DNA of 64,000 bases from Escherichia phage vB_EcoM_ESCO49, in the sequence record OM386663.1; one strand, 5' to 3'. The translations under genes and the position numbers were made by a program. Positions 1 to 64,000 of the stretch are shown piece after piece. Under the pieces are notes generated by a model. It saw nothing but the letters and a program-made list of their open reading frames with translations. It was not told the DNA's origin and did no database searches. Position 1 is the stretch's first letter; each line of letters starts with the position of its first letter.

Positions 1-463
1 TTCTGATTGGTAATTTAGCCCATCCAATTAGACCATCATCAAATTTAGACTGGTACTTTCCTTTTTTACCCTGTCGCTTCTTATAAACTTTCTCGTTAAC
101 ACAGAATCCATAAGTGCAGAATGACATTACAGAGTTAATAAAATCTGCCCAATCATGCTCCATGTCATCCATTAAAGAATTAAAGAAGTCTGCTCTTTCA
201 AGCATTTTAGGGTCTTGCTCTTTTCCCTTTGGAGGTACGAATCTCCAGTTGACTTTTCTGACAAACATCTTAATAATATTTACAGATGCTGCTACAGCAG
301 GGTCACGCATCATTAATTGGAAAGTTTTAATACTTTCAGGGAACCTTAGTGCCTGACGAGGTTCTTCATAGATTCTTCCATTCTTAACCTTCAGACCCAA
401 AGAACCTACTTCACCCATCCTAAATGGTGGTAAGCTTTCTTGTGTTTCTGTAATATCTGCCAT
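1..463 (-). CDS. putative portal protein, N-terminal part (continues past the window start)
   Basis: Minus-strand ATG at 463..461 behind an AGGTGAG RBS; frame stays open to the window edge (MADITETQESLPPFRMGEV...). Sits directly downstream of the terminase large subunit. Absent from the ORF track because it has no in-window stop. Confidence 0.4.
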   Translation of the reverse strand, partial: MADITETQESLPPFRMGEVGSLGLKVKNGRIYEEPRQALRFPESIKTFQLMMRDPAVAASVNIIKMFVRKVNWRFVPPKGKEQDPKMLERADFFNSLMDDMEHDWADFINSVMSFCTYGFCVNEKVYKKRQGKKGKYQSKFDDGLIGWAKLPIR

Positions 464-479
464 TCTTCTCACCTAGCTA

Positions 480-2096
480 TCAACGTCTAAGCCCCTCATA
501 TGGGTTTCCTCTCACTAAGTCTGTGTGAACACCCATTGATGGTGGCTTGAATAATTTAACTTCATTAAGACTGTTGAAAGCATCACTGGTAGCATCCACT
601 TGGTCATCTTTAGTTTTGCCATCACCACAAAAGCCTTCAAGCTCTTGAAAGTAAGCTTCATTCCAACTACCTCTCAAGACTTTTACAAGTCCAGCTTCAG
701 AAGCAGCAGAAAATCCCGCAAAGCGGGTAACTTTATCTTTATTTGTTGGTTTAGCTCTTGCACGATAGCCTTTCTCGGCAAGTTTCCTGATGAGGGATGT
801 TGCGTAGGATTTACCAGCAGCGCCTGGGTCTTGAGGGATAAAAATACCAGTTCGCTTACCGTCACTTTCAGCAGTCAAATTAATTTGTGTTTCGACTCCA
901 GAGGGTCTATCTCTAAATCTTACTACATCAATGATATAATAGCAACCGTCTTTTTTAGATTTACCCATCTTAACACCTGCTGTCCAGTCTGGATTAGGGT
1001 TAACCTCAGATGGTAAAGTTGCTGCTAAGTCCCATGCTCTAACATCAAATACATCTTCTGGGAGTGAATCAACAATCTCACACCATTGTCTTTGCCAATA
1101 GTTTGAACCTTCTGCACGAGCCTTCCAGTTACCAAAACGAAGTCTTGCAACGTTTACAGGAGTGTTGTTTTCCAACTTACCACGGTACTTAGGTTCTAAG
1201 AAGTCAAGGATTGGGTTATCATCAATCGTACCAGAGATAAAGGTGTATGTTTGAGGAATCTCAAGAGGGAACATTTCAAGAATCTTATCCCTTTCCCAAT
1301 CAGAAACCATCACACCATCATTCATTACATACCAACGAATACGACCACACTTTTCAGGGTCTGGATAACCTTCTTCATCTAAGAATGGTTCTACCCAATC
1401 GTAAATAAAGTGGTCTCTATCTGGGTTCATGGAAATCTTCATGTATGAATCACCTTCAGCACCAGAACGTAGACGGGTTTGTAGGTATGAAATCTGTGAA
1501 GCAGAGAAGTGTGTACCTTCGTCAAAGTAAATAGCTGAGTATTCAATACCCTGATGACCTTCAGCGTGCTTTTCAAGTTCTAGGTAGGTAAACTTGATAG
1601 TTGCCCCAGAAGGGAATGTGATAGTCATTTTCTGCTCGTGAGGAATCCCACCAAACTTACCAAATAGTTTCTTTGCAGCAGGCCATAAACCACCTTGTAA
1701 CTGTGTTGTGTTTCGACGGAAATACACAGCATTATAGTTGGGGTCTTCAATAAATCTTAAAGAGTCCATTAACAATGCGGCAGTCTTACCAGCACCAGCA
1801 GCACCACCATAAAGAACCAAGTCAGCATTAGTGTTTAAAAAAACCTCTTGAGAACCCGGCTGAGGGGCTACATAGTTCTTATCAGTCATCAATTTAAAGA
1901 TGAGGCGAACTTGGTCTGGTGTGTATCTTAATAAAGTCAGAATTTGAGTTGGAAGGAATTTAGAGGGGTCTTTACCGAATGATTTAATAATTTCTTTTAC
2001 TTCATCAGAAAGCCCCAACTCTCCAGCTAGGACTTTCCTAACATCTTCCACTCGCTTCTGCTTAACAGTATTTAAGTCCATTAAGCGCCTCCGCAA
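480..2096 (-). CDS. terL: terminase large subunit
   Basis: 538 aa; Walker A LYGGAAGAGKT near the N-terminus; size and C-terminal acidic nuclease-like region typical of TerL. Confidence 0.8.
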   Translation of the reverse strand: MRRRLMDLNTVKQKRVEDVRKVLAGELGLSDEVKEIIKSFGKDPSKFLPTQILTLLRYTPDQVRLIFKLMTDKNYVAPQPGSQEVFLNTNADLVLYGGAAGAGKTAALLMDSLRFIEDPNYNAVYFRRNTTQLQGGLWPAAKKLFGKFGGIPHEQKMTITFPSGATIKFTYLELEKHAEGHQGIEYSAIYFDEGTHFSASQISYLQTRLRSGAEGDSYMKISMNPDRDHFIYDWVEPFLDEEGYPDPEKCGRIRWYVMNDGVMVSDWERDKILEMFPLEIPQTYTFISGTIDDNPILDFLEPKYRGKLENNTPVNVARLRFGNWKARAEGSNYWQRQWCEIVDSLPEDVFDVRAWDLAATLPSEVNPNPDWTAGVKMGKSKKDGCYYIIDVVRFRDRPSGVETQINLTAESDGKRTGIFIPQDPGAAGKSYATSLIRKLAEKGYRARAKPTNKDKVTRFAGFSAASEAGLVKVLRGSWNEAYFQELEGFCGDGKTKDDQVDATSDAFNSLNEVKLFKPPSMGVHTDLVRGNPYEGLRR

Positions 2097-2102
2097 ATAG
2101 AA

Positions 2103-2303
2103 TTATTCAGAGTCTGTCGCAGTCTCTTCTTTCTTAACTTCGAACTTTTCATCAACAGCATCAAGAAGTGCATCCATAGATGCTTCTTTAATATCAATAC
2201 CTGTTGCTACAGATAATCTATCTGCAATTGCCATGATAGTATTCTGCATAAACTCTAACTTCTTGTTAGCTTCATAAAGTTCTTTATAAACGTTCTCGCT
2301 CAT
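2103..2303 (-). CDS. small hypothetical protein (66 aa)
   Basis: Track ORF 2103..2378 trimmed to the internal ATG at 2303..2301, which has a GGAGA RBS; the upstream part of the track ORF overlaps a terminator hairpin. Confidence 0.4.
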   Translation of the reverse strand: MSENVYKELYEANKKLEFMQNTIMAIADRLSVATGIDIKEASMDALLDAVDEKFEVKKEETATDSE

Positions 2304-2338
2304 TATGTTTTCTCCAAATAATAAATCTTGTTTCCCCT

Positions 2339-2363
2339 TAAAAAAGACGGCACGGAGACCGTC
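2339..2363 (-). terminator. rho-independent terminator at the end of the tRNA transcription unit
   Basis: Hairpin GACGG-CACGGAGA-CCGTC (2346-2363) followed on the minus strand by a U-run (plus-strand A-run 2339-2345). Confidence 0.5.
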
Positions 2364-2525
2364 AAGGAGAAACCACAATGTACGTCAGAGACATACTGTA
2401 TAAGTCTTCCTATAAAGTATAACTCTGTAAAAAAGCCCTGTCTAAAAATACTCTTCGGTAGCGAAAGGAAGAATACTTATAGCAGGGCATTATTATTATT
2501 TTAATTGAGAGAGAGTAAAATAACT

Positions 2526-2601
2526 TGGAGAATCCGAAGGGACTTGAACCCTTATAAACCTGTTTTGCAGACAGGCACATATCCATTTCTGTCACGGATT
2601 C
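2526..2601 (-). tRNA. tRNA-Cys (anticodon GCA)
   Basis: CCA encoded; perfect 7-bp acceptor (2530-2536 with 2595-2601); T-arm AAGGG/ACTTGAA/CCCTT; anticodon stem CCTGT/ACAGG, loop reads CUGCAAA. Confidence 0.75.
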
Positions 2602-2606
2602 GAAAT

Positions 2607-2697
2607 TGGGGGAAGATACCAGACTTGAACTGGTACACCGATTTCTCAGCTACTGGCAGTTTAGCAAACTGCTCCCTTACCTTTAGGGTTAATCTTC
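2607..2697 (-). tRNA. tRNA-Ser (anticodon GCU), type II
   Basis: Perfect acceptor (2611-2617 with 2691-2697); T-arm ACCAG/ACTTGAA/CTGGT; 21-nt variable arm; anticodon loop UUGCUAA. Confidence 0.7.
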
Positions 2698-2699
2698 CA

Positions 2700-3434
2700 T
2701 TATCTCTGTAATGCGCTCTTCATTTCTGGTGTTGCAATAGTATCAATCACACCAGTTTTACAAGCATCATCAAACCAGTCTGGTAAGATACCTGCTAAGA
2801 ACCCATTGATATTCGTTTTAAGGTACTCTGCAATAAGGGCAGCTTCTTCTTCAATCATCTGCACAACTTCATCTGCATAAGCTGTAATCTTTGAGATACC
2901 TTCATTAATCTTACTAACAGCCTGATTAGCTAAATCAGAAACAGTCTCAAGACCCTTATCAATAGCGTCTTGTAAGTCACTTAACACACCATTAACACTG
3001 TCTAGTGTGCTGTTAATCATGTCAATAGCTTGCTGACCATACTCTGTAGCAACACCCATAATACCACTAAATGGTGTACAACCAACTTGTTCTCCTGCTG
3101 CACCCATAACATTGGAGTATCCCTTTGCTACCTGCATACGTGATGAAAACTCATCAATAGACTTTTGACCGTAGTCTGTTAGGGTCTTAGTAGTTGCTGT
3201 AGTGCTTGTAAGGCTTGTTGTAAAGCTGTTTAGAAGGACTGTTGTGAGTCCAGCAGCAACAAGCTTCTCCTTCATTGTAGGGTCTGTTACAGAGCTAATA
3301 GAGCTTACAAGTGATGTAGAGGCAGCTACGGTTCCACCGAGAACTGCTGCACCAGTAATAAGTGGGTTAGAAAACCCTCTACCGGTTTTTAAGAGATTAA
3401 AAATCTCCTTACCTTGTTCTGTCATCTCTTTCAT
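2700..3434 (-). CDS. hypothetical protein (Ala/Ser/Thr/Gly-rich, about 244 aa)
   Basis: Track ORF 2700..3482 trimmed to the ATG at 3434..3432 because the upstream part overlaps a tRNA; low-complexity N-terminal half, helical C-terminal half. Confidence 0.4.
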   Translation of the reverse strand: MKEMTEQGKEIFNLLKTGRGFSNPLITGAAVLGGTVAASTSLVSSISSVTDPTMKEKLVAAGLTTVLLNSFTTSLTSTTATTKTLTDYGQKSIDEFSSRMQVAKGYSNVMGAAGEQVGCTPFSGIMGVATEYGQQAIDMINSTLDSVNGVLSDLQDAIDKGLETVSDLANQAVSKINEGISKITAYADEVVQMIEEEAALIAEYLKTNINGFLAGILPDWFDDACKTGVIDTIATPEMKSALQR

Positions 3435-3450
3435 TAAGCACCTTTGAAAT

Positions 3451-3521
3451 TGGTACTCCATATCGGATTCGAACCGATACATAACACAGATTTTAAGTCT
3501 GGCCTCTCTGCCAATTGGAGT
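3451..3521 (-). tRNA. compact tRNA, anticodon UAA (Leu by anticodon; atypical)
   Basis: CCA encoded; T-arm ATCGG/ATTCGAA/CCGAT; 6 of 7 acceptor pairs; short D-arm; 4-bp anticodon stem, loop CUUAAAA. Fold is non-canonical, so isotype is uncertain. Confidence 0.45.
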
Positions 3522-3531
3522 AATGGAGCAT

Positions 3532-3607
3532 TGGCTGGGGATGTTGGAATTGAACCAACTTCTTCGATTTCAAAGACCGAGGTTTTAACCTTGTAAACTA
3601 ATCCCCT
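3532..3607 (-). tRNA. tRNA-Gln (anticodon UUG)
   Basis: CCA encoded; T-arm GTTGG/AATTGAA/CCAAC; acceptor 3536-3542 with 3601-3607 (1:72 unpaired); anticodon loop CUUUGAA. Confidence 0.6.
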
Positions 3608-3615
3608 TTAAATCT

Positions 3616-4173
3616 TTACTTTCTCAGTGGATGAATAAAGAATGCCAACATAACTCTTTCCCTTGAGAATGCTCTTTCTTCTGGGACAACACTTTTTAGT
3701 TTCCATCCAATATAAATTCTCCAGTAAAACTGTTTACCAAAGATTTTAATTGATGGGATAAAAGCGAATAATCCCCAAGCATTGCTATTCCACATTAGGA
3801 GATAACCAGTCTGATTATCTTCAGGGTCAGAACTTACGCTGATATTACCTTTCCACTTAGTAACATCTTTTACATCTCTTCCTAATACATGGTAAGAGAA
3901 GTTATAAGCTTTGTTTCTCCAGAGCCATCCAACTCTCTGCATGTAGACACCCAGCTTACCAATCTTTCTAATCTTAGCCCATCTTTTAACGTGGCCTTCA
4001 TCACCATCAATCGGGTTGTCATAGGTCTCCATCCATCTGAATCCAAAAGGTAGATGCCCTTTCTTCTCACTGTAGAATGGAACCACGAAAGGTGCTAAGA
4101 TGACTGCTAGGGTTGCTGCAAATGGTTCTAGTAAAGCTAGGAAAATCCATGAAGCATACTTCAAATATCTCAT
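3616..4173 (-). CDS. hypothetical membrane protein embedded in the tRNA cluster
   Basis: 185-aa ORF with a hydrophobic N-terminal segment (WIFLALLEPFAATLAVILAPFVVPF); fills the gap between tRNAs without overlapping them. Confidence 0.35.
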   Translation of the reverse strand: MRYLKYASWIFLALLEPFAATLAVILAPFVVPFYSEKKGHLPFGFRWMETYDNPIDGDEGHVKRWAKIRKIGKLGVYMQRVGWLWRNKAYNFSYHVLGRDVKDVTKWKGNISVSSDPEDNQTGYLLMWNSNAWGLFAFIPSIKIFGKQFYWRIYIGWKLKSVVPEERAFSRERVMLAFFIHPLRK

Positions 4174-4192
4174 CTAAATAGCCTCTTAAAAT

Positions 4193-4270
4193 TGGTGTTC
4201 CAAGACGGATTCGAACCGTCACTAATACAAGGTTTGAGCTTGCATCCTCTGCCAATTGGGATACTGGAAC
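4193..4270 (-). tRNA. tRNA with anticodon CAA (Leu by anticodon; short variable arm)
   Basis: CCA encoded; T-arm GACGG/ATTCGAA/CCGTC; acceptor 4197-4203 with 4264-4270 (one G-U); anticodon stem 5 bp including G-U, loop CUCAAAC. Confidence 0.55.
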
Positions 4271-4271
4271 A

Positions 4272-4346
4272 TGGTACTCACTAAAGGACTTGAACCTTTT
4301 TCTTCATCTTGTAAGGGTGATGTTTTACCATATAAACTAAGCGAGT
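4272..4346 (-). tRNA. tRNA-Val (anticodon UAC)
   Basis: CCA encoded; T-arm AAAGG/ACTTGAA/CCTTT; acceptor with one mismatch; anticodon loop CUUACAA. Confidence 0.6.
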
Positions 4347-4441
4347 GTGAAAGAGGTCTGAAGTTGTGCCGCTAACTCAACTCCGTGGAATTTGTTACGG
4401 TCTTCAGTTGACACCAGCGGTCTTTCACTTGACCTCTGAAT

Positions 4442-4518
4442 TGGTGCTGCTCACAGGACTCGAACCTGCATTTCCATCCTTACAAGGGATGTGTAATAGC
4501 CAATTATACGAAAGCAGC
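4442..4518 (-). tRNA. tRNA-Thr (anticodon UGU)
   Basis: CCA encoded; T-loop ACTCGAA; perfect anticodon stem CATCC/GGATG, loop CUUGUAA; acceptor 6 bp plus G-U. Confidence 0.7.
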
Positions 4519-4524
4519 ATTATT

Positions 4525-4599
4525 TGGAGCATCCAGAGGGAATCGAACCCTCAACCTCAGTTTGGAAGACTGTAATTTTCCCGTTTAAACTATGGATGC
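4525..4599 (-). tRNA. tRNA-Gly (anticodon UCC)
   Basis: CCA encoded; perfect acceptor (4529-4535 with 4593-4599); T-arm GAGGG/AATCGAA/CCCTC; anticodon loop CUUCCAA. Confidence 0.7.
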
Positions 4600-4605
4600 A
4601 CTAAT

Positions 4606-4681
4606 TGGTGGAGAAGCAGGGAATTGAACCCTGTACTTAAGTTTGCAAAACTTATGTTTTAACCATGTAAACTACATCCCC
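4606..4681 (-). tRNA. tRNA-Ala (anticodon UGC)
   Basis: CCA encoded; T-arm CAGGG/AATTGAA/CCCTG; D-stem GUUU/AAAC; perfect anticodon stem UAAGU/ACUUA, loop UUUGCAA. Confidence 0.7.
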
Positions 4682-4687
4682 AATGTT

Positions 4688-4763
4688 TGGTACAGGTGGA
4701 GGGAATTGAACCCATCGTCTTACTGATTAAGAGTCAGCCGCATAACCATTTTGCTACACCTGC
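4688..4763 (-). tRNA. tRNA-Lys (anticodon CUU)
   Basis: CCA encoded; acceptor GCAGGUG/CACCUGU with G1-U72; T-loop UUCAAUU; anticodon stem GCUGA/UCAGU, loop CUCUUAA. Confidence 0.6.
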
Positions 4764-4770
4764 ATTAATT

Positions 4771-4847
4771 TGGTACACCTAGAGAGATTCGAACTCACAC
4801 TGAGCAGATTCTAAGTCTGCTGCCTCTACCAGTTGGGCTATAGGTGC
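4771..4847 (-). tRNA. tRNA with anticodon UAG (Leu by anticodon; short variable arm)
   Basis: CCA encoded; T-arm GAGAG/ATTCGAA/CTCAC; perfect anticodon stem GCAGA/TCTGC, loop CUUAGAA; canonical D-loop AACUGGUAG; 5-nt variable region. Confidence 0.6.
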
Positions 4848-5102
4848 ATTAAACCTTTTTAGAGAACTTCTAAGAACCTAAGCAACAAGGTTCCACAACA
4901 AGCCGTAATAACCTTAGAAGCCCTCTAAAAAGACCTAAAAAGGTCTTTGCATAGTCTTGTTTAATCCGGTGACTAGAACCTTTGGAGAGCTTGATATTAT
5001 CTCTTCTCCGTGACACCTGCTAGGTGCTTTATGAGTGTGTACGACAATACACGCGGGATACCAAAGCAACACCCTAATGAAGCTTGGCTTTAAATCTTAT
5101 TA

Positions 5103-5192
5103 GGCGGTAAGTAAAGGAGTCGAACCCTCACCGTATCTCTACAGTGGCAACTGTTTTCAAGACAGTTTGGCTACCATTAGCCGCTACCTACC
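5103..5192 (-). tRNA. tRNA-Ser (anticodon UGA), type II
   Basis: Acceptor GGUAGGU/ACUUACC; 3-bp D-stem; perfect anticodon stem ACUGU/ACAGU, loop CUUGAAA; about 20-nt variable arm; T-loop UUCGACU; 3' end CC without the final A. Confidence 0.65.
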
Positions 5193-5205
5193 CCTAATAA
5201 GACTT

Positions 5206-5288
5206 TGGCATGGGACGGAGGAGTTGAACCCCTTTGAAACGGTGTTGGAAGCCGTTGCTCATGCCTTAGAGTCTTAACATCGTCCCAT
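5206..5288 (-). tRNA. tRNA, probably Trp (anticodon CCA), 80 nt with enlarged D region
   Basis: CCA encoded; perfect acceptor (5210-5216 with 5282-5288); T-loop AGTTGAA; best anticodon loop UUCCAAC; D region is about 7 nt longer than canonical. Confidence 0.45.
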
Positions 5289-5431
5289 ACTATAATTCGA
5301 AGCTTACCGTATTATCTCAACACTGTAAAGCCCCTTCTCAGATTATTTACATGTTCTGGAAAACATGAGATACAGACCACCTCCCTACAGGAAGACCCGC
5401 TTAGGTCGTCTAAGTAATCTGCTAACTAAAT

Positions 5432-5518
5432 TGGTCGAGGCGGCAGGACTCGAACCCGCATACTCCACTTACTCGGTTAACGTCTGTTTAGAAGACAGAT
5501 GAGATACGCCCCGTAATT
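5432..5518 (-). tRNA. atypical tRNA-like gene (anticodon-type loop UCU; canonical D-arm not foldable)
   Basis: CCA encoded; good acceptor CGGGGCG/CGCCUCG and T-arm GCGGG/UUCGAGU/CCUGC; perfect hairpin UCUGU/ACAGA with loop CUUCUAA; only 7 nt where the D-arm should be and 23 nt between that hairpin and the T-arm. Confidence 0.4.
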
Positions 5519-5850
5519 ATCTTTAAAGACTCTCTTAGAAAGCCCTTAAAGATGCCCACCTTATTAATCATACCGTGGGCTAGTACGCCAAATTCTTTGA
5601 TGAGGGATTGGAAGACCTCACTGGTGTTTAGCCTATCAAGCTACTGCCAGAAAAACATTGTCGTTTGCATTTATTTTAAATTTGCAAAATAGACGCTACG
5701 CAACGAAAACTATTCAGAATATGTACAACAAATTTCCCCACATTGTGTTACGTCTAACGCTCATGTATTGGTGTTTGAATTATACATATTATGAAGTATT
5801 TTAGTTACTATAAAGTGGTCACATCTCAATGTCAACAACTTTATTGAAAT

Positions 5851-5926
5851 TGGTACTGGTAGGTGGAATCGAACCACCGACGTTCCCTTATCAGGGGAGT
5901 GTTATAACCTTCTTAACTATACCAGC
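5851..5926 (-). tRNA. tRNA-Ile (anticodon GAU)
   Basis: CCA encoded; perfect T-arm GGTGG/AATCGAA/CCACC; acceptor with G1-U72; anticodon loop CUGAUAA. Confidence 0.65.
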
Positions 5927-5927
5927 T

Positions 5928-6004
5928 TGGAGGTTCAGATGGGAATCGAACCCACATTCATAGGGCTTATGAGACCCTTGCATTACCTTATCTGCGACTG
6001 AACC
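5928..6004 (-). tRNA. tRNA-Met (anticodon CAU; elongator-type, or Ile2 if lysidinylated)
   Basis: CCA encoded; perfect acceptor (5932-5938 with 5998-6004); T-loop AATCGAA; anticodon stem AGGGU/GCCCU, loop CUCAUAA. Confidence 0.65.
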
Positions 6005-6008
6005 ATTT

Positions 6009-6084
6009 TGGTAGAAGTGGAGGGACTCGAACCCATCGCCTGTCAGATTAAAAGTCTGCCACATCACTATTCTGCTACACTTCC
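6009..6084 (-). tRNA. tRNA-Lys (anticodon UUU)
   Basis: CCA encoded; T-loop ACTCGAA; acceptor with G1-U72; anticodon loop CUUUUAA. Confidence 0.6.
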
Positions 6085-6278
6085 ATTAAATTATCTTTGT
6101 AGATAAGCTACCCAGACTTGCTTAAGGTCTGTAGCGATGTGACTTTTTGGGTTTAAATCTAGAATTTACCCTTTCACCCTTTGTGGTCGCATACTCACAG
6201 GTAAGCTTAATAACTTATCTACAAAGATAATTACCAGACCATTGTTTATCATCTTAACTAGATATCTCATAAAGTGTT

Positions 6279-6366
6279 TGGTGTGCCGTGTAGGAGTCGA
6301 ACCTACCGAGTCTCAATGACAAGGGATTTACAGTCCCCACCGCTACCATCTACGGGATAACGACAC
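6279..6366 (-). tRNA. tRNA-Tyr (anticodon GUA), type II
   Basis: CCA encoded; perfect T-arm GTAGG/AGTCGAA/CCTAC; 3-bp D-stem; anticodon stem GGGGA/UCCCU, loop CUGUAAA; about 15-nt variable arm. Confidence 0.6.
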
Positions 6367-6435
6367 ATCTAATTTCTATTCAGGCTAAGGACTTGCACCT
6401 TACAAATCGGTGAGTAATCGCTTCTCTCCTAAATT

Positions 6436-6512
6436 TGGCGGTTAGTCAGGGATTCGAACCCTGTGCCATTCGCTTAACAGGCGACCGCACATACCTTATG
6501 TGCTTCCTAACC
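6436..6512 (-). tRNA. tRNA-Asn (anticodon GUU)
   Basis: CCA encoded; perfect T-arm CAGGG/ATTCGAA/CCCTG; acceptor 6 bp; anticodon stem UCGC/GCGA, loop CUGUUAA. Confidence 0.6.
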
Positions 6513-6597
6513 ATGTTTAGTATTACCAGACCGTATCTTTCAATTTTTTCTGCTAAAAATTTAATAAATATTGCTGTAAACGGTCTTCTGTAAAATT

Positions 6598-6674
6598 TGG
6601 AGGCGGGTGCAGGAGTCGAACCTGCCGATACCATGCTAATGAGACATGTGAGACGCCCTTTCTCTATACCCGCA
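6598..6674 (-). tRNA. second CAU-anticodon tRNA (Met, fMet or Ile2)
   Basis: CCA encoded; perfect T-arm GCAGG/AGTCGAA/CCTGC; acceptor 6 bp with 1:72 unpaired; anticodon stem CAUGU/GCAUG, loop CUCAUUA. Confidence 0.6.
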
Positions 6675-6804
6675 ATTCTTAATGACCAGACCAAATCTCT
6701 TCTTTGTCCGATTTACCTTCAGATGAATAAGATTAAGTTTGCTGTAATTGGTCTTCTGTCAAAACTGGCGTTCCAGAAGGGATTTGTCTACTGGAACATT
6801 AATT

Positions 6805-6881
6805 TGGTCTCTGTTGGAGGACTTGAACCTCCGGCCTTACCGCCCCAAACGGAACGCTCTACCAAGCTGAGCTAAACAGAG
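6805..6881 (-). tRNA. tRNA-Pro (anticodon UGG)
   Basis: CCA encoded; perfect acceptor (6809-6815 with 6875-6881); perfect T-arm GGAGG/ACTTGAA/CCTCC; anticodon loop UUUGGGG. Confidence 0.65.
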
Positions 6882-7045
6882 ATAAACTTTTCAAACTCTA
6901 TGTAACCACTTTAACACTATTTTTTAGTGGCTGTCAAGAACTTTTTTAAAATATTTTCAGTATCTTAGAAAAGCTCTCGTTTCGTTTCTATGTAGAACAT
7001 ATTAAAGGGTATTAAACACATTGTCAATACCCTTTTTAAAACTTT

Positions 7046-8461
7046 TTACCAGATATAACGGTCAATCATTACTGCTTTGAGCATTACGCTGATTGGGTCA
7101 AACTTCTCACCACCAAGCAGAGCTTTTAAAGTAGCTGGAGAGAAACCAGATACCATTGCTACACCGTTATCCTTAACAGATACTTCGCAAGTACCATTAC
7201 GGTTTGCTAAGTACCAGAATACCAGTTGTGGCATCTCATATCCAGCTTTTTTGTACTTACTCTGAATTTCTTCAAAGTTTGTACGACCGTTAGCTCCATC
7301 AACCTGATTGAACTCCATATCGGAGAATATGATAAGCTTACTTGGCATATCTTTCTGAGTCAAGTTATTTCTTTTACCTGTCTCAAGAATGCGGTCAAAA
7401 GCTGCTTGTAAGTTAGTTGAGCCATATTCAACGTGTCGCATCACCTGACGATGACGGTTTTGTAAATCACCACTCAGTTCGATGAAGTGAGGGTTTGTTG
7501 AATAAACCATCAACTCATTCTTAAAGCAACCTGTATTACGTTCTGCTACATACAAGGCAAGTGATACACCAATATCAAGAGCAGTAATTGAACCAAAATT
7601 CACCCAAGACATTGAGCCTGAAACATCAGACATACATAAGATGTTTTCACCTTCTGCCATCCAGTTTGGTAGTGCCTTCCACTGCTCATTAGCAACATCT
7701 GCATCACCATACTTAACAGATTTAATCACATCATATGGGTAAACAGCACCAGCATTAATCTTAGCCTCACCCTTTGATAAGGACTCTATGTAGGCTTTGT
7801 AGCGTTCTCCATCCTTACGGTTAAACAGCTTTTGGTAACGTGCAGCAGCAAGTGAAGGAATCTTACTGTAGTCAATCTTACCAAACTCGTTAGCAGAGAT
7901 TTTTTGCTCAACTGTATCAGAGAGTGCAGACAACAGTGTGCGGTACTCTTTCTCACTCAAGTTGGCAAACTTGCAGAAACGTTTTACAAACTGCTTATGA
8001 CGTGGTTTGACTCGTGGTAACCACTTGGCTGCCAAACCTGCTGTTGCAGGGTCTAGTAATGCTGCTTCTAAATGCTTGAAGGTATCTGTCTCAAAACGAG
8101 TACCTACGAAGATTTTGAAGTCATCAAAACGACCAAGTTCTGCAATCTTATCCATAATGCGAAGAACCTGTGTAGGCTCTAAAACTTTATCTTCAATCGC
8201 TTGAAGCAAAACAGTTCTGAAGGCTTTACGCTCACCCATACCTTCTCGTACATCTCGCATATGAAGCAAAATACGAACTGCAACATCAACATCCTCACGC
8301 AAAGCTTTGTAGAACAGGTCTGGTAAGAATTCTACATTGCTACGGCTTGAACCAGCAGCTTTGTAAAAGTCTACAAGAGCAGACATTGATGAAGTATGGT
8401 TTACAGCACCATTTTCAGTTCGACCTGCATGAAGGTGCGCATGTTTAAATAACTCGCTCAT
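7046..8461 (-). CDS. vWA-domain protein with MIDAS motif (possibly TROVE/Ro60-like)
   Basis: 471 aa; DxSGS MIDAS motif in ILCMSDVSGSMSW and a second vWA strand LIIFSDMEF; N-terminal about 270-aa helical domain; sits next to the tRNA cluster. The TROVE assignment is recalled architecture, not an alignment. Confidence 0.5.
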   Translation of the reverse strand: MSELFKHAHLHAGRTENGAVNHTSSMSALVDFYKAAGSSRSNVEFLPDLFYKALREDVDVAVRILLHMRDVREGMGERKAFRTVLLQAIEDKVLEPTQVLRIMDKIAELGRFDDFKIFVGTRFETDTFKHLEAALLDPATAGLAAKWLPRVKPRHKQFVKRFCKFANLSEKEYRTLLSALSDTVEQKISANEFGKIDYSKIPSLAAARYQKLFNRKDGERYKAYIESLSKGEAKINAGAVYPYDVIKSVKYGDADVANEQWKALPNWMAEGENILCMSDVSGSMSWVNFGSITALDIGVSLALYVAERNTGCFKNELMVYSTNPHFIELSGDLQNRHRQVMRHVEYGSTNLQAAFDRILETGKRNNLTQKDMPSKLIIFSDMEFNQVDGANGRTNFEEIQSKYKKAGYEMPQLVFWYLANRNGTCEVSVKDNGVAMVSGFSPATLKALLGGEKFDPISVMLKAVMIDRYIW

Positions 8462-8542
8462 ATTTTACTCTCTTCTCTCATTTGTTGTTTGATGTGACAG
8501 ACTCTAGAGTAACTTTGTAGAGCCTGTCAACATCTTTTAAAA

Positions 8543-8914
8543 TTATTTTTTGAGAGTCGCTACAGCAGAGAACGTTGGTTTGTTATCTGTCTGAGACTGA
8601 CCACCGTTATCAGAGGTCTTCTTAGTGTCTGCTGCAAGTGCTTTCATCTCACCTGCTGAGTGAGTAAAGATGGTTTTACCGACCTCAATCATGCTCTTGA
8701 TGGTTACGTCATCTGTGTTTAACCCGAACTCTGCAAGCTTAGCAGCGTCCCTTGTAACAATCGCTTCAAACAACTTTGCAGCAAACTCAGCAGAATTATC
8801 AATGGTCAGTTGAGCTTTTACGAGAGAGCTTTTGTTACGGGAGCCTTTTGGTCTTCCAGATGGGTTTCCAGACTGGCCTTTTTTAAACTGGCCTTTGTTT
8901 GTTCTGTTTTTCAT
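8543..8914 (-). CDS. hypothetical protein with basic Gly/Pro-rich N-terminus
   Basis: 123 aa; N-terminal KGQFKKGQSGNPSGRPKGSRNK motif, helical remainder. Confidence 0.5.
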   Translation of the reverse strand: MKNRTNKGQFKKGQSGNPSGRPKGSRNKSSLVKAQLTIDNSAEFAAKLFEAIVTRDAAKLAEFGLNTDDVTIKSMIEVGKTIFTHSAGEMKALAADTKKTSDNGGQSQTDNKPTFSAVATLKK

Positions 8915-8954
8915 TGGTATGCCTCTTATAAGACCTCTTAAAAGGCTTTTAAGA

Positions 8955-8990
8955 TAAAAGATAGATATCCAGAAAGATATCTATTTAAAT
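8955..8990. promoter_or_regulatory. palindromic operator-like site in a divergent intergenic region
   Basis: Inverted repeat TAGATATC-N6-GATATCTA between the divergent genes ending at 8914 (minus) and starting at 9164 (plus). Confidence 0.3.
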
Positions 8991-9163
8991 AGCCTTTTTA
9001 GAGGAACCTTTTAAGTTATCTTCTAAGTATTTATAAGCCTATACCTTGTCAAGTGCTTTGTCAACAACTTTTTTAACTTGCAATAGTTCTTGACTTGTTG
9101 TATGGATTACTGTACCATCTTACTTAAAGCTGTAGGTCTGCCTTGTTCTACAAAGGAGACTTA

Positions 9164-9325
9164 ATGAGAAAATCAAATAAACCGAAGAAAGGTAAGAATA
9201 CCAATCACTGTAAGGAATCAAAAAGGGTAGAATTAATCTACTATTCATCCTCTGAAATTGGTCTGTACCTGTTCTTTCAAAATTACAGAAGACAAGAGGA
9301 TTATCTATGTGTAGTTCCCAATTAG
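9164..9325 (+). CDS. small basic hypothetical protein
   Basis: Track ORF 9143..9325 trimmed to the second ATG, which follows an AGGAG RBS. Confidence 0.35.
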   Translation: MRKSNKPKKGKNTNHCKESKRVELIYYSSSEIGLYLFFQNYRRQEDYLCVVPN

Positions 9326-9540
9326 AAATCGCAGATATTATAGACTTATATCAAACTGCAAAGAGTCATGGCTATATAACCTCAATTGGAAAGAATAGTC
9401 ACTATGATGCTTTGACTGGAATGTATTTCAGGGCAATGGCTCAATCTAGTGAACAACACTTAATGGTTTCTTCCAGTGAGTTTACTTCGTTTCTCTATTG
9501 CAGCAAAATTATAAACCGCAGGAGAACTGAAAAATGTTAA
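9307..9540 (+). CDS. hypothetical protein
   Basis: 77-aa ORF with AGAGGA RBS; start overlaps the upstream stop. Confidence 0.4.
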   Translation: MCSSQLEIADIIDLYQTAKSHGYITSIGKNSHYDALTGMYFRAMAQSSEQHLMVSSSEFTSFLYCSKIINRRRTEKC

Positions 9541-10124
9541 CAGTAAGTTTTAATTACAATAGTGATGGCTCTGTATCAATTAATTCACCGTATGCAAATG
9601 ACCTATTGAAAGAGTTAGTTAATCAGTGCTGTAGAGGTCTTCACTATGTCCCAACTTCTTTTAAACAGAAGACTATTGCTAATAACTTGATGCGTATAAC
9701 AGTGACGACATCGAATCCAAATTATAACTTTGATAGTGAAAGTCCGTACTCATTAGTTGCGCTTGGAGAGAGCAGCCAATTCAAACTTGTTTGCCACGAC
9801 TCAGAAACATTTCTTAAGGTATTTTCCAGCCTTATCCATAATAATAAGTACAGCTACGTTGATGGTAGTGTAAACTTCTATCCAGCAAACTATACATGTT
9901 TGTTGGTTGATAATATGCGAAAAAGTAAGCAAGAGCCTACAAAAATTTCATTTGATGTGAACTCTAGTCCAGACGCAGAAACAAGTAAGAACTTTGATAT
10001 GAGTTACGCATTGTCACTCAGTAAGAAATCCGAGTTCATTGATTATGTCAATGGATTTGGTTTTAAGTTTGATGAGAGTATGAATCTTAAAAAACTTAAG
10101 AACCTACTTAAGACCAAAACTTAA
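9534..10124 (+). CDS. hypothetical protein
   Basis: 196-aa ORF with AGGAGA RBS; followed by a hairpin terminator. Confidence 0.5.
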   Translation: MLTVSFNYNSDGSVSINSPYANDLLKELVNQCCRGLHYVPTSFKQKTIANNLMRITVTTSNPNYNFDSESPYSLVALGESSQFKLVCHDSETFLKVFSSLIHNNKYSYVDGSVNFYPANYTCLLVDNMRKSKQEPTKISFDVNSSPDAETSKNFDMSYALSLSKKSEFIDYVNGFGFKFDESMNLKKLKNLLKTKT

Positions 10125-10131
10125 GTGTGAA

Positions 10132-10160
10132 TAGGGGCTAATGCCCCTTTAACTATTTAT
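10132..10160 (+). terminator. putative rho-independent terminator
   Basis: Hairpin AGGGGC-TAAT-GCCCCT followed by a T-rich tract. Confidence 0.4.
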
Positions 10161-10171
10161 AAGGGTATTTA

Positions 10172-10546
10172 ATGCAAGCTAAGAGTGCAAAAGACTTTTA
10201 TTGCTTCCTACAAACCTATATCAATTCCGTGCAAAATGGTGAAAGGTACAACCTTAATGATGTTATCCCAACACCTTTGACATGGAGGCTTGATAAATGG
10301 CCTGAAGTAGAAATTACACCAACAAGCGAACAGTGTACCTACAATCCTGAAATCAATCTTCCAGACTCTGAGAATCTATTATATCCAATGTTCCATATTG
10401 TTGGTCTTGGAAGATTTCTTATGGATATCCAGTATGTAATTGGTAAAGATTATAAGGTTAAAGGTATTGTTGTTGGTGATGTATCTCCGCATCACAAAGG
10501 TTATTTTAGACTAAACGCACATTTAGAGGCTAAAAGAAATGATTAA
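10172..10546 (+). CDS. hypothetical protein, paralogous to the N-terminal domain of the next gene
   Basis: 124 aa; shares a conserved block with the 10539..11672 product (FLMDIQYVIGKDYKV versus FFMDLQYAIINDKDV). Confidence 0.5.
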   Translation: MQAKSAKDFYCFLQTYINSVQNGERYNLNDVIPTPLTWRLDKWPEVEITPTSEQCTYNPEINLPDSENLLYPMFHIVGLGRFLMDIQYVIGKDYKVKGIVVGDVSPHHKGYFRLNAHLEAKRND

Positions 10547-11672
10547 AGCAAAGACTTACCCAGACTTCAAAGAGTTTGTGAATGGCTTCGTTGCAAATGT
10601 AAAGGCTGGTAAGAGATATGATTTTAGAACATATCAGGAGGCTATTTTACCGCTTACCTATAGTTCATATTGGCCTGAAGCTGATATTGCAGAAGTTGAG
10701 GAGTTTGACTACGAGCCAGACTACAAAGTTCCATTTAGTGATGAGTTGCTTTACAGCATCGGTGCTCAAATGAGGACTTCTGACTTCTTCATGGACTTAC
10801 AATATGCAATTATCAATGATAAAGACGTTGATACGGTTTATTGTGAATGGTTGGCAAGAGTTAAACCATTCTCAATGCTGAATGCTAAGTTGAAGGATGC
10901 TATCAAGCCACCAGTAATCACTCAGCAGCCAACTAATCAAACAGTAAATGAAGGTGGTACACTTACCCTAAGTGTTGTTGCAACGAATGCTACTGGATAT
11001 CAATGGAAAAAGGATGGTGAGGATATCACTAGTGCCACATCTGCAACCTACACCAAAGAAAGTGCAACCACTGCTGATGCTGGTTCTTATACTTGTGTTG
11101 TGTCTGGAGAGGCTGGTACAAGTGTTACCTCAGATGCGGCAACAGTCACTGTCAACGCACTGCCTGTGATTACACAGCAACCTTCTAGCCAGACCATCAA
11201 TGAGGGTGGAAACATCAGCTTGGAAGTGACTGCAACAGGTGCAACAGGCTATCAGTGGAAGAAAGATGGTTCTGACATTCCTTCGGCTACAGAGGCCACC
11301 TATAGCAAGTCTGGTGCGCTTCCAGCAGATGCAGGTTCATATACTTGCGTTGTAACAGGTGCAGGTGGTTCTGTGGAATCTGATGCTGCAACAGTTACTG
11401 TGAACGCACTTCCAGTAATTACTCAACAGCCAACCAATCAAGAAATCACTGAAGGTGATACCTTAACGCTGAGTGTTGAGGCAACTGGTGCAACAGGTTA
11501 CCAGTGGAAGAAAGGTGAGGAAGACATCCTCGATGCAACTGCTGCAACTTACACCAAAGAAGATGCAACCGCTGCTGATGCAGGAAGCTACACCTGTGTA
11601 GTTACTGGTGCAGGTGGCTCTGTAACATCTGATGCAGCAACAGTTACAGTTAACCCAGCAGGGGAGGCATAA
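10539..11672 (+). CDS. protein with three tandem Ig-like repeats
   Basis: 377 aa; three near-identical about 82-aa repeats (PVITQQP(T/S)NQ...ATGYQWKKDG...AGSYTCVV(T/S)G...DAATVTVN) typical of an Ig I-set-like fold. Confidence 0.6.
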   Translation: MIKAKTYPDFKEFVNGFVANVKAGKRYDFRTYQEAILPLTYSSYWPEADIAEVEEFDYEPDYKVPFSDELLYSIGAQMRTSDFFMDLQYAIINDKDVDTVYCEWLARVKPFSMLNAKLKDAIKPPVITQQPTNQTVNEGGTLTLSVVATNATGYQWKKDGEDITSATSATYTKESATTADAGSYTCVVSGEAGTSVTSDAATVTVNALPVITQQPSSQTINEGGNISLEVTATGATGYQWKKDGSDIPSATEATYSKSGALPADAGSYTCVVTGAGGSVESDAATVTVNALPVITQQPTNQEITEGDTLTLSVEATGATGYQWKKGEEDILDATAATYTKEDATAADAGSYTCVVTGAGGSVTSDAATVTVNPAGEA

Positions 11673-12136
11673 TGCAACTCTCAAGAAAAGGCTTAGAAGC
11701 TATTAAGTTCTTTGAAGGTCTTAAGCTAGAGGCTTACGAAGATTCTGCTGGAATCCCTACAATTGGGTACGGAACAATCCGTATTTCTGGCAAACCTGTT
11801 AAGATGGGTATGAAGATTACCGCTGAACAAGCTGAACAGTATCTTCTTGCAGATGTTGAAAAGTTCGTTGCAGCAGTGAACAAAGCCATCAAGGTTCCAA
11901 CTTCTCAGAATGAGTTTGACGCACTTGTAAGTGAAACATACAACATTGGCATCACAGCTATGCAGGATTCCACATTTATCAAGCGCCACAATGCTGGTAA
12001 TAAGGTCGGTTGTGCAGAAGCTATGCAGTGGTGGAACAAGGTTACAGTCAAAGGTAAGAAGGTCACTTCAAACGGACTGAAAAACAGACGTAGAATGGAA
12101 GCTGACATTTATCTTGACAGTGTATACCCAAAGTAA
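11672..12136 (+). CDS. lysozyme, glycoside hydrolase family 24 (endolysin)
   Basis: 154 aa; GH24 signature FEGLKLEAYEDSAGIPTIGYGT with the catalytic Glu context, as in T4 E and lambda R. Confidence 0.75.
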   Translation: MQLSRKGLEAIKFFEGLKLEAYEDSAGIPTIGYGTIRISGKPVKMGMKITAEQAEQYLLADVEKFVAAVNKAIKVPTSQNEFDALVSETYNIGITAMQDSTFIKRHNAGNKVGCAEAMQWWNKVTVKGKKVTSNGLKNRRRMEADIYLDSVYPK

Positions 12137-12145
12137 TATCTTCAT

Positions 12146-12172
12146 AGGCTCCTTCGGGAGCCTTTTTATTTT
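12146..12172 (+). terminator. rho-independent terminator after the lysozyme gene
   Basis: Hairpin AGGCTCC-TTCG-GGAGCCT followed by TTTTTATTTT. Confidence 0.6.
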
Positions 12173-12186
12173 CTAAGGAGAAAACT

Positions 12187-12585
12187 ATGAAACTTTGGGC
12201 TAGTGACTTTGGAACTTTTAAGTACACTCGTGATGGTTCAATGGTGAGGATTATTGGCAGCCAGATTGTAGTAAGTGGTGATGAGGTTTGTACAAAGTTC
12301 ACTGTAGAGTTAGCTGAACTATCACCTATTACCCGTGCTAAGAATGGGTTTTTCAGGTTCGAGATTTACAAAGTAGATGAGTGCGGTCGGTTCAACCCTC
12401 TTGGAGAGAGTGGATTAGATATTATTTCTGAACACCCATTGACAGCAGAGCAATTGTCAGGTTATTATAAAACTCTACTTGAAAGAGAGTTAGCAACCCA
12501 CGAGTGTGAAGCAAAATATCACATAGAGCGTTGTGAAACACTCAAAGAAAAGATAAAACTAGCAGAGAGAGGTTTTTATGAATAA
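12187..12585 (+). CDS. hypothetical protein
   Basis: 132-aa ORF with AGGAGA RBS, co-oriented with neighbours. Confidence 0.45.
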   Translation: MKLWASDFGTFKYTRDGSMVRIIGSQIVVSGDEVCTKFTVELAELSPITRAKNGFFRFEIYKVDECGRFNPLGESGLDIISEHPLTAEQLSGYYKTLLERELATHECEAKYHIERCETLKEKIKLAERGFYE

Positions 12586-12973
12586 TAACAGTCATATTCA
12601 CGTTAAAGTTGATGTCAGCCGTTACAGCGAAAATGAGGAACTAGACCTGCAAGATGCTATTCTATTTGAGAAGAATGGTAATCTCCATCTGCACTTCGAA
12701 GGTACAAACACATATCTCCACAGATGTCGAGATGATGCAGATGGTTGCCCTGTTTTTGCTTGGTATAATTTAGAGTTCCCTCTTTACGCAATCCACTACC
12801 CAGATGGTGGAGAAGACTGGACAACTCAGTCAATTTTTGATGAGCTTAACGGTGTTCCGGTTGAGCAAGAAGAGCAAGAGCCTGTTGAACTGACCTTCAC
12901 CTTCGTCAAAGAAGAAACGGTTGGTGATTTGTCTGTAACTGAAGCAATTCAAGTCACACAGGTTATTCGTTAA
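12578..12973 (+). CDS. hypothetical protein
   Basis: 131-aa ORF; start overlaps the upstream stop. Confidence 0.45.
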   Translation: MNNNSHIHVKVDVSRYSENEELDLQDAILFEKNGNLHLHFEGTNTYLHRCRDDADGCPVFAWYNLEFPLYAIHYPDGGEDWTTQSIFDELNGVPVEQEEQEPVELTFTFVKEETVGDLSVTEAIQVTQVIR

Positions 12974-13266
12974 TGAGTAAAGTACAGGTTGTTTTCCCTA
13001 TTTGTGACTTCTCACTAGAGCGTGAACTTGACCTGTACGAAGAAATTACTGACGAAATTATCTGGTCTGTTGTAGAAGAGGCTATCAAGAAACTATATGG
13101 TGGCCTCTTAAACCCATCAAGTAAGAAGTTAAGCACTAAGCAAGTAGCTGACCCATATGTTTCATACGATGCCTACAACAAACCTTTTGAGAATACCTGC
13201 TTTGACCTTATGGTAGGTAATAACAAAGTCAACTATTTCTTCGTCAGAGAGTTTAACGATGAGTAA
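12973..13266 (+). CDS. hypothetical protein
   Basis: 97-aa ORF; ATGA stop/start overlap with the upstream gene. Confidence 0.4.
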   Translation: MSKVQVVFPICDFSLERELDLYEEITDEIIWSVVEEAIKKLYGGLLNPSSKKLSTKQVADPYVSYDAYNKPFENTCFDLMVGNNKVNYFFVREFNDE

Positions 13267-13603
13267 GCTCCATGTCACAGTGTACAAAAACTTCTCAGAT
13301 ATCAAAGATTCTTTAACAAATAAGCTTGACTTACAACGTAAAAGGCTCTTTTTAATGTATGACATAGACAACTACGACCATCCTAAAGAGTTTAACTACA
13401 AAGGTGGTACAAAGGTTGTTGAATTTGAAGATTCTGTGACGGTATATGTCAAGCATGACTTACCAGCAAAGGACATAGGGATGTTAGAGTATTACATATT
13501 CAAACATACCGGTATGCGTGGTGAATCTGTTAAGATATCTTCTATAGAAGTTTTTGAGAAACCTAACACACAACTTAAAAAGTATTTAATGAGGAAACTG
13601 TAA
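13259..13603 (+). CDS. hypothetical protein
   Basis: 114-aa ORF overlapping the upstream stop. Confidence 0.4.
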   Translation: MSKLHVTVYKNFSDIKDSLTNKLDLQRKRLFLMYDIDNYDHPKEFNYKGGTKVVEFEDSVTVYVKHDLPAKDIGMLEYYIFKHTGMRGESVKISSIEVFEKPNTQLKKYLMRKL

Positions 13604-14184
13604 TGTCCGAAGAGCAACAGGATATCATTCCACAAGTAACACTGGTACAACATTTTGGAAATATTGAAGGGTGTATTGCACTTTTTCAACCAAGTATCAA
13701 CTCTCCTGCAAAAGTTTGCAAGTTGACTATGAATGTTAACAATATCAGTGTTTGCCTTGTGGAAGAAGTTCAATATTTCAAGTTTAATGACAGAGAGGTT
13801 GATGCTGCACTATTGAAGTATCGAGCAAACCTCGAAAAAGATATTGACCACAAAGGACTTGTAACACTATTTGGTGACCTTCACAAGCTTCTTGAAAAGG
13901 TTATGAAACGCACATATTACATGAATAATGGTTCAATCATCACCACTTTGATTTCACCATGTATTTCAGAGCCAATTTTAACTGATGACGGTGGACACTA
14001 CGTGGTAGCATCAGCAGATTCTGATTGGTGGATGAAGAACACAGCACTTAAAACAGTGATTGATGCTATCAGAGAACACATCCCTACATTTAGTCCGTGG
14101 AAGGGTAAAAGTGATGATTTTATCGCACTGTTGAGTGAAGAGAGTAACAAGCGCAGTGCATTGCTGCCTAAAAAATACTCTTGA
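13603..14184 (+). CDS. hypothetical protein
   Basis: 193-aa ORF; ATGTCCG start overlaps the preceding stop. Confidence 0.45.
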   Translation: MSEEQQDIIPQVTLVQHFGNIEGCIALFQPSINSPAKVCKLTMNVNNISVCLVEEVQYFKFNDREVDAALLKYRANLEKDIDHKGLVTLFGDLHKLLEKVMKRTYYMNNGSIITTLISPCISEPILTDDGGHYVVASADSDWWMKNTALKTVIDAIREHIPTFSPWKGKSDDFIALLSEESNKRSALLPKKYS

Positions 14185-14256
14185 CCGAGTATACAAAACT
14201 GATTATGATGGGAGCTATTGAGAGGTAGTTCCCTTTTTAGTTTCTGGAGAATAGAT

Positions 14257-14802
14257 ATGGCTAAAGTGAAAGAACACGATAAAATTATTTTGTATGTTAA
14301 ACAGAGTCCTTCAAAGAGTGTTGAGGCTGTTGTAACACACATCTCACACAATGGAACAGTTTATTTTCGACCACTGAAGAACTTAGACTTTGACACAACA
14401 CCAAACCACACATTCAGTTCTCCTGCAAGACTGTGTGCAGGGATTGTATACTCAACCGCTGAGATTGAGTCCTTATCTTTCACAGGTGCTTACAAAAACT
14501 TTATAGGGATTGCTTTAAAGGACTCTGAGGAATCTTTTAAATTCTTCATAGAGACCAACAAAGGTTGTTACGCACATGTTATGCCAGTCTATAAGAAAGT
14601 TGACACAGAACTTACAAGCAAGTGCGAAGAGCTTAGTAGTGACCTGAAGGAGCGTAAAACAGCTATTCAGAATACCATTTACATCATTGAGAGGGACCAC
14701 TTAGAAGTTCTTTTCAGAGATATGCTAAAAGCAGGGTTTACCCCAAACGAAATTACAAGAGAAACACAACGCCAGTTCAGAAATGCTATGGTGAAAGAAT
14801 GA
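14257..14802 (+). CDS. hypothetical protein
   Basis: Track ORF 14218..14802 trimmed to the ATG preceded by a GGAGA RBS (MAKVKEHDK...). Confidence 0.45.
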   Translation: MAKVKEHDKIILYVKQSPSKSVEAVVTHISHNGTVYFRPLKNLDFDTTPNHTFSSPARLCAGIVYSTAEIESLSFTGAYKNFIGIALKDSEESFKFFIETNKGCYAHVMPVYKKVDTELTSKCEELSSDLKERKTAIQNTIYIIERDHLEVLFRDMLKAGFTPNEITRETQRQFRNAMVKE

Positions 14803-15017
14803 AAAAATTAACTACAGTTGAAGATTACTACAAACTGTCCTTGTTAGAACAGTATCGCAGAAGCCAGAATATCAGAAAATGCTACGGTAGACACGCTGAA
14901 TGTGACTTTTACCATTGCTATGATGCAGATTTAAAAGGTGTAACACCTAGAGGTAAAGTCCTACAAAGGTTTGTTGACCTTGAATGGAACAAACGATTGA
15001 GAGAGGTTGGAAAATGA
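14799..15017 (+). CDS. hypothetical protein
   Basis: 72-aa ORF; ATGA overlap with the upstream gene. Confidence 0.35.
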   Translation: MKKLTTVEDYYKLSLLEQYRRSQNIRKCYGRHAECDFYHCYDADLKGVTPRGKVLQRFVDLEWNKRLREVGK

Positions 15018-15517
15018 TTTACGAAGAAAGATACAAGATAGATTACCAGAAGACTGGTCATCATGTCTCCCTAAGAGTAACAAAACCGAATGGAGATACC
15101 GGTATCATAGCACATTTTGGTGGTGATTATTGGTACGGTACAGGTTGCTTTGAAGGCTACACTCAAGAATACTTGAAAGCTTTCTACAGAGACTTTACAA
15201 ATGACTACAACAGGCTTGTTGACGAAAAGAATAAGTGCATTAAGCATGAACACCGTGCCAGAGGTTGCCTAAGTATTGTTATGGTACTGGCGTTCTTCTT
15301 AGCAATGTTACTGACAGTATCAGTAATTAGCTGCATAGCTCAAGATTTGACAATTACACAGATTACTGCAAAGCTACATGATATCTGGTACTTGTATGTT
15401 GTTCCTTTAGCTGGTATCATCATCTCACTAATGAGGTTCAGAGTTCATAAGAAACGACTTAAGGACTCTGAAGTTAAACTTGAAGAGGTAAGTAAAGAAT
15501 GCAACCTACAATTATAG
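14984..15517 (+). CDS. hypothetical protein with C-terminal transmembrane segments
   Basis: 177 aa; hydrophobic stretch LSIVMVLAFFLAMLLTVSVISCIA and a second one near the C-terminus. Confidence 0.45.
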   Translation: MEQTIERGWKMIYEERYKIDYQKTGHHVSLRVTKPNGDTGIIAHFGGDYWYGTGCFEGYTQEYLKAFYRDFTNDYNRLVDEKNKCIKHEHRARGCLSIVMVLAFFLAMLLTVSVISCIAQDLTITQITAKLHDIWYLYVVPLAGIIISLMRFRVHKKRLKDSEVKLEEVSKECNLQL

Positions 15518-15593
15518 CTTTATGTGTTCGTTTTGCAATCGCTGAAATGATTAACAAGGCAATCTTAAAAGACGCCTATGGAGAGACTAAGTA

Positions 15594-15818
15594 ATGATTA
15601 AGACACCTGTACCAATTTTTGGATTTCCTTCTATAGAAGAATTTAAAGTTTATCTTGACAAAAACTTCTACAACGAGCAGCCTGTTACTTTACTGAAGAG
15701 TGACTTATCAGAGCTTCTTGATATGATTATCAAGGCAACTCCTGAGAAGGAACCTGAACAGAAAGCTGAGAAGAAGACTAGTAAGAAATCCGATAAGAAG
15801 ACTGAAAAGTCTGAGTAA
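15594..15818 (+). CDS. hypothetical protein with Lys/Glu-rich tail
   Basis: 74-aa ORF with AGGAGA-type RBS. Confidence 0.4.
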   Translation: MIKTPVPIFGFPSIEEFKVYLDKNFYNEQPVTLLKSDLSELLDMIIKATPEKEPEQKAEKKTSKKSDKKTEKSE

Positions 15819-15870
15819 TAACTTAGGGGTTACTTGATAGCCCCTTTGTAGAAACTTAGAAGGTAGCGAA

Positions 15871-16281
15871 ATGAAAATTAAAGAAGTAGTCCAAAAAGCA
15901 ATGCTTGACAACTCAACTAAAGATGAAATGTACAATGATATTTGTGATAAGTTGAATTGCTCAAGACATGCTGCTAAGATTCTTGTGCACTGTTTTATCT
16001 GGGAATGCTCAGAAGCTGGTGAGAATCTAAAAGAACCTGAAGTGAAAACAGTCCCTAAAGTTGGTAATGTATACCGTCTTAAAGACTTCAAGACTGGAAA
16101 GATTGTTGCAAAAGGTGTAGTAGAGTCTGTCTATCATGATGGTAAATACTTACTTAAAATATTTGAATATGATAGCCGCTATACACACTTGTGCGGTCTT
16201 ACATTCTTAGTAACAGAAGAAGACCTCATTAAAAACAATGACAACAAGTTTGCAGTACCAGATTACCAAGTTTTACGATAA
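15871..16281 (+). CDS. hypothetical protein
   Basis: 136-aa ORF with RBS. Confidence 0.45.
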   Translation: MKIKEVVQKAMLDNSTKDEMYNDICDKLNCSRHAAKILVHCFIWECSEAGENLKEPEVKTVPKVGNVYRLKDFKTGKIVAKGVVESVYHDGKYLLKIFEYDSRYTHLCGLTFLVTEEDLIKNNDNKFAVPDYQVLR

Positions 16282-16294
16282 TGGTGTGATAGCT

Positions 16295-16843
16295 ATGGAA
16301 AAAGATAACTTAAAAGAAGTTGAAGGTAACTACCTAGTCCTTGACTGGAGTGATATTCGAGAAGCATTATCCAAAGAAAGCCTTGACATACTGGAGCAGC
16401 TTGTCTTCTCAGTACGACATATCAGAGAAGTTAGGAATGGTAAAGAGCCACTTGAAGGAATCTTTGTAGAGAAGTCTTATCCGTTCTATGAAGACACTTT
16501 ACAGAAAGTTAAAATGTACTTTAAACAGAAGAACCGTAAAGTGGTCACTATGGTATCTCTTGGTGGGCAGAGTATGTCTATTATGGAAGATATCAATCCT
16601 AAGAGACCAAGTAAGGGTGTCTGTATAAAAATCACAGGGCATGAAGAGTATATCTCAATTGATGATTTTAGTGCACTCTGTAATGGTTCTGCTGTCTTTA
16701 ATGGGTTTCACTATGATATCCGAGTGTACCCAATCAAGGGAGATGCTGTTATGATGCAGATATTTGATATCAATGGTGGATTTACTCATTTTTATCAGAC
16801 AACCAAGTCATCATTGAAGACAGTTTTAGAAAGTCTGATTTAA
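16295..16843 (+). CDS. hypothetical protein
   Basis: Track ORF 16238..16843 trimmed to the internal ATG (MEKDNLKEV...) just after the upstream stop. Confidence 0.4.
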   Translation: MEKDNLKEVEGNYLVLDWSDIREALSKESLDILEQLVFSVRHIREVRNGKEPLEGIFVEKSYPFYEDTLQKVKMYFKQKNRKVVTMVSLGGQSMSIMEDINPKRPSKGVCIKITGHEEYISIDDFSALCNGSAVFNGFHYDIRVYPIKGDAVMMQIFDINGGFTHFYQTTKSSLKTVLESLI

Positions 16844-16851
16844 AATATCTT

Positions 16852-16882
16852 AAGAGCCTCCTTAATTGGGGGCTTTTTATTG
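16852..16882 (+). terminator. putative rho-independent terminator ending the plus-strand block
   Basis: GC-rich hairpin GAGCCTCC...GGGGGCT followed by TTTTTATT. Confidence 0.45.
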
Positions 16883-16889
16883 AGTGAAA

Positions 16890-18480
16890 ATTACGAAATT
16901 TATAATTTTTATAAAATTTTATCGGTTGTCCCAACCTCTGGGTCACCATCATACGTGAATAAAATATCTATCCTTCTTAACAACCTTCTTAATCTTACTC
17001 TCTATATAGTTATATAGTACTATATAGTATCTTAGTAACTATCTAGTGGTCTTAATAGCCTCTCTGTATAACCCTTCTAACAAGCCTTCTAACAAGCCCT
17101 CTAAACACTCTTCTAACAAGCCTTCTTAATAACCTATACAATCACCTTAACCATCCCTCTATACCCTCTTAGAAGCTCCTATACACCTCTTAATCTCTAT
17201 GTTACCTATGATACCCTCTATAGGTGTTCACTAGGCACTACTAAGCCTCTATATAGACTGTTTTAACAAACTTAACAGGAATATCTTTACAGACCTTATC
17301 TCACAAGGCCTAACACGGTACTAACAAGGTATCTTATAAACCTGTTTATGCCTGTATTTTAGAAAGACTGTATAGGTAATTATTCAGAATTTTAATTTTT
17401 TTTATAAAATAGGACTGTCAAGTCATTTTTTAGGGTCTTTGAAGGAACTCAAAAATATCTGTCTAGGATGTATATCTGCTTGGTAGCCCTTAACAGCCCT
17501 GTAACATCCCCTTTGCAAAATTTTAAAATATCATTAACAAACTCTTAACAACTCTCTCAAGCTCTTAACATCTCTCCAAAGGTCTTAACAAATTCTTAAT
17601 AGTTTTAACAAGAGGGTAACAAATTTCTAACAAGTGCTGAAAAGGCTTTACAGAATCTTAACAGATGATTAACAAGAGCTAACAAGTTAATTTTTAAGGG
17701 TTATTTTGTTAAGATAATTAACAAGTTCCTAACAAGTATTTAACCTTTTTAACAAGCTATTAACATGGTCACTACTCTTTTCTTATCGTTCCCTTTCTCT
17801 CTTAGTGATTCTCTAAACATACCTTTTAAAAGCTCTCTATAGCTCCTTGTAAGCTCTTTTAAGCCTCTTCCTAGTAATTACACCCCAACTATACAGACAC
17901 CTCTTTATAGAGCTTTACAGGAGCTTTTAAGGCTATGTCAAAGACTCTTACAAGGCTTTTACATGGTATTAACAGAGATTTAACAAGGGGCTAACAAGTT
18001 GCTAACAAGCATAACTATGTAGGGATTGTTAAGAATTTGTTAAAAAGATGTTAAAGGGGCTAGCATTTACGTAACTTTTACGTAACTTTTGAGTAACTTT
18101 ATAGCCCCTATAACATACTTTTAAGACACTATCAAGCCCTTTTTAGTAGTTCACGAGATACTAGTCAGCCTATAAGCTTATACCCTTATAAGGTTCTTTT
18201 AAGCCTCTAGAAAGCTTTATAAAGGGCTTTTAAGGGTGAGGTAATGCAATCCCTTAAGTTATATTGATAAGGCTGTTATAGGGCTTTATAGGGCGTTTTA
18301 GGGGTTGCCCTTCCCTTTCGGGTTATGGGCTTGTATTTAAGGGAAAGATTAGTTGATTTGATAAAAGGCTATAGAATAAGCTATAGAGTTATTGCTTTTT
18401 AAGGTATGGGATAGAGTCTATCGAACCAGTGGGGAGATTCTGGAAAGGTGAGGGAAAGGGTTGTATAAGGATTCGATAGA
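16890..18480. repeat. ORF-free region dense in short direct repeats (TAACAAG/TAACAG family and a triplicated ACGTAACTTTT)
   Basis: About 1.6 kb with no ORF over 60 aa on either strand; more than 25 copies of (C/T)TAACA(A/G)G, mostly in one orientation (for example CTAACAAGCC three times within 17060-17110, clustered copies 17540-17790 and 17960-18010); TACGTAACTTTT repeated around 18070-18105. Confidence 0.6.
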
Positions 18481-18482
18481 CG

Positions 18483-18540
18483 TAAAAAAGCCCCATTTAA
18501 GGGGCTGTATAAAGGTATCTGGGGCTATTTAGCCCCGCTG
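18483..18540 (-). terminator. tandem hairpin terminators ending the small-gene array
   Basis: Hairpins AGCCCC-ATTTA-AGGGGCT and GGGGCT-ATTT-AGCCCC; the first is followed on the minus strand by a U-run (plus AAAAAA 18483-18488). Confidence 0.45.
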
Positions 18541-18546
18541 CGTCGA

Positions 18547-18795
18547 TTAGTTGTAACCTTGTTTGCTGTAGTACAGAGAGATAATCAAGTCACCCCAATA
18601 ATGATAGTGATGCTCATCGTTTAGTGCCTCTTTTACGGCATCTTTCCAAAAGTCATCAGTTGGGTTATAGTCTGGGATAACTTGCTTGATAACTGTCTTC
18701 ACTAAGGAAAAGCATTCATCAGTTCCACCGATATCAAATTTAACATCCAGAGTATAACAGCCATAAGCGTTTACAGTTGCGCGGATAGTTGCCAT
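18547..18795 (-). CDS. small hypothetical protein (array gene 1)
   Basis: Track ORF 18547..18912 trimmed to the ATG at 18795, which follows the conserved leader CCTAAACTGGAGAaTCtAAAA; the track's N-terminal extension translates the conserved hairpin. Confidence 0.5.
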   Translation of the reverse strand: MATIRATVNAYGCYTLDVKFDIGGTDECFSLVKTVIKQVIPDYNPTDDFWKDAVKEALNDEHHYHYWGDLIISLYYSKQGYN

Positions 18796-18912
18796 TTTTA
18801 GATTCTCCAGTTTAGGAAGTAGTTTAAGGACTTTATTTAGTGGGGAGGTCATACCCTCCCCGTTGATTGACAATTTACAGATTTTTGATTGTATCGTCAA
18901 TGTCTTTTTCAA
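18796..18912 (-). promoter_or_regulatory. type A cassette: sigma70-like promoter, 5'UTR hairpin and RBS
   Basis: Minus-strand sense: TTGACG, 17 nt, TAAATT, then hairpin GGGGAGG-GTATGA-CCTCCCC, then CCTAAACTGGAGA RBS and ATG. Confidence 0.5.
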
Positions 18913-19405
18913 TATCTTTTAAAGTTTTTTCTAAGTTCTTGATATTGAAAGATAAGCCCTCTCCCAATGTCTTAGAGTAAACATCAGGGCGCAAGTCATG
19001 CAGTTCGATTTCTTCCACTTCAAAGAGACTAACCAGTTCACCGCTTACATTGTAAGCCATTGAAACAGTATTTACAGGGGCTTTGTAAAACTTGTTCAAC
19101 GACTTGATAGACCGTTCATAAGCCATTTTATAACCGTTTAAAAGGTTTTTAACGTGATTGCGAACGTTTTTACACTCATCTAAGTAAATCCCTAAGAATA
19201 ACGGCAATAACTCCGCTATAGCTTGCATAAAGTGAGAGACCACAACGGTTGCAACATTACGACGATGAACGTAATAAGCCCCTTTTCCTGATTTAGTGAT
19301 AGTTGCAAAGTGTACACCATTGCAGCGAAATTCGTAGGTATCTTTAACAGGTTTAGACATTACAGCATTTGAACGAATGAAGTTGATAGCTTTGAACTTG
19401 TTCAT
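18875..19405 (-). CDS. hypothetical protein (array gene 2)
   Basis: Track ORF 18875..19447 trimmed to the ATG at 19405 that follows the conserved leader GGAGATTCAAAATG. Confidence 0.5.
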   Translation of the reverse strand: MNKFKAINFIRSNAVMSKPVKDTYEFRCNGVHFATITKSGKGAYYVHRRNVATVVVSHFMQAIAELLPLFLGIYLDECKNVRNHVKNLLNGYKMAYERSIKSLNKFYKAPVNTVSMAYNVSGELVSLFEVEEIELHDLRPDVYSKTLGEGLSFNIKNLEKTLKDIEKDIDDTIKNL

Positions 19406-19470
19406 TTTGAATCTCCAGTTTAGGACTTTATTTAGCGGGGAGGTCATCCCTCCCGTTGATTAGTACTTTA
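19406..19470 (-). promoter_or_regulatory. type A cassette (5'UTR hairpin plus RBS)
   Basis: Conserved TTTGAATCTCCAGTTTAGG...GGGGAGGTCATCCCTCCC on the plus strand. Confidence 0.45.
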
Positions 19471-19621
19471 CTTGTTTTGATAGCTGATTGCAAGCAATTT
19501 TTTAAGTTTATCTATAAAGAGTCTTTTAAGTGAATCCCTTTTAGATAAACCCCCTCGAACAAATCTACCAATGTCAAGGGGTGTTGTCAATACTTTTTGA
19601 AAGTTTTTTGTAAGTTATTGA

Positions 19622-19963
19622 TTAACTGATAAATATTTTTTCAGGCTTTACATAGCTGATACGTTGGATTTTTAGTAGGTCATTCCAGATTAATGCGGCA
19701 ATATGAGAATAGCCGGATTCACGTAGAAGCTTCATTGTTTTACTTCTTGTTTCAAATCGGTTTACGTAGTACTCACTATTTAAAACCGTTTTATTGCCTT
19801 CATTGTCCACATGGATAATCTGCATTACTTGAAAGGGGCTTACATCCTCGCCTTTATTCCATTGTTCAAAGTATTTTAGGCACTGCATAGGTGACATCTT
19901 ATCACTAACCTGCGTTGACCAAGATGCGCCAGCTTTATCAGCAATTACGGTTACATAAGCCAT
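19622..19963 (-). CDS. hypothetical protein (array gene 3)
   Basis: 113-aa ORF starting exactly at the conserved leader. Confidence 0.5.
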   Translation of the reverse strand: MAYVTVIADKAGASWSTQVSDKMSPMQCLKYFEQWNKGEDVSPFQVMQIIHVDNEGNKTVLNSEYYVNRFETRSKTMKLLRESGYSHIAALIWNDLLKIQRISYVKPEKIFIS

Positions 19964-20045
19964 TTTTGAATCTCCAGTTTAGGGTTTTATTTAGTGGGGA
20001 GGTCATACCCTCCCCGTTGATTGACAATTTACAGATTTTTATCCG
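19964..20045 (-). promoter_or_regulatory. type A cassette
   Basis: Plus strand TTTTGAATCTCCAGTTTAGGGTTTTATTTAGTGGGGAGGTCATACCCTCCCCGTTGATTGACAATTTACAGATTTTTAT, near-identical to the copy at 18796-18912. Confidence 0.5.
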
Positions 20046-20051
20046 GCTTGT

Positions 20052-20285
20052 CTAGTCTTTTTCAATGATAATTTCATCTTGGCCGTCAACACTGTCAAAA
20101 TAGATTCCGTCGTCATCTTCTGTCTTAAAGTAGCATTTTATATCATCACTTGCGGGATAGTCTTGTCTTGCTATCTGGCAAACTTGAATAGCATTTTCTT
20201 TACTTCCTGAAAACTCCTCAAGCCCTTTAAAGTCGCATGAATACCCATTACAGGTGGAAAGGATGAGATAAACGGTTATAAGCAT
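20052..20285 (-). CDS. small Cys-rich protein with signal-peptide-like N-terminus (array gene 4)
   Basis: 77 aa; MLITVYLILSTCNG hydrophobic N-terminus, acidic C-terminal half. Confidence 0.4.
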   Translation of the reverse strand: MLITVYLILSTCNGYSCDFKGLEEFSGSKENAIQVCQIARQDYPASDDIKCYFKTEDDDGIYFDSVDGQDEIIIEKD

Positions 20286-20348
20286 GATTTAAGCCCCCTA
20301 AATGGCCCTGTACGGGCCTTAAGTTGGAAATTGGTGTCTTTGTATGGT

Positions 20349-20912
20349 TTAGCCTAAAAAGTCGCTCATATTGCGTTCTGTGAGGCTGTTGGTAATTTTG
20401 TCCAGTAGGTCACAATACACAGAGCTATCACCGCTATTCTGTACAATTTTTGCAATACTCAACAAATCATCGTCAATATAGCCCAAATTGCGGTTAGTTG
20501 TATCAGGTACAAAGAAAGGCGCATACATCGCACTAAAATTCGCGGAGTGGATACCAACAATCCAATTTTTATCAAAGTAACCTGTAAAGCTGGCGATGTC
20601 GCTCATATTGTCACAAGAATAATCGTCCTCAAGTTCTTCCTCTGGGATATCCATCTCAATTACAATCACTTCCTGCGTTTCCATTTGGAAAGCTGCCGTA
20701 ATAAGCCCCGACTCTAAAGCATTTTGAATGCAGCGTTCACGGATGTAAGAAGCTTCTTCATCTTCCAGGCATTCCGTTTTGATAATCTTATCCATCGGGT
20801 AAACGTAAAAACAATCATCCATGTAAGAGCAGTTCCAGATACCCTCCGGCTTGTCGCCACCTTTAAGCAGGTTTACAAAGTTTTTCAGAGTAGTGCCGTG
20901 ATAGCATTTCAT
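20349..20912 (-). CDS. hypothetical acidic protein (array gene 5)
   Basis: 187-aa ORF starting at the conserved leader. Confidence 0.5.
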   Translation of the reverse strand: MKCYHGTTLKNFVNLLKGGDKPEGIWNCSYMDDCFYVYPMDKIIKTECLEDEEASYIRERCIQNALESGLITAAFQMETQEVIVIEMDIPEEELEDDYSCDNMSDIASFTGYFDKNWIVGIHSANFSAMYAPFFVPDTTNRNLGYIDDDLLSIAKIVQNSGDSSVYCDLLDKITNSLTERNMSDFLG

Positions 20913-20997
20913 TTTTGAATCTCCAGTTTAGGATTTAGTGGTAAAGCTCTTTATCTGGGGCTTACTATATCGAACTATAAGCCCCTTGTAAAGTACT
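20913..20997 (-). promoter_or_regulatory. type B cassette: promoter embedded in a hairpin, plus RBS
   Basis: Minus-strand sense: TTTACA, 17 nt, TATAGT within hairpin GGGGCTTA-13 nt-TAAGCCCC, then ...ACCACTAAATCCTAAACTGGAGATTCAAAAATG. Confidence 0.5.
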
Positions 20998-21201
20998 TTA
21001 TTTGTTATTTTTTACAACTTTTAAAACTGCAAGATAGCCTAAGCAATAGGAATCACCAAAGAGAGTCCTACCCATGAAAGAATCTTCTTTAATATCCTTT
21101 GCAGTGACAGTTTTTTCTACGCCGTGGGAAAGGACTACATCACCAACTTTAATGTCTTTGATGTGTGTAGTTTCAATGGTTAAACCGTTAATAATAGCCA
21201 T
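20998..21201 (-). CDS. small hypothetical protein (array gene 6)
   Basis: 67-aa ORF starting at the conserved leader. Confidence 0.45.
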   Translation of the reverse strand: MAIINGLTIETTHIKDIKVGDVVLSHGVEKTVTAKDIKEDSFMGRTLFGDSYCLGYLAVLKVVKNNK

Positions 21202-21295
21202 TTTTGAATCTCCAGTTTAGGGTTTTATTTAGTGGGGAGGTCATACCCTCCCCGTTGATGTGTAATTTAATCTATCTAAAAACCAGTGTCAACAA
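21202..21295 (-). promoter_or_regulatory. type A cassette with clear TTGACA-17-TAAATT promoter
   Basis: Minus-strand sense: TTGACACTGGTTTTTAGATAGATTAAATTACACATCAACGGGGAGGGTATGACCTCCCC...GGAGATTCAAAAATG. Confidence 0.55.
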
Positions 21296-21300
21296 AATTT

Positions 21301-21705
21301 TTAGAGTTCTGCATAAATTGCATCACAGACATCACGAAAATCGTGATTTGTCAAATTACGCTGTAACCAAGTGGCGAAAAAATCAGCGATTGCATAATTG
21401 GCATCATACTCGACGGATAGCCATACTTTAACAGCAAATCGAAACATCTTTAAATCAAGCTCTTTATTCATTACCTTTGATTTGCCTAACATGTCGGACA
21501 TTTCATATTGTGCGCCGTCTAGCGTGATACCTGCTGCAACGTCAGCCAATGAACTTTTTACGTTTTTAACGTCTAAAATAACGCTTTGAATCTTTCCGAT
21601 AATGTTGTGCAATGTTTCATCTGGCGCTGCTGATGTCATCACATTAATCCGGTTGACGGTCAAACGTGCTTTTAAGATAGATAATTCACGGTTATTAATA
21701 GCCAT
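21301..21705 (-). CDS. hypothetical protein (array gene 7)
   Basis: 134-aa ORF starting at the conserved leader. Confidence 0.5.
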   Translation of the reverse strand: MAINNRELSILKARLTVNRINVMTSAAPDETLHNIIGKIQSVILDVKNVKSSLADVAAGITLDGAQYEMSDMLGKSKVMNKELDLKMFRFAVKVWLSVEYDANYAIADFFATWLQRNLTNHDFRDVCDAIYAEL

Positions 21706-21790
21706 TTTTGAATCTCCAATTTAGGATTTAGTGGTAAAGCTCTTTATCTGGGGCTTACTATATCGAACTATAAGCCCCTTGTAAAGTACT
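21706..21790 (-). promoter_or_regulatory. type B cassette
   Basis: Near-identical to 20913-20997. Confidence 0.5.
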
Positions 21791-22063
21791 TTAAACTAAA
21801 TGCAGCTTTTTGCCTTTTACCATGATGTAACTTGATGCGCTATTGCTACAAACATCCTGATAAATTCTGCGCAAACGCCCTTTATAGTGTACTTTCCAGC
21901 TGGTTGGAATCTTTTTACCGTATCCCGTAGCAGTTTTTTGGAATCCTGCAAGTTGCCAATTCAAAATATGCTGTTCAGCTTGTAAATCCTCAAAGTGCAT
22001 TATGCCGTTCACATAGTGGCGTAGGGTTACGTTTAAGGTGCGACCGTTGTTAGTAGTATACAT
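21791..22063 (-). CDS. hypothetical protein (array gene 8)
   Basis: Track ORF 21791..22126 trimmed to the ATG at 22063 after the leader GGAGATTCAAAAATG. Confidence 0.5.
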   Translation of the reverse strand: MYTTNNGRTLNVTLRHYVNGIMHFEDLQAEQHILNWQLAGFQKTATGYGKKIPTSWKVHYKGRLRRIYQDVCSNSASSYIMVKGKKLHLV

Positions 22064-22145
22064 TTTTGAATCTCCTAGTTTAAGGGTTTTATTTAGTGGG
22101 GGGTTATCGCCCCCGTTGATGTGCAATTTAATCTATCTAAAAACC
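22064..22145 (-). promoter_or_regulatory. type A cassette (variant hairpin GGGGGGTTATCGCCCCC)
   Basis: Same architecture as 21202-21295, with TTGACACTGGTTTTTAGATAGATTAAATTGCACATCAACGGGGGC. Confidence 0.5.
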
Positions 22146-22149
22146 AGTG

Positions 22150-22482
22150 TCAAGCATTTTGTTTTCGTTTGCTCATTTCTTGAGCAATTACAGCGTAGTA
22201 GTCTTTTAAGTCACTGGTATTTAAAGCATTTATCAGGGAATTATAATCATCAACTAACTGAAAATCATCTTTGAAGATGTCACTAATCTGGTATGTTCTC
22301 GCTTTAAATCTGAAGCTCATCTCTAGCCGCTTTATTTGCTCATCACTTAAACGCTCCAGGAAGCTCATTACAAGGCTATTATTAACCTGTTGTGTGATAG
22401 CCTTATCTGCTAAATTATAGGCTTTATATGCCTTATACAGCGCGAAAATGGCTATAATGGCGGTGACGCCGGTCATTAACAT
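22150..22482 (-). CDS. small membrane protein (array gene 9)
   Basis: 110 aa; N-terminal transmembrane helix LMTGVTAIIAIFALYKAY; its ATG overlaps the stop of a 26-codon upstream ORF. Confidence 0.5.
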   Translation of the reverse strand: MLMTGVTAIIAIFALYKAYKAYNLADKAITQQVNNSLVMSFLERLSDEQIKRLEMSFRFKARTYQISDIFKDDFQLVDDYNSLINALNTSDLKDYYAVIAQEMSKRKQNA

Positions 22483-22645
22483 GGTGTTTCCTCTTTGAAA
22501 TCAATTTTATTAAGTGACTTGCTTAGATTTTCACGGACCTTATTTGATAATTTCATTTTTTGAATCTCCAGTTTAGGATTTAGTGGTAAAGCTCTTTATC
22601 TGGGGCTATCTTATCAGCTTGATAACCCCGTGTAAAAAGGTCTAT

Positions 22646-23158
22646 TTAGTCCTTAAAGATATTCATCACTGAATCTTTTAATGCTTCCAATTGCTCCAGT
22701 ACTTCAGATTCTGCGCCTGAATTGCTCACTTCCTCTTTTAGTCTATCCTCTAAATCAACGCCGTCACTATAACACCAATCAAAAGCATAACCAAGATAAA
22801 AACTTTCTAAAACCGTTTTGCCGTTTACATCTACAACTTTCGCGGCAAGGATGTATTCTGAAGCCTCTAAATCTCTTTCTAGTTCTTCCTGTAAGCTGAC
22901 ATAAGCCTCTTTTGATGGATTTTCCCGGCCCTGTTTTGCATAGTCACTTGAAAGCTGTTTAAGGCTATAATTTAAAGGGATTGCATATTTAAAGGCATTA
23001 TGACGATAGTTGGGGTTTTTAATAGTCACGCCGCCTTGATGGTCGTCTGTAAACTCCCAATCAGCAAGATTATGGCTTGACTCGTAGCAGTTTACCGCTT
23101 CATAGATGATTGAAAATTTTTCTTTTACAACTTCAAAAGTAGCGTCTACAGTTTTCAT
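22646..23158 (-). CDS. hypothetical protein (array gene 10)
   Basis: 170-aa ORF starting at the conserved leader. Confidence 0.5.
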   Translation of the reverse strand: MKTVDATFEVVKEKFSIIYEAVNCYESSHNLADWEFTDDHQGGVTIKNPNYRHNAFKYAIPLNYSLKQLSSDYAKQGRENPSKEAYVSLQEELERDLEASEYILAAKVVDVNGKTVLESFYLGYAFDWCYSDGVDLEDRLKEEVSNSGAESEVLEQLEALKDSVMNIFKD

Positions 23159-23244
23159 TTTAGAATCTCCAGTTTAGGGGTTTAGTGATAAAGCTCTTTA
23201 TCTGGGGCTTACTATATCGAACTATAAGCCCCTTGTAAAGTACT
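23159..23244 (-). promoter_or_regulatory. type B cassette
   Basis: Near-identical to 20913-20997. Confidence 0.5.
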
Positions 23245-23628
23245 TTATTTGTTAATTTTGAAAATTGTCACATAGCCATCGCTCCCGATAATTTGAGATA
23301 CTCCAGCTTTTTCTACTGAATAGCCCATATTCTCAAGATGATAAACAGCATCATCATAACCATATGCGCCGCCCTGATAACGTCTCTTATCACATCTTAT
23401 CAGGTTTTTACCACGTCCTGCAAGTGCATTTAGTACGGCTTTTTCACTTGAAAGCGTACCATCTAACATTGTTGCCGTGTAGTGGTTGATTCTGTTCCCG
23501 TTAATATCATACTTAAAATTGAACGAGTGAACAACAACTATTTTATCGTTAAATTTTTCATCAAGCGCCTTCTCTAATACATTACGGAAATTTTCTTTAT
23601 TGATGAATTTAGGTGCACGATATGCCAT
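23245..23628 (-). CDS. hypothetical protein (array gene 11)
   Basis: 127-aa ORF starting at the conserved leader. Confidence 0.5.
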   Translation of the reverse strand: MAYRAPKFINKENFRNVLEKALDEKFNDKIVVVHSFNFKYDINGNRINHYTATMLDGTLSSEKAVLNALAGRGKNLIRCDKRRYQGGAYGYDDAVYHLENMGYSVEKAGVSQIIGSDGYVTIFKINK

Positions 23629-23716
23629 TTTTGAATCTCCTAGTTTAAGGTTGTTGATAAAGCTCTTTATCTGGGGCTTAAGATATCAACTTTTAAGCCC
23701 CTTGTAAAGTACTTTA
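23629..23716 (-). promoter_or_regulatory. type B cassette (variant)
   Basis: Hairpin GGGGCTTAAGATATCAACTTTTAAGCCCC within the same architecture. Confidence 0.45.
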
Positions 23717-23923
23717 TTAGATATCGTAGTAATAAACTGCTGTCTGTCTTATGTGCTTTCTTGTGTTTCTTGTAAGGTAGCAATTAGAGTTTATAGCCGT
23801 TTCTACATAATTGCAATAGTCAGACTCTGAAATTCTGGACCATGCGCCGCAAATTTGCATGTAAAAACGTTTTACATTTGTGTTAACGTTAGTTGTGACC
23901 ATCAATTCACGACCGTATAGCAT
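23717..23923 (-). CDS. small hypothetical protein (array gene 12)
   Basis: 68-aa ORF starting at the conserved leader. Confidence 0.45.
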   Translation of the reverse strand: MLYGRELMVTTNVNTNVKRFYMQICGAWSRISESDYCNYVETAINSNCYLTRNTRKHIRQTAVYYYDI

Positions 23924-24159
23924 TTTTAGATTCTCCTAGTTTAAGGCTATCGGGCTTATCGCCCTGTCTGATGCAAATACTAGATAACCCCGTTCAAATA
24001 GTCAATAAAATTTTTAAAAATATTTTTGGCAAAAATGTAATGAAACGGGTGCGCGCGAATACCACAAAACAGAACACAAATCAAGAATTATTTTTCAATC
24101 CGCTACAAATTTTTCTGTTGACTTTTCTTTTCGGATGTGGTAGCCTTGTGAGAAATGGC

Positions 24160-24370
24160 GACATCCCCACCTACACCCACCTACCTGCACAATTCTAAAA
24201 TGATTTTTCTTGCCCGACCTGATTTTTCTCTGCACGTTTTGAAAATGAAAAAGCTCTTTGGAGATTACCTGCACAGTTTGAAAATGAATTTTCTCTTTGG
24301 AGTTCAAGATTTTCTCTACAGATTTCTCTATAGAAATATACCTGCACAATTCTGAAATGAAAAAGCCCTC
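24160..24370. repeat. three direct repeats of about 22 bp, ACCTGCACA(A/G)TT(C/T)(T/G)AAAATGA
   Basis: Copies at about 24184-24205, 24271-24292 and 24342-24363 in an intergenic region; track ORFs here are repeat artefacts. Confidence 0.5.
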
Positions 24371-24434
24371 CTTACCTGAAAAAATCTACCAGATAAGAAA
24401 GGCTTAGTCTATTGTGAATATTATACAGAGTTTC

Positions 24435-25220
24435 TTAGTTCTTTGCGTCTAAGAAGGTTACTTCCGGTGAAGAGAAGACCGTCTCAATATCCTCATCAGT
24501 TCTTGCATAGATGTATGTATCTGCATCACTGCCAAATGTTACAGCTATCCTGTGATTGCTCTTCGACAGGTGGGTAACTAGAGCGTTACTTAGAGACATC
24601 TTTTCAACCGGAGGGTTACTTTGATGTATCTTACCTTTTCTTCGTCTGAAGAGGGTAACTGTATTGTCCGTGAACACAACTACACCTGCAAAGTATTCTG
24701 GTTCACAGTAGTTTTTCCAACCTGAGTGTAACTCGTTGTACATCTCTGTCTCGTAGACATACAGATAAACATCTACGCTCTTCATAACCTGATTGATGAT
24801 AACTGTGACAGCTTGAGGGTCCAGCCCACCGATACCTGCACCAATCATAGGTAGGCCAACCTTCTTCAACTGGTTAACTTCACAGTATCTGTTAAGTTGC
24901 TTCAAAGATGACTCTAAAGCACTGTATCGGGCGTCTTTACCAGTCTTAAGCTGAGTGTAAAGGTTAGCTATACGACCTTGTTTTAAACGTGCTACAGAGA
25001 AGTTACCCAGTAAATTTTCACAGGGTTTGTGGCCTATACCACCTGCATAGATGTAAACTTCTGTATCGGTCTCATATGCTTTTGGGTAAAGTTTAGAAAT
25101 CTTGTCAGCGATACCTGCACCCATTAAATTCATACAGTTGCAACCGTGACCAATGATGTCAAACTTACCTTTATCAAAGGCGTCAAAGATATCACCATTG
25201 ATGATTTTTACAATACCCAT
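24435..25220 (-). CDS. macro-domain protein (TARG1/DarG type, ADP-ribose binding or hydrolysing)
   Basis: 261 aa; N-terminal IINGDIFDAFDKGKFDIIGHGCNCMNLMGAGIADKISKLYP matches the NC..MGxGIA...YP pattern of TARG1/DarG-type macro domains (pattern recall, no alignment run). Confidence 0.5.
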   Translation of the reverse strand: MGIVKIINGDIFDAFDKGKFDIIGHGCNCMNLMGAGIADKISKLYPKAYETDTEVYIYAGGIGHKPCENLLGNFSVARLKQGRIANLYTQLKTGKDARYSALESSLKQLNRYCEVNQLKKVGLPMIGAGIGGLDPQAVTVIINQVMKSVDVYLYVYETEMYNELHSGWKNYCEPEYFAGVVVFTDNTVTLFRRRKGKIHQSNPPVEKMSLSNALVTHLSKSNHRIAVTFGSDADTYIYARTDEDIETVFSSPEVTFLDAKN

Positions 25221-25421
25221 TTAACATCTCTCCCAAGATTCTTTATCTTCTGAAGGCTTTACACGTTGCCCTTCGTGGTCTACCCAGATGCACCCACAGC
25301 CTTCACAGATTACTGGCATTGCATAACCAGCTTTAAAGTCATCTTCAGTGATAAGACCTTTTAAGTCACCTGTATCACGTCCAAACATTTCGATAGAACA
25401 GTCTTTGCAGAAGTCAGCCAT
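25221..25421 (-). CDS. small Cys-rich (zinc-binding-like) protein
   Basis: 66 aa with CxxC ... CEGCGC cysteine pairs. Confidence 0.4.
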   Translation of the reverse strand: MADFCKDCSIEMFGRDTGDLKGLITEDDFKAGYAMPVICEGCGCIWVDHEGQRVKPSEDKESWERC

Positions 25422-25433
25422 ACAATATACACC

Positions 25434-25661
25434 TTATAGTTCGGTTTCTCGTAATTCTTTACCTTCATCATAGAAGCATTTATAGAATGTGTCTATAGAG
25501 ATTCTGGCAAAGGTGAGGTCTTCAAAGTATTCCTCTGGAGTTGTCCCTGTAAAACTAAAACTGTCGAGGCTGTAAAATGGTATCACTGTGTCGTGACTCA
25601 CGAAAACACATGCTGACGTGACTTCTCCAGTATCTTTGTCAATTACCTCTAGAGCTTTCAT
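25434..25661 (-). CDS. hypothetical protein
   Basis: 75-aa ORF co-oriented in a tight operon. Confidence 0.4.
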   Translation of the reverse strand: MKALEVIDKDTGEVTSACVFVSHDTVIPFYSLDSFSFTGTTPEEYFEDLTFARISIDTFYKCFYDEGKELRETEL

Positions 25662-25962
25662 AGCTTACCTTTTCGGTTAGTTCATATAAATCAACATGCT
25701 CAATACTGTCAATGTTGATATCAATCTTTTTGAAACGTTCTATCACTTCGTTGGCAGTCATCCATATCAGACACCAATGATTCTTGATGGATTCTTCAAG
25801 AAGGTCAACACAATCTTTAAAGGTTTTTGTATCACTCCTTGTTCCAACTACTGCAATTGTCCCATATAGCCACTTACCATTGTCATAAGTTACTTGTGCT
25901 ACACCAACCTCTTTACCTTTCTCGTAGTAAACAGCTACAAAGTCTCTTCCATTAATCTGCAT
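25639..25962 (-). CDS. hypothetical protein
   Basis: 107-aa ORF. Confidence 0.4.
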   Translation of the reverse strand: MQINGRDFVAVYYEKGKEVGVAQVTYDNGKWLYGTIAVVGTRSDTKTFKDCVDLLEESIKNHWCLIWMTANEVIERFKKIDINIDSIEHVDLYELTEKVSYESSRGN

Positions 25963-25964
25963 AG

Positions 25965-26234
25965 TTACTTCCTCGTTTTAAGAACTGCTAAGATTTCTTT
26001 AGAGTCTGGTAAGAACCATGTGTAGTGATTTTCTTTGATTTCTGGATGAGTGTCAACCTTTATTTTGCACTCTTTACCAACATGCTTAAGCTGTGCTGTG
26101 ACACCTTGCATAAAGATATGGCACATCACATTATCCATAATGGTTGGTGAGAAATCAATTCGCATATAAGTTTCTTTTGGTCGTGGTAACAGTAAGTAAC
26201 CCTCTACATAGAAAGTATCTTGGTTCTCTGTCAT
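25965..26234 (-). CDS. hypothetical protein
   Basis: 89-aa ORF. Confidence 0.4.
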   Translation of the reverse strand: MTENQDTFYVEGYLLLPRPKETYMRIDFSPTIMDNVMCHIFMQGVTAQLKHVGKECKIKVDTHPEIKENHYTWFLPDSKEILAVLKTRK

Positions 26235-26500
26235 TGCTGCTTATTCCCTAGTAAAATCATGTCAATAAGGTTGTTAGCTTTGATTGTGCACTGGTAAAAG
26301 CCGTCACGATAGAACTCAAGTGCTGCTGCTACATCACTGCCTGTGTTGCCTTTGATGATATACCGTGACTCTTCTTGAGTGTACTTATCACTCTCACTTA
26401 CTTGGGAGTTTTTGAATGTACTGCTCACTTTGTTCGTTGAACACCCTGACATAATTATCAGTAACACAAACATTATAAAACTCTGGCTTAGTTTTTTCAT
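26231..26500 (-). CDS. outer-membrane lipoprotein, o-spanin-like (Rz1-like)
   Basis: 89 aa; signal peptide with lipobox LIIMSGC; overlaps the 3' part of the upstream i-spanin-like gene in another frame. Confidence 0.55.
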   Translation of the reverse strand: MKKLSQSFIMFVLLIIMSGCSTNKVSSTFKNSQVSESDKYTQEESRYIIKGNTGSDVAAALEFYRDGFYQCTIKANNLIDMILLGNKQQ

Positions 26501-26741
26501 ATGTTAGTACCTCTTTTGTATGCTTATTCTTAGCAAGCACATCTTTCAAATCATTTTTGTAATTGGTGCTCAGTGTGGCTAACCCTTCCTGATAAGCATC
26601 TTTAGCAACACTTATGAGCTTCTGATTGTTTAGCTCAGCTTCAGCAACTTGATAGTCTCTGTAAGAGTATCCTCCCCAGACACCTGCCCCAACTAAGAAA
26701 ACAATTATGAAAGTGGCTTGACAGAACTCTTTAAATGTCAT
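26394..26741 (-). CDS. i-spanin-like protein (Rz-like)
   Basis: 115 aa; N-terminal transmembrane helix FIIVFLVGAGVWGGY followed by a coiled-coil-like region; overlaps the lipoprotein gene. Confidence 0.5.
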   Translation of the reverse strand: MTFKEFCQATFIIVFLVGAGVWGGYSYRDYQVAEAELNNQKLISVAKDAYQEGLATLSTNYKNDLKDVLAKNKHTKEVLTYEKTKPEFYNVCVTDNYVRVFNEQSEQYIQKLPSK

Positions 26742-26759
26742 TTAACAATCTCCTGAAAT

Positions 26760-26785
26760 GAAAAAGGCTCCCGAAGGAGCCTGTA
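26760..26785 (-). terminator. rho-independent terminator
   Basis: Hairpin AGGCTCC-CGAA-GGAGCCT; on the minus strand it is followed by a U-run (plus AAAAA 26760-26764). Confidence 0.5.
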
Positions 26786-26793
26786 TCTTAACC

Positions 26794-27258
26794 TTAACCG
26801 AGGACTTTAGCAAGGATATTCGCAGCCATCGAAGAGGCTTTTGCAGCAGCAACTACGCCAGCTTTGATAGCACTATCCTTGATAGCAGATACCGTTGCAG
26901 CATCAGTAAAGAGATAAGTAGTTGTTTTAGAACCACTTGTAAAGGAAAGCATAAGAGCAGTTTCCAGATTGAAAGAGCGATACGGAGCACCTTCTTTAAC
27001 GATACCTTCAGCACCTAACTCTGAAGCCATACCCATATCATAGATAGTCATCAGGTTTTCTTTGTGTGCAGTCGTTGAACCAGCACCTTTGACGTGTTTC
27101 TTAACATTCAGAAGAGCACGATACTCCCGGATGTTACCGTCTGCTTTTACATTGACAGCACGGAAGATTTTACCTTCAAAGTTGCTCTTGATAATGTTAC
27201 GAACTACTTCAGATTTGTTTGCTGTAACGTCCAGTGCTACCGTAATGATACTGTTCAT
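26794..27258 (-). CDS. hypothetical protein
   Basis: 154-aa ORF, Ala-rich C-terminus. Confidence 0.45.
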   Translation of the reverse strand: MNSIITVALDVTANKSEVVRNIIKSNFEGKIFRAVNVKADGNIREYRALLNVKKHVKGAGSTTAHKENLMTIYDMGMASELGAEGIVKEGAPYRSFNLETALMLSFTSGSKTTTYLFTDAATVSAIKDSAIKAGVVAAAKASSMAANILAKVLG

Positions 27259-27267
27259 AAGTTTCTC

Positions 27268-27963
27268 TCAATGTTTAACTAACATGGTTTTAATGTGTGG
27301 AAGGATTCTGTTTACCTTCTGCACATTCTTCTCTGTATCTTCTATAAAACATACTATATTAAAGTAAGGCAGAATGCAAGACTGAATCATCCTCACTTTC
27401 AAACTTTCTGCACTTATAGAGTTAGCCCCAAAACCACGCATAAAAAGCATGTAGTCATGCTCTATGTAATGCCTTAAAAACATCTCAGTAGGTATTCTCT
27501 GAGATTCACCCCTCGCTGTCAAGAGTCCAATGGCAGCATGGTTGGCAATTGCATCAATAATATTGAAAACATACGTTGGTTTTGCACTTACAGAGTCAAG
27601 CAAATTAGTGTACTGTGAAAATGAACCATCAATCAGTTCCGTTGAGCAATCTTCGTGATTAAAATTTGTAAGGACACCATCAATATCTGCTAAGATGAGG
27701 TTACCTTTTTCTACAAGGTCTTTATTGACTATGACTAAACTGTCACGTCTTACACCTATAGATTGCCCCGTCTCTTTATCCACAACGTTCACAATCGGTT
27801 CTGAAGTGTGGAACTCTTCAAGTGAACATACAACTTCTCTTGCAGTGTCTTCAAAATCCCTACACTGTTCTGGAGTCCATACACCGGAATCAAGACCTAA
27901 CTCATGAGGGTGTAAGTCATAAGCATGACACAGTACTTCATCAGACTTTCTTAATTTTTTCAT
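27268..27963 (-). CDS. HAD-superfamily phosphatase (possible 5'-deoxynucleotidase)
   Basis: 231 aa; HAD motif I ILADIDGVLTNF (DxDG). Confidence 0.5.
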   Translation of the reverse strand: MKKLRKSDEVLCHAYDLHPHELGLDSGVWTPEQCRDFEDTAREVVCSLEEFHTSEPIVNVVDKETGQSIGVRRDSLVIVNKDLVEKGNLILADIDGVLTNFNHEDCSTELIDGSFSQYTNLLDSVSAKPTYVFNIIDAIANHAAIGLLTARGESQRIPTEMFLRHYIEHDYMLFMRGFGANSISAESLKVRMIQSCILPYFNIVCFIEDTEKNVQKVNRILPHIKTMLVKH

Positions 27964-28489
27964 GGTTTACCTTAGAAATGTTTGTTGCAAATTCACATTG
28001 AGCAATAACTTTCATGTTGTTATAGACATCTTGAGAATATTTCTTAGCTTTAGGGATTCTGTACGAATACCCAGCATTATATGATGCTAAAACTTTTTGT
28101 AAAGTCTTCTTTGACTTTGGCTGACCATGCACCTTTGTCCAAAACTCAAGTTCTTTGTGCGTTTCCTTTGCAGCATAGTCAAAATCTTTTAAGAGTTTCT
28201 TTTTAGCCACATTAGGACTAATTTTGTTACGCTTTACAACAGTCTTCAAGTGATTCTGGAAAATACCATAGTCGTGGGTCTTTTTATTCTCTACCTTCAG
28301 ACCTAACTCTGACTCTTGTAAGGCTATAGCTGCTAGAGTAATACCCCAGCCTTTCCCCATATTATTCTCACCATACTGGTAAGCTTTTAACATGTTTACT
28401 TTTTGGCTAATTGATAGCTCTGGGCAGTCAACTGCATAAGATAAGTGTGCTGTAAACATTAAGCACAAACCTAGAATCAATTTCTTCAT
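27941..28489 (-). CDS. secreted lytic transglycosylase-like protein
   Basis: 182 aa; N-terminal signal peptide MKKLILGLCLMFTAHLSYA; ALQESELGL...YGIFQN resembles the SLT catalytic Glu and G(L/I)(M/F)Q motif. Confidence 0.45.
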   Translation of the reverse strand: MKKLILGLCLMFTAHLSYAVDCPELSISQKVNMLKAYQYGENNMGKGWGITLAAIALQESELGLKVENKKTHDYGIFQNHLKTVVKRNKISPNVAKKKLLKDFDYAAKETHKELEFWTKVHGQPKSKKTLQKVLASYNAGYSYRIPKAKKYSQDVYNNMKVIAQCEFATNISKVNHEKIKKV

Positions 28490-28589
28490 TGGTTCTCCTG
28501 TTTAGTTTATCGTGACAACAATTATACAGCACTCTGCACAAAATACAAATAAAAAAGGCCGCCGAAGCAGCCTTTTAAGAAATTACTTA

Positions 28590-29699
28590 TTAGATTTCAC
28601 GTTTACGTTGGGAGATAAGTTCTCCAGCAGTACCAACGATGACATGTAAAGCTTCAGTCTTGCCATCCCATGCTTTCAGCACTTTACGTTGATTATCAAC
28701 GATTGCTGCAACTTCATAACGAGACGAGCGCATCTTCATATCGTTGTAATCAGTTGGTACGGATACAACGTCTCGTGGATGGACACGAACCTTCAGAATT
28801 GTGTCACCTGAGAAGCAACGAACATAATCCCAAGCACCAACATGAAGACCTTGAGAGCAAGTCACGTTACGATTATTATCAACCATCCAACGTGGCATTT
28901 CTACAATGTTACCCAAATCATTAGGTACTCTGTGGGTGTGGGAGTCAACCAGCTTGCCTTCACGAGTAGATACTTTCTTCCAACCAATGATGTAGCCTTC
29001 TTCATCAATTTCAACATCAAGGTGAGATACAAAGCCCCAAAGTTGTTCTACAGAGTCTTTAGATGGGTTTTCCATCAGTTTTTCGAAGAACATCACGAGG
29101 CGTTCAAAACCTTTATCTCCAGTCTTCATCATGTGAAGAATACGGTCAACCAGAGTAGAACGCATCTCAACAGCACCGTAGAATAGCTTGTCACCTTTGA
29201 TTGTGATAGCGCCCTGAGTGAAGTTTTCGATAGACTTACGAATATTCATCAGTTCAAATGCTTTCTTGAACTCACCTTTCACAACATGAACTACAATCTC
29301 TTGATAGTTCGGATGAGTAGACTCAACAATTTCAGATTCTGAACCATAAGTCATAATTACAGAATCACCAGTAATCATGTACTCAATATTGTCATCTTTC
29401 TGCATAGCTTCATGCAGTTTATTTACCGGAGCTTTCTGTACAGACTCTTTAACGACCTTTTCAACTTGTTTGCCAGATTTCTTTTTAAAGGTCTTAGCAA
29501 CTTGCTTCAAAGTCTTCGTAGCTGGTGTAGAAGTCGCCTTCTTTTTCCCTTTTAAGGTTGCTTCATGACGCTCTACAGCACGACCAACTGAACGGGTTGA
29601 AGTATTAAATTTCTGTGCAATAGCTGTTTTAGTCAGCTTACCTTCTTTAACCAGTTTGTAAATTTCTGCGTCAATCTGTGCTTTAGTTTTAGTAGTCAT
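28590..29699 (-). CDS. rIIB: rIIB-like protein
   Basis: 369 aa; C-terminal region matches T4 rIIB as recalled (LFY...RSGLVDRIL, CSQGLHV, KVRVHPRDVVSVPTDYNDMKMR); lies directly downstream of the rIIA-like gene. Confidence 0.75.
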   Translation of the reverse strand: MTTKTKAQIDAEIYKLVKEGKLTKTAIAQKFNTSTRSVGRAVERHEATLKGKKKATSTPATKTLKQVAKTFKKKSGKQVEKVVKESVQKAPVNKLHEAMQKDDNIEYMITGDSVIMTYGSESEIVESTHPNYQEIVVHVVKGEFKKAFELMNIRKSIENFTQGAITIKGDKLFYGAVEMRSTLVDRILHMMKTGDKGFERLVMFFEKLMENPSKDSVEQLWGFVSHLDVEIDEEGYIIGWKKVSTREGKLVDSHTHRVPNDLGNIVEMPRWMVDNNRNVTCSQGLHVGAWDYVRCFSGDTILKVRVHPRDVVSVPTDYNDMKMRSSRYEVAAIVDNQRKVLKAWDGKTEALHVIVGTAGELISQRKREI

Positions 29700-29778
29700 C
29701 TTATTACTCTCTCTTGTTAGTTAATCAATCAATTTGTGAGGCTATTCTAAGGGGCTTTGAAGCCCCTTGTCAAACACT

Positions 29779-32145
29779 TTAATCGTAAATTGTTGTACCT
29801 TCTGGAACACATTTCACATTAAAGCCTAAAAACTTACTCACTTCGATAGGTGATACCTTATTCCAATCTAAGTGTGAAAGCAAGAAGTTTTCTTGTTTTC
29901 TTTTTGAAAGATAGTTTGTCAGCTTGATAACCATGCGGTCACCTGCTTTCTTAATCTTTTTGTACAGTTTTGTGTCATTATCAAGGCATGACTTCAAATC
30001 CTGAAGAACACTGATAGTGTAAGTGTATGCAAACGGTGCAGCCACATACTGAATCTTACCAAACATTGCCTCAACAGCATCTTCATTCCCTTCTAAGAAG
30101 ATTGTCTTAATAGTATCCCTTGAATAACAATACCCGCGAGAAATCTTCCTGTTATTGAACGTAAAGTTTCTGGCAATAATCCTACTGCTTGTAAGGTCGA
30201 GGACACCATCCATGTAGATGCGTGTCATATACCTGTTATGGTTAATCCAATGAACATCAGTTAAGCTGTCGTTCAAGAGCTTCTCATCTACTTCAATCCA
30301 GTCTTCTGGTATCTTTTTCCAATTTGCTTTTCGGAAAACATAGACTGTCTTACCTGTAACATTAGCAACTGACTTAGCTACATCCTCTGGAGATGAGCAA
30401 AAACATCTACCATCAACTGTGTCACCTACTGCCTTAATATAAAGCTGAGGCTCTTCAATTGTGTCTAAGTCTTCTGACACCTCTTTGTATGAAGCTTTAG
30501 TTTCTGCTGGAACAGCTTTCCAGAGTTTTACAACACCTCTTACAGCTTCTTTACGCTGATAGTGATGTTCCTTATCAGACATCTTCACAATCTTTAACAA
30601 GCTTTTATCAAGTTTGTGCAGATTGATTAAGTCATCTAGCTCTTTCTCTGTAGAGAATACAAAGACAATACCATTGTATCTGTGAAACAGATTTGACTCA
30701 CTGGCGTAGTCTCGACATGCACCACGCAAAATTTGATTGCGTCCTACAGTCTTCTCAGTACCGTTTTTATTGCGACGGTCATTAATCACGAACAAAAACT
30801 GTTCAATTTGGCTTTTACGCATTGCACCAAAGATATTGAACATGCTTGCCTCTTGAGTGTAGGAAAGTGCTGTTACACGAATCTTACTCTCTAAAGAGTT
30901 GAACTTGACATAAGCAACTGGGTCATAAAGATAATCTACTTTAGGGATATTGTTCCCGTTCCTATCAACCTTAATATTGCCTTTACCGTCACGTTCATAA
31001 ATGACTGAGCCGTCTTCTGCGTAGATAATTCCACGACGAATGTTTAACAATTCTTCTTCCAGAGAATCAAGCTTAACGCCTCCCCACTCTAGCTTTGGAC
31101 ACACAGCATTAAACATCTCTCGTGAGTTCAAACGTAACTCTGCATAAGCCTGTGCAGCATCCATGAGTGTAGGTTGGCTATTAACTTTCTTGATAACATC
31201 CTTTGTAATTGCTTCAGTTATCTTTTTGGTAGCCTCGATGATAACATTTTTTGTCGTATCATTCATCTGCAATGCTTCACGAGAAGCTGCTATAGCAACT
31301 GAACCAATAGGCATGTAGATGTTTACAAGGTCTACGCTCCTACGGAAAAACTCTGGCAAGACTTTGAAGAAATCATCACCAAGTAATGCTTCCATGTTCA
31401 CTGGATAGGCAATATTACCCATCACCACATTAAACTCTATCCTATTACCACTAGAACGCCAGCTTTGCTTATGAATCATGGCATCATAAACACCTTCTTC
31501 ACGGGCAATGACGTTCATATCTGCTAATACATCGTCGTACTCAATATTACTTTCTGGTTTTACAGCAAAGTATGAGTACACATTTCCAGCTTCTTCAAAG
31601 AACTTTGAGATACGGTGGTCAGCAACTGCCACACGTACAGCTAAACCATTAGGTTCTTTTGTTGGGTTAGTGGTCAGCTTAGTTACTTGAGGGATACCAT
31701 TCTCAAGATAAACAGAGTACTTATTAACAACACCATCAACATAGCTAGATACTGTGAATGACTGAGCAATTGCAAATGGGGATTTTGAGCCGATACCCAT
31801 TGCACCAATGTAGTCATTAGAGTCATTCTTCGTAGAAGCCCCGTAGTTTAGGTACAAACTCATAACTTTATCATGAGTCAATCCAGTTCCAAAATCACGA
31901 ACTTCAAAGTAAGGCTCAAAACGAGTAGGTAAATGCACATGGAACGGGATATTCTCTTTTCCAGCTTCTTTCTGAGCATCTACTGCATTGCATGACAGTT
32001 CACGAATCACTGCCCTTTCTTTAAATGTGTATACACCAGAACTCAGAAGGCTGAACATTTCAGGTGTCATTGTAATCTGTGCTTGAGATGTCTCCAAAGA
32101 AGTTGAACTCTTAATCACTTCTGCGTGGTCATTTACCATGCGCAT
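29779..32145 (-). CDS. rIIA: rIIA-like protein (GHKL/Bergerat-fold ATPase N-terminus)
   Basis: 788 aa; N-box ERAVIRELSCNAVDA, G1 box RDFGTGL and G2 NDYIGAMGIGSKSPF, as in T4 rIIA. Confidence 0.75.
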   Translation of the reverse strand: MRMVNDHAEVIKSSTSLETSQAQITMTPEMFSLLSSGVYTFKERAVIRELSCNAVDAQKEAGKENIPFHVHLPTRFEPYFEVRDFGTGLTHDKVMSLYLNYGASTKNDSNDYIGAMGIGSKSPFAIAQSFTVSSYVDGVVNKYSVYLENGIPQVTKLTTNPTKEPNGLAVRVAVADHRISKFFEEAGNVYSYFAVKPESNIEYDDVLADMNVIAREEGVYDAMIHKQSWRSSGNRIEFNVVMGNIAYPVNMEALLGDDFFKVLPEFFRRSVDLVNIYMPIGSVAIAASREALQMNDTTKNVIIEATKKITEAITKDVIKKVNSQPTLMDAAQAYAELRLNSREMFNAVCPKLEWGGVKLDSLEEELLNIRRGIIYAEDGSVIYERDGKGNIKVDRNGNNIPKVDYLYDPVAYVKFNSLESKIRVTALSYTQEASMFNIFGAMRKSQIEQFLFVINDRRNKNGTEKTVGRNQILRGACRDYASESNLFHRYNGIVFVFSTEKELDDLINLHKLDKSLLKIVKMSDKEHHYQRKEAVRGVVKLWKAVPAETKASYKEVSEDLDTIEEPQLYIKAVGDTVDGRCFCSSPEDVAKSVANVTGKTVYVFRKANWKKIPEDWIEVDEKLLNDSLTDVHWINHNRYMTRIYMDGVLDLTSSRIIARNFTFNNRKISRGYCYSRDTIKTIFLEGNEDAVEAMFGKIQYVAAPFAYTYTISVLQDLKSCLDNDTKLYKKIKKAGDRMVIKLTNYLSKRKQENFLLSHLDWNKVSPIEVSKFLGFNVKCVPEGTTIYD

Positions 32146-32331
32146 AATACTTTCCTCTTAGTTTACTGTTAAATTACTTATTAAACATTCTACCAGAACC
32201 ACCACACATAGGGCAACAACCTGCTCTTGTATAACCTTCTCCATTACAGTAGTAACATCTCTTGTGCTCTGCATAGTACTTGCAAAGAAGGTAAACAAAA
32301 ACTGCTACACTACCAAGTGACAGTAAAATTT

Positions 32332-32667
32332 CTATCCAATATGCTTGCATGACTCACCTCTCATATTTTTGTAAAGGATAAAGCTTCTGTCATGGACGAT
32401 ACTTGTAGATACTGCAAAGTTACTTTCAAGCATCTGTTTGTTTGGATTGTAGAAGCTTTCTTTAAACTCGTCAAGCGCAAATTGGTGATGTTGTGGAAGA
32501 CCTTTTACACAGATTTTTATTGTGATTGCTGCTGCAATCTTGCCAGTCAGTTCTTCTTTAGCTGCTACTAAAATTTTGTTAAGAAACTTTTCACCATCTT
32601 CAGGTTTTTTAATGTTTTCCCAACGTTCTTCTAGGACAATGTTAATGTTCAACTCTTTGATTTTCAT
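32332..32667 (-). CDS. hypothetical protein
   Basis: 111-aa ORF. Confidence 0.45.
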   Translation of the reverse strand: MKIKELNINIVLEERWENIKKPEDGEKFLNKILVAAKEELTGKIAAAITIKICVKGLPQHHQFALDEFKESFYNPNKQMLESNFAVSTSIVHDRSFILYKNMRGESCKHIG

Positions 32668-32683
32668 AGTCTTCTCCAGAAAT

Positions 32684-32710
32684 TAAAAAGGCTCCCGTAG
32701 GAGCCTCTTA
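32684..32710 (-). terminator. rho-independent terminator downstream of the NAMPT-like gene
   Basis: Hairpin AGGCTCC-CGTA-GGAGCCT; U-run follows on the minus strand (plus AAAAA 32684-32688). Confidence 0.5.
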
Positions 32711-32720
32711 TCATATACTT

Positions 32721-34502
32721 TTAAAGCTGCTTGTCAATAATATTTCGAATATCACCAAGAGTTGTGTAACCGAACTGCTCAGAGTCGCTAAAGACTAAAC
32801 GTAAAGCACAAGCTGGGTGGTCAAGTACGTCTGCAAAACTCTGGAATCCATAGCCATCTACAGCTTTCAGCTTATCACCATCCCACATAGGTGCTACACC
32901 ACCAAAGGCAGACTTCTTAACACCACTATCTGTTTTAGGGTCTTTTGCAAGCATAATCTCTTTACCACCAATGCTTGCAAGAGTTGCTTTGACAGCAAAT
33001 GCAAAGGTGTCACGAGTCATGTACTGGTAAGTGTAAGAGCCTACACCAAATACTACGTTAGAGCTTGCAAAACCCATTTCATACAGACGATTCAGGATTT
33101 CGTTTGCACGTTCCAGCGTGATAGAGTCACCATAGATAAGGCCGATGTGCTCATCCAGTACCTTAAACCCTTTAGAGTTAATAGTTCCCCCAAAGATGTT
33201 GTACAGTGTCTTAATAGCTCCATCAATTTCAGCTACAGGACGTGTTACAACATTTGCAGAACCAACCATATAAGCATTCTTCAACATCACCGTATCAGCA
33301 ACTTCAAAGTCTTCTCTGTCAACAACCATTTCGTAGCCTTCTGACAGTAGCCATCCAGCAATACCATAGTCGATGTTTTCAAGCTTCATGTTCAGAACAG
33401 CATTCAACATTGTGTCGCTGGCTTCCAGCTTGCTTAGGTGCTCGTAATAAGCCTTCTTAGCACATTCTAAGTGGATTGCTTTATAACCTGTGACAATATG
33501 TACAGGGTCTCCAGAGTCAGGACGAATTACCAGTTTGCCATCACGTTCCATAATTTCTTTACGAAGTGCTGGTAAAATTTCTGACACAGCTCTCCAGAAG
33601 TTATAAGTGTCTGAAACAATACTTGCAATACCAGTTGGGTAAGTTTCTGTTAAGAAACGACGGAAGGTTTGCAACTCACCTTTAAATCGTCTTTCTTCTT
33701 CAACCAACTCGTTACCACCTTCCCAAGCAATGTTTGCACACATTACAGAGTGTTCAGTGGCTGGTACAGAGCTTCCAATATCAGAGATTGGATAGGTCTG
33801 CCCATAGATACGTTTAGCCGTGTATACAGCAGGGAAGCTATCAGTCCCTTTAAAGCTGGTTAAGTGGCCTACAGCATTGAATGCGTCATCAGTAAAGCCT
33901 GACATACCACGCATAGCAAAGTCATGGCACTGATAAGGTAAATGCAAGTCATTGTCGCAAGTAAGGTCAGCCCACTTCTTACAGATACGTTTGTAGTGTA
34001 ATGCAATAGTAGCAATGGTGCAAGCTTTCCAAATCTCAGCAGAGAAAGCATCCTCCAGATACCCTGCTACCCAATGGAAACCTGAAACAGTGTTCTGGAA
34101 GACAATCATTGGGACACGCATCGGGACAACTGTGCCTTCTTCTACAGCGTATACTTCAACCGGTAGATAACCTAAGTCGTGAAGTGCTTCCCAATGCTCT
34201 CGACCGATAGCATCTTTACCCAGAACACCATTCATGACTTCTAAGATTTCGTCAACTGCTTCTTTTTTATCACGTTCAAAGAAAGTGGCGTTCCAGTGGT
34301 CTATTAAGTAATCTTTAACAAAACGTTGAATACCAAAAGCCACTACACCATCAATTGCTAAGGGGCTGTTAAACCATTTATCACTACGTGGTGTCAGGTT
34401 GAACATCAAGTATTCTGTTGCACTAGGGTACTGGTAAACATGACCAGATTTGTAAGCATCTGCGTTTAAACCTGCTGGTACTGCATAAAGTGATTTAGTC
34501 AT
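32721..34502 (-). CDS. nicotinamide phosphoribosyltransferase-family protein (NadV or Namat-like)
   Basis: 593 aa; NAMPT-like N-terminus (DAYKSGHVYQYP) and full NAMPT length; directly downstream of a Prs-like gene. Confidence 0.7.
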   Translation of the reverse strand: MTKSLYAVPAGLNADAYKSGHVYQYPSATEYLMFNLTPRSDKWFNSPLAIDGVVAFGIQRFVKDYLIDHWNATFFERDKKEAVDEILEVMNGVLGKDAIGREHWEALHDLGYLPVEVYAVEEGTVVPMRVPMIVFQNTVSGFHWVAGYLEDAFSAEIWKACTIATIALHYKRICKKWADLTCDNDLHLPYQCHDFAMRGMSGFTDDAFNAVGHLTSFKGTDSFPAVYTAKRIYGQTYPISDIGSSVPATEHSVMCANIAWEGGNELVEEERRFKGELQTFRRFLTETYPTGIASIVSDTYNFWRAVSEILPALRKEIMERDGKLVIRPDSGDPVHIVTGYKAIHLECAKKAYYEHLSKLEASDTMLNAVLNMKLENIDYGIAGWLLSEGYEMVVDREDFEVADTVMLKNAYMVGSANVVTRPVAEIDGAIKTLYNIFGGTINSKGFKVLDEHIGLIYGDSITLERANEILNRLYEMGFASSNVVFGVGSYTYQYMTRDTFAFAVKATLASIGGKEIMLAKDPKTDSGVKKSAFGGVAPMWDGDKLKAVDGYGFQSFADVLDHPACALRLVFSDSEQFGYTTLGDIRNIIDKQL

Positions 34503-34547
34503 CTTTTAATCTCTCTCAAAATGGGGTTTTTAAGCCCCTATAAAGTT

Positions 34548-35453
34548 TTAATCAAGGTTTGCTACAGTAACTTGACCATAATGTGTTAAGCCACGGTCTT
34601 TAGCTTCCCCTAAAGAGTTTGTAGTGTAGATATGGTCAATGCCATTGTCAAGAAGGTTTTCAACATCTTTAGAGAAGATACCATGTGTTACATAAAGTTC
34701 CACACGTTTTGCACCTGCTTCACGAAGATGTTTCGCTGCTTCTATGAAGGTTCGACCACCATCACAAATATCATCAAGAATCATGACAGTTTTATCTGTC
34801 AAATCAACATCATCAAGGATTCGCATACCAGTTATTTCACCAGTCTTAAGGTTGCGTACTTTAGACATTGTGATATATGGTTTATCCACCTCTTTAGCAG
34901 TCTCTGCAATCTTCTTAGAAGCACCTGCATCTGGGGCTACTAAGTAATCAATCAGAGGGTCATTTGCATAGTGGACTGCAATCTCCTTTTGAGGAATACT
35001 TTGGAAGCAGTTGAAAAGGTTATCTGGAACGTAACTATGAGGGTCAACTGCACAGACTGCATCAAAACCCATTGCATTAACCTGTTGTGCAAACACTTTC
35101 AAAGCTGCTGCATCACCTTTAAACATGTGACGGTCGTAACGTGCATTTGGCAAATAGTAAAAGATAGCAGTCTTCATAGCAAACTTATGAGGTACTAAAT
35201 CATCAATTGCTTCTTTAGCAAGTGCCACAGCAAACAATGTGTCCTTGTCATAGCCTTTTACAATAATAACCACATTGTTGATGGATGATGCTGCATAAGC
35301 AGTAAAATCAACAAGCTCTTGTGAAAAGTGTCCACCAATCTCACCAGAAGGGAACTGGATGATGTTAAACTCTTCTTCATGAGACCCTTTTGTCGGTGAA
35401 TGAATTATAACACGAATCGATGTCTTCATAGTTTTCCCTCTCTTTATTCCCAA
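34548..35453 (-). CDS. ribose-phosphate pyrophosphokinase (Prs)-family protein (possible ADP-ribose pyrophosphokinase, Adps-like)
   Basis: 301 aa; phosphoribosyltransferase binding loop VMILDDICDGGRTF; Prs-like two-domain length. Confidence 0.65.
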   Translation of the reverse strand: MGIKRGKTMKTSIRVIIHSPTKGSHEEEFNIIQFPSGEIGGHFSQELVDFTAYAASSINNVVIIVKGYDKDTLFAVALAKEAIDDLVPHKFAMKTAIFYYLPNARYDRHMFKGDAAALKVFAQQVNAMGFDAVCAVDPHSYVPDNLFNCFQSIPQKEIAVHYANDPLIDYLVAPDAGASKKIAETAKEVDKPYITMSKVRNLKTGEITGMRILDDVDLTDKTVMILDDICDGGRTFIEAAKHLREAGAKRVELYVTHGIFSKDVENLLDNGIDHIYTTNSLGEAKDRGLTHYGQVTVANLD

Positions 35454-35851
35454 ATAACCTTTCTACGCTTTATCTGGATAATGTTCTTTTTACAATATTC
35501 GATAGCTTCATCTATTGACCCAAAACTTTCCTTCTCCACAAAGAAGCGAACTTCACCATCTTGTATCTTTTGTTCTTCGGCTGTTGGCTCTTCAAGTATT
35601 TTACTTGATACTTCTCTGTTAATCTGCATTACATACTCGAAAGAGTTCTTCTTGTACCCAACTATTTTAATGTAACCCCTCTGGCGAAGACGATTGAACC
35701 GAGTTGACTTGTTTGTCTTGGATACATCTGGAAATTCCTTGTCATGGATACTACGTATCTGTGAGCAAGTAAATGTTTTATCATAACCAAACTCATTATA
35801 CAGGACTTTTAACAGTTCAATCATAACATCACTCCCAAATAACTTTTGCAT
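35444..35851 (-). CDS. paralogue A2 of a four-gene winged-helix-like family
   Basis: Track ORF 35444..35896 trimmed to MQKLFGSDVMIELLKVLYNEFGYDKTF, matching paralogue 36315..36737; shared C-terminal motif EAIEYCKKNIIQIKRRKVIWE. Confidence 0.5.
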   Translation of the reverse strand: MQKLFGSDVMIELLKVLYNEFGYDKTFTCSQIRSIHDKEFPDVSKTNKSTRFNRLRQRGYIKIVGYKKNSFEYVMQINREVSSKILEEPTAEEQKIQDGEVRFFVEKESFGSIDEAIEYCKKNIIQIKRRKVIWE

Positions 35852-36293
35852 GTTTAACTTTAATAAGATGCTCTTTGCAGTGCTCAATAGCTTCATCTAG
35901 TGTTTTAAACATAACATCCGCGATAAAGTATCTTACGTCAGGTTGTACATCAACATCTTTAACCTCAGATAAGTTTGATTTTTGTGAACTCCCCAACTCT
36001 TCACGCGTGTTATTTAGCATCCTTGACAGTTGTATGTGCTTCTCCATAAAGGCTCGATTTAATTGATTAATACTTAGTCTACCTTTGCTTTTTACCTGCC
36101 CTACAGTCAGCAGTACACCAGACTGTCTTAACATTGTTAGATACCCACGGGTATTACTGATTGACTGGCCTCGTATAAAAAGGCTATTCTCTCTTAATGC
36201 GTCAATTGCTTCGTTAGAGTCAAAAGTGTTTTCTGTCCCGAAGGTTTTGTATAAAATCTCTATTACGTGCTTCTGTAAATTGCAAAAAATCAT
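35829..36293 (-). CDS. paralogue B2 of the same family
   Basis: MIFCNLQKHVIEILYKTFGTENTFDSNEAIDAL... matches 36715..37167; C-terminus EAIEHCKEHLIKVKHAKVIWE. Confidence 0.5.
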   Translation of the reverse strand: MIFCNLQKHVIEILYKTFGTENTFDSNEAIDALRENSLFIRGQSISNTRGYLTMLRQSGVLLTVGQVKSKGRLSINQLNRAFMEKHIQLSRMLNNTREELGSSQKSNLSEVKDVDVQPDVRYFIADVMFKTLDEAIEHCKEHLIKVKHAKVIWE

Positions 36294-36314
36294 AGTGTAT
36301 TCCTAATCAAATGT

Positions 36315-36737
36315 TTAAACTTCTTCCCAAACAATACGCTTTCTTTTTGTTTGGATAACCGTTCTCTTACAATGCTCAACTGCTGCCTCCATACTGGTAA
36401 AGTGTATGTCACCTATGAAGTATCCTACTTCACCTACACTAACCTCTTCATCCTTTTGTTGATGGCCATTACAATTTAGAAGCACATTTTTAGCTTTGCT
36501 TTCATTGATTCTCATAAGATACTCATTATTAAATCCTGTCGCTCCAACAACACTAATGTACCCACTTTTACGTAATCTGTGAGACCAATTAGCTTTATCC
36601 CTGATTGAAGCATGTGGTAGATATTTATTAAAAACCTTAGTTAGTTGTGAGCCAGAAAATGTTTTATCATAGCCAAAATTTATATACAGAACCTTCAGAA
36701 GCTCAAACATGTTATTACTCCCAAATAATTTTTGCAC
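36315..36737 (-). CDS. paralogue A1
   Basis: MQKLFGSNNMFELLKVLYINFGYDKTF...; C-terminus EAAVEHCKRTVIQTKRKRIVWEEV. Confidence 0.5.
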   Translation of the reverse strand: MQKLFGSNNMFELLKVLYINFGYDKTFSGSQLTKVFNKYLPHASIRDKANWSHRLRKSGYISVVGATGFNNEYLMRINESKAKNVLLNCNGHQQKDEEVSVGEVGYFIGDIHFTSMEAAVEHCKRTVIQTKRKRIVWEEV

Positions 36738-37167
36738 GTTTTACTTTGATAATATACTTTTTGCAGTGTTCAACAGCATCTTGGAGTGTATCAAACATCA
36801 ACTCACCAATAAAGAATTTTATGTCTGGAGACACACCTACACCACTTAAGTCTTTTTGCTGCTCTTCACGTTGGTTTCGTGGCTCTTTAAGTAAATAGTC
36901 TAGCTGAATGTGCTTCTCAATAAAACCTCTATTTAATTGGTTGATGAGCATCCTCCCTTGTTGCTTAATCTGTCCTACCACGATGAGCACACCCCACTTT
37001 CTCATCTGAGTCAAGTAGTACCTGATGTTTGCTATTGGCTGTTTTTTGATGTAATCACTTCCTTCTTGTAGGGCTTCAATAGCTTCATTTGAGTCAAATG
37101 TGTTATCTGTCCCAAACTTATTGTATAGAATCTCAATAATTCTTTTTTGGAAGCTGCAAAAAATCAT
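36715..37167 (-). CDS. paralogue B1
   Basis: MIFCSFQKRIIEILYNKFGTDNTFDSNEAIEAL...; C-terminus DAVEHCKKYIIKVKRAKIIWE. Confidence 0.5.
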   Translation of the reverse strand: MIFCSFQKRIIEILYNKFGTDNTFDSNEAIEALQEGSDYIKKQPIANIRYYLTQMRKWGVLIVVGQIKQQGRMLINQLNRGFIEKHIQLDYLLKEPRNQREEQQKDLSGVGVSPDIKFFIGELMFDTLQDAVEHCKKYIIKVKRAKIIWE

Positions 37168-37176
37168 AATTTTCTC

Positions 37177-37455
37177 TCAATCAAAAGTTACGTTTGTTAC
37201 TGCCATTGCAGATTTGCATTTTACAGGGTCTACAACGTGATAAAGTACACTACAGTTACCTGTGCTGTCTGGTACAGGCTTTACCCATTGCTGCTTTATA
37301 GTTGGTTCTCCTAAGTCTTTGTAAGAGCCGTCTGTAAAATTGTTTACCATCTCAAGTGCAATTGGTTCTGGGACATGACCACGTATCATGTACATTTCAC
37401 AACCATTACCACCATCGCTGACTAGTGGTAAAATCTCCCACTTTTCTTTAGCCAT
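37177..37455 (-). CDS. hypothetical protein
   Basis: 92-aa ORF. Confidence 0.4.
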   Translation of the reverse strand: MAKEKWEILPLVSDGGNGCEMYMIRGHVPEPIALEMVNNFTDGSYKDLGEPTIKQQWVKPVPDSTGNCSVLYHVVDPVKCKSAMAVTNVTFD

Positions 37456-37963
37456 TGTAAGTCGCCCTATAAACTGTCTCGAACTTCAACAGGAGAGATA
37501 TTGCCAAATCTGTATAGTTGTTGTCAAGCACATCTGGCATATTATTTTTGATATATTTCTCTTGCTCTTCATAGGTCATCTTAGGAGTGCTTAGAAGGTT
37601 ATCTCCTTGCTTCTGGTTATCAAGTTTAGTCTGGATAAACCAGTTTGCACAGTGATGCTCACCACCCTTTGTAACAGGTTTGTGGTGGCCTAATGTGAAG
37701 GATTGACTACCTGTGTATCTGCAAAGTTTATTGAGTACTGTAATGGTGTTCTTCACAACAAAACATTCATACAGGTTGTCTATGGTGTAGTGTGGGTAGT
37801 AGCGGAATAGTGCTCTTTCACGAGTGCTATCACGATTCCAGAGAATCATGTGATTAGAGTTTGAAGGGTCATATTGGTGGGAGTCAATGAACTCTTGGCG
37901 TTCCTCAAAGCTGAGTCTTAACACTGACATTGCAGCAGAACGTTTCAGGTTTGACAGGTACAT
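37448..37963 (-). CDS. putative HNH-type endonuclease
   Basis: 171 aa; GHHKPVTKGGEHHCANWFIQTKLDNQKQG resembles an HNH core (His-His ... Asn ... His). Weak call. Confidence 0.35.
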   Translation of the reverse strand: MYLSNLKRSAAMSVLRLSFEERQEFIDSHQYDPSNSNHMILWNRDSTRERALFRYYPHYTIDNLYECFVVKNTITVLNKLCRYTGSQSFTLGHHKPVTKGGEHHCANWFIQTKLDNQKQGDNLLSTPKMTYEEQEKYIKNNMPDVLDNNYTDLAISLLLKFETVYRATYNG

Positions 37964-38014
37964 ATTATCTCCAAAATAAAAAGGGAACCTTTACAGTTCC
38001 CTTATAGTATTTGT

Positions 38015-38335
38015 TTACTGAGCTACTTTCAAGATGCTTGTGAACGAGATTTCACTCTCATCCATAAACTCTTTTGCTTCTCCAGTAACTTTTACAAAGT
38101 TATCTAGGCAGAGAATCTTCTTATCTTTCTTGCTGTAGGTTAGCTTAACCTTTTCAATATCTTTCTTAGAGCTTTCCTCTTCATTAAAGAGCTTTACAGC
38201 TTCTTTGAATGGGAGGTATGAGCCATCATCATCGCTAATAAAACCTGTACCACAATAGTAGAAGTTATATTCTTTAGCCATAAACTGGCACAGTACGAAA
38301 ATCTGTAATTTGCGAGTGTTATAAACTTTACCCAT
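38015..38335 (-). CDS. hypothetical protein
   Basis: 106-aa ORF. Confidence 0.4.
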   Translation of the reverse strand: MGKVYNTRKLQIFVLCQFMAKEYNFYYCGTGFISDDDGSYLPFKEAVKLFNEEESSKKDIEKVKLTYSKKDKKILCLDNFVKVTGEAKEFMDESEISFTSILKVAQ

Positions 38336-38337
38336 GA

Positions 38338-38679
38338 TTATTTAGCCTTCTTATTACGTTTATGGTTACGAGCTTTCTTAGCTGCTCGTTTAATAGCTGC
38401 TGCACCAGACGGACGGTGGGCTTGTTTCTTACCACCTTTATCACGGCCTACATAGATACTTTTCATAACCTCATTAGCCAGCTTCTCCTCCATCTTAAAG
38501 TTCTGCATAAGATGAGTCACATCAACACCAGTGAGCATACCTAATGAAGCTAGTGCTGCTTTTACTTTTGATTTAAAACTATTCCAGAGTCCCATTTCAT
38601 ATCTCTCTCTCAATCTTTTCACAAATGTTTTAAGTTCTCCTTCAGTGACACCAATGGTTAAGTTTGTTCTGTAGAACAT
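38338..38679 (-). CDS. hypothetical protein with basic C-terminal tail
   Basis: 113 aa; C-terminus RPSGAAAIKRAAKKARNHKRNKKAK. Confidence 0.4.
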   Translation of the reverse strand: MFYRTNLTIGVTEGELKTFVKRLRERYEMGLWNSFKSKVKAALASLGMLTGVDVTHLMQNFKMEEKLANEVMKSIYVGRDKGGKKQAHRPSGAAAIKRAAKKARNHKRNKKAK

Positions 38680-38720
38680 TGTAAAGTGGTCTTTACCGAT
38701 AACCTACTTTACAACGAGAT

Positions 38721-39206
38721 TTACTCTGCTCTCCACTGGCAATCACCTTGCCATCCATACTCTTTTCTCCAGAGGTTTTGGTTATCAGAACCACGATATG
38801 GTTTAGCTGTTGGTTTAGATAAATCATACTTGCCATCAATCACCACGTCAATGTATTTCATCACATCAAGGTGAATTTTTTCGTGTAGTTGAAAACCTGT
38901 CCAAAGCCATATAGACTTCTCTGGATAAACAGTTTTAATACGTTTACATATATTGGTAACCTCTTGAATATTTCTATCATCCAGAGGTTCTCCACCAAGT
39001 ATTGACAAACCACTGACAGCATTATCACCCATTAGTTGGATGATTCCGTAGAGGTTTGCATAAGTAAACTCTTTACCAGCATTAAACTTCCAAGACTCCC
39101 TGTTAAAGCAGCCTTCGCAGTGATGCTTACAACCAGCTACGAAGAGGCTTACACGAACCCCTTCACCATTAGCTGTGTCAAATGGTCTAATCTCCATGTA
39201 ATTCAT
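38721..39206 (-). CDS. nrdG: anaerobic ribonucleotide reductase activating protein (radical SAM)
   Basis: 161 aa; CxxxCxxC cluster in VAGCKHHCEGCFN; immediately downstream of nrdD. Confidence 0.75.
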   Translation of the reverse strand: MNYMEIRPFDTANGEGVRVSLFVAGCKHHCEGCFNRESWKFNAGKEFTYANLYGIIQLMGDNAVSGLSILGGEPLDDRNIQEVTNICKRIKTVYPEKSIWLWTGFQLHEKIHLDVMKYIDVVIDGKYDLSKPTAKPYRGSDNQNLWRKEYGWQGDCQWRAE

Positions 39207-39270
39207 CTAGTCACCTCACCAATAAAAAGGTGGTGTAAGCCTATCAAGGCCCACACCACCTTGTCAAGTT

Positions 39271-41415
39271 TTACATAGAAACCCTATCCTTAATTTCTGC
39301 CATCTTAGCGTCATTCATTCGAGACTGACCTTTAATTTTTGTGAATGACAAGTACCCGCACACCCTGTTAATCACAGAGATATCGTGTGAATGACAAACC
39401 TCACATTCTTCAACATCAGCCTTTGGTCTGTTACCACAATGTTCACAGATTGCTAAGTCAAAGTTAAGTCCCTGATAGAAACCTTTCAACATCCCTCTGG
39501 TAATACAACTTTTAAGTGCTGATAAGTTTTCTGGATTAGCCACCCTTACATACTGGATTCTGCCGCCTCTACAGATATGGAAGAATGGCTCTTCTAAGTC
39601 CTGCTTCTCAAATGGTGTAATGTCTGCTGCAACATTCATATGGAAACTATTTGTAAAGTATTCCTTATCAGAAACACCTTTGATAACGCCAAACATATCT
39701 CTGAACTGTTTTAGCTGAGTTCCACAAAGTGATTCTGCTGGAGTGCCATATACCGCATACAAGAAGCCATCTTCGTTCTTAAACTCTTCAGTTTTCATGT
39801 TAATGTATGCCAGAACATCATATGCAAAACTACAGCTTCCAACTTCATGGAGTCGTTTACCCTCAGCAAGAACAGATAGCTCATCAAGCGCAGTAACCCC
39901 AAAAGAGGCTGTGAAAGATTTCACGATATCCCAACCAACCTTATCAGTAGGCTTCTTAGTCCCTTTGTACAGACCACCTTGCGTAAATGCAAGAGGGTTA
40001 GAACTTGCTGGCATATTAGCAATCATTTCGTAACGTTTCTTGTGGAAGCTGCGAATCATCTCTAGGTACTTATCAAGCTCTTTCCAGAAATCTAAACCAT
40101 TCTCTTTAGAATACTGGTAAATCATTGGTAAGTTCAAAGATACAGCACCAATGTTAGCACGACCAACGTAGAACTCTTCCCCATTCTCGTTAAAATATGG
40201 AGATAAGAAGGCTCTGCAACCCATCGGGGAAATTACCTTACCAGAACGCTCAAAAGCCTCTGCTACAGCACCATGACCAGATACACTTAAGAAATCTGGA
40301 TACATTGCTTTAGAGCAACACTCAATGGCTTTACTGTACAGGTGTCCTTGACAGATATTCTCATCGTGTCTCTTCTGGTCATAAATATAAACCAGTTTAG
40401 GGAATACAACAGGCTTCTTGCTCTTACCTTGTCCATTCATACGAACATCTAGGAGGGTACTTGCAATCATGTATTGTAGTCGGTTATCTTCATTGGCCAT
40501 ATCTGAGTCAAGTAACCCGAATGTCAAAGTTGTGAATGCAAAATCCCCACGGCTACAAGGCACAGTGTTTAGTTTCATTTCAAGTGACTGGAAACCTTGA
40601 GTCAGTTCAATCTGTAGCTGCTCCATGACATAATTGTGGTAATGTTCTTTAGGAATACCATAAGATGCTGCTTTCTCAGCATGATAGCGTAGAGACTTCT
40701 TAGCATATGGCACAAGTACCTTATCAATCTCTGCTAAAGTAAAACCACCAAATTGCTGTGCAGTTGCTGAAAGAACTACATCACCAATAACCTGTAATGC
40801 CGACAGTACAGACTTCGGTTCACAATATTCGATGCCAGACATTTCAAAGCCACCTTTCAGGACTTTACCAATGTCAAACAGACAACAGTTGATACCACCG
40901 AAAATTAGGTCTCTTAAATCATGGATATAGATAAACCCTTTTTCAATGGCTTCAAGTTCCTCTGGTGTTAAATGGTACTGTTTAAAGATTTCTTTAGTCA
41001 GATAACCACGAATAATTGAGCCTTTTGTAGAAATTAAACTGCTGTCAAAGTTAGCATTCTCTCTGTCACCTAAGAAGAGTGTATCTTTGGTCTTCTGGTA
41101 AAGTTCATCCCAATTTTGAGCAACTTCTTTACGGTAATTTCTATATGTTGAGTAAGACTCATAAATCTCGTGATTGACTTCTGCCAAAGCACCCTCAACA
41201 ATACTGTGAATATCATTTACTGAAATGAGTAAATTATTCTGCTTAGTGGATTTTACCAGAACCCTCATAAATGCTGACTCAAGAGCTTGGGTAACATCTG
41301 GCGGGAGTTCTTTATACCCAACCCTATTAGCTGACTTTGTGACTGCTGTTAAAACTTTTTTGATATCAGGTTCTTCGAGTGAGCCATTCTTTTTAATAAT
41401 CTGTACTTTGTTCAT
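39271..41415 (-). CDS. nrdD: anaerobic ribonucleoside-triphosphate reductase
   Basis: 714 aa; C-terminal Zn-ribbon CEHCGN...CEVCHSHD and glycyl-radical region RVCGYLS. Confidence 0.8.
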   Translation of the reverse strand: MNKVQIIKKNGSLEEPDIKKVLTAVTKSANRVGYKELPPDVTQALESAFMRVLVKSTKQNNLLISVNDIHSIVEGALAEVNHEIYESYSTYRNYRKEVAQNWDELYQKTKDTLFLGDRENANFDSSLISTKGSIIRGYLTKEIFKQYHLTPEELEAIEKGFIYIHDLRDLIFGGINCCLFDIGKVLKGGFEMSGIEYCEPKSVLSALQVIGDVVLSATAQQFGGFTLAEIDKVLVPYAKKSLRYHAEKAASYGIPKEHYHNYVMEQLQIELTQGFQSLEMKLNTVPCSRGDFAFTTLTFGLLDSDMANEDNRLQYMIASTLLDVRMNGQGKSKKPVVFPKLVYIYDQKRHDENICQGHLYSKAIECCSKAMYPDFLSVSGHGAVAEAFERSGKVISPMGCRAFLSPYFNENGEEFYVGRANIGAVSLNLPMIYQYSKENGLDFWKELDKYLEMIRSFHKKRYEMIANMPASSNPLAFTQGGLYKGTKKPTDKVGWDIVKSFTASFGVTALDELSVLAEGKRLHEVGSCSFAYDVLAYINMKTEEFKNEDGFLYAVYGTPAESLCGTQLKQFRDMFGVIKGVSDKEYFTNSFHMNVAADITPFEKQDLEEPFFHICRGGRIQYVRVANPENLSALKSCITRGMLKGFYQGLNFDLAICEHCGNRPKADVEECEVCHSHDISVINRVCGYLSFTKIKGQSRMNDAKMAEIKDRVSM

Positions 41416-41436
41416 TATTGCCCCTTTACATTCTAA

Positions 41437-41462
41437 AAAGGTCTCCGAAGAGACCCTTTCAT
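41437..41462. terminator. hairpin terminator
   Basis: GGTCTC-CGAA-GAGACC flanked by A-run and T-run. Confidence 0.45.
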
Positions 41463-41463
41463 T

Positions 41464-41670
41464 TTAAATCTTTTTAGAAAACTTCGCAAAGAGTTCTCTT
41501 AGTTTTTCAGTGATACCTAACTGTATCTCTAATATTTCAAAGATAACCCATAGTAACATGGCTCCAAACAACGAACCTTGTTCAAAGTCAGTAAATAGGT
41601 TAACAATAAACATACCAATCACAATAGCTGGTGCATCAACAACCAAACCTTCCCAAATGCGTTTAAGCAT
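41464..41670 (-). CDS. small membrane protein
   Basis: 68 aa with two hydrophobic segments. Confidence 0.4.
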   Translation of the reverse strand: MLKRIWEGLVVDAPAIVIGMFIVNLFTDFEQGSLFGAMLLWVIFEILEIQLGITEKLRELFAKFSKKI

Positions 41671-41905
41671 TATTCACCTCTGCCATAAAATTCTGTAGCG
41701 TCCCAACAGGTTTTAGGTTTTGTCCATCAGTTTTCATGATGAATGGCATCTGACGAACTGGCATCTGTGCAATATCCATTAGTTCTGATAGCTCATAATC
41801 CTGCCCTAACATTCTCACAACATGGTCAATACCACGAGCTTTTGCAAAATTCTTTGCAGTCTCACACTGAGGGCATCCAGTTTTGGAGTAAATTACATAA
41901 GTCAT
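41663..41905 (-). CDS. glutaredoxin-like protein (NrdH/NrdC-like)
   Basis: 80 aa; CPQC active-site motif in YSKTGCPQCETAK; adjacent to nrdB. Confidence 0.7.
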   Translation of the reverse strand: MTYVIYSKTGCPQCETAKNFAKARGIDHVVRMLGQDYELSELMDIAQMPVRQMPFIMKTDGQNLKPVGTLQNFMAEVNNA

Positions 41906-43038
41906 TAAGGAACCTCTAAAAATCCACTATTCAAATCGTCTACAACAGTATTCAATAGGTACGCACCGTTCTGTTGCTCCTGATTAGCATTCTGCTCTTT
42001 ATCAATTTCCATCTTCTTAATCATGTACTTCAAAGGTGGTTCTTTAGGAGCTACAAAATCTCTTTGAATACCAAACATATCATACAGCGGGGCAGCATTA
42101 TAGTAAACCCACTCATGAAGAAGCTTTGTATTTAAGCCAACTACAGCACGTCCTTCGGAGAAGATATAATACGACCATTTCTCTTCACTTTCAACTACTT
42201 CATCTAAGATTACTTTAATCTCTGGAAGAATTTGTTGAAAGGCTTTCTGCCACTCATCGTCTCTTAAAGTTTCTTTTAAAACTTCAATATCAATTTTAGT
42301 GTGAAGGATTTCGTCAAGCATAATTTTCTGGACAGCTTGAGCAATACCCTGAAATTTATCTTGAGCATCAAGTGCAAAGGTACATGCAAAGGATGCCATA
42401 AAAGATATACCTTCCAGTGCAGTCACTGCAAATAGACCTTTCAGAATCACTTTATGGAAGTGTAAAGGGTCTTTGTCCAGAAGTGAGTCACGCACATAAC
42501 TCAGACGATAGTTTATACCTTCATCCAGTAATTCTTCAAGAACACGATTCACAGTTTTTAATCGGTCTTGCACAGCAACATTCTGGTTAATCTCATCTAA
42601 GATTGTTTCAGGGTTTTTAATACATTGTCTTACAATCTCTGAGTAAGTAAGAGCATGTAGGTTTTCAATCTCAGACTGCTTCATAATTGCAGTTGCATAG
42701 ATGTCATCAGAGATAAATGGTGCAAAGGCAAATGCCAAGCTCTTAGCAACTTGAGTGTCTGCTTCCCATTGCCACTTAAGAATCTCAAGCATTACACCTG
42801 ACATAGATGCTGGAACACTCTCAAAATCAAGACGTGATTGTTCAAAAGGGAACTCATCTTCTGACCAGTCTTGTGCTTTTTGTTGTTTATAAAGTTCAAA
42901 GATTTTTGGGTAGTGCTTGTTAAGTGAGTCAAAAGTTTTTCTCTCACCACCTAAAAAGATTGGGTGCTGGTTAATCATAGTGTGATTTCTCCTTTCTTTA
43001 TCATTTCTGAGGCTTGTTTTCTGTCTAAAACTTCCCAA
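41905..43038 (-). CDS. nrdB: ribonucleotide reductase class I beta subunit
   Basis: 377 aa; ferritin-like fold with conserved Glu/His iron ligands and C-terminal Tyr region; downstream of nrdA. Confidence 0.8.
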   Translation of the reverse strand: MGSFRQKTSLRNDKERRNHTMINQHPIFLGGERKTFDSLNKHYPKIFELYKQQKAQDWSEDEFPFEQSRLDFESVPASMSGVMLEILKWQWEADTQVAKSLAFAFAPFISDDIYATAIMKQSEIENLHALTYSEIVRQCIKNPETILDEINQNVAVQDRLKTVNRVLEELLDEGINYRLSYVRDSLLDKDPLHFHKVILKGLFAVTALEGISFMASFACTFALDAQDKFQGIAQAVQKIMLDEILHTKIDIEVLKETLRDDEWQKAFQQILPEIKVILDEVVESEEKWSYYIFSEGRAVVGLNTKLLHEWVYYNAAPLYDMFGIQRDFVAPKEPPLKYMIKKMEIDKEQNANQEQQNGAYLLNTVVDDLNSGFLEVP

Positions 43039-43232
43039 TTTTCTTTGTTGAACATCTCATAAGGTCTTGCGTAGACTTTACCATCTGCTGTAGAGATGTA
43101 AGAGATACCAGCAACCCATGAGTCATCCTTTTGTTTTATCATCATATCTGTGCTACTCACATAGTACATCGTTTTCCGAGGCTTGTGAAGCAAGTATATA
43201 GGCCGCTCATGTTTTTCTATTAAATCTTTCAT
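42975..43232 (-). CDS. small hypothetical protein between nrdA and nrdB (uncertain)
   Basis: Track ORF 42975..43316 trimmed to an internal ATG; overlaps the nrdB start, so it may be spurious. Confidence 0.25.
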   Translation of the reverse strand: MKDLIEKHERPIYLLHKPRKTMYYVSSTDMMIKQKDDSWVAGISYISTADGKVYARPYEMFNKENWEVLDRKQASEMIKKGEITL

Positions 43233-43287
43233 GGTCTTTCCAAAGTTATTTTTAGAGGGTCTTTTACGACCCTCATAGTTGTTAAAA

Positions 43288-45522
43288 CTAAACACCACAA
43301 CCCTCGCAATAAGCATCTTGCAGTGCAGATTTACCTACACCAATGCGACTGTTAAGGTAGTACATGGTTTTCATACCTACCGAGTTGGCATAAATCATGT
43401 ACTTCAAAGCTTGAGCCAATGATACCTTCTTAGACTTTGCATAGTCAACATAGAAATCTGAAGAGATAGCTTGACCAGTGAACTTTTGAACAATTGCATA
43501 ACAATCAATCAGGTCAAAGGTGTCAATATCCCAAGCAATTTCATAAACATACTTCAACTCTTCATAATCTGGAACAATAAACAGCACGTTACCAGTTGCA
43601 GACTTTTTAGTTAAAATAAAGTCACGAATTGGGTACAAGCCATTTGTCGTATTAGTTGCTAGTGAAGAACTCTCATTAGGCATGTAAGCTTCTAATACAG
43701 AGTTTCGGATTCCACCATTTTCTTTGATACGTTGTGCTAAGTCATCCCAATCATATCGTAGTTTTGCATCATGCTTTTCATCAATCTTCTTGTTAGCTGT
43801 TTTTGGAGGAACCCAGCCTTCAGGATACTTAGTGAACTTCATGTACTCTGGAACACCACGCTCTCTAGCAAGTCTCAGAGAGGCTTCATGCAGATAGTAA
43901 GAGTGCATCTCTGCAAGTTCATGAAGCTTCGTCTTACCTGCTCGTGAAGAGTAGTTCACGTAGTTCTTCGCAAGGTAATGAGCCACATTTGTAAGGCCAA
44001 TCCCAACAGAACGACGCTTCTGTACATGGTTACGCATCGACGGATACGGATAATCCATAAGGTCAATAACGGAATCAACCATTGCAAGAGCATAATAAGC
44101 AACGTCAGCGTATTCATCTTCTGAAATTCTCCCTGCAACCAAACTAGCTAGGAAGCAAAGAGCCACCTCACCATCCTCTTTCACAGCATCGTCTCTGTAA
44201 AGGTCTGTCTCTTTCTCAAAACCATACACTGGCAACACAATTTCCATACAAAGATTTGACATCTTCAATGGCTCTTTAAATGGTGTATGTGTGTTCGCAT
44301 TGTTAGTGAAGAATGGATACACACGACCTGTAGCATAACGCTGTTGGATAAACAGCTTAGCAATTTCACGAGCCTTTACCCGTCTGTGCTTAACTCCTGA
44401 ATGTACTGCGTGACCAACTGCCATAGCAAACTCATCAGCAGATGCTGTGTAGAACATGTCATAGAGTTTTGGTGCATCTTTGTAAGAGAATAGCAACCAA
44501 TCTGTATCATACTGAACACACTGCCAGAAATAATCGTTTGTGCCGAAGGAGTAGTCCATCTCATTAATACGCTTAGAAGGAACCGTTGTAGGGTGCTTCA
44601 AACGCAGTAAATCTTCAATCTGCGGGTCTAGAGCAGTGTAGAAGTTATTAGCTGAACCACCACGGCTCTTCTGTTTGTTTGCCTCTACAGATGAACGTAC
44701 AAGCTTGTAATAAGGTAGTTTACCCATGTGCTCAATCGTATTTTGACGGATACCATCACCAATAGTGCGAGTCTCCATCAGCATACCGATACCAGCTTGC
44801 TTCGTAGTCATATCATAAGCAACCTTTGCAGCAATACCAAGTGATTCAGCAGTGTCATTCGCCTTAATCAAACAGCATGACGCATAACCTGATTTAGTTG
44901 CTCTTAAACCATTTAAATAAGGCGTAGGAGCGTTAATCTTCAGGTCAGATAGGTAAGTGTACAGCTTGATAACATCTTGTAACCTACGGTGCTTTGGTTG
45001 CTTCTCAAAGGCTTTCATAGCCATACCCATAAACATAAACTGTGGTGACTCAAAAAGTCTTCCAGTTTTAATATCACGGATACCATACTTGTCTCTGAAC
45101 TGTTTCAAGACTGCATAACCGTAAGAGATATCTTTTGAGTGTACGATGTAACCTTGCAGGTATTCAAGCTCTTCCTGTGAATAATCCATCTTCTCCCAAA
45201 GTCCTGCTCTCTCCATATTTTTAACGAAGGTAATCAGCGTAGGAACCTTAGTAAAGCCTCCAAAGGCTTCTTTGTAGATAATACCCAAAAGTAGCCGTCC
45301 AGCCATATCTGAGTATTCTTGAGTTTGTTTATCAACACAAACATCAATCATGGCTTGGTGCATCTCTTTTGTAGTGCAACCTTCATAGATACGTTTCATA
45401 GCTTCCATAGTGACTTCTGACCAGATAATTCCACGTTTATCTGCCCATGATGCCCACTTATTCAGTCTTTCTGGGTCAAAGCTTACTACTGTACCGTTTG
45501 ATTTTTTAATTGTCTTAATCAT
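43288..45522 (-). CDS. nrdA: ribonucleotide reductase class I alpha subunit
   Basis: 744 aa; ATP-cone-like N-terminus, active-site region NLCMEI, C-terminal CEGC redox pair. Confidence 0.85.
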   Translation of the reverse strand: MIKTIKKSNGTVVSFDPERLNKWASWADKRGIIWSEVTMEAMKRIYEGCTTKEMHQAMIDVCVDKQTQEYSDMAGRLLLGIIYKEAFGGFTKVPTLITFVKNMERAGLWEKMDYSQEELEYLQGYIVHSKDISYGYAVLKQFRDKYGIRDIKTGRLFESPQFMFMGMAMKAFEKQPKHRRLQDVIKLYTYLSDLKINAPTPYLNGLRATKSGYASCCLIKANDTAESLGIAAKVAYDMTTKQAGIGMLMETRTIGDGIRQNTIEHMGKLPYYKLVRSSVEANKQKSRGGSANNFYTALDPQIEDLLRLKHPTTVPSKRINEMDYSFGTNDYFWQCVQYDTDWLLFSYKDAPKLYDMFYTASADEFAMAVGHAVHSGVKHRRVKAREIAKLFIQQRYATGRVYPFFTNNANTHTPFKEPLKMSNLCMEIVLPVYGFEKETDLYRDDAVKEDGEVALCFLASLVAGRISEDEYADVAYYALAMVDSVIDLMDYPYPSMRNHVQKRRSVGIGLTNVAHYLAKNYVNYSSRAGKTKLHELAEMHSYYLHEASLRLARERGVPEYMKFTKYPEGWVPPKTANKKIDEKHDAKLRYDWDDLAQRIKENGGIRNSVLEAYMPNESSSLATNTTNGLYPIRDFILTKKSATGNVLFIVPDYEELKYVYEIAWDIDTFDLIDCYAIVQKFTGQAISSDFYVDYAKSKKVSLAQALKYMIYANSVGMKTMYYLNSRIGVGKSALQDAYCEGCGV

Positions 45523-45540
45523 TTTCGAATCCTACAGATG

Positions 45541-45566
45541 AAAAGAGCCTCCGAAGAGGCTCCCTA
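45541..45566 (-). terminator. rho-independent terminator
   Basis: Hairpin GAGCCTC-CGAA-GAGGCTC; U-run on the minus strand. Confidence 0.45.
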
Positions 45567-45568
45567 GT

Positions 45569-45907
45569 TTAAATCTTGAAAATTTGCTCATTCTGCCACA
45601 TATCGTAAAACTTATCACTTACTTTTGTGACTGAAGAGGTGTGCATACAATTCAGGGAGAACCATGATGATGTATTATCATCCCTAAGTGTTTCAAGTTT
45701 TTGTGTAGCGTTCACATCCATGTCTGCAACAACGTAATTACCTCGCATCTTGCAAACAATTCTTCCAAACAAGATTGCACTTCTGCCTCTTCGGTCATCA
45801 CAGTACATAACTGTGTCTCCGTGCTTGATGTCTTGTCCGATACTGTCAACACCTAACTTAGCACCTGAGATGATGTCATCATAAGATAGCTTTTTTGTTT
45901 TAGACAC
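45569..45907 (-). CDS. hypothetical protein
   Basis: 112-aa ORF. Confidence 0.45.
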   Translation of the reverse strand: MSKTKKLSYDDIISGAKLGVDSIGQDIKHGDTVMYCDDRRGRSAILFGRIVCKMRGNYVVADMDVNATQKLETLRDDNTSSWFSLNCMHTSSVTKVSDKFYDMWQNEQIFKI

Positions 45908-46232
45908 GGTATTTCTCCAAGTTTCTTTTCAGATACAGCCAACCATAGTCAGTCCTTTCTACACCCATAAAGAGCGGAGCCATCACAACTTTACCAAAAG
46001 TATTCCTGTGTTGGCAGATTTCAAAAGAATACTCTTTTTCAATGTCAATCCCGTATTTGTACAGGACTGCTTTTAAAACTTGTTCATTATCCAGAAGTGT
46101 ATCTGGAGTCTCACCATACTTTTCAAGTAACGGGTCATTCATAAACACCGTCATAGAAATATTGTAGTTTGAGAAGTGGCTCTTCTGAGCCACACCCTCT
46201 TTATTAATGTTCTGTGAATCCATTATAACCAA
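45900..46232 (-). CDS. hypothetical protein
   Basis: 110-aa ORF. Confidence 0.45.
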   Translation of the reverse strand: MVIMDSQNINKEGVAQKSHFSNYNISMTVFMNDPLLEKYGETPDTLLDNEQVLKAVLYKYGIDIEKEYSFEICQHRNTFGKVVMAPLFMGVERTDYGWLYLKRNLEKYRV

Positions 46233-46959
46233 CCCCTTTTAACCAGCACTTCAGGTTATTAGCATCATAATTCAGTTTCGGGTATGAGGTTACATGGAAC
46301 TGCTCACCATCATAGTAGACAATATCTGCAATCCATAGTCCATTCTCTTTACAGAAATCTTTATCTGCTTTAGAGGTAATTGGATTAACTTCTACAAAAC
46401 CATCTACACCCAAATCCTTTAAGCTACCTACAAGACCTTTGCAGATAACGCATGTCTCAGATACTACCACAAAAAGTTCTTGGCTTTCAAGTTCTACAAT
46501 GTATTCACCAAGCTGTACTTTAGGGAGATTCGATTGCTTCATAATCTTCCCATCTGCTGCACGAACAATCGCATACCACTCTTTACTATCAACTACTGAC
46601 ATTCTGATAGTACACTCTTGACCAGTACGCTTTTCAATGTCTGCAAGACGTTTTAAAGCTTCTTCATAGTCATCTGTGTACTTCAGGTCGTTATTATGGC
46701 AAACAGCTTCCATAGCACCATTATGGTCATGTTGTGACAGGTAAATCAAACCGTCAAGAACATATTGCAAATCTGCCTGAGCATCCAGTGTCTCAATGGG
46801 GTCTTTCTCTTCAATTGCTTTTACAAGCTCTTTTGCTTCTTCAAGCATACACAGAGATTGAGATTTTAAAGATTCCCAATACTCATCACTATAAGGTTGC
46901 TTTTGAGTGTTCCCACAACGAAGGTTCCAGTTTTTTACTGATTCTCTTGAGTTAAACAT
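46204..46959 (-). CDS. hypothetical two-domain protein (N-terminal MazG-like region possible; C-terminal CxxC region)
   Basis: 251 aa; N-terminal helical EEAKELVKAIEE...DAQADLQYVLDGLIYL; C-terminal SETCVICKG. Weak call. Confidence 0.3.
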   Translation of the reverse strand: MFNSRESVKNWNLRCGNTQKQPYSDEYWESLKSQSLCMLEEAKELVKAIEEKDPIETLDAQADLQYVLDGLIYLSQHDHNGAMEAVCHNNDLKYTDDYEEALKRLADIEKRTGQECTIRMSVVDSKEWYAIVRAADGKIMKQSNLPKVQLGEYIVELESQELFVVVSETCVICKGLVGSLKDLGVDGFVEVNPITSKADKDFCKENGLWIADIVYYDGEQFHVTSYPKLNYDANNLKCWLKGVGYNGFTEH

Positions 46960-47198
46960 TCGGACTCCTTAAAATATTTGTTAACCTTTAGCTCTCGTGT
47001 TTCAATATATTCTAGATGCTCACGTAGCTCTTGACGTTTAAGCATTAGGTGCTGTATTTGAGATTCAACAGCTTCAACTTCTTTAATTATTGACTCTCTA
47101 GCATTTGCAAGGATGCGCTCAAGTTCTTCAATCTTGCTGTCAACTTTTGCTACATGACTCACAGCTTTGCTTTTGTTAAACATTTTATTCTCTCTCAA
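46935..47198 (-). CDS. small coiled-coil protein
   Basis: 87 aa, heptad-like pattern. Confidence 0.4.
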   Translation of the reverse strand: MRENKMFNKSKAVSHVAKVDSKIEELERILANARESIIKEVEAVESQIQHLMLKRQELREHLEYIETRELKVNKYFKESECLTQENQ

Positions 47199-47204
47199 TA
47201 GTTA

Positions 47205-47702
47205 TCAAGCACAATTTGCTTTCATTACCTTGTGGATTCTTTTTTCAGCATCTTCATAAGTTTCTTTAGTAATAAACTTAATTGCTGCAATATTGGCATT
47301 GTAGAAGAGTCTGAGCTTCGAGTCAATCCTTTTTGTCATTACATCGAATTTATGTTGAAGGTTTGCTTCACCATAGACTAGGCCACCTTTTGTGTAGTAG
47401 GTCTGAATAATGTAAAAGTCAAAAAATTCTTTCCCAAAGCTCTCAATATCTTTTTTAATATACTCAGAAGAGGTTTCGTAAGTCATCCAATCGCTTTCCT
47501 TAGTGACTATCTTCTTCCGAGTCTTACCAGCAACTTTTCTTTTGGTCACGCTATTAAACTGTTTCCTTCCTATATAATATTGTCCAGTCTTCTTACAGTG
47601 TACTAAATAGACAAAGCCAAAATGTTTAGTGGGGTCAACTTCCCCACATAAAGATACCCAATGACCATAGGTGGGGCAATTGCCAAATCCTTTAATCTTC
47701 AT
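47205..47702 (-). CDS. GIY-YIG domain nuclease
   Basis: 165 aa; GFVYLVHCKKTGQYYIGRK matches the GIY-(x10)-YIG core. Confidence 0.55.
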   Translation of the reverse strand: MKIKGFGNCPTYGHWVSLCGEVDPTKHFGFVYLVHCKKTGQYYIGRKQFNSVTKRKVAGKTRKKIVTKESDWMTYETSSEYIKKDIESFGKEFFDFYIIQTYYTKGGLVYGEANLQHKFDVMTKRIDSKLRLFYNANIAAIKFITKETYEDAEKRIHKVMKANCA

Positions 47703-48732
47703 TCATACACGGCTCCCAATTATATTTCTTGAAAGAGAAATCGTCTTTCTTATTTCTTTCCTGATAAGCTAAGAAAAAGTGTTGCTGCATTAACTCTAAG
47801 GGTGTTCTGGTAATTGTTTGACCATCCCACGAGACATAAGTGTACGACTCTTTCTTAGCATAAAGCTCATAAATTGCATCAAGACACTCTTTGTAAGTGG
47901 TTTTACCTTCAAGGGCTTTCATTACAGTAGCCTTACCAACGCCCTTTAAACCAAAATAATTATCCGCGTTATCACCAGCCACAGCTTGATAACAAAGGAA
48001 TTTGAAACCTACACCAACTGTCTTCTTAGCTTTTGGTGTTGATTTTATTGGGCAATCCCAAATTTCACCAACGTTGTTATCAGCAATGAAAATCAAAGGT
48101 GACTTTTCATAGGTCATATCAATGCAGTAAGTCCCTTCAGCTTGGCGAAGGTCTTTATCAATACTCATTAAGGCAGCCTTTTTACCCATCTTTTCAGCTT
48201 TAGCAATAACGATAGAGTCAGCTTCAAATCCATCAAGAATTAGTTTGAACTCTGGTCTTGACAGAAGATATTCACGACAAGCAACTAAGTGTGTTGGTGT
48301 GACAGCATCTTTGCGGTTACCTTGATATTGGTGCTCAAGACCTTTAATGTCTTTATGCTTATGCACACCTTTCTCTGTTAAATAGCCTACCCAAGTTCTC
48401 TCTTTACCAACAACCTTAAGCCATTCCTGAAGCACCTGTTGAGTAGCCATGATAGCTTCTTTTTCACTCTTAGCTTCTTTCCAAGTCTGTCTTTCCCATT
48501 CATCTTCATCAAATGTCAGGCCAAGCTCTTCCACAAGGATTCTCTGGTCTGCTAACCATCTTGCAGCATCTTTCGCATTATCAAATGGCTCAGACTCTTC
48601 TGCTGTGAGTTTATTGACGTATTTATATTTTGCTTTCTCAACTACACAAGCACCTTTATAGGCAATACTGTCAGAGTCAATAAAGACGTGTGTAACTGAA
48701 TCGGGAAGTTTTGTTAATGTGTACTTCTCCAT
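47692..48732 (-). CDS. 5'-3' exonuclease / flap endonuclease (FEN family, RNase H-like)
   Basis: 346 aa; acidic N-terminal active-site cluster VFIDSDSIAYKG and H3TH-type motif AGDNADNYFGLKGVGKATVMKAL. Confidence 0.6.
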   Translation of the reverse strand: MEKYTLTKLPDSVTHVFIDSDSIAYKGACVVEKAKYKYVNKLTAEESEPFDNAKDAARWLADQRILVEELGLTFDEDEWERQTWKEAKSEKEAIMATQQVLQEWLKVVGKERTWVGYLTEKGVHKHKDIKGLEHQYQGNRKDAVTPTHLVACREYLLSRPEFKLILDGFEADSIVIAKAEKMGKKAALMSIDKDLRQAEGTYCIDMTYEKSPLIFIADNNVGEIWDCPIKSTPKAKKTVGVGFKFLCYQAVAGDNADNYFGLKGVGKATVMKALEGKTTYKECLDAIYELYAKKESYTYVSWDGQTITRTPLELMQQHFFLAYQERNKKDDFSFKKYNWEPCMNED

Positions 48733-48794
48733 TATGGCTCTCCATATGAAAAAGCCCCATACTGAGTACAGGGCTTTAAAGTAACTTTTAGAGA

Positions 48795-49649
48795 TTAGTC
48801 TTCTGTATCGAAGTCTTCATCTTCTTCGTCATCTGGGTCTGGCAAATCTTCTTCATCATCATCAGAATCATTCGAAGGTTTGTGGTCTGTTGCGTCTTCT
48901 TCAGTGATTTCACCGTTATCTTCAACACCATCAAGACCAAGCATAGCCAGTTCATCTTCATCCAGTTCAGGTTCACCATTAGCACCGTTACCACCAGCGT
49001 AAGGTACAAGAGTATCAATGATAAACTGTTCCTGAATAGGTTTTGTCAGAACATTGTTCTCAAAAGTGTAGAAGTGAGTAGAAAGAATCACACTACCAAA
49101 AGAACCGTTACCAACTGCAATATCTGGATGAATTACATCATAGTTCTTGTCATCTTCATGTTTATCAGATGCTTGAGCTTTGATTTTCTTCATCGGCTGT
49201 TTAACAGCTACACGCTTACCATTTACTTCTTCAATCAGCATTACAGGGAATGACTGTTTAGCTGTCCATACAGCACCATCTTTATAAGCTGCTGCACGAC
49301 TTACTTTCAAGATGTGGTAAGTGTCTGCTTCAAAAGGTGGTTTACAACCAAACTTCTCTTCGAAGTCATCTGCATCAACTGCTTCAGTAGTGACTTTATC
49401 CCAACCTTCTGGGTTCTTCTTAGACTTAGTAAACTCTTTAAATAGTTTGTTACCGTCTTCTGCCAGAATTGATACGCTGTAGTTACAGTCTTTGCCTGGG
49501 AATTTCTTATCAATAGACTTACCTTTCCCCGGACGTGGTGAAGTGTTCAGGTAATAAAACCAGACATCTTTCAGCAGGTAACGCAGAGTTTGACGTTCAG
49601 TACCATTGTACTTCTCTACCGGAGCTTTCATTTTAACAACTTTAGACAT
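48795..49649 (-). CDS. single-stranded DNA-binding protein with acidic C-terminal tail
   Basis: 284 aa; C-terminus DDDEEDLPDPDDEEDEDFDTED; located beside primase-helicase and FEN genes. Confidence 0.5.
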   Translation of the reverse strand: MSKVVKMKAPVEKYNGTERQTLRYLLKDVWFYYLNTSPRPGKGKSIDKKFPGKDCNYSVSILAEDGNKLFKEFTKSKKNPEGWDKVTTEAVDADDFEEKFGCKPPFEADTYHILKVSRAAAYKDGAVWTAKQSFPVMLIEEVNGKRVAVKQPMKKIKAQASDKHEDDKNYDVIHPDIAVGNGSFGSVILSTHFYTFENNVLTKPIQEQFIIDTLVPYAGGNGANGEPELDEDELAMLGLDGVEDNGEITEEDATDHKPSNDSDDDEEDLPDPDDEEDEDFDTED

Positions 49650-49868
49650 TATTTTAAACCTCTATCTCAATTTATGAAGAGTACCAATTCTAATTTGTTG
49701 ACACTCTATTGTCAAATACTAATTACTGGAAGTTGTGCTTATCTTTAGAAGCTGCTTTACGTGCAGTTTTTCCAGTTCTTACACGTTTTTCTTCATAGTA
49801 TTTTGCTGGTTTTCCAGCAGTGGCTTTTAAGGAATCCCCAAAAACTTTTTCAAATGCTTTAGAGTGTT

Positions 49869-50162
49869 TCATGATATTCTCCGATATACTTGATATTCAA
49901 ACACGTTTTCTTTCATTATAAACAGCCAGCTAATGTTATGCTGATGCAGCGCAATGACGACTGTAATCATGTTCTGGTGGAAATCTTCTTTTGCCTCAAC
50001 TTCCCCATCGCATTTCATGAGGAGCATTCTATAGAACCTATCAAGCTTTGTCAAACACTCTTCCTGAAATTTATTTAAACTTTTTTCTTCAAAGAAGGGT
50101 GTGAACCCCTCTCTTTTATAACTATCACTCAGTTTCGAATGGGCAGTCATCTGCATCCTCAC
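49869..50162 (-). CDS. hypothetical protein
   Basis: 97-aa ORF. Confidence 0.4.
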   Translation of the reverse strand: MRMQMTAHSKLSDSYKREGFTPFFEEKSLNKFQEECLTKLDRFYRMLLMKCDGEVEAKEDFHQNMITVVIALHQHNISWLFIMKENVFEYQVYRRIS

Positions 50163-52116
50163 TTAATACAGGTGGAATCGTTGAGCTTTGACGCTGCTCT
50201 TCAGTATAGACTTCACCAGTATCACGGTCAAACACTTCATCCTCATAATGTGGCAGAGAGTCATCGTAATGGTCTTCAGCTTCACCAATACCAAACTGTT
50301 GGCGAATATTCTCTGCTGCACCATCAATGTCAACTCCACAACCAGATGCTTTGATAAGACGCCCTGTATCTGGATTGTACCAAGTATGACCAGCAATACC
50401 AGTTGACTTACCGTGACGACGACACTTAGTTAACTTGATTTTTGTCAAGTTTTTCTTAACAGGGTCTGGGTCAACCTTGTTACGCATTAACAGAATGTTG
50501 TTCATAGAAATCTGGAAATACGCACCAGAGCCTTTAATATCCTCTTCAGAGATATCTCCACCTTCAGAGTTAGCCTTCTGACCACCTGCACTCTTACGAA
50601 CGTGACAGACGTTTACCTGTGCATACTGGTAGCGTTTGCAACGACGCAATAGCTCAGATAAAACTTCCTCTTCATCCGTATCTGAACGTGACAGAGCCAA
50701 CGTAATAGGGTCAAGAATAATAATCTTACAGTCTAAGCTGTTAACAAGATAGTCAACAAACTCCAGCAAGTTATCTTGGTCAATTGCCCCTTGATGGTCT
50801 ACGATGTGGATACGACGACCTTTAGATAGTTCTGCGTGTGCTTCCTTCAATTCATCCCAATCACGTTCGTCATAAGGAATCTCAGAAATCTGCTTACTCA
50901 GGTGGATTGCACAGAGCATCTCCATCAACTCTTCATAGGTATCTTCTACAGGAATTACACCAATGTTGTAATCGGTATCTTTCCAAGCAGTATAAATCAT
51001 TTCACGAGTGTATGCAGATTTACCCACTGAAGATGGTGCTGCCAGAGTTGTAATCTCACCTAAACCATAACCACCATAAGTCAGCCTGTTCAAATCTCCG
51101 AAAGACTCTGGGAAAGGAATCAATGGAATCTGACCACGATTCTTCATTGCCTCAAAACCATCTGCAAAGTTCTTGATACCAGCAGGACAGTAACGAGGTG
51201 CATTGTAGATACGCTGCTTAAACCCTTCCAGAACTGTATCTTTCTCTTTATAGAACTTTGTCCACCACTCGTTAAGGTCTTTTACACCTTCTGGATACTG
51301 GAATAAACGAACCTTCTCAATAGGTAGGATACCAGCAGCCTCTTTAGTGGCTTTAGCACCTGCTTCATCGTTATCAAAGCACAAGTAAATCTCATCAAAT
51401 GATGTGATGTACTGATAGTTATCCTTGATAGACTTGATGTTTGCACCTGATGGAACAGATACGTGACAGTAATTCTTACGACGAGACTTGTCCTTAATCG
51501 CAAGAGAAGTCATATAGATTGCTGTCGCACATTCCATCTCACCTTCCCAGATGAATAGACGGTTACCACCTTCTGGAGCAATCCATGAACCGAACATTGC
51601 CAGTTCACCTTTAATGTCTCCAACACCACCTGAGAAGTCTTTTAGCTTACCGCGTAGGTGCTCTTTTGGATGGTCTTCTGGATAACGATGACGTACACGG
51701 TAACCGACGTGCTCTAGCTTACCATCTTCATTACGTTTGTAAGTTGGATAGAAATGCGCATCAATTTCACCATCACTGTCAATGTCAACCTTGATACCTA
51801 AGCGTTCAAGGACTTTTGCAGGAATCTTCCTGTCTTTCAAGTCCATTGCTTCAAGGTTTTCTTTCACATCGTCTAAATCCATTCCACGGAAAGTACGGTT
51901 TTTATTGTCTGAACCAGTAGAATAAGTGCTCACGATTTGTCCTTTATCAAAATCCCACTCTGGGAAACCTTTGTTACAACTAAAGCAAGTCATCGAATAA
52001 GAATCATCGTCATGATGATAGATTGAACCAGCATCTGATGAACCACAACGTGGACATGCACAATGACCAATAAACTGACCAGCCTCTTTCAATTTACGAC
52101 CTTTAGACATTAGCAC
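50125..52116 (-). CDS. bifunctional DNA primase/helicase (T7 gp4-like)
   Basis: 663 aa; N-terminal Zn-ribbon CPRCGSS...CFSCNKG, TOPRIM-like middle region, C-terminal DnaB-type Walker A AAPSSVGKSAY. Confidence 0.75.
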   Translation of the reverse strand: MLMSKGRKLKEAGQFIGHCACPRCGSSDAGSIYHHDDDSYSMTCFSCNKGFPEWDFDKGQIVSTYSTGSDNKNRTFRGMDLDDVKENLEAMDLKDRKIPAKVLERLGIKVDIDSDGEIDAHFYPTYKRNEDGKLEHVGYRVRHRYPEDHPKEHLRGKLKDFSGGVGDIKGELAMFGSWIAPEGGNRLFIWEGEMECATAIYMTSLAIKDKSRRKNYCHVSVPSGANIKSIKDNYQYITSFDEIYLCFDNDEAGAKATKEAAGILPIEKVRLFQYPEGVKDLNEWWTKFYKEKDTVLEGFKQRIYNAPRYCPAGIKNFADGFEAMKNRGQIPLIPFPESFGDLNRLTYGGYGLGEITTLAAPSSVGKSAYTREMIYTAWKDTDYNIGVIPVEDTYEELMEMLCAIHLSKQISEIPYDERDWDELKEAHAELSKGRRIHIVDHQGAIDQDNLLEFVDYLVNSLDCKIIILDPITLALSRSDTDEEEVLSELLRRCKRYQYAQVNVCHVRKSAGGQKANSEGGDISEEDIKGSGAYFQISMNNILLMRNKVDPDPVKKNLTKIKLTKCRRHGKSTGIAGHTWYNPDTGRLIKASGCGVDIDGAAENIRQQFGIGEAEDHYDDSLPHYEDEVFDRDTGEVYTEEQRQSSTIPPVLSEDADDCPFETE

Positions 52117-52303
52117 CTCTTCGTTGTAGTTCTACCTTCAGTCCATTTTCAATCTTGTTCAGTTCATGAATTTCATCTGCAATCTCTTTCCTTCGTGATT
52201 CAACTCTCTTAAGACGTTCAATCATTACCTCATTGGAAAGAGATGAGAGTTCCACTAAACGGTGGTCAATAACTTTAAAATTGTCTTTTACTCTCATCTT
52301 CAT
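52103..52303 (-). CDS. small hypothetical protein
   Basis: 66-aa helical ORF. Confidence 0.4.
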   Translation of the reverse strand: MKMRVKDNFKVIDHRLVELSSLSNEVMIERLKRVESRRKEIADEIHELNKIENGLKVELQRRGANV

Positions 52304-52311
52304 TCTCTCTT

Positions 52312-53055
52312 TTAAATCTTCAGGATAGCTCTTAGCTTGCCCTCAAGGTCTTCAATAGTACCATTATTATGAATAATGTCACGCTCATATTTTGTAGAAA
52401 TGCCATTTTCTGAGACATGTGATGAAACTTTGTCCACATTGTCTCTTTTTACTTCAATAGTTTGGTGTGCAAATCTACTCAACCACTCAGCTTCAGAGTC
52501 AAATCTTAAATCACTGATTAAAACAACACCTTCTTGATTTCTAAGTGAGCACATTTCATAGAATCTAACCATTCGTTTTTCGAGGTCTTTAGCCCAGAAC
52601 TTGTCACCCATAACTTTACGGATAACTTCAGTGCCCCAAATCTGTTGAATTTGTCTTGATGAGAATTTATACTTTTTGCTAAACCCCAGACGTGTCAATA
52701 GAGTCGGTTTAGCAACCTTCTTAAGCTCCATGATTAATCGTCCGGTTAACTCTGACATAAGCTTAAAATCCATATGGTAACGTTCACCTTTGAAGGTGAA
52801 CTCCGTAGCTTCGGTAACTTTTAACATTAGTTCAGGATATGATAAGTCAAAAACCTGTGGAGTCTCTTTAGTTTCACCATACAGGTCATTCCAAGTCAAG
52901 TCAAATATCTTTGATGCAGATAGTTTAAGGTTGTCTGCAAAGGCCATTACTTCAACATTGTAGCCATACTCATCCTCTAAGATGTTCTTCACAATAGAAC
53001 ATGAGGTGTCTTTTCCAGAACGTGCCTTTCCAGTAAATGCAATGATTTTACTCAT
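52312..53055 (-). CDS. deoxynucleoside monophosphate kinase (T4 gp1-like)
   Basis: 247 aa; N-terminal P-loop IAFTGKARSGKDT resembles T4 gp1 (FLSGVKRSGKDT). Confidence 0.65.
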   Translation of the reverse strand: MSKIIAFTGKARSGKDTSCSIVKNILEDEYGYNVEVMAFADNLKLSASKIFDLTWNDLYGETKETPQVFDLSYPELMLKVTEATEFTFKGERYHMDFKLMSELTGRLIMELKKVAKPTLLTRLGFSKKYKFSSRQIQQIWGTEVIRKVMGDKFWAKDLEKRMVRFYEMCSLRNQEGVVLISDLRFDSEAEWLSRFAHQTIEVKRDNVDKVSSHVSENGISTKYERDIIHNNGTIEDLEGKLRAILKI

Positions 53056-53116
53056 TTTATCTCCCTTAATTACTAAAAAGCCCCCAACTAAGGAGGCTTG
53101 TAAGATTTATAAAGGC

Positions 53117-53917
53117 TTAGTGCAGTTGCTCAGCAGACTCTTTTTCAGCCATAGCTGAGAGTTGCTTCACAAAATCATCACCGAAGTTAATGCGCAGTTT
53201 CTCTTCAATGATTGAAGCACCAATGTTCACCAAAACATCATTGATTGCTTGCATACTAACACCACCAGTCATCTCCTCAATGAACTCCATACTCACACCC
53301 ATCATCTGTGAAAGTTGGATTAGTGCAACGATATTCATCATTGTAGAGATAGCTGGAATCATCAGTGCAACTTTCACCTGAAGTGGCTCTATATCAGCTA
53401 CAAAGTCATTCTCAACAGCTTCTTTCAAAGATTCTTTAGTTTGCTGGACAATCTCCTTGATTCGTGGGTTTAGTTCTTCTACACCCCAATCAAGCTTTTC
53501 ATATCGTGACAGCTTTTCTTCCATACGCTTCTCAAGAACAGCCATAACAGCACTTGTTGATGAGATAAGTGTATCAATAATGAAATCAGTGTCCTTAGTC
53601 AGCAACAGTTCCTTATCTTCGTCTGACATCCTGATATAGTCATTCTTTTGCATTTCATAAAAAATGAACTCAGCAAGTGCATCAACACCAACCGCAATAG
53701 ATGCCAGAGCAAGTGTAGTGTCTGTCAACATCATGTTAACCTGTTCTGCAAAAGCATCGTTATCAGACTTGTCTTTAGGCAGATTGTAGCTTGCAGGCAT
53801 AAACTGTTCTGTGTAGTTGTTTCCACGAAGAATCATAGCCATACTTTCTACGGCATTGATTAAGAACGCTTCGTCAATACCCTTTTCTTCAAGCATCTTT
53901 TCTACATCGATATTCAT
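53117..53917 (-). CDS. hypothetical protein
   Basis: 266-aa ORF. Confidence 0.45.
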   Translation of the reverse strand: MNIDVEKMLEEKGIDEAFLINAVESMAMILRGNNYTEQFMPASYNLPKDKSDNDAFAEQVNMMLTDTTLALASIAVGVDALAEFIFYEMQKNDYIRMSDEDKELLLTKDTDFIIDTLISSTSAVMAVLEKRMEEKLSRYEKLDWGVEELNPRIKEIVQQTKESLKEAVENDFVADIEPLQVKVALMIPAISTMMNIVALIQLSQMMGVSMEFIEEMTGGVSMQAINDVLVNIGASIIEEKLRINFGDDFVKQLSAMAEKESAEQLH

Positions 53918-53918
53918 A

Positions 53919-54341
53919 TTATTTCTCTCTCAGTTGGTTAAGTTTCTTTCTAGAACATTTTAAGTTTTCGGATGAAGAAAAGTCAAGTGTCTTTTCAGAA
54001 CGTGGATAATAGTGCCTATCCCAAGAAGTTTCAACATCATTAATCAGTGACGCTAGATTACACAGGTCTGTACCACTTTGCAACCTCTTTTTAAGAGAAT
54101 CTAGTAAAGCAACTGTGTCTTTAGCTTTACGTCTCGCTGTAGCAACATCTTTCATATGCTCAAATACAGAGCATTTTAAGTCATCTTCATAGTTTTCAGA
54201 TAACTCTATTTCATGTTGTATATCAACCATTCTCCTGTGATGGTGAGCATATTCCCGTTGAGCAGCAATGTCAAGTTCTTCCAACTTCTGCAAAGCTCTA
54301 ACAAAGTCAGCTATGTCTGGGTGAACAAACATTTTCTGCAT
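53919..54341 (-). CDS. hypothetical protein
   Basis: 140-aa ORF. Confidence 0.45.
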   Translation of the reverse strand: MQKMFVHPDIADFVRALQKLEELDIAAQREYAHHHRRMVDIQHEIELSENYEDDLKCSVFEHMKDVATARRKAKDTVALLDSLKKRLQSGTDLCNLASLINDVETSWDRHYYPRSEKTLDFSSSENLKCSRKKLNQLREK

Positions 54342-54598
54342 GTAAGCCTCTTTTAAGTAACTATTAAGTTTTAATCTTTTATCTTAACGTATTCTATACG
54401 TTATACTTTAAAGCTTTTTAAAAGCTATTAAATAATCTTTTAAGAGTTTTAAAGTATCTGTATAGTTAAACTGTTAAGTAACCTTTTAAGTAAAAACCCA
54501 CTTCGCAAAGATTAACACCTTGTCAAGTACATTGTCAACTTGCTTTTTATAATTTTTTGCAGTAATGTATGAGGTTAATGATTGTAGAGGGAGTAAAA

Positions 54599-57298
54599 AT
54601 GGAAAACGTAGATTTTAAAAACTTACATTTAGTTGGCGATACAGAAACTGATGGTTTGCTCCTTGAGTTCACTAAAGTGCACGTAATGGCTTTCGCAGAC
54701 TATAAATCTGACGATGAAGAGCCACCTGTATGGGTCTTTACAGATGAGCCTATCCTCGGTCACAAGTACACTAAGTACATCAAGGGTGGTTTGCGTGAAG
54801 GTGTTGAGTTTGCGTTAAAGGCAAAACGTCTTTGCATCCATAACGGTCTAGGTTATGACTGGTGGGTTTTCAATCACATTGCACCGGATTTATGGAACTT
54901 TGATAATCCAAAGTGTAAGCCGTGGAGTAATTTCTTTCAGGATTCTCTTATCCAGTCCCGTGTTCAGTGGATGGATAGACCAACTCCAAAGGGTTATAAA
55001 GGTGCTCATGGCTTGGCTGCATGGGGTGCTCGTGTTGGTGTTCGTAAACCAGAGATTGAGCATTGGGGTGTGTGGAATGCAGAAATCTTCACTCGTGTTG
55101 TAGAAGATATCCGTATTAACGCCAAAACTAAACGGGCACTTGATAATGAATATCTCAAGCTTAAGAAGTGTGGCATAGACACTTATGAAACCTACATGCG
55201 AGCTAAAGAAACATCTTTCTGGATGAGTCAACAAGCTATCAATGGTTGGAAAGCTGATAAAGAGCTTATGGAGTTCCATGTGAAGGAACTTGACAAGTTG
55301 ACTAATGAGCTTGCTTCAGAGGTTGAACCACATCTACCTCCAACTATTAAGACTAAAGGTAAAGTCACTGGAGAAGAGTTTGCAAAAGCTTGGAATGAGT
55401 ATGTTGAAACATTTGGTCATGCAGATGGACTGAAAAGAATTACCAAGTACCCTAAGACAAAGTATCGTCAGCAGGTACGTAACGGTGAGATGCAAACATA
55501 CGAAATCAAACCATTTGGTAAGCCAACTACAAAGATTTTTAACATTGAAAAGAGAAATTGCTATACACCAACCAACTCTGTAACTGGTGAAGAGTACAAG
55601 GAAGGTTTTGTAGCAATGAAGGATGCTCGTGCAATTTGCAATGAGTTGAATGCAAAGATTGGTAAGAAGTGCAAAGACTGGAAGCCAGTAAAAACAGTCA
55701 AAACTGTGAAGTATTATAACAGCCACGTTGTTAACCACTTTGAACTTGAGTCAAGTCGCTACACAGGTTTGATTGATGCACCATATACACCAATTGAGTT
55801 TGAAGTTTCTCGTATGACTCAGGTAGCAGTTGTTAAAGACTACTTGAAATCAGTTGGTTGGATTCCAGATGACTGGAACTACAAGAAAGACTCAGACGGT
55901 CGCCCTGTCAAAGTTTGTCGTTTCAAAGACAATAAAAAGATGATTACAAAACATCCTAAGTGGCAGGAGATGGTTGAACGGTGTGGTTTGAGTTATGTTG
56001 AACATGAAGGTGTACAGTACATTGAGCATAACTGGTCTGTGAAGAAATACACAGATTTGCTTGAACCTTGCTTAATCCGTACTTCACCAAAACTTACTGA
56101 ATCATCTTATGACACGATTGAAGGTGAGCTTGGACAGAAGATTGCGAAATACTACACTTTGATGCACAGACGCAGAACTATTGAGAACTCAAAGGATGAT
56201 GAAAAAGGTTGGTTAAACCAGATTCGTCCCGATGGTCGCCTTAGTGCTGGTGCAATGGTGTTTGGTACTTCAACTGGACGTATGACACAATATGGTATTG
56301 TAAACGTACCATCTGGTGCTGCTGTCTATGGAGCACCTATGAGGGAGGTTTGGATTTGTGAGGAAGGGACTAATGTTGTCTCTGTTGATATGAACTCAGC
56401 CCAGCTAGTTCTTCTTTGTAACTTTATGGGTGATAAAGAGTTCACTAAAGCGGTAACGCAAGGTAAAGAAGAGATTGAGTTCATTCGTCAAGAAGATGGA
56501 CGCTATTACTGTAAACATTTTGATGAGTACCTCAATCCAGAGATTGATAAGTACCTTCGCTATGACTCTGAGAATGACCTGTACGTTGTCTATTCAGGGA
56601 CTGATGCACATACACTGAACAGTATCTACTTTAGCTTGAACGATGAGCAGGACATCTTGACTTGTCGAGCTACTCAGGATGAGAACCTTCTTCATGAGAT
56701 TAGCAAAGGTCGTAAGAAAGCTAAGAATGGTATCTATGCACTGCTGTTCGGTGCAGGTGACGAGAAGTTTGCTAAGACGATTAAAGCTGCAACTACTCAG
56801 GAAGGTGCGCTAACTAAACAGACTTACTTTATTCGTTTGCCTAAAATTAAGAAGCTGTTAGATGACTTGGAAGCTGACTACAAAGCAACTAAAAAGGCAC
56901 TTGAAGAGGTATTTGGTAAGACTGCTGCAATTTCTAAAGGGGGTTTTGTAAAGGTTGCTGGAGCTTGGTTGTGGTGTAAATCTCCACATAAGTTATTGAA
57001 TTATTTGCTCATGGGTTCGGAAAGTCAGATTCAGAACGAGGCAATTAACCTTGCTTGTAGAAGAGCATGTGAAGAAGGATTGACAAAATTAAATGGACGA
57101 AAACCAGCAATCGGTGCTAGGCTTTTGCTGGCATACCACGATGAAAACAGTTGGGAATGCCCAGAAAGTATGACTCAAGAAGTTAAAGCCATAACTGACT
57201 GGATGTATGGTCAGGCATCTAAGAATTTAGGTTTGAAGAGTGAGACGCTTGTAACTGGCACAGGTAAGGTTGGTAAGAGCTGGTATGAGGTACACTAA
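54599..57298 (+). CDS. DNA polymerase, family A, with 3'-5' exonuclease domain
   Basis: Track ORF trimmed to the ATG after an AGGGAG RBS; Exo I motif GDTETDGL; polymerase motifs A (VSVDMNSAQL), B (RKKAKNGIYALLFGAG) and C (YHDENSWE). Confidence 0.85.
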   Translation: MENVDFKNLHLVGDTETDGLLLEFTKVHVMAFADYKSDDEEPPVWVFTDEPILGHKYTKYIKGGLREGVEFALKAKRLCIHNGLGYDWWVFNHIAPDLWNFDNPKCKPWSNFFQDSLIQSRVQWMDRPTPKGYKGAHGLAAWGARVGVRKPEIEHWGVWNAEIFTRVVEDIRINAKTKRALDNEYLKLKKCGIDTYETYMRAKETSFWMSQQAINGWKADKELMEFHVKELDKLTNELASEVEPHLPPTIKTKGKVTGEEFAKAWNEYVETFGHADGLKRITKYPKTKYRQQVRNGEMQTYEIKPFGKPTTKIFNIEKRNCYTPTNSVTGEEYKEGFVAMKDARAICNELNAKIGKKCKDWKPVKTVKTVKYYNSHVVNHFELESSRYTGLIDAPYTPIEFEVSRMTQVAVVKDYLKSVGWIPDDWNYKKDSDGRPVKVCRFKDNKKMITKHPKWQEMVERCGLSYVEHEGVQYIEHNWSVKKYTDLLEPCLIRTSPKLTESSYDTIEGELGQKIAKYYTLMHRRRTIENSKDDEKGWLNQIRPDGRLSAGAMVFGTSTGRMTQYGIVNVPSGAAVYGAPMREVWICEEGTNVVSVDMNSAQLVLLCNFMGDKEFTKAVTQGKEEIEFIRQEDGRYYCKHFDEYLNPEIDKYLRYDSENDLYVVYSGTDAHTLNSIYFSLNDEQDILTCRATQDENLLHEISKGRKKAKNGIYALLFGAGDEKFAKTIKAATTQEGALTKQTYFIRLPKIKKLLDDLEADYKATKKALEEVFGKTAAISKGGFVKVAGAWLWCKSPHKLLNYLLMGSESQIQNEAINLACRRACEEGLTKLNGRKPAIGARLLLAYHDENSWECPESMTQEVKAITDWMYGQASKNLGLKSETLVTGTGKVGKSWYEVH

Positions 57299-57359
57299 TT
57301 AGTATTGACAAGGTGCTCAGGGAAGAGTACCTTATACTATATCTTGTATAGGAGGGCTT

Positions 57360-57578
57360 ATGACACTTTCAGAGATTGAAGTTCAGTTGCAATGTGCTGG
57401 TTATTCTCAAAAAGAGATTGAAGGAATGTTTATTGTTCTTTGCAGTGGTTCTAGAAATTTGAAGGTAAGTCCTGAATTTCTTCGTCGAGTAGATATCTTT
57501 ATTGCTGGAGGCAAAATTGCAAAAGACAAGACAGGGTACTTAAAAGGTGAACGTGTAGACATCGAGAATTTGCTATGA
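57360..57578 (+). CDS. small protein, paralogue 1 (shared C-terminal GGKIAKD(K/R)TG.LKGER.DI motif)
   Basis: 72 aa; C-terminus IAGGKIAKDKTGYLKGERVDIENLL matches the 57766..57999 product. Confidence 0.5.
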   Translation: MTLSEIEVQLQCAGYSQKEIEGMFIVLCSGSRNLKVSPEFLRRVDIFIAGGKIAKDKTGYLKGERVDIENLL

Positions 57579-57784
57579 GCCACCGTGGAAGAACCCATGC
57601 AGCGATGATGAAAGGTGCTTCAAAGGAAACTATCAAGAATCGTAAACAGAAGTTGTTTGAGAGAATGAACAGGTTAATTGACAATTCATCTCTTTCAGGT
57701 TCTGAGAAGGTTTTCTTGAAAGGTAATCTGAAAAGCATTGCACAAGAACTTATTGACATTGAGTATTGGAGACATCAAAAATGA
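57575..57784 (+). CDS. small basic hypothetical protein
   Basis: 69-aa ORF between the two paralogues; ATGA overlaps on both sides. Confidence 0.4.
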   Translation: MSHRGRTHAAMMKGASKETIKNRKQKLFERMNRLIDNSSLSGSEKVFLKGNLKSIAQELIDIEYWRHQK

Positions 57785-57999
57785 CACTTGCAGACGTTAT
57801 TCAGCAACTTCACGACAATTGCTACACTCCAGAGATGATTCAGGAGATGCCCATTGTAGTGATGCCTAGTAAGTTTGTAAAAGCTTTTAATGGTGATGCT
57901 TTAAGGTCTGCGCATATCCTTATTGTTGACGGTAAGATTGCAAGAGACCGTACAGGAGTCCTTAAGGGTGAACGTATTGATATTCTGGAGTTGATATGA
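57766..57999 (+). CDS. small protein, paralogue 2
   Basis: 77 aa; C-terminus VDGKIARDRTGVLKGERIDILELI. Confidence 0.5.
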   Translation: METSKMTLADVIQQLHDNCYTPEMIQEMPIVVMPSKFVKAFNGDALRSAHILIVDGKIARDRTGVLKGERIDILELI

Positions 58000-58265
58000 A
58001 TAGACTGTATAGTCTCTGGAGAAGTATTATGTGGAAAGCAGTAATTGCACTTGGTGTTATTTTTCTATCTGGCTGCAATCCTTCTTATGAAGATAAAAAT
58101 GCTTCTTACAGTCTCCCACCAGAGATGCAAGATTGCATAGTCTATGAGTTATATGGTGATACTACAAGTAGAGATATTGTTGTTGTAAGATGTCCAAACT
58201 CTCAAACAACAACATCTTATAGCTATGGCAAAAATGGCCAATCACATACTACGGTTATTGAGTGA
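57996..58265 (+). CDS. putative lipoprotein
   Basis: 89 aa; signal peptide with lipobox FLSGC. Confidence 0.45.
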   Translation: MNRLYSLWRSIMWKAVIALGVIFLSGCNPSYEDKNASYSLPPEMQDCIVYELYGDTTSRDIVVVRCPNSQTTTSYSYGKNGQSHTTVIE

Positions 58266-58272
58266 GGTTTTC

Positions 58273-58482
58273 ACGATGGAAGTCCTAGTAAACTATATCT
58301 ATCGTTATGATGTTGTTCACTCCACTACAACCATAGCTCAACGTAATCCAATCGTCCCACGAGAAGGTGAGTTTGTTCGCATTGAGGGTTGGACTTACAC
58401 TGTGGAAAGCATCATTCATAAGTTTGATGTTGCTGGCGATGTTCAAGTTATCGACGTAGAAATTGGTAGTAAGAGAAAATGA
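58273..58482 (+). CDS. small hypothetical protein
   Basis: Track ORF 58225..58482 trimmed to the ATG after a GAGG RBS. Confidence 0.35.
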   Translation, partial: TMEVLVNYIYRYDVVHSTTTIAQRNPIVPREGEFVRIEGWTYTVESIIHKFDVAGDVQVIDVEIGSKRK

Positions 58483-59579
58483 CAACACTGTACAAACAAA
58501 ATAAAGATGGCTCTTTCAACGTCTGGTCATGTACTGCTGTAGGTGATAAAGTTATTACAACCTACGGTAAAGAAAATGGCAAGATGATGTTTGAAGAGTA
58601 TACAGCAGAACCTAAAAACATCGGTAAAAAGAATGAGCGTAACGCTGAACAGCAAGCTCTCTTTGAAGTTGCTGCTAAGTATAAAAAGCAAGTTGACCGT
58701 AAAGGGTATGCTTACACAAAAGAGTCTGCACAGAATACTGAAAAGGTAGGTGTACAGCTTGCTCATGATGCTGCAAAGGTTAGTCATGCAAAGTATCTGA
58801 AGTTCCCTGCTGATGCCCAACCAAAACTTGATGGTGTCCGTTGTAGAATTTCAAGAGATGCTGATTCAGTCAGTTTCACAGCTTATTCTCGTGAGAATAC
58901 TGTTTACAACGTTCCAGCAGAACTAATTCCAGATTTGCTTTTGTTGCTTAAATTACATCCACAAGTTGAAGACTTTGATGGTGAGATTTATGCTCATGGT
59001 TGGGACTTAGAAGATATTGTGTCTATGGTTAAGAATGCTGACAATCCAGACCGTCACCTGCTTAAATTCTACTGGTATGATATCTGTGACAATTCAAAAT
59101 CTTGGCCTGAGCGTCGTGAAGTTATTGATAACTCACCCATTGTTGAACTTGGGGATACCTGTAGAGTTGTTCCTGTACAGACTGTCCGTGTAAATTCTTG
59201 GGAAGAGTTTGATGAAGCTCACGATAAGTGGGTTGAAGCTAAGTTTGAAGGTGCAATGTACCGTTCAATCTCTGAAGACTCCTTCTATGAGTGTTGTCAC
59301 CGTTCATACTTCTTGATTAAGCACAAGAAGATGCACACTGAAGAGTTTAAAGTGACTGGTGTCAAGACCGATAAGCGTGGTCATGGTAAGTTCGTTGTAG
59401 AGACTCTTCCTAACGTCTTTGTAGATGTCTCATGGAAGACTACTCATGAGAAGAAACAGTATCTTGCTGAACATCCTGAAGAGTTTATCGGGAAACCTTT
59501 AACGGTTCAGTTCCAGAAGATGACTCGTAAGGGTTCTTTACAGTTTCCTGTTGGCCTCGTTATTCGAGATTATGAATAA
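58479..59579 (+). CDS. ATP-dependent DNA ligase
   Basis: 366 aa; adenylation motif I KLDGVR in AQPKLDGVRCRI; T7-ligase-like size. Confidence 0.75.
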   Translation: MTTLYKQNKDGSFNVWSCTAVGDKVITTYGKENGKMMFEEYTAEPKNIGKKNERNAEQQALFEVAAKYKKQVDRKGYAYTKESAQNTEKVGVQLAHDAAKVSHAKYLKFPADAQPKLDGVRCRISRDADSVSFTAYSRENTVYNVPAELIPDLLLLLKLHPQVEDFDGEIYAHGWDLEDIVSMVKNADNPDRHLLKFYWYDICDNSKSWPERREVIDNSPIVELGDTCRVVPVQTVRVNSWEEFDEAHDKWVEAKFEGAMYRSISEDSFYECCHRSYFLIKHKKMHTEEFKVTGVKTDKRGHGKFVVETLPNVFVDVSWKTTHEKKQYLAEHPEEFIGKPLTVQFQKMTRKGSLQFPVGLVIRDYE

Positions 59580-59861
59580 AAGTTGTTGACATAAAAAATT
59601 TGGTGAGTATACTGAGCAGCATAAACCAACGGGTACTCACCAGCATCACTTAAGAGTCTTTTAAGAGGGTTTTTAAGTGATGTCCAGTGTTGTATGGTTT
59701 GGTATGGTTTGGTAAGGTAGGGTTTGGTAAAGTATGGAAGGATGGCAGTAGCCTTATAAAAAATCTGCCAAGTAAGCTATAAAATCTGTTGACAAGTCAG
59801 GTGTTATAGCTTATTTTTATACTCAATGTAATACAAAATTTAATATAACTTTGAGGTCATT

Positions 59862-60245
59862 ATGAAAAAGATTTTATTAGCTGCTGCAATGGTTATGGCA
59901 ATGAATTTACCAGTCAATGCAACAGAACTTCCAAATGTGAACTTATCAGGTGTTCCAGAAGACACTTGCCAGATTGTTAAAGGTGTTGCTCTATATAAAG
60001 GTGAGCTACTTAAACCAATCTCTGAAGAGTCTTTAACAGAGATGACTGATAAGGTGACTGACTACCAGTATCGCGTTCTTGCAGAGTATTTCCTGCAATC
60101 TGCAAATATTAAAGAGAAACACCATGATGATATTGATGTACAGGTTATGCTCAATCATCGTATCCAGTTTAAAGAAGATTTGATGCAAAAAGCTATGTAT
60201 GGTGTTGAGTATTTCTTAGAAAACAGAAGCTGCACAGGTATTTGA
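59862..60245 (+). CDS. secreted hypothetical protein
   Basis: 127 aa; N-terminal signal peptide MKKILLAAAMVMAMNLPVNA. Confidence 0.45.
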   Translation: MKKILLAAAMVMAMNLPVNATELPNVNLSGVPEDTCQIVKGVALYKGELLKPISEESLTEMTDKVTDYQYRVLAEYFLQSANIKEKHHDDIDVQVMLNHRIQFKEDLMQKAMYGVEYFLENRSCTGI

Positions 60246-60246
60246 T

Positions 60247-60459
60247 ATGGCTCTTAAAAAGTTACATCCCAGAAGCGGTTATGGTAAGATAATTGACGAT
60301 ACAGACGGCTTTACAGTCTTTACAGTTATCTGTCAAGATGATTCACAGATTGAAAAGACTCTTGATGATTATCTTAACGATGAACGTGAAAAGGTTAGGG
60401 CTACAAACATAGACTCACTGATTGACACTTCACGCAAACGGAAGAAGAAAGATGAATGA
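60247..60459 (+). CDS. hypothetical protein
   Basis: 70-aa ORF. Confidence 0.4.
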   Translation: MALKKLHPRSGYGKIIDDTDGFTVFTVICQDDSQIEKTLDDYLNDEREKVRATNIDSLIDTSRKRKKKDE

Positions 60460-60751
60460 GGTTTTTGACCCTTATGCCCCACAAGATGATTGGGAGGCTG
60501 ATAGAGAGGCTGAAATGGAGAGTTATATTTGTCCAATGGATGTAGACGAAATGAGAGACTTCGTTGCACATCGTTTTAAGAGAGAGATTAAATCCAGAGG
60601 TCTTTCTCAAGAGCAAGTTGCTAAAATTTGTGGTATCTCTCAGGCTCGTGTATCCAACATAATCCATCTCACTGGTAACGTCTCCCTTGAGTATATGTTG
60701 GAAGTGTGTGAAAAATTTGGTGTTAATTTCAATTTAAGGTTGGCAGATTAA
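60422..60751 (+). CDS. HTH (XRE-like) DNA-binding protein
   Basis: 109 aa; helix-turn-helix LSQEQVAKICGISQARVSNIIH. Confidence 0.55.
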   Translation: MTLHANGRRKMNEVFDPYAPQDDWEADREAEMESYICPMDVDEMRDFVAHRFKREIKSRGLSQEQVAKICGISQARVSNIIHLTGNVSLEYMLEVCEKFGVNFNLRLAD

Positions 60752-60752
60752 T

Positions 60753-61112
60753 ATGAAACGTGAAAACATTATCTACTCTGAAAACTTCGCATTAGGCTTT
60801 TACGGTGCACCTACTCACCTTGAAAAGTATTATGGTGTAAAGATTCTTTCCAATCTCATTATGGCTTACAAAGATGGTAAGATTAAGCACACTGAGAAGA
60901 AACGTGTCATGGGTTATATGGCTGTAGGTTCAGCAATCTCGAACATTAAGCTGGAAACAACTAGCAGTCAGATTGTGAAAGACCACTTCATCAAAGAGCT
61001 TTACCAGAATCTTGATGGTGTAGATGTTCAGGCTGTTTGGCTGGATGTTGATGGTCATAACTACACAAGTTTTGTTTTCAAAAACGATGACATTAAGTGC
61101 TTGTTCCCATAA
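60753..61112 (+). CDS. hypothetical protein
   Basis: 119-aa ORF. Confidence 0.45.
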   Translation: MKRENIIYSENFALGFYGAPTHLEKYYGVKILSNLIMAYKDGKIKHTEKKRVMGYMAVGSAISNIKLETTSSQIVKDHFIKELYQNLDGVDVQAVWLDVDGHNYTSFVFKNDDIKCLFP

Positions 61113-61125
61113 TAGGTGATTAGCT

Positions 61126-61641
61126 ATGATTGATATCTTCTTACAAGATGCTCATGCAGATTTCCTTAAAGAGATGCTTAAAAAGTTTATGGCTTCACAG
61201 TATGAGAATGAAACATCTTTTAAAATAGTTACATGTGGCGATGAAGCTGGTTTTGTTGAGATTGAACATGAAGGTACTGGAAAGACTGTTTGTAAGCTAC
61301 CTGATAGTATGTTCTCTAACACATTCTTAACAAAGACTAGTATAAATGTTAAGCTTGTACCGCAGATTGAAACATACTCTGGTACAGATTACCCTAAAGG
61401 TTTCAAGTCACTGATGAAGTATTTCTTAGATGACTTTGTGAGTAATCTTATGAGGGAGGTAAAAGAAAGTCGTACAGTGTTAACTGTAGAGAATATGGGA
61501 GGCACTATAAGGGTTACTTCTGACTGTTTTGTTATGAACCTCTTCGACTTCGTTCCTAAGAACTTTGATGGAATTCTGGATGAAGAAGATGACTGTGTAG
61601 ACTTTATATTGGTTCTTGAACCAGTTTTTGAGGTTAAATAG
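61126..61641 (+). CDS. hypothetical protein
   Basis: 171-aa ORF. Confidence 0.45.
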   Translation: MIDIFLQDAHADFLKEMLKKFMASQYENETSFKIVTCGDEAGFVEIEHEGTGKTVCKLPDSMFSNTFLTKTSINVKLVPQIETYSGTDYPKGFKSLMKYFLDDFVSNLMREVKESRTVLTVENMGGTIRVTSDCFVMNLFDFVPKNFDGILDEEDDCVDFILVLEPVFEVK

Positions 61642-61902
61642 ATGAAAATTGAACACTGCTATGGGTCTGACGGAACACCTATCCGATGTCCACATTGTGG
61701 GTGTACAGACTTACAAGGTGAGGTAAGTGAAATAGTCAACGGTCATATTGCTGAAGAGAGTACAAGGTGTACAGGATGTAATGAAATCATTGCTTTCTGG
61801 GCTTATGGTTCATACCAACCTACACCACACTTAATCTACCATAGCAATAAAGCTGTGAAGAATGTTATCAACTGGTTTATTAAGAAAGGATTTACAAAAT
61901 GA
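61642..61902 (+). CDS. small zinc-ribbon protein
   Basis: 86 aa; CPHCGC ... CTGC cysteine pairs. Confidence 0.4.
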   Translation: MKIEHCYGSDGTPIRCPHCGCTDLQGEVSEIVNGHIAEESTRCTGCNEIIAFWAYGSYQPTPHLIYHSNKAVKNVINWFIKKGFTK

Positions 61903-62444
61903 TTAAATTAATCTTTGCAAGTGGTGAAAATGGAGAGTTTGGTACTCCAACTGGTATGCCGTGGCCTCGACATAAGCAAGATATGCAAGAGTTTAAGAGA
62001 CTCACTAAAGACAACTTAGTAGTTATGGGTAATGAGACTTTTAAGACTCTAGGTAGTAAGCCTTTACCAGAACGTGAAAATCTTATCTTAACAAACTCTG
62101 TTCCATATTTGGGTATAGACTTTGACAAAGACGATGTAATGTATGCTAAGGCTAGTAAAGAGTCCTTTGGAGCATTTTTGAAGTATCTTGATAGCTCTAT
62201 TGATGAAGATGTCTTTGTAATTGGTGGTGCAGGTGTTCTTGTCGATGCTTTGCCGTATGCTGGTGTAGTTTTCCATACAGTTTTCCATAAAGTTACTGAA
62301 GAGGCCACTGTGTATTTACCTTTTGAAAACTTCTTCGATAAACTGTATGATAGCCGTGTATTTGCAAAGGTGCAGTCAAGACCCTCAGATGATGGTAAAG
62401 CAACCTTTGAGATTTATGTTCCACAAGTAAAAGGACACTTTTGA
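61899..62444 (+). CDS. frd: dihydrofolate reductase
   Basis: 181 aa; DHFR N-terminus LIFASGENGEFGTPTGMPW and NADPH-binding GGAGVL; directly upstream of thymidylate synthase. Confidence 0.75.
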   Translation: MIKLIFASGENGEFGTPTGMPWPRHKQDMQEFKRLTKDNLVVMGNETFKTLGSKPLPERENLILTNSVPYLGIDFDKDDVMYAKASKESFGAFLKYLDSSIDEDVFVIGGAGVLVDALPYAGVVFHTVFHKVTEEATVYLPFENFFDKLYDSRVFAKVQSRPSDDGKATFEIYVPQVKGHF

Positions 62445-62445
62445 T

Positions 62446-63345
62446 ATGTCACAAGCTGATTTGAGTTATAAAAATATCCTGAACCATGTTTTATCAGTCG
62501 GTGAACTGCGTACTACACGAACTGGAGATGTTATCTCTGCATTTGCTCCACCACAATTTCGTTTTGATATGAGAACTGGTTTCCCACTCTTAACATCTAA
62601 ACAGGTGTTTACACGGCAAGTTATTGGGGAAGCTTTATGGTTCCTGAATGGTGAGAATAAGCTTGGTGAACTCCGTTATCGTACTTGGGGTGAAAATGAT
62701 GGGGAACGCTGGACTATCTGGTCAGATGATTTTAAACGTTGGTTAAGCTCTAACTATTCTTCTGAACAAGACTGGTTAGAAGATGCAGGTGGTAGAATCT
62801 ACGGGGTTCAGTGGAGAAACTTTGAAGGTCATAATGGTTGTGTTGTAGACCAGTTAGAGACCTTAGTAACGAAGATGAAGGGTGATATCACAGACCGTTA
62901 CATGCTTGTTAATGCTTGGAATGCAGCAGACATTGCAGCCAACTCGATGGCTTTAGCACCTTGTCATGTTCTGTTTCAGATTTATATCACTAACGAAGGT
63001 GAAGTTGACTTACAATGGTATCAACGCTCTGTAGACACCTTTTTAGGACTTCCGTTTAACATTGCATCTTATGGTTTTATTCTGGAAGTTCTTTGCAAGA
63101 TGACTGGATACACTCCACGGTACTTGATAGGTGTCTTTGGAGATACTCAGATTTATCAGAACCATATGAAGCAGGTTTATGAACTGATGAACAATGAAGA
63201 GTTTCATGCACCTACTTTTGAGATTGGTGTGCAGCTTAATACTCTAAGTGATTTAAAACATCTTACTGCAAGTGATTTTATTGGTGGCATTAACAACTAC
63301 CAACATGCAGGAAAGATTGAAGCACCTTTGTCAGTAGGTAAGTAA
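62446..63345 (+). CDS. thyA: thymidylate synthase (ThyA type)
   Basis: 299 aa; conserved active-site region LAPCH and folate-binding regions. Confidence 0.8.
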   Translation: MSQADLSYKNILNHVLSVGELRTTRTGDVISAFAPPQFRFDMRTGFPLLTSKQVFTRQVIGEALWFLNGENKLGELRYRTWGENDGERWTIWSDDFKRWLSSNYSSEQDWLEDAGGRIYGVQWRNFEGHNGCVVDQLETLVTKMKGDITDRYMLVNAWNAADIAANSMALAPCHVLFQIYITNEGEVDLQWYQRSVDTFLGLPFNIASYGFILEVLCKMTGYTPRYLIGVFGDTQIYQNHMKQVYELMNNEEFHAPTFEIGVQLNTLSDLKHLTASDFIGGINNYQHAGKIEAPLSVGK

Positions 63346-63349
63346 AACA

Positions 63350-63380
63350 AAAAAGGCTCCCGTAAAAAGGAGCCTTAAAA
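63350..63380. terminator. bidirectional rho-independent terminator
   Basis: Hairpin AGGCTCC-CGTAAAA-GGAGCCT flanked by A-run and T-run, between convergent genes. Confidence 0.55.
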
Positions 63381-63388
63381 TTTTATTT

Positions 63389-63754
63389 TCAGTGTTCTTC
63401 TGTATTCTTCTCAGTAATAGCTTGGAGGGCTGATACTGATTGAGCCAGATTATTCACACTGTCAGAGAATTTATCAAGAGTTTTGGTAAGTTTTGCGTTT
63501 TCACCCTTAACATTCTCTAACTGAACTTTCTGGTTCTCCATCCCTAACTGAAGCAGTCTCATGTCAGACTGTAAATCACGAATAGCTGAATAGTTACTAC
63601 TTGTGTAATTATCCAACTGTTGTAACTTTGTTTTGACAGACACCTCTTGTTTACCACTTGACACTTGCATGGTGGTATACATTCCGATAACACTAAAAAT
63701 ACCAACTACAATTGCACCAATATTGTTTTTAAAAGCTTCCTCTAGCCACTTCAT
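63389..63754 (-). CDS. membrane-anchored coiled-coil protein
   Basis: 121 aa; N-terminal transmembrane helix IGAIVVGIFSVIGMY then heptad-rich region. Confidence 0.45.
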   Translation of the reverse strand: MKWLEEAFKNNIGAIVVGIFSVIGMYTTMQVSSGKQEVSVKTKLQQLDNYTSSNYSAIRDLQSDMRLLQLGMENQKVQLENVKGENAKLTKTLDKFSDSVNNLAQSVSALQAITEKNTEEH

Positions 63755-63949
63755 TTATTTCTCCCCCTTAAAAGCTTTTTCTAAGTTGTCTACGAACTCA
63801 TCATCAATAGGTGTGTCTGTTTTACTCGCAAGATATCTTGCAAGCTTAAAGAACACTTTCTCAATCATGTATTCACTTAGAAGGGATAAAATGAGTTTCC
63901 AGAAGAAACTACCTAGATTTTTTAGAAGAATTGCTAGGATTGTAGGCAT
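63755..63949 (-). CDS. small membrane protein (holin-like topology)
   Basis: 64 aa; hydrophobic N-terminal half and charged C-terminus. Confidence 0.35.
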   Translation of the reverse strand: MPTILAILLKNLGSFFWKLILSLLSEYMIEKVFFKLARYLASKTDTPIDDEFVDNLEKAFKGEK

Positions 63950-64000
63950 TTAATCACCTCATCAGCCAAGATGGTGAGAATACCCATAAAGAATATTAAC

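What the first reader, a model, noticed from the sequence alone, without database searches (positions are those of the whole stretch)
57360..57999. Two small paralogues with a shared GGKIAKD(K/R)TG.LKGER.DI C-terminus flanking a basic 69-aa gene
The 72-aa and 77-aa proteins share a 25-residue C-terminal motif but differ at the N-terminus. They bracket a small basic protein with ATGA-type overlaps, directly downstream of the DNA polymerase. The arrangement looks like a duplicated module of unknown function, possibly polymerase accessory factors.
Basis: seen in the sequence. Interest (0 to 1): 0.4.

Follow-up and report, generated by a model that had tools for sequence, protein, structure and literature searches.

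The report
Paralogous small phage genes after polymerase
Two old gene copies of an uncharacterised 72-residue protein family, separated by an unrelated small basic gene, sit just after the DNA polymerase of a Felix-O1-like phage; they are real, conserved genes, but they are ordinary catalogued "hypothetical" phage genes and nothing shows that they help the polymerase.

Summary
The window is a Felixounavirus (Felix O1-like) phage. The three ORFs are real and are joined by ATGA overlaps. Purifying selection acts on all three (dN/dS 0.05-0.16).

The two flanking proteins are full-length paralogues. Both are 72 aa, because the second starts at ATG 57781, not at the TTG that gives 77 aa. They are 40% identical over all 72 residues without gaps, N-termini included, and both match PHROG 4230. 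The basic middle gene (PHROG 5180) is unrelated and travels independently. It also occurs in Erwinia Ounavirinae and in T4-like Karamvirus phages that lack the paralogue family.

Relatives carry A1-B-A2, A1-B, B-A2 or A2 alone. Every related locus examined keeps at least one A copy, and a conserved 60-nt intergenic element precedes whichever gene comes first. So the indels are precise, ORF-sized events at the ATGA junctions.

A polymerase-accessory role is not supported. A phage with a 63%-identical polymerase has no A gene, and A subtypes swap between phages whose polymerases are about 92% identical.

My best guess, at low confidence, is a non-enzymatic binding protein made during the replication phase.

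The parts
57299..57359 (+). Conserved intergenic element between the polymerase stop and the first small gene. It contains TTGACA (57305-57310), a hairpin-forming inverted repeat, TATACT (57333-57338) and the Shine-Dalgarno AGGAGG. It is the presumed promoter/leader of the small-gene string.
   Evidence: It is 93-100% identical in nucleotides across Felixounavirus and Mooglevirus, while flanking genes are 82-98%. In relatives it precedes whichever gene comes first, A1, B or A2. The predicted hairpin has dG -19.3 kcal/mol, z -1.8. It occurs once in the window. The 22-nt spacing between the hexamers is not sigma-70-like, and the scan did not call it a promoter. Function is inferred, not shown.
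57360..57578 (+). Paralogue A1: 72 aa, PHROG 4230, compact alpha/beta protein.
   Evidence: phrog_4230 E 3.5e-36 over the full length. It is 92-99% identical to hypothetical proteins of ESCO45, JH2 and Sf19. dN/dS is 0.08. The AF2 model has pLDDT 89 and pTM 0.76. An A1-type copy is present in 66 of 253 phage records.
57575..57784 (+). Gene B: 69 aa, basic, three-helix protein, PHROG 5180. It is unrelated to A1/A2 and its start and stop share ATGA overlaps with A1 and A2.
   Evidence: phrog_5180 E 2.3e-46. dN/dS is 0.05, and variable sites by codon position are 16/9/45. The AF2 model has pLDDT 86 with helices at 3-13, 17-36 and 42-68. It is 100% identical to Felix O1 ORF94. Homologues at 50-59% identity occur in Kolesnikvirus and Karamvirus.
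57781..57999 (+). Paralogue A2: 72 aa from ATG 57781, PHROG 4230, the orthologue of Felix O1 ORF93.
   Evidence: phrog_4230 E 3.4e-41. It is 40% identical to A1 over 72 aa. dN/dS is 0.16. It was found in 254 phage records. Felix O1 ORF93 is transcribed, with its maximum at 25 min together with polymerase ORF96 and ligase ORF88 (PMC3185647 Table 3; gene map).
57996..58265 (+). Next gene in the same ATGA-coupled string: an 89-aa predicted lipoprotein (lipobox LSGC), PHROG 902. It is context only, not part of the paralogue pair.
   Evidence: ATGA overlap with the A2 stop. phrog_902 E 3.5e-16. It is conserved in relatives, but its N-terminus varies through an indel.
54569..57298 (+). Family-A DNA polymerase gene (909 aa), the upstream neighbour. 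It is context only.
   Evidence: ORF. It is 98% identical to the UAB_Phi87 DNA polymerase.

Best explanation
What it is (shown). This is a string of small, translationally coupled genes transcribed in the polymerase-to-ligase block of a Felix-O1-like phage. A1 and A2 are ancient paralogues of a lineage-restricted 72-aa alpha/beta protein family (PHROG 4230). B is an unrelated, independently distributed basic three-helix protein (PHROG 5180).

How the arrangement arose (partly shown, partly inferred). A1-B-A2 is the fullest form of a cassette array. Relatives carry A1-B, B-A2 or A2 alone. The same conserved intergenic leader abuts whichever gene comes first, so the differences are precise ORF-sized indels whose breakpoints fall in the ATGA junctions. 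One class of breakpoint falls in the 14-nt shared 5' end of the paralogues, ATGACACTT(T/G)CAGA. The duplication predates the split of Felixounavirus and Mooglevirus. Most lineages then lost one copy, but every related locus examined keeps at least one.

How it most likely works (inferred, low confidence). A proteins are non-enzymatic binding proteins made alongside the replication enzymes. The beta-hairpin and the following loop, GKIxKDxTGxLKGE, are conserved in both paralogues and would carry the common activity. The N-terminal helices are conserved within each paralogue but differ between them, and would set partner specificity. On this reading the two copies recognise different variants of a target, either a host factor or a phage DNA-metabolism protein. 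The A proteins are not obligate polymerase subunits, and B is not their obligate partner.
For: Real genes. dN/dS is 0.08, 0.16 and 0.05. Variable sites peak at + strand third codon positions, and the antisense ORF is broken by stops in L006 and L007. Felix O1 ORF93 is transcribed.

Paralogy. A1 and A2 are 40% identical over 72 aa, E 8e-16, and both match phrog_4230.

Restricted family. An exhaustive HMM search of 1.84 billion representatives found only 12.

Conserved position. Wherever longer contigs show the context, the A gene lies between polA and the ligase.

Cassette indels at ATGA, with the same leader in front of A1, B or A2.

Crossover signature. A2 has the A1-like codon 4 (TCA, Ser) in 9 of 11 loci where it is polymerase-proximal. 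It has GCA (Ala) in 17 of 17 loci where it follows B.

Ancestry. A1 in the window is 89% identical in nucleotides to A1 in Sf13-like Mooglevirus, close to the 82-87% of the flanking polymerase and ligase genes.

Copy numbers. An A1-type copy occurs in 66 of 253 records, and about 35 records hold two A copies. B occurs in about 202 Felix/Moogle-type records.

Independence of B.

Structure and divergence pattern. The A1 model is confident (pLDDT 89). Twelve of 21 positions in residues 46-66 are conserved in both paralogues, and 13 of 23 positions in residues 1-23 are type-specific.

Remote homology to phiEco32 gp100. Foldseek probability 0.93, TM 0.60. HMM E 2.6e-4 against 958 phiEco32 ORFs. hhalign 95%, E 3.5e-8.

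Against: The binding-protein model rests only on small size, the absence of an enzyme-like fold and the conservation pattern.

The crossover signature is a single nucleotide, and the loci are not phylogenetically independent. Ancestral-then-lost is therefore not proven against assembly by recombination between A1-B and B-A2 genomes across B.

The 'at least one copy' rule comes from 32 loci. The record counts cannot test it, because those records were themselves found by searching with A or with DNA that includes A.

The claim that the leader is a promoter is untested. Its hexamers are 22 nt apart.
Confidence: 0.55

Rival explanations
1. Polymerase accessory factors. A1 and A2, with or without B, bind the phage family-A DNA polymerase and act as processivity or assembly subunits.
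For: The genes lie directly downstream of polA, and their position between polA and the ligase is kept even in distant relatives (L033, L036, L038). Felix O1 ORF93 peaks at 25 min together with polymerase ORF96 and ligase ORF88. Every Felix/Moogle-type locus examined keeps at least one A.
Confidence: 0.12
2. Counter-defence or host-takeover proteins. Each A subtype neutralises a variant of a host protein (a defence system or DNA-metabolism factor). Carrying two subtypes broadens host range, and cassette swapping reflects an arms race.
For: The proteins are small and lineage-restricted. At least four subtypes (A1, Moogle-type A1, Michonne-type, A2) occupy one locus in otherwise about 92% identical replication modules. 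The region is hypervariable, with HNH endonuclease genes and indels. Type-specific conserved residues suggest different specificities. The phiEco32 homologue lies in that phage's early-gene region, by gene position, and is sporadic, present in only 13 records.
Against: Every related locus examined keeps at least one copy, and selection within each subtype is strongly purifying. That pattern looks more like a core function than a dispensable accessory. No match to any described family was found. No anti-defence library was available, and PADLOC holds defence proteins, not anti-defence proteins. No literature evidence turned up.
Confidence: 0.28
3. The trio is a recent recombinant, not an ancestral arrangement. 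An A1-B genome (Mooglevirus-like) and a B-A2 genome (Felix-like) crossed over within the shared B gene.
For: Both parental architectures exist and share B at 87-98% nucleotide identity. The window's B is 98% identical to Felix-type B but only 87% to Sf13-type B, while its A1 is closest to Sf13-type A1 outside its own clade. Only about 35 of 253 records carry both copies.
Against: A1 in the window is 89% identical in nucleotides to Mooglevirus A1, which is close to the divergence of the flanking polymerase and ligase (82-87%) and not a recent import. A2-only genomes carry an A1-like nucleotide at position 10, which implies an earlier A1-B-A2 parent. The leader upstream of A1 is the same in all architectures.
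Confidence: 0.2
4. A and B form an obligate two-component unit, for example a toxin-antitoxin-like pair or a heteromeric complex duplicated around B.
For: The genes are tightly packed with ATGA overlaps, which suggests coupled translation and fixed stoichiometry. B is next to an A gene in 21 of 32 related loci.
Against: Eleven of 32 loci have A2 without B. phiEa104 and CC31 have B without any A. B may lie before or after A.
Confidence: 0.04

Closest known systems
PHROG 4230 (phage orthologous group, function unknown)
   Same: A1 and A2 both match the 72-position profile end to end (E 3.5e-36 and 3.4e-41). A1 is 99% identical to a protein of phage ESCO45. A2 is 92% identical to that of phage Mushroom, and Felix O1 ORF93 sits at the same map position.
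   Different: Nothing differs. The window's genes are ordinary members. The presence of two diverged subtypes in one genome is not recorded in the family description available here.
PHROG 5180 (function unknown); Felix O1 ORF94
   Same: B matches over the full length (E 2.3e-46) and is 100% identical to Felix O1 ORF94.
   Different: Nothing differs. The family is wider than Ounavirinae: it includes Karamvirus CC31 p143 and Erwinia phage Cronus at about 50% identity. Some records leave the gene unannotated.
phiEco32 gp100 (phi32_100, UniProt B0FIR2), an uncharacterised 73-aa protein of Kuravirus and Grimontviridae phages
   Same: It has the same fold by Foldseek (probability 0.93, TM 0.60) and is a profile-level homologue (hhalign 95%, E 3.5e-8 over columns 2-59; HMM E 2.6e-4). 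It shares the N-terminal TLxxV helix and the hIIIDGxhhKxRxG hairpin.
   Different: It has a 17-residue N-terminal extension. It ends right after the hairpin, so it lacks the LKGERxDI tail. It lies in the early-gene region, not next to the polymerase, and is found in only 13 phage records. Its function is equally unknown.
Small genes 5.5, 5.7 and 5.9 downstream of the T7 DNA polymerase gene (host-factor inhibitors). This is an analogy from general knowledge and was not tested here.
   Same: Both are short ORFs packed directly after a family-A polymerase gene and expressed with the replication genes.
   Different: No sequence or fold similarity was found. Whether the A or B proteins inhibit anything is unknown.

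Membership tests
PHROG 4230 | Full-length match to the family profile HMM | tested here: met
   A1 E 3.5e-36 (residues 1-72 on profile 1-72) and A2 E 3.4e-41.
PHROG 5180 | Full-length match to the family profile HMM | tested here: met
   B E 2.3e-46, residues 1-69 of 69.
phiEco32 gp100-like proteins (remote branch of the A family) | Profile-profile homology together with the same predicted fold | tested here: met
   hhalign 95% probability, E 3.5e-8. Foldseek BFVD probability 0.93-0.95, TM 0.58-0.60. It is the top hit among 958 phiEco32 ORFs, E 2.6e-4. The C-terminal LKGER motif is absent from gp100.
DNA polymerase accessory / processivity subunit | Co-occurrence with the orthologous polymerase across the lineage | tested here: not met
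   phiEa104 has a polymerase 63% identical to the window's and no A-family ORF (best E 0.87 among 1369 ORFs).
DNA polymerase accessory / processivity subunit | Fold of a known processivity factor (sliding clamp, thioredoxin or similar) | tested here: not met
DNA polymerase accessory / processivity subunit | Physical binding to the polymerase and an effect on synthesis | not testable with these tools
   This needs a pull-down or a biochemical assay.
Obligate two-gene module (A with B) | Strict co-occurrence and fixed order of the two genes | tested here: not met
   A occurs without B in 11 of 32 loci. B occurs without A in Kolesnikvirus and Karamvirus. B can lie before or after A.
LuxR/GerE-type helix-turn-helix (a lead from memory for B: 'GAS.ETIKNR..KL') | Match to the Pfam HTH profile, or a fold match to an HTH domain | tested here: not met
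   No Pfam HTH hit at E of 1 or below. Foldseek against PDB gave no hit below E 2. The PDB sequence profile returned only weak, non-significant hits, mostly designed coiled-coil peptides.
Known anti-phage defence proteins (PADLOC) | Match to a PADLOC model | tested here: not met
   A1 and A2 gave no hits. B gave one weak hit, E 0.0036 to the end of a 558-position model.

The most novel reading that the evidence does not exclude
The A family is a new-fold protein, restricted to Felix-O1-like phages, that these phages cannot do without: every related locus examined keeps at least one copy. Its subtypes are exchanged as precise cassettes because they protect or adapt the replication machinery against variable host factors. 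A phage carrying both A1 and A2 would then have a broader host or defence range than a single-copy relative.
Probability: 0.15. Interest if true: 0.55.

Novelty: new member of a known kind. Interest (0 to 1): 0.25.

Why it matters
As it stands this matters little. The genes are near-identical to 'hypothetical proteins' already deposited for hundreds of Felix-O1-like phages and are already grouped in PHROGs.

There are four modest gains:
- Annotation. The start of A2 is corrected. B is a real gene that some records miss or replace with a spurious antisense ORF.
- Family structure. The two flanking genes are full-length paralogues, every related locus examined keeps at least one, and they have a remote relative in phiEco32-like phages.
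- A clean example of how small phage genes are gained or lost as exact ORF units at ATGA start/stop overlaps.
- A confident predicted fold with no solved counterpart, which is a reasonable target for structure determination.

Felix-O1-like phages are used for Salmonella typing and biocontrol. If the A subtypes do affect host range, that would have practical value.

Tried and rejected
Searches that found nothing useful:
- Pfam, NCBIfam and PADLOC scans of A1, A2 and B gave nothing meaningful.
- PDB sequence-profile searches gave nothing.
- Foldseek against PDB for B returned only generic helical hairpins at E above 2.
- The AlphaFold-database library was not available.
- Rfam found nothing in 57200-58300.
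- Literature searches found no functional study of these genes. There is only the Felix O1 RT-PCR timing table and annotation tables.
- A viral-contig scan for gp100 relatives returned only phiEco32 itself.

Ideas considered and rejected:
- That the antisense ORF 57499-57759 (annotated in UAB_Phi87 as Phi87_100) is the real gene. It is broken by stops in relatives, and the variation follows + strand codon phase.
- That the 77-aa TTG start is used. Every homologue starts at the ATG.
- That loss of A1 is tied to the HNH endonuclease gene next to the polymerase. HNH is present or absent in every architecture.
- That the upstream element is a standard sigma-70 promoter. Its hexamers are 22 nt apart and the scan did not call it.
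- That the 75- and 83-aa genes preceding A in distant relatives L033 and L036 are further A copies. They gave no HMM hit at E of 1 or below.

Full report
**Identity of the window and the genes.**
DNA from 57300-58300 matches 274 phage records. Nearly all are Felix-O1-like myoviruses (Ounavirinae: Felixounavirus and Mooglevirus), and the best full-length match is UAB_Phi87 at 94%. The local map on the + strand is as follows:
- family-A DNA polymerase, 54569-57298
- a 61-nt spacer
- A1, 57360-57578
- B, 57575-57784
- A2, 57781-57999
- a predicted lipoprotein, 57996-58265
- a 68-aa gene, 58276-58482
- DNA ligase, 58479-59579

A1/B, B/A2 and A2/lipoprotein are each joined by an ATGA start/stop overlap.

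**Checking the observation.**
The ORFs, the overlaps, the basic middle protein and the shared C-terminal motif are all there. Two details are wrong.

First, the ORF finder's 77-aa product starts at a TTG inside B. The conserved start is ATG 57781. This is the start annotated in UAB_Phi87, Mushroom and Felix O1, and every homologue begins MTL or MTI. So both paralogues are 72 aa.

Second, with that start the two proteins align over all 72 residues without a gap at 40% identity (BLASTP E 8e-16). The alignment includes the N-terminus, MTL(S/A)(E/D)(I/V)..QL....Y. They are full-length paralogues, not proteins that share only a tail. Both match PHROG 4230 end to end, and B matches PHROG 5180.

**Are they genes?**
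Among relatives, median pairwise dN/dS is 0.08 for A1, 0.16 for A2 and 0.05 for B. Variable sites fall mainly on + strand third codon positions: 19/13/39, 13/11/42 and 16/9/45 for positions 1/2/3. The 86-aa antisense ORF at 57499-57759 is annotated in UAB_Phi87 in place of B, but it is interrupted by stops in two Mooglevirus loci, so it is spurious. In Felix O1 itself B is ORF94 and A2 is ORF93. ORF93 was detected by RT-PCR with its maximum at 25 min, like polymerase ORF96 and ligase ORF88 (PMC3185647, Table 3).

**Distribution and architecture.**
An exhaustive profile search of 1.84 billion representative proteins found only 12 representatives of the A family. Where longer contigs show the context, the gene lies between polA and the ligase, including in distant relatives L033 and L036.

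In the phage collection, A2-type copies occur in 254 records. A1-type copies (at least 60% identical to A1) occur in 66 of 253 records, and about 35 records hold two copies.

Thirty-two related loci show these architectures between polymerase and ligase (subtypes):
- A1-B-A2: the window and UAB_Phi87
- A1-B: Mooglevirus
- a third subtype followed by B: Michonne (54% identical to A2, 42% to A1)
- B-A2: 14 loci, including Felix O1
- A2 alone: 11 loci

Every one of these loci has at least one A.

B behaves independently. It is missing from a third of the loci. It is present at 54-59% identity in Erwinia Kolesnikvirus phages and at about 50% in T4-like Karamvirus CC31 and Erwinia phage Cronus. No A-family ORF was detected in the whole phiEa104 genome or in the 6-kb CC31 region around B. 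The trio is therefore not one module.

**How the variants arose.**
The spacer after the polymerase reads TTGACAAGGTGCTCA(G/T)GGAAGAGTACCTTATACTATATCTTGTATAGGAGG-N4-ATG. It is 93-100% identical across both genera, more conserved than the flanking genes at 82-98%. It directly precedes whichever gene comes first: A1, B or A2. The differences between genomes are thus exact ORF-sized indels with breakpoints in the (T)ATGA junctions.

Where A2 is polymerase-proximal it begins ATGACACTTTCAGACG. The T at position 10 (Ser4) is the A1 state. Where A2 follows B it begins ATGACACTTGCAGACG (Ala4). The counts are 9 of 11 against 0 of 17 loci. This fits deletion of A1 and B by a crossover within the 14-nt shared 5' end of the paralogues. 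The marker is a single nucleotide, and the loci are not phylogenetically independent.

The A1/A2 divergence (dN 0.64, dS about 1.2) far exceeds the divergence between genera. A1 in the window differs from Sf13-type Mooglevirus A1 (89% nucleotide identity) about as much as the neighbouring polymerase and ligase do (82-87%). I therefore favour an old duplication with later losses over a recent recombinant origin. The latter is not excluded.

**Structure and remote homology.**

Foldseek against predicted viral structures finds, apart from an orthologue, two uncharacterised proteins of phiEco32-like phages (probability 0.93-0.95, TM about 0.6). Independently, the A-family HMM picks phi32_100 as the top hit among all 958 phiEco32 ORFs (E 2.6e-4). 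Profile-profile alignment with four gp100 relatives gives 95% probability, E 3.5e-8. That branch lacks the LKGERxDI tail, sits among early genes, is present in only 13 records and has no known function.

B is predicted as a short helix plus a long helical hairpin (pLDDT 86), with no informative structural match.

**Function.**
Nothing in Pfam, NCBIfam, PADLOC, PDB sequences or the searchable literature assigns a function.

The polymerase-accessory idea has positional and timing support only. Three things count against it:
- phiEa104 has a polymerase 63% identical over 894 residues and no A-family ORF anywhere in its genome.
- Subtypes 40-54% identical replace one another in phages with about 92% identical polymerases.
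- The phiEco32 relative lies far from that phage's polymerase.

Comparing 28 A1-type and 121 A2-type sequences gives 21 positions conserved in both. These are concentrated in the hairpin and loop (12 of 21 positions in residues 46-66). A further 22 positions are conserved within each type but differ between them, concentrated in the N-terminal helices (13 of 23 positions in residues 1-23).

From this I infer a small non-enzymatic binding protein with a common functional loop and a subtype-specific face. It is made during the replication phase and acts on a host or phage DNA-metabolism factor. Whether that is a housekeeping role or counter-defence cannot be decided here. Retention of at least one copy and purifying selection point to the former. 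Cassette swapping in a hypervariable region points to the latter.

**Verdict.**
The duplication reading is right, the 'module' reading is wrong, and the polymerase-accessory reading is unsupported. These are ordinary, already catalogued hypothetical phage genes. They come with a tidy evolutionary story and an unmatched predicted fold. Interest is low to moderate.

Noticed in passing
window 57299-57359: The spacer after the polymerase stop is more conserved (93-100% nucleotide identity across two genera) than the genes around it. It contains TTGACA and TATACT 22 nt apart and an inverted repeat that folds as a 15-bp interrupted hairpin (dG -19.3 kcal/mol, z -1.8). It is unique in the window and has no Rfam match. 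It could be a promoter, an RNA processing or stability element, or an operator.
   Followed up: partly
window 57499-57759 (- strand); L001 4200-4514: The UAB_Phi87 GenBank record annotates an antisense ORF (Phi87_100, called 'unique' in PMC4837284) and omits gene B on the + strand. The phiEa104 record also leaves its B homologue (L042 4001-4204) unannotated. The antisense ORF is broken by stops in relatives.
   Followed up: yes
L002 812-1116 (phage Mushroom); also L012, L019, L020, L022, L027, L032: In several relatives the polymerase gene is split at residue 724/725 by a 270-800-nt insert. In Mushroom the insert is a group I intron (Rfam RF00028, 62 bits). Many relatives also carry an HNH endonuclease gene between the polymerase and the conserved spacer. 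The window has neither.
   Followed up: partly
window 57996-58265: The gene after A2 encodes an 89-aa protein with a lipoprotein signal (…VIFLSGC…). UAB_Phi87 and Felix O1 have an extra 48-aa ORF (ORF92) and about 125 more bases here, so the N-terminus of this gene differs between relatives. The window's form is shared with L010, L011 and L014.
   Followed up: no
window 59586-59613 and 59789-59823: Two more TTGACA…TATACT sites lie just downstream of the ligase gene, one with a standard 16-nt spacer and one with 23 nt. Together with 57305 they are the only three such sites in 64 kb (0.6 expected by chance).
   Followed up: no
phage records MG065664.1 ('Campylobacter phage A132') and one Staphylococcus-labelled record: These records carry Felixounavirus sequence (A2 at 87.5% identity in MG065664.1). 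They are probably mislabelled or contaminated entries.
   Followed up: no
L033 5774-7352; L036 576-2706: In the most distant relatives the A gene is preceded by an unrelated 75- or 83-aa gene. In L033 its start and stop coordinates coincide with the stop of that gene and the start of the DNA ligase gene. So the 'between polymerase and ligase' position is older than the Felix/Moogle split.
   Followed up: partly
proteins P0028, P0029, P0155 (metagenome assemblies): A few database members of the A family have frameshifted C-termini or internal deletions. They may be assembly errors or pseudogenes.
   Followed up: no
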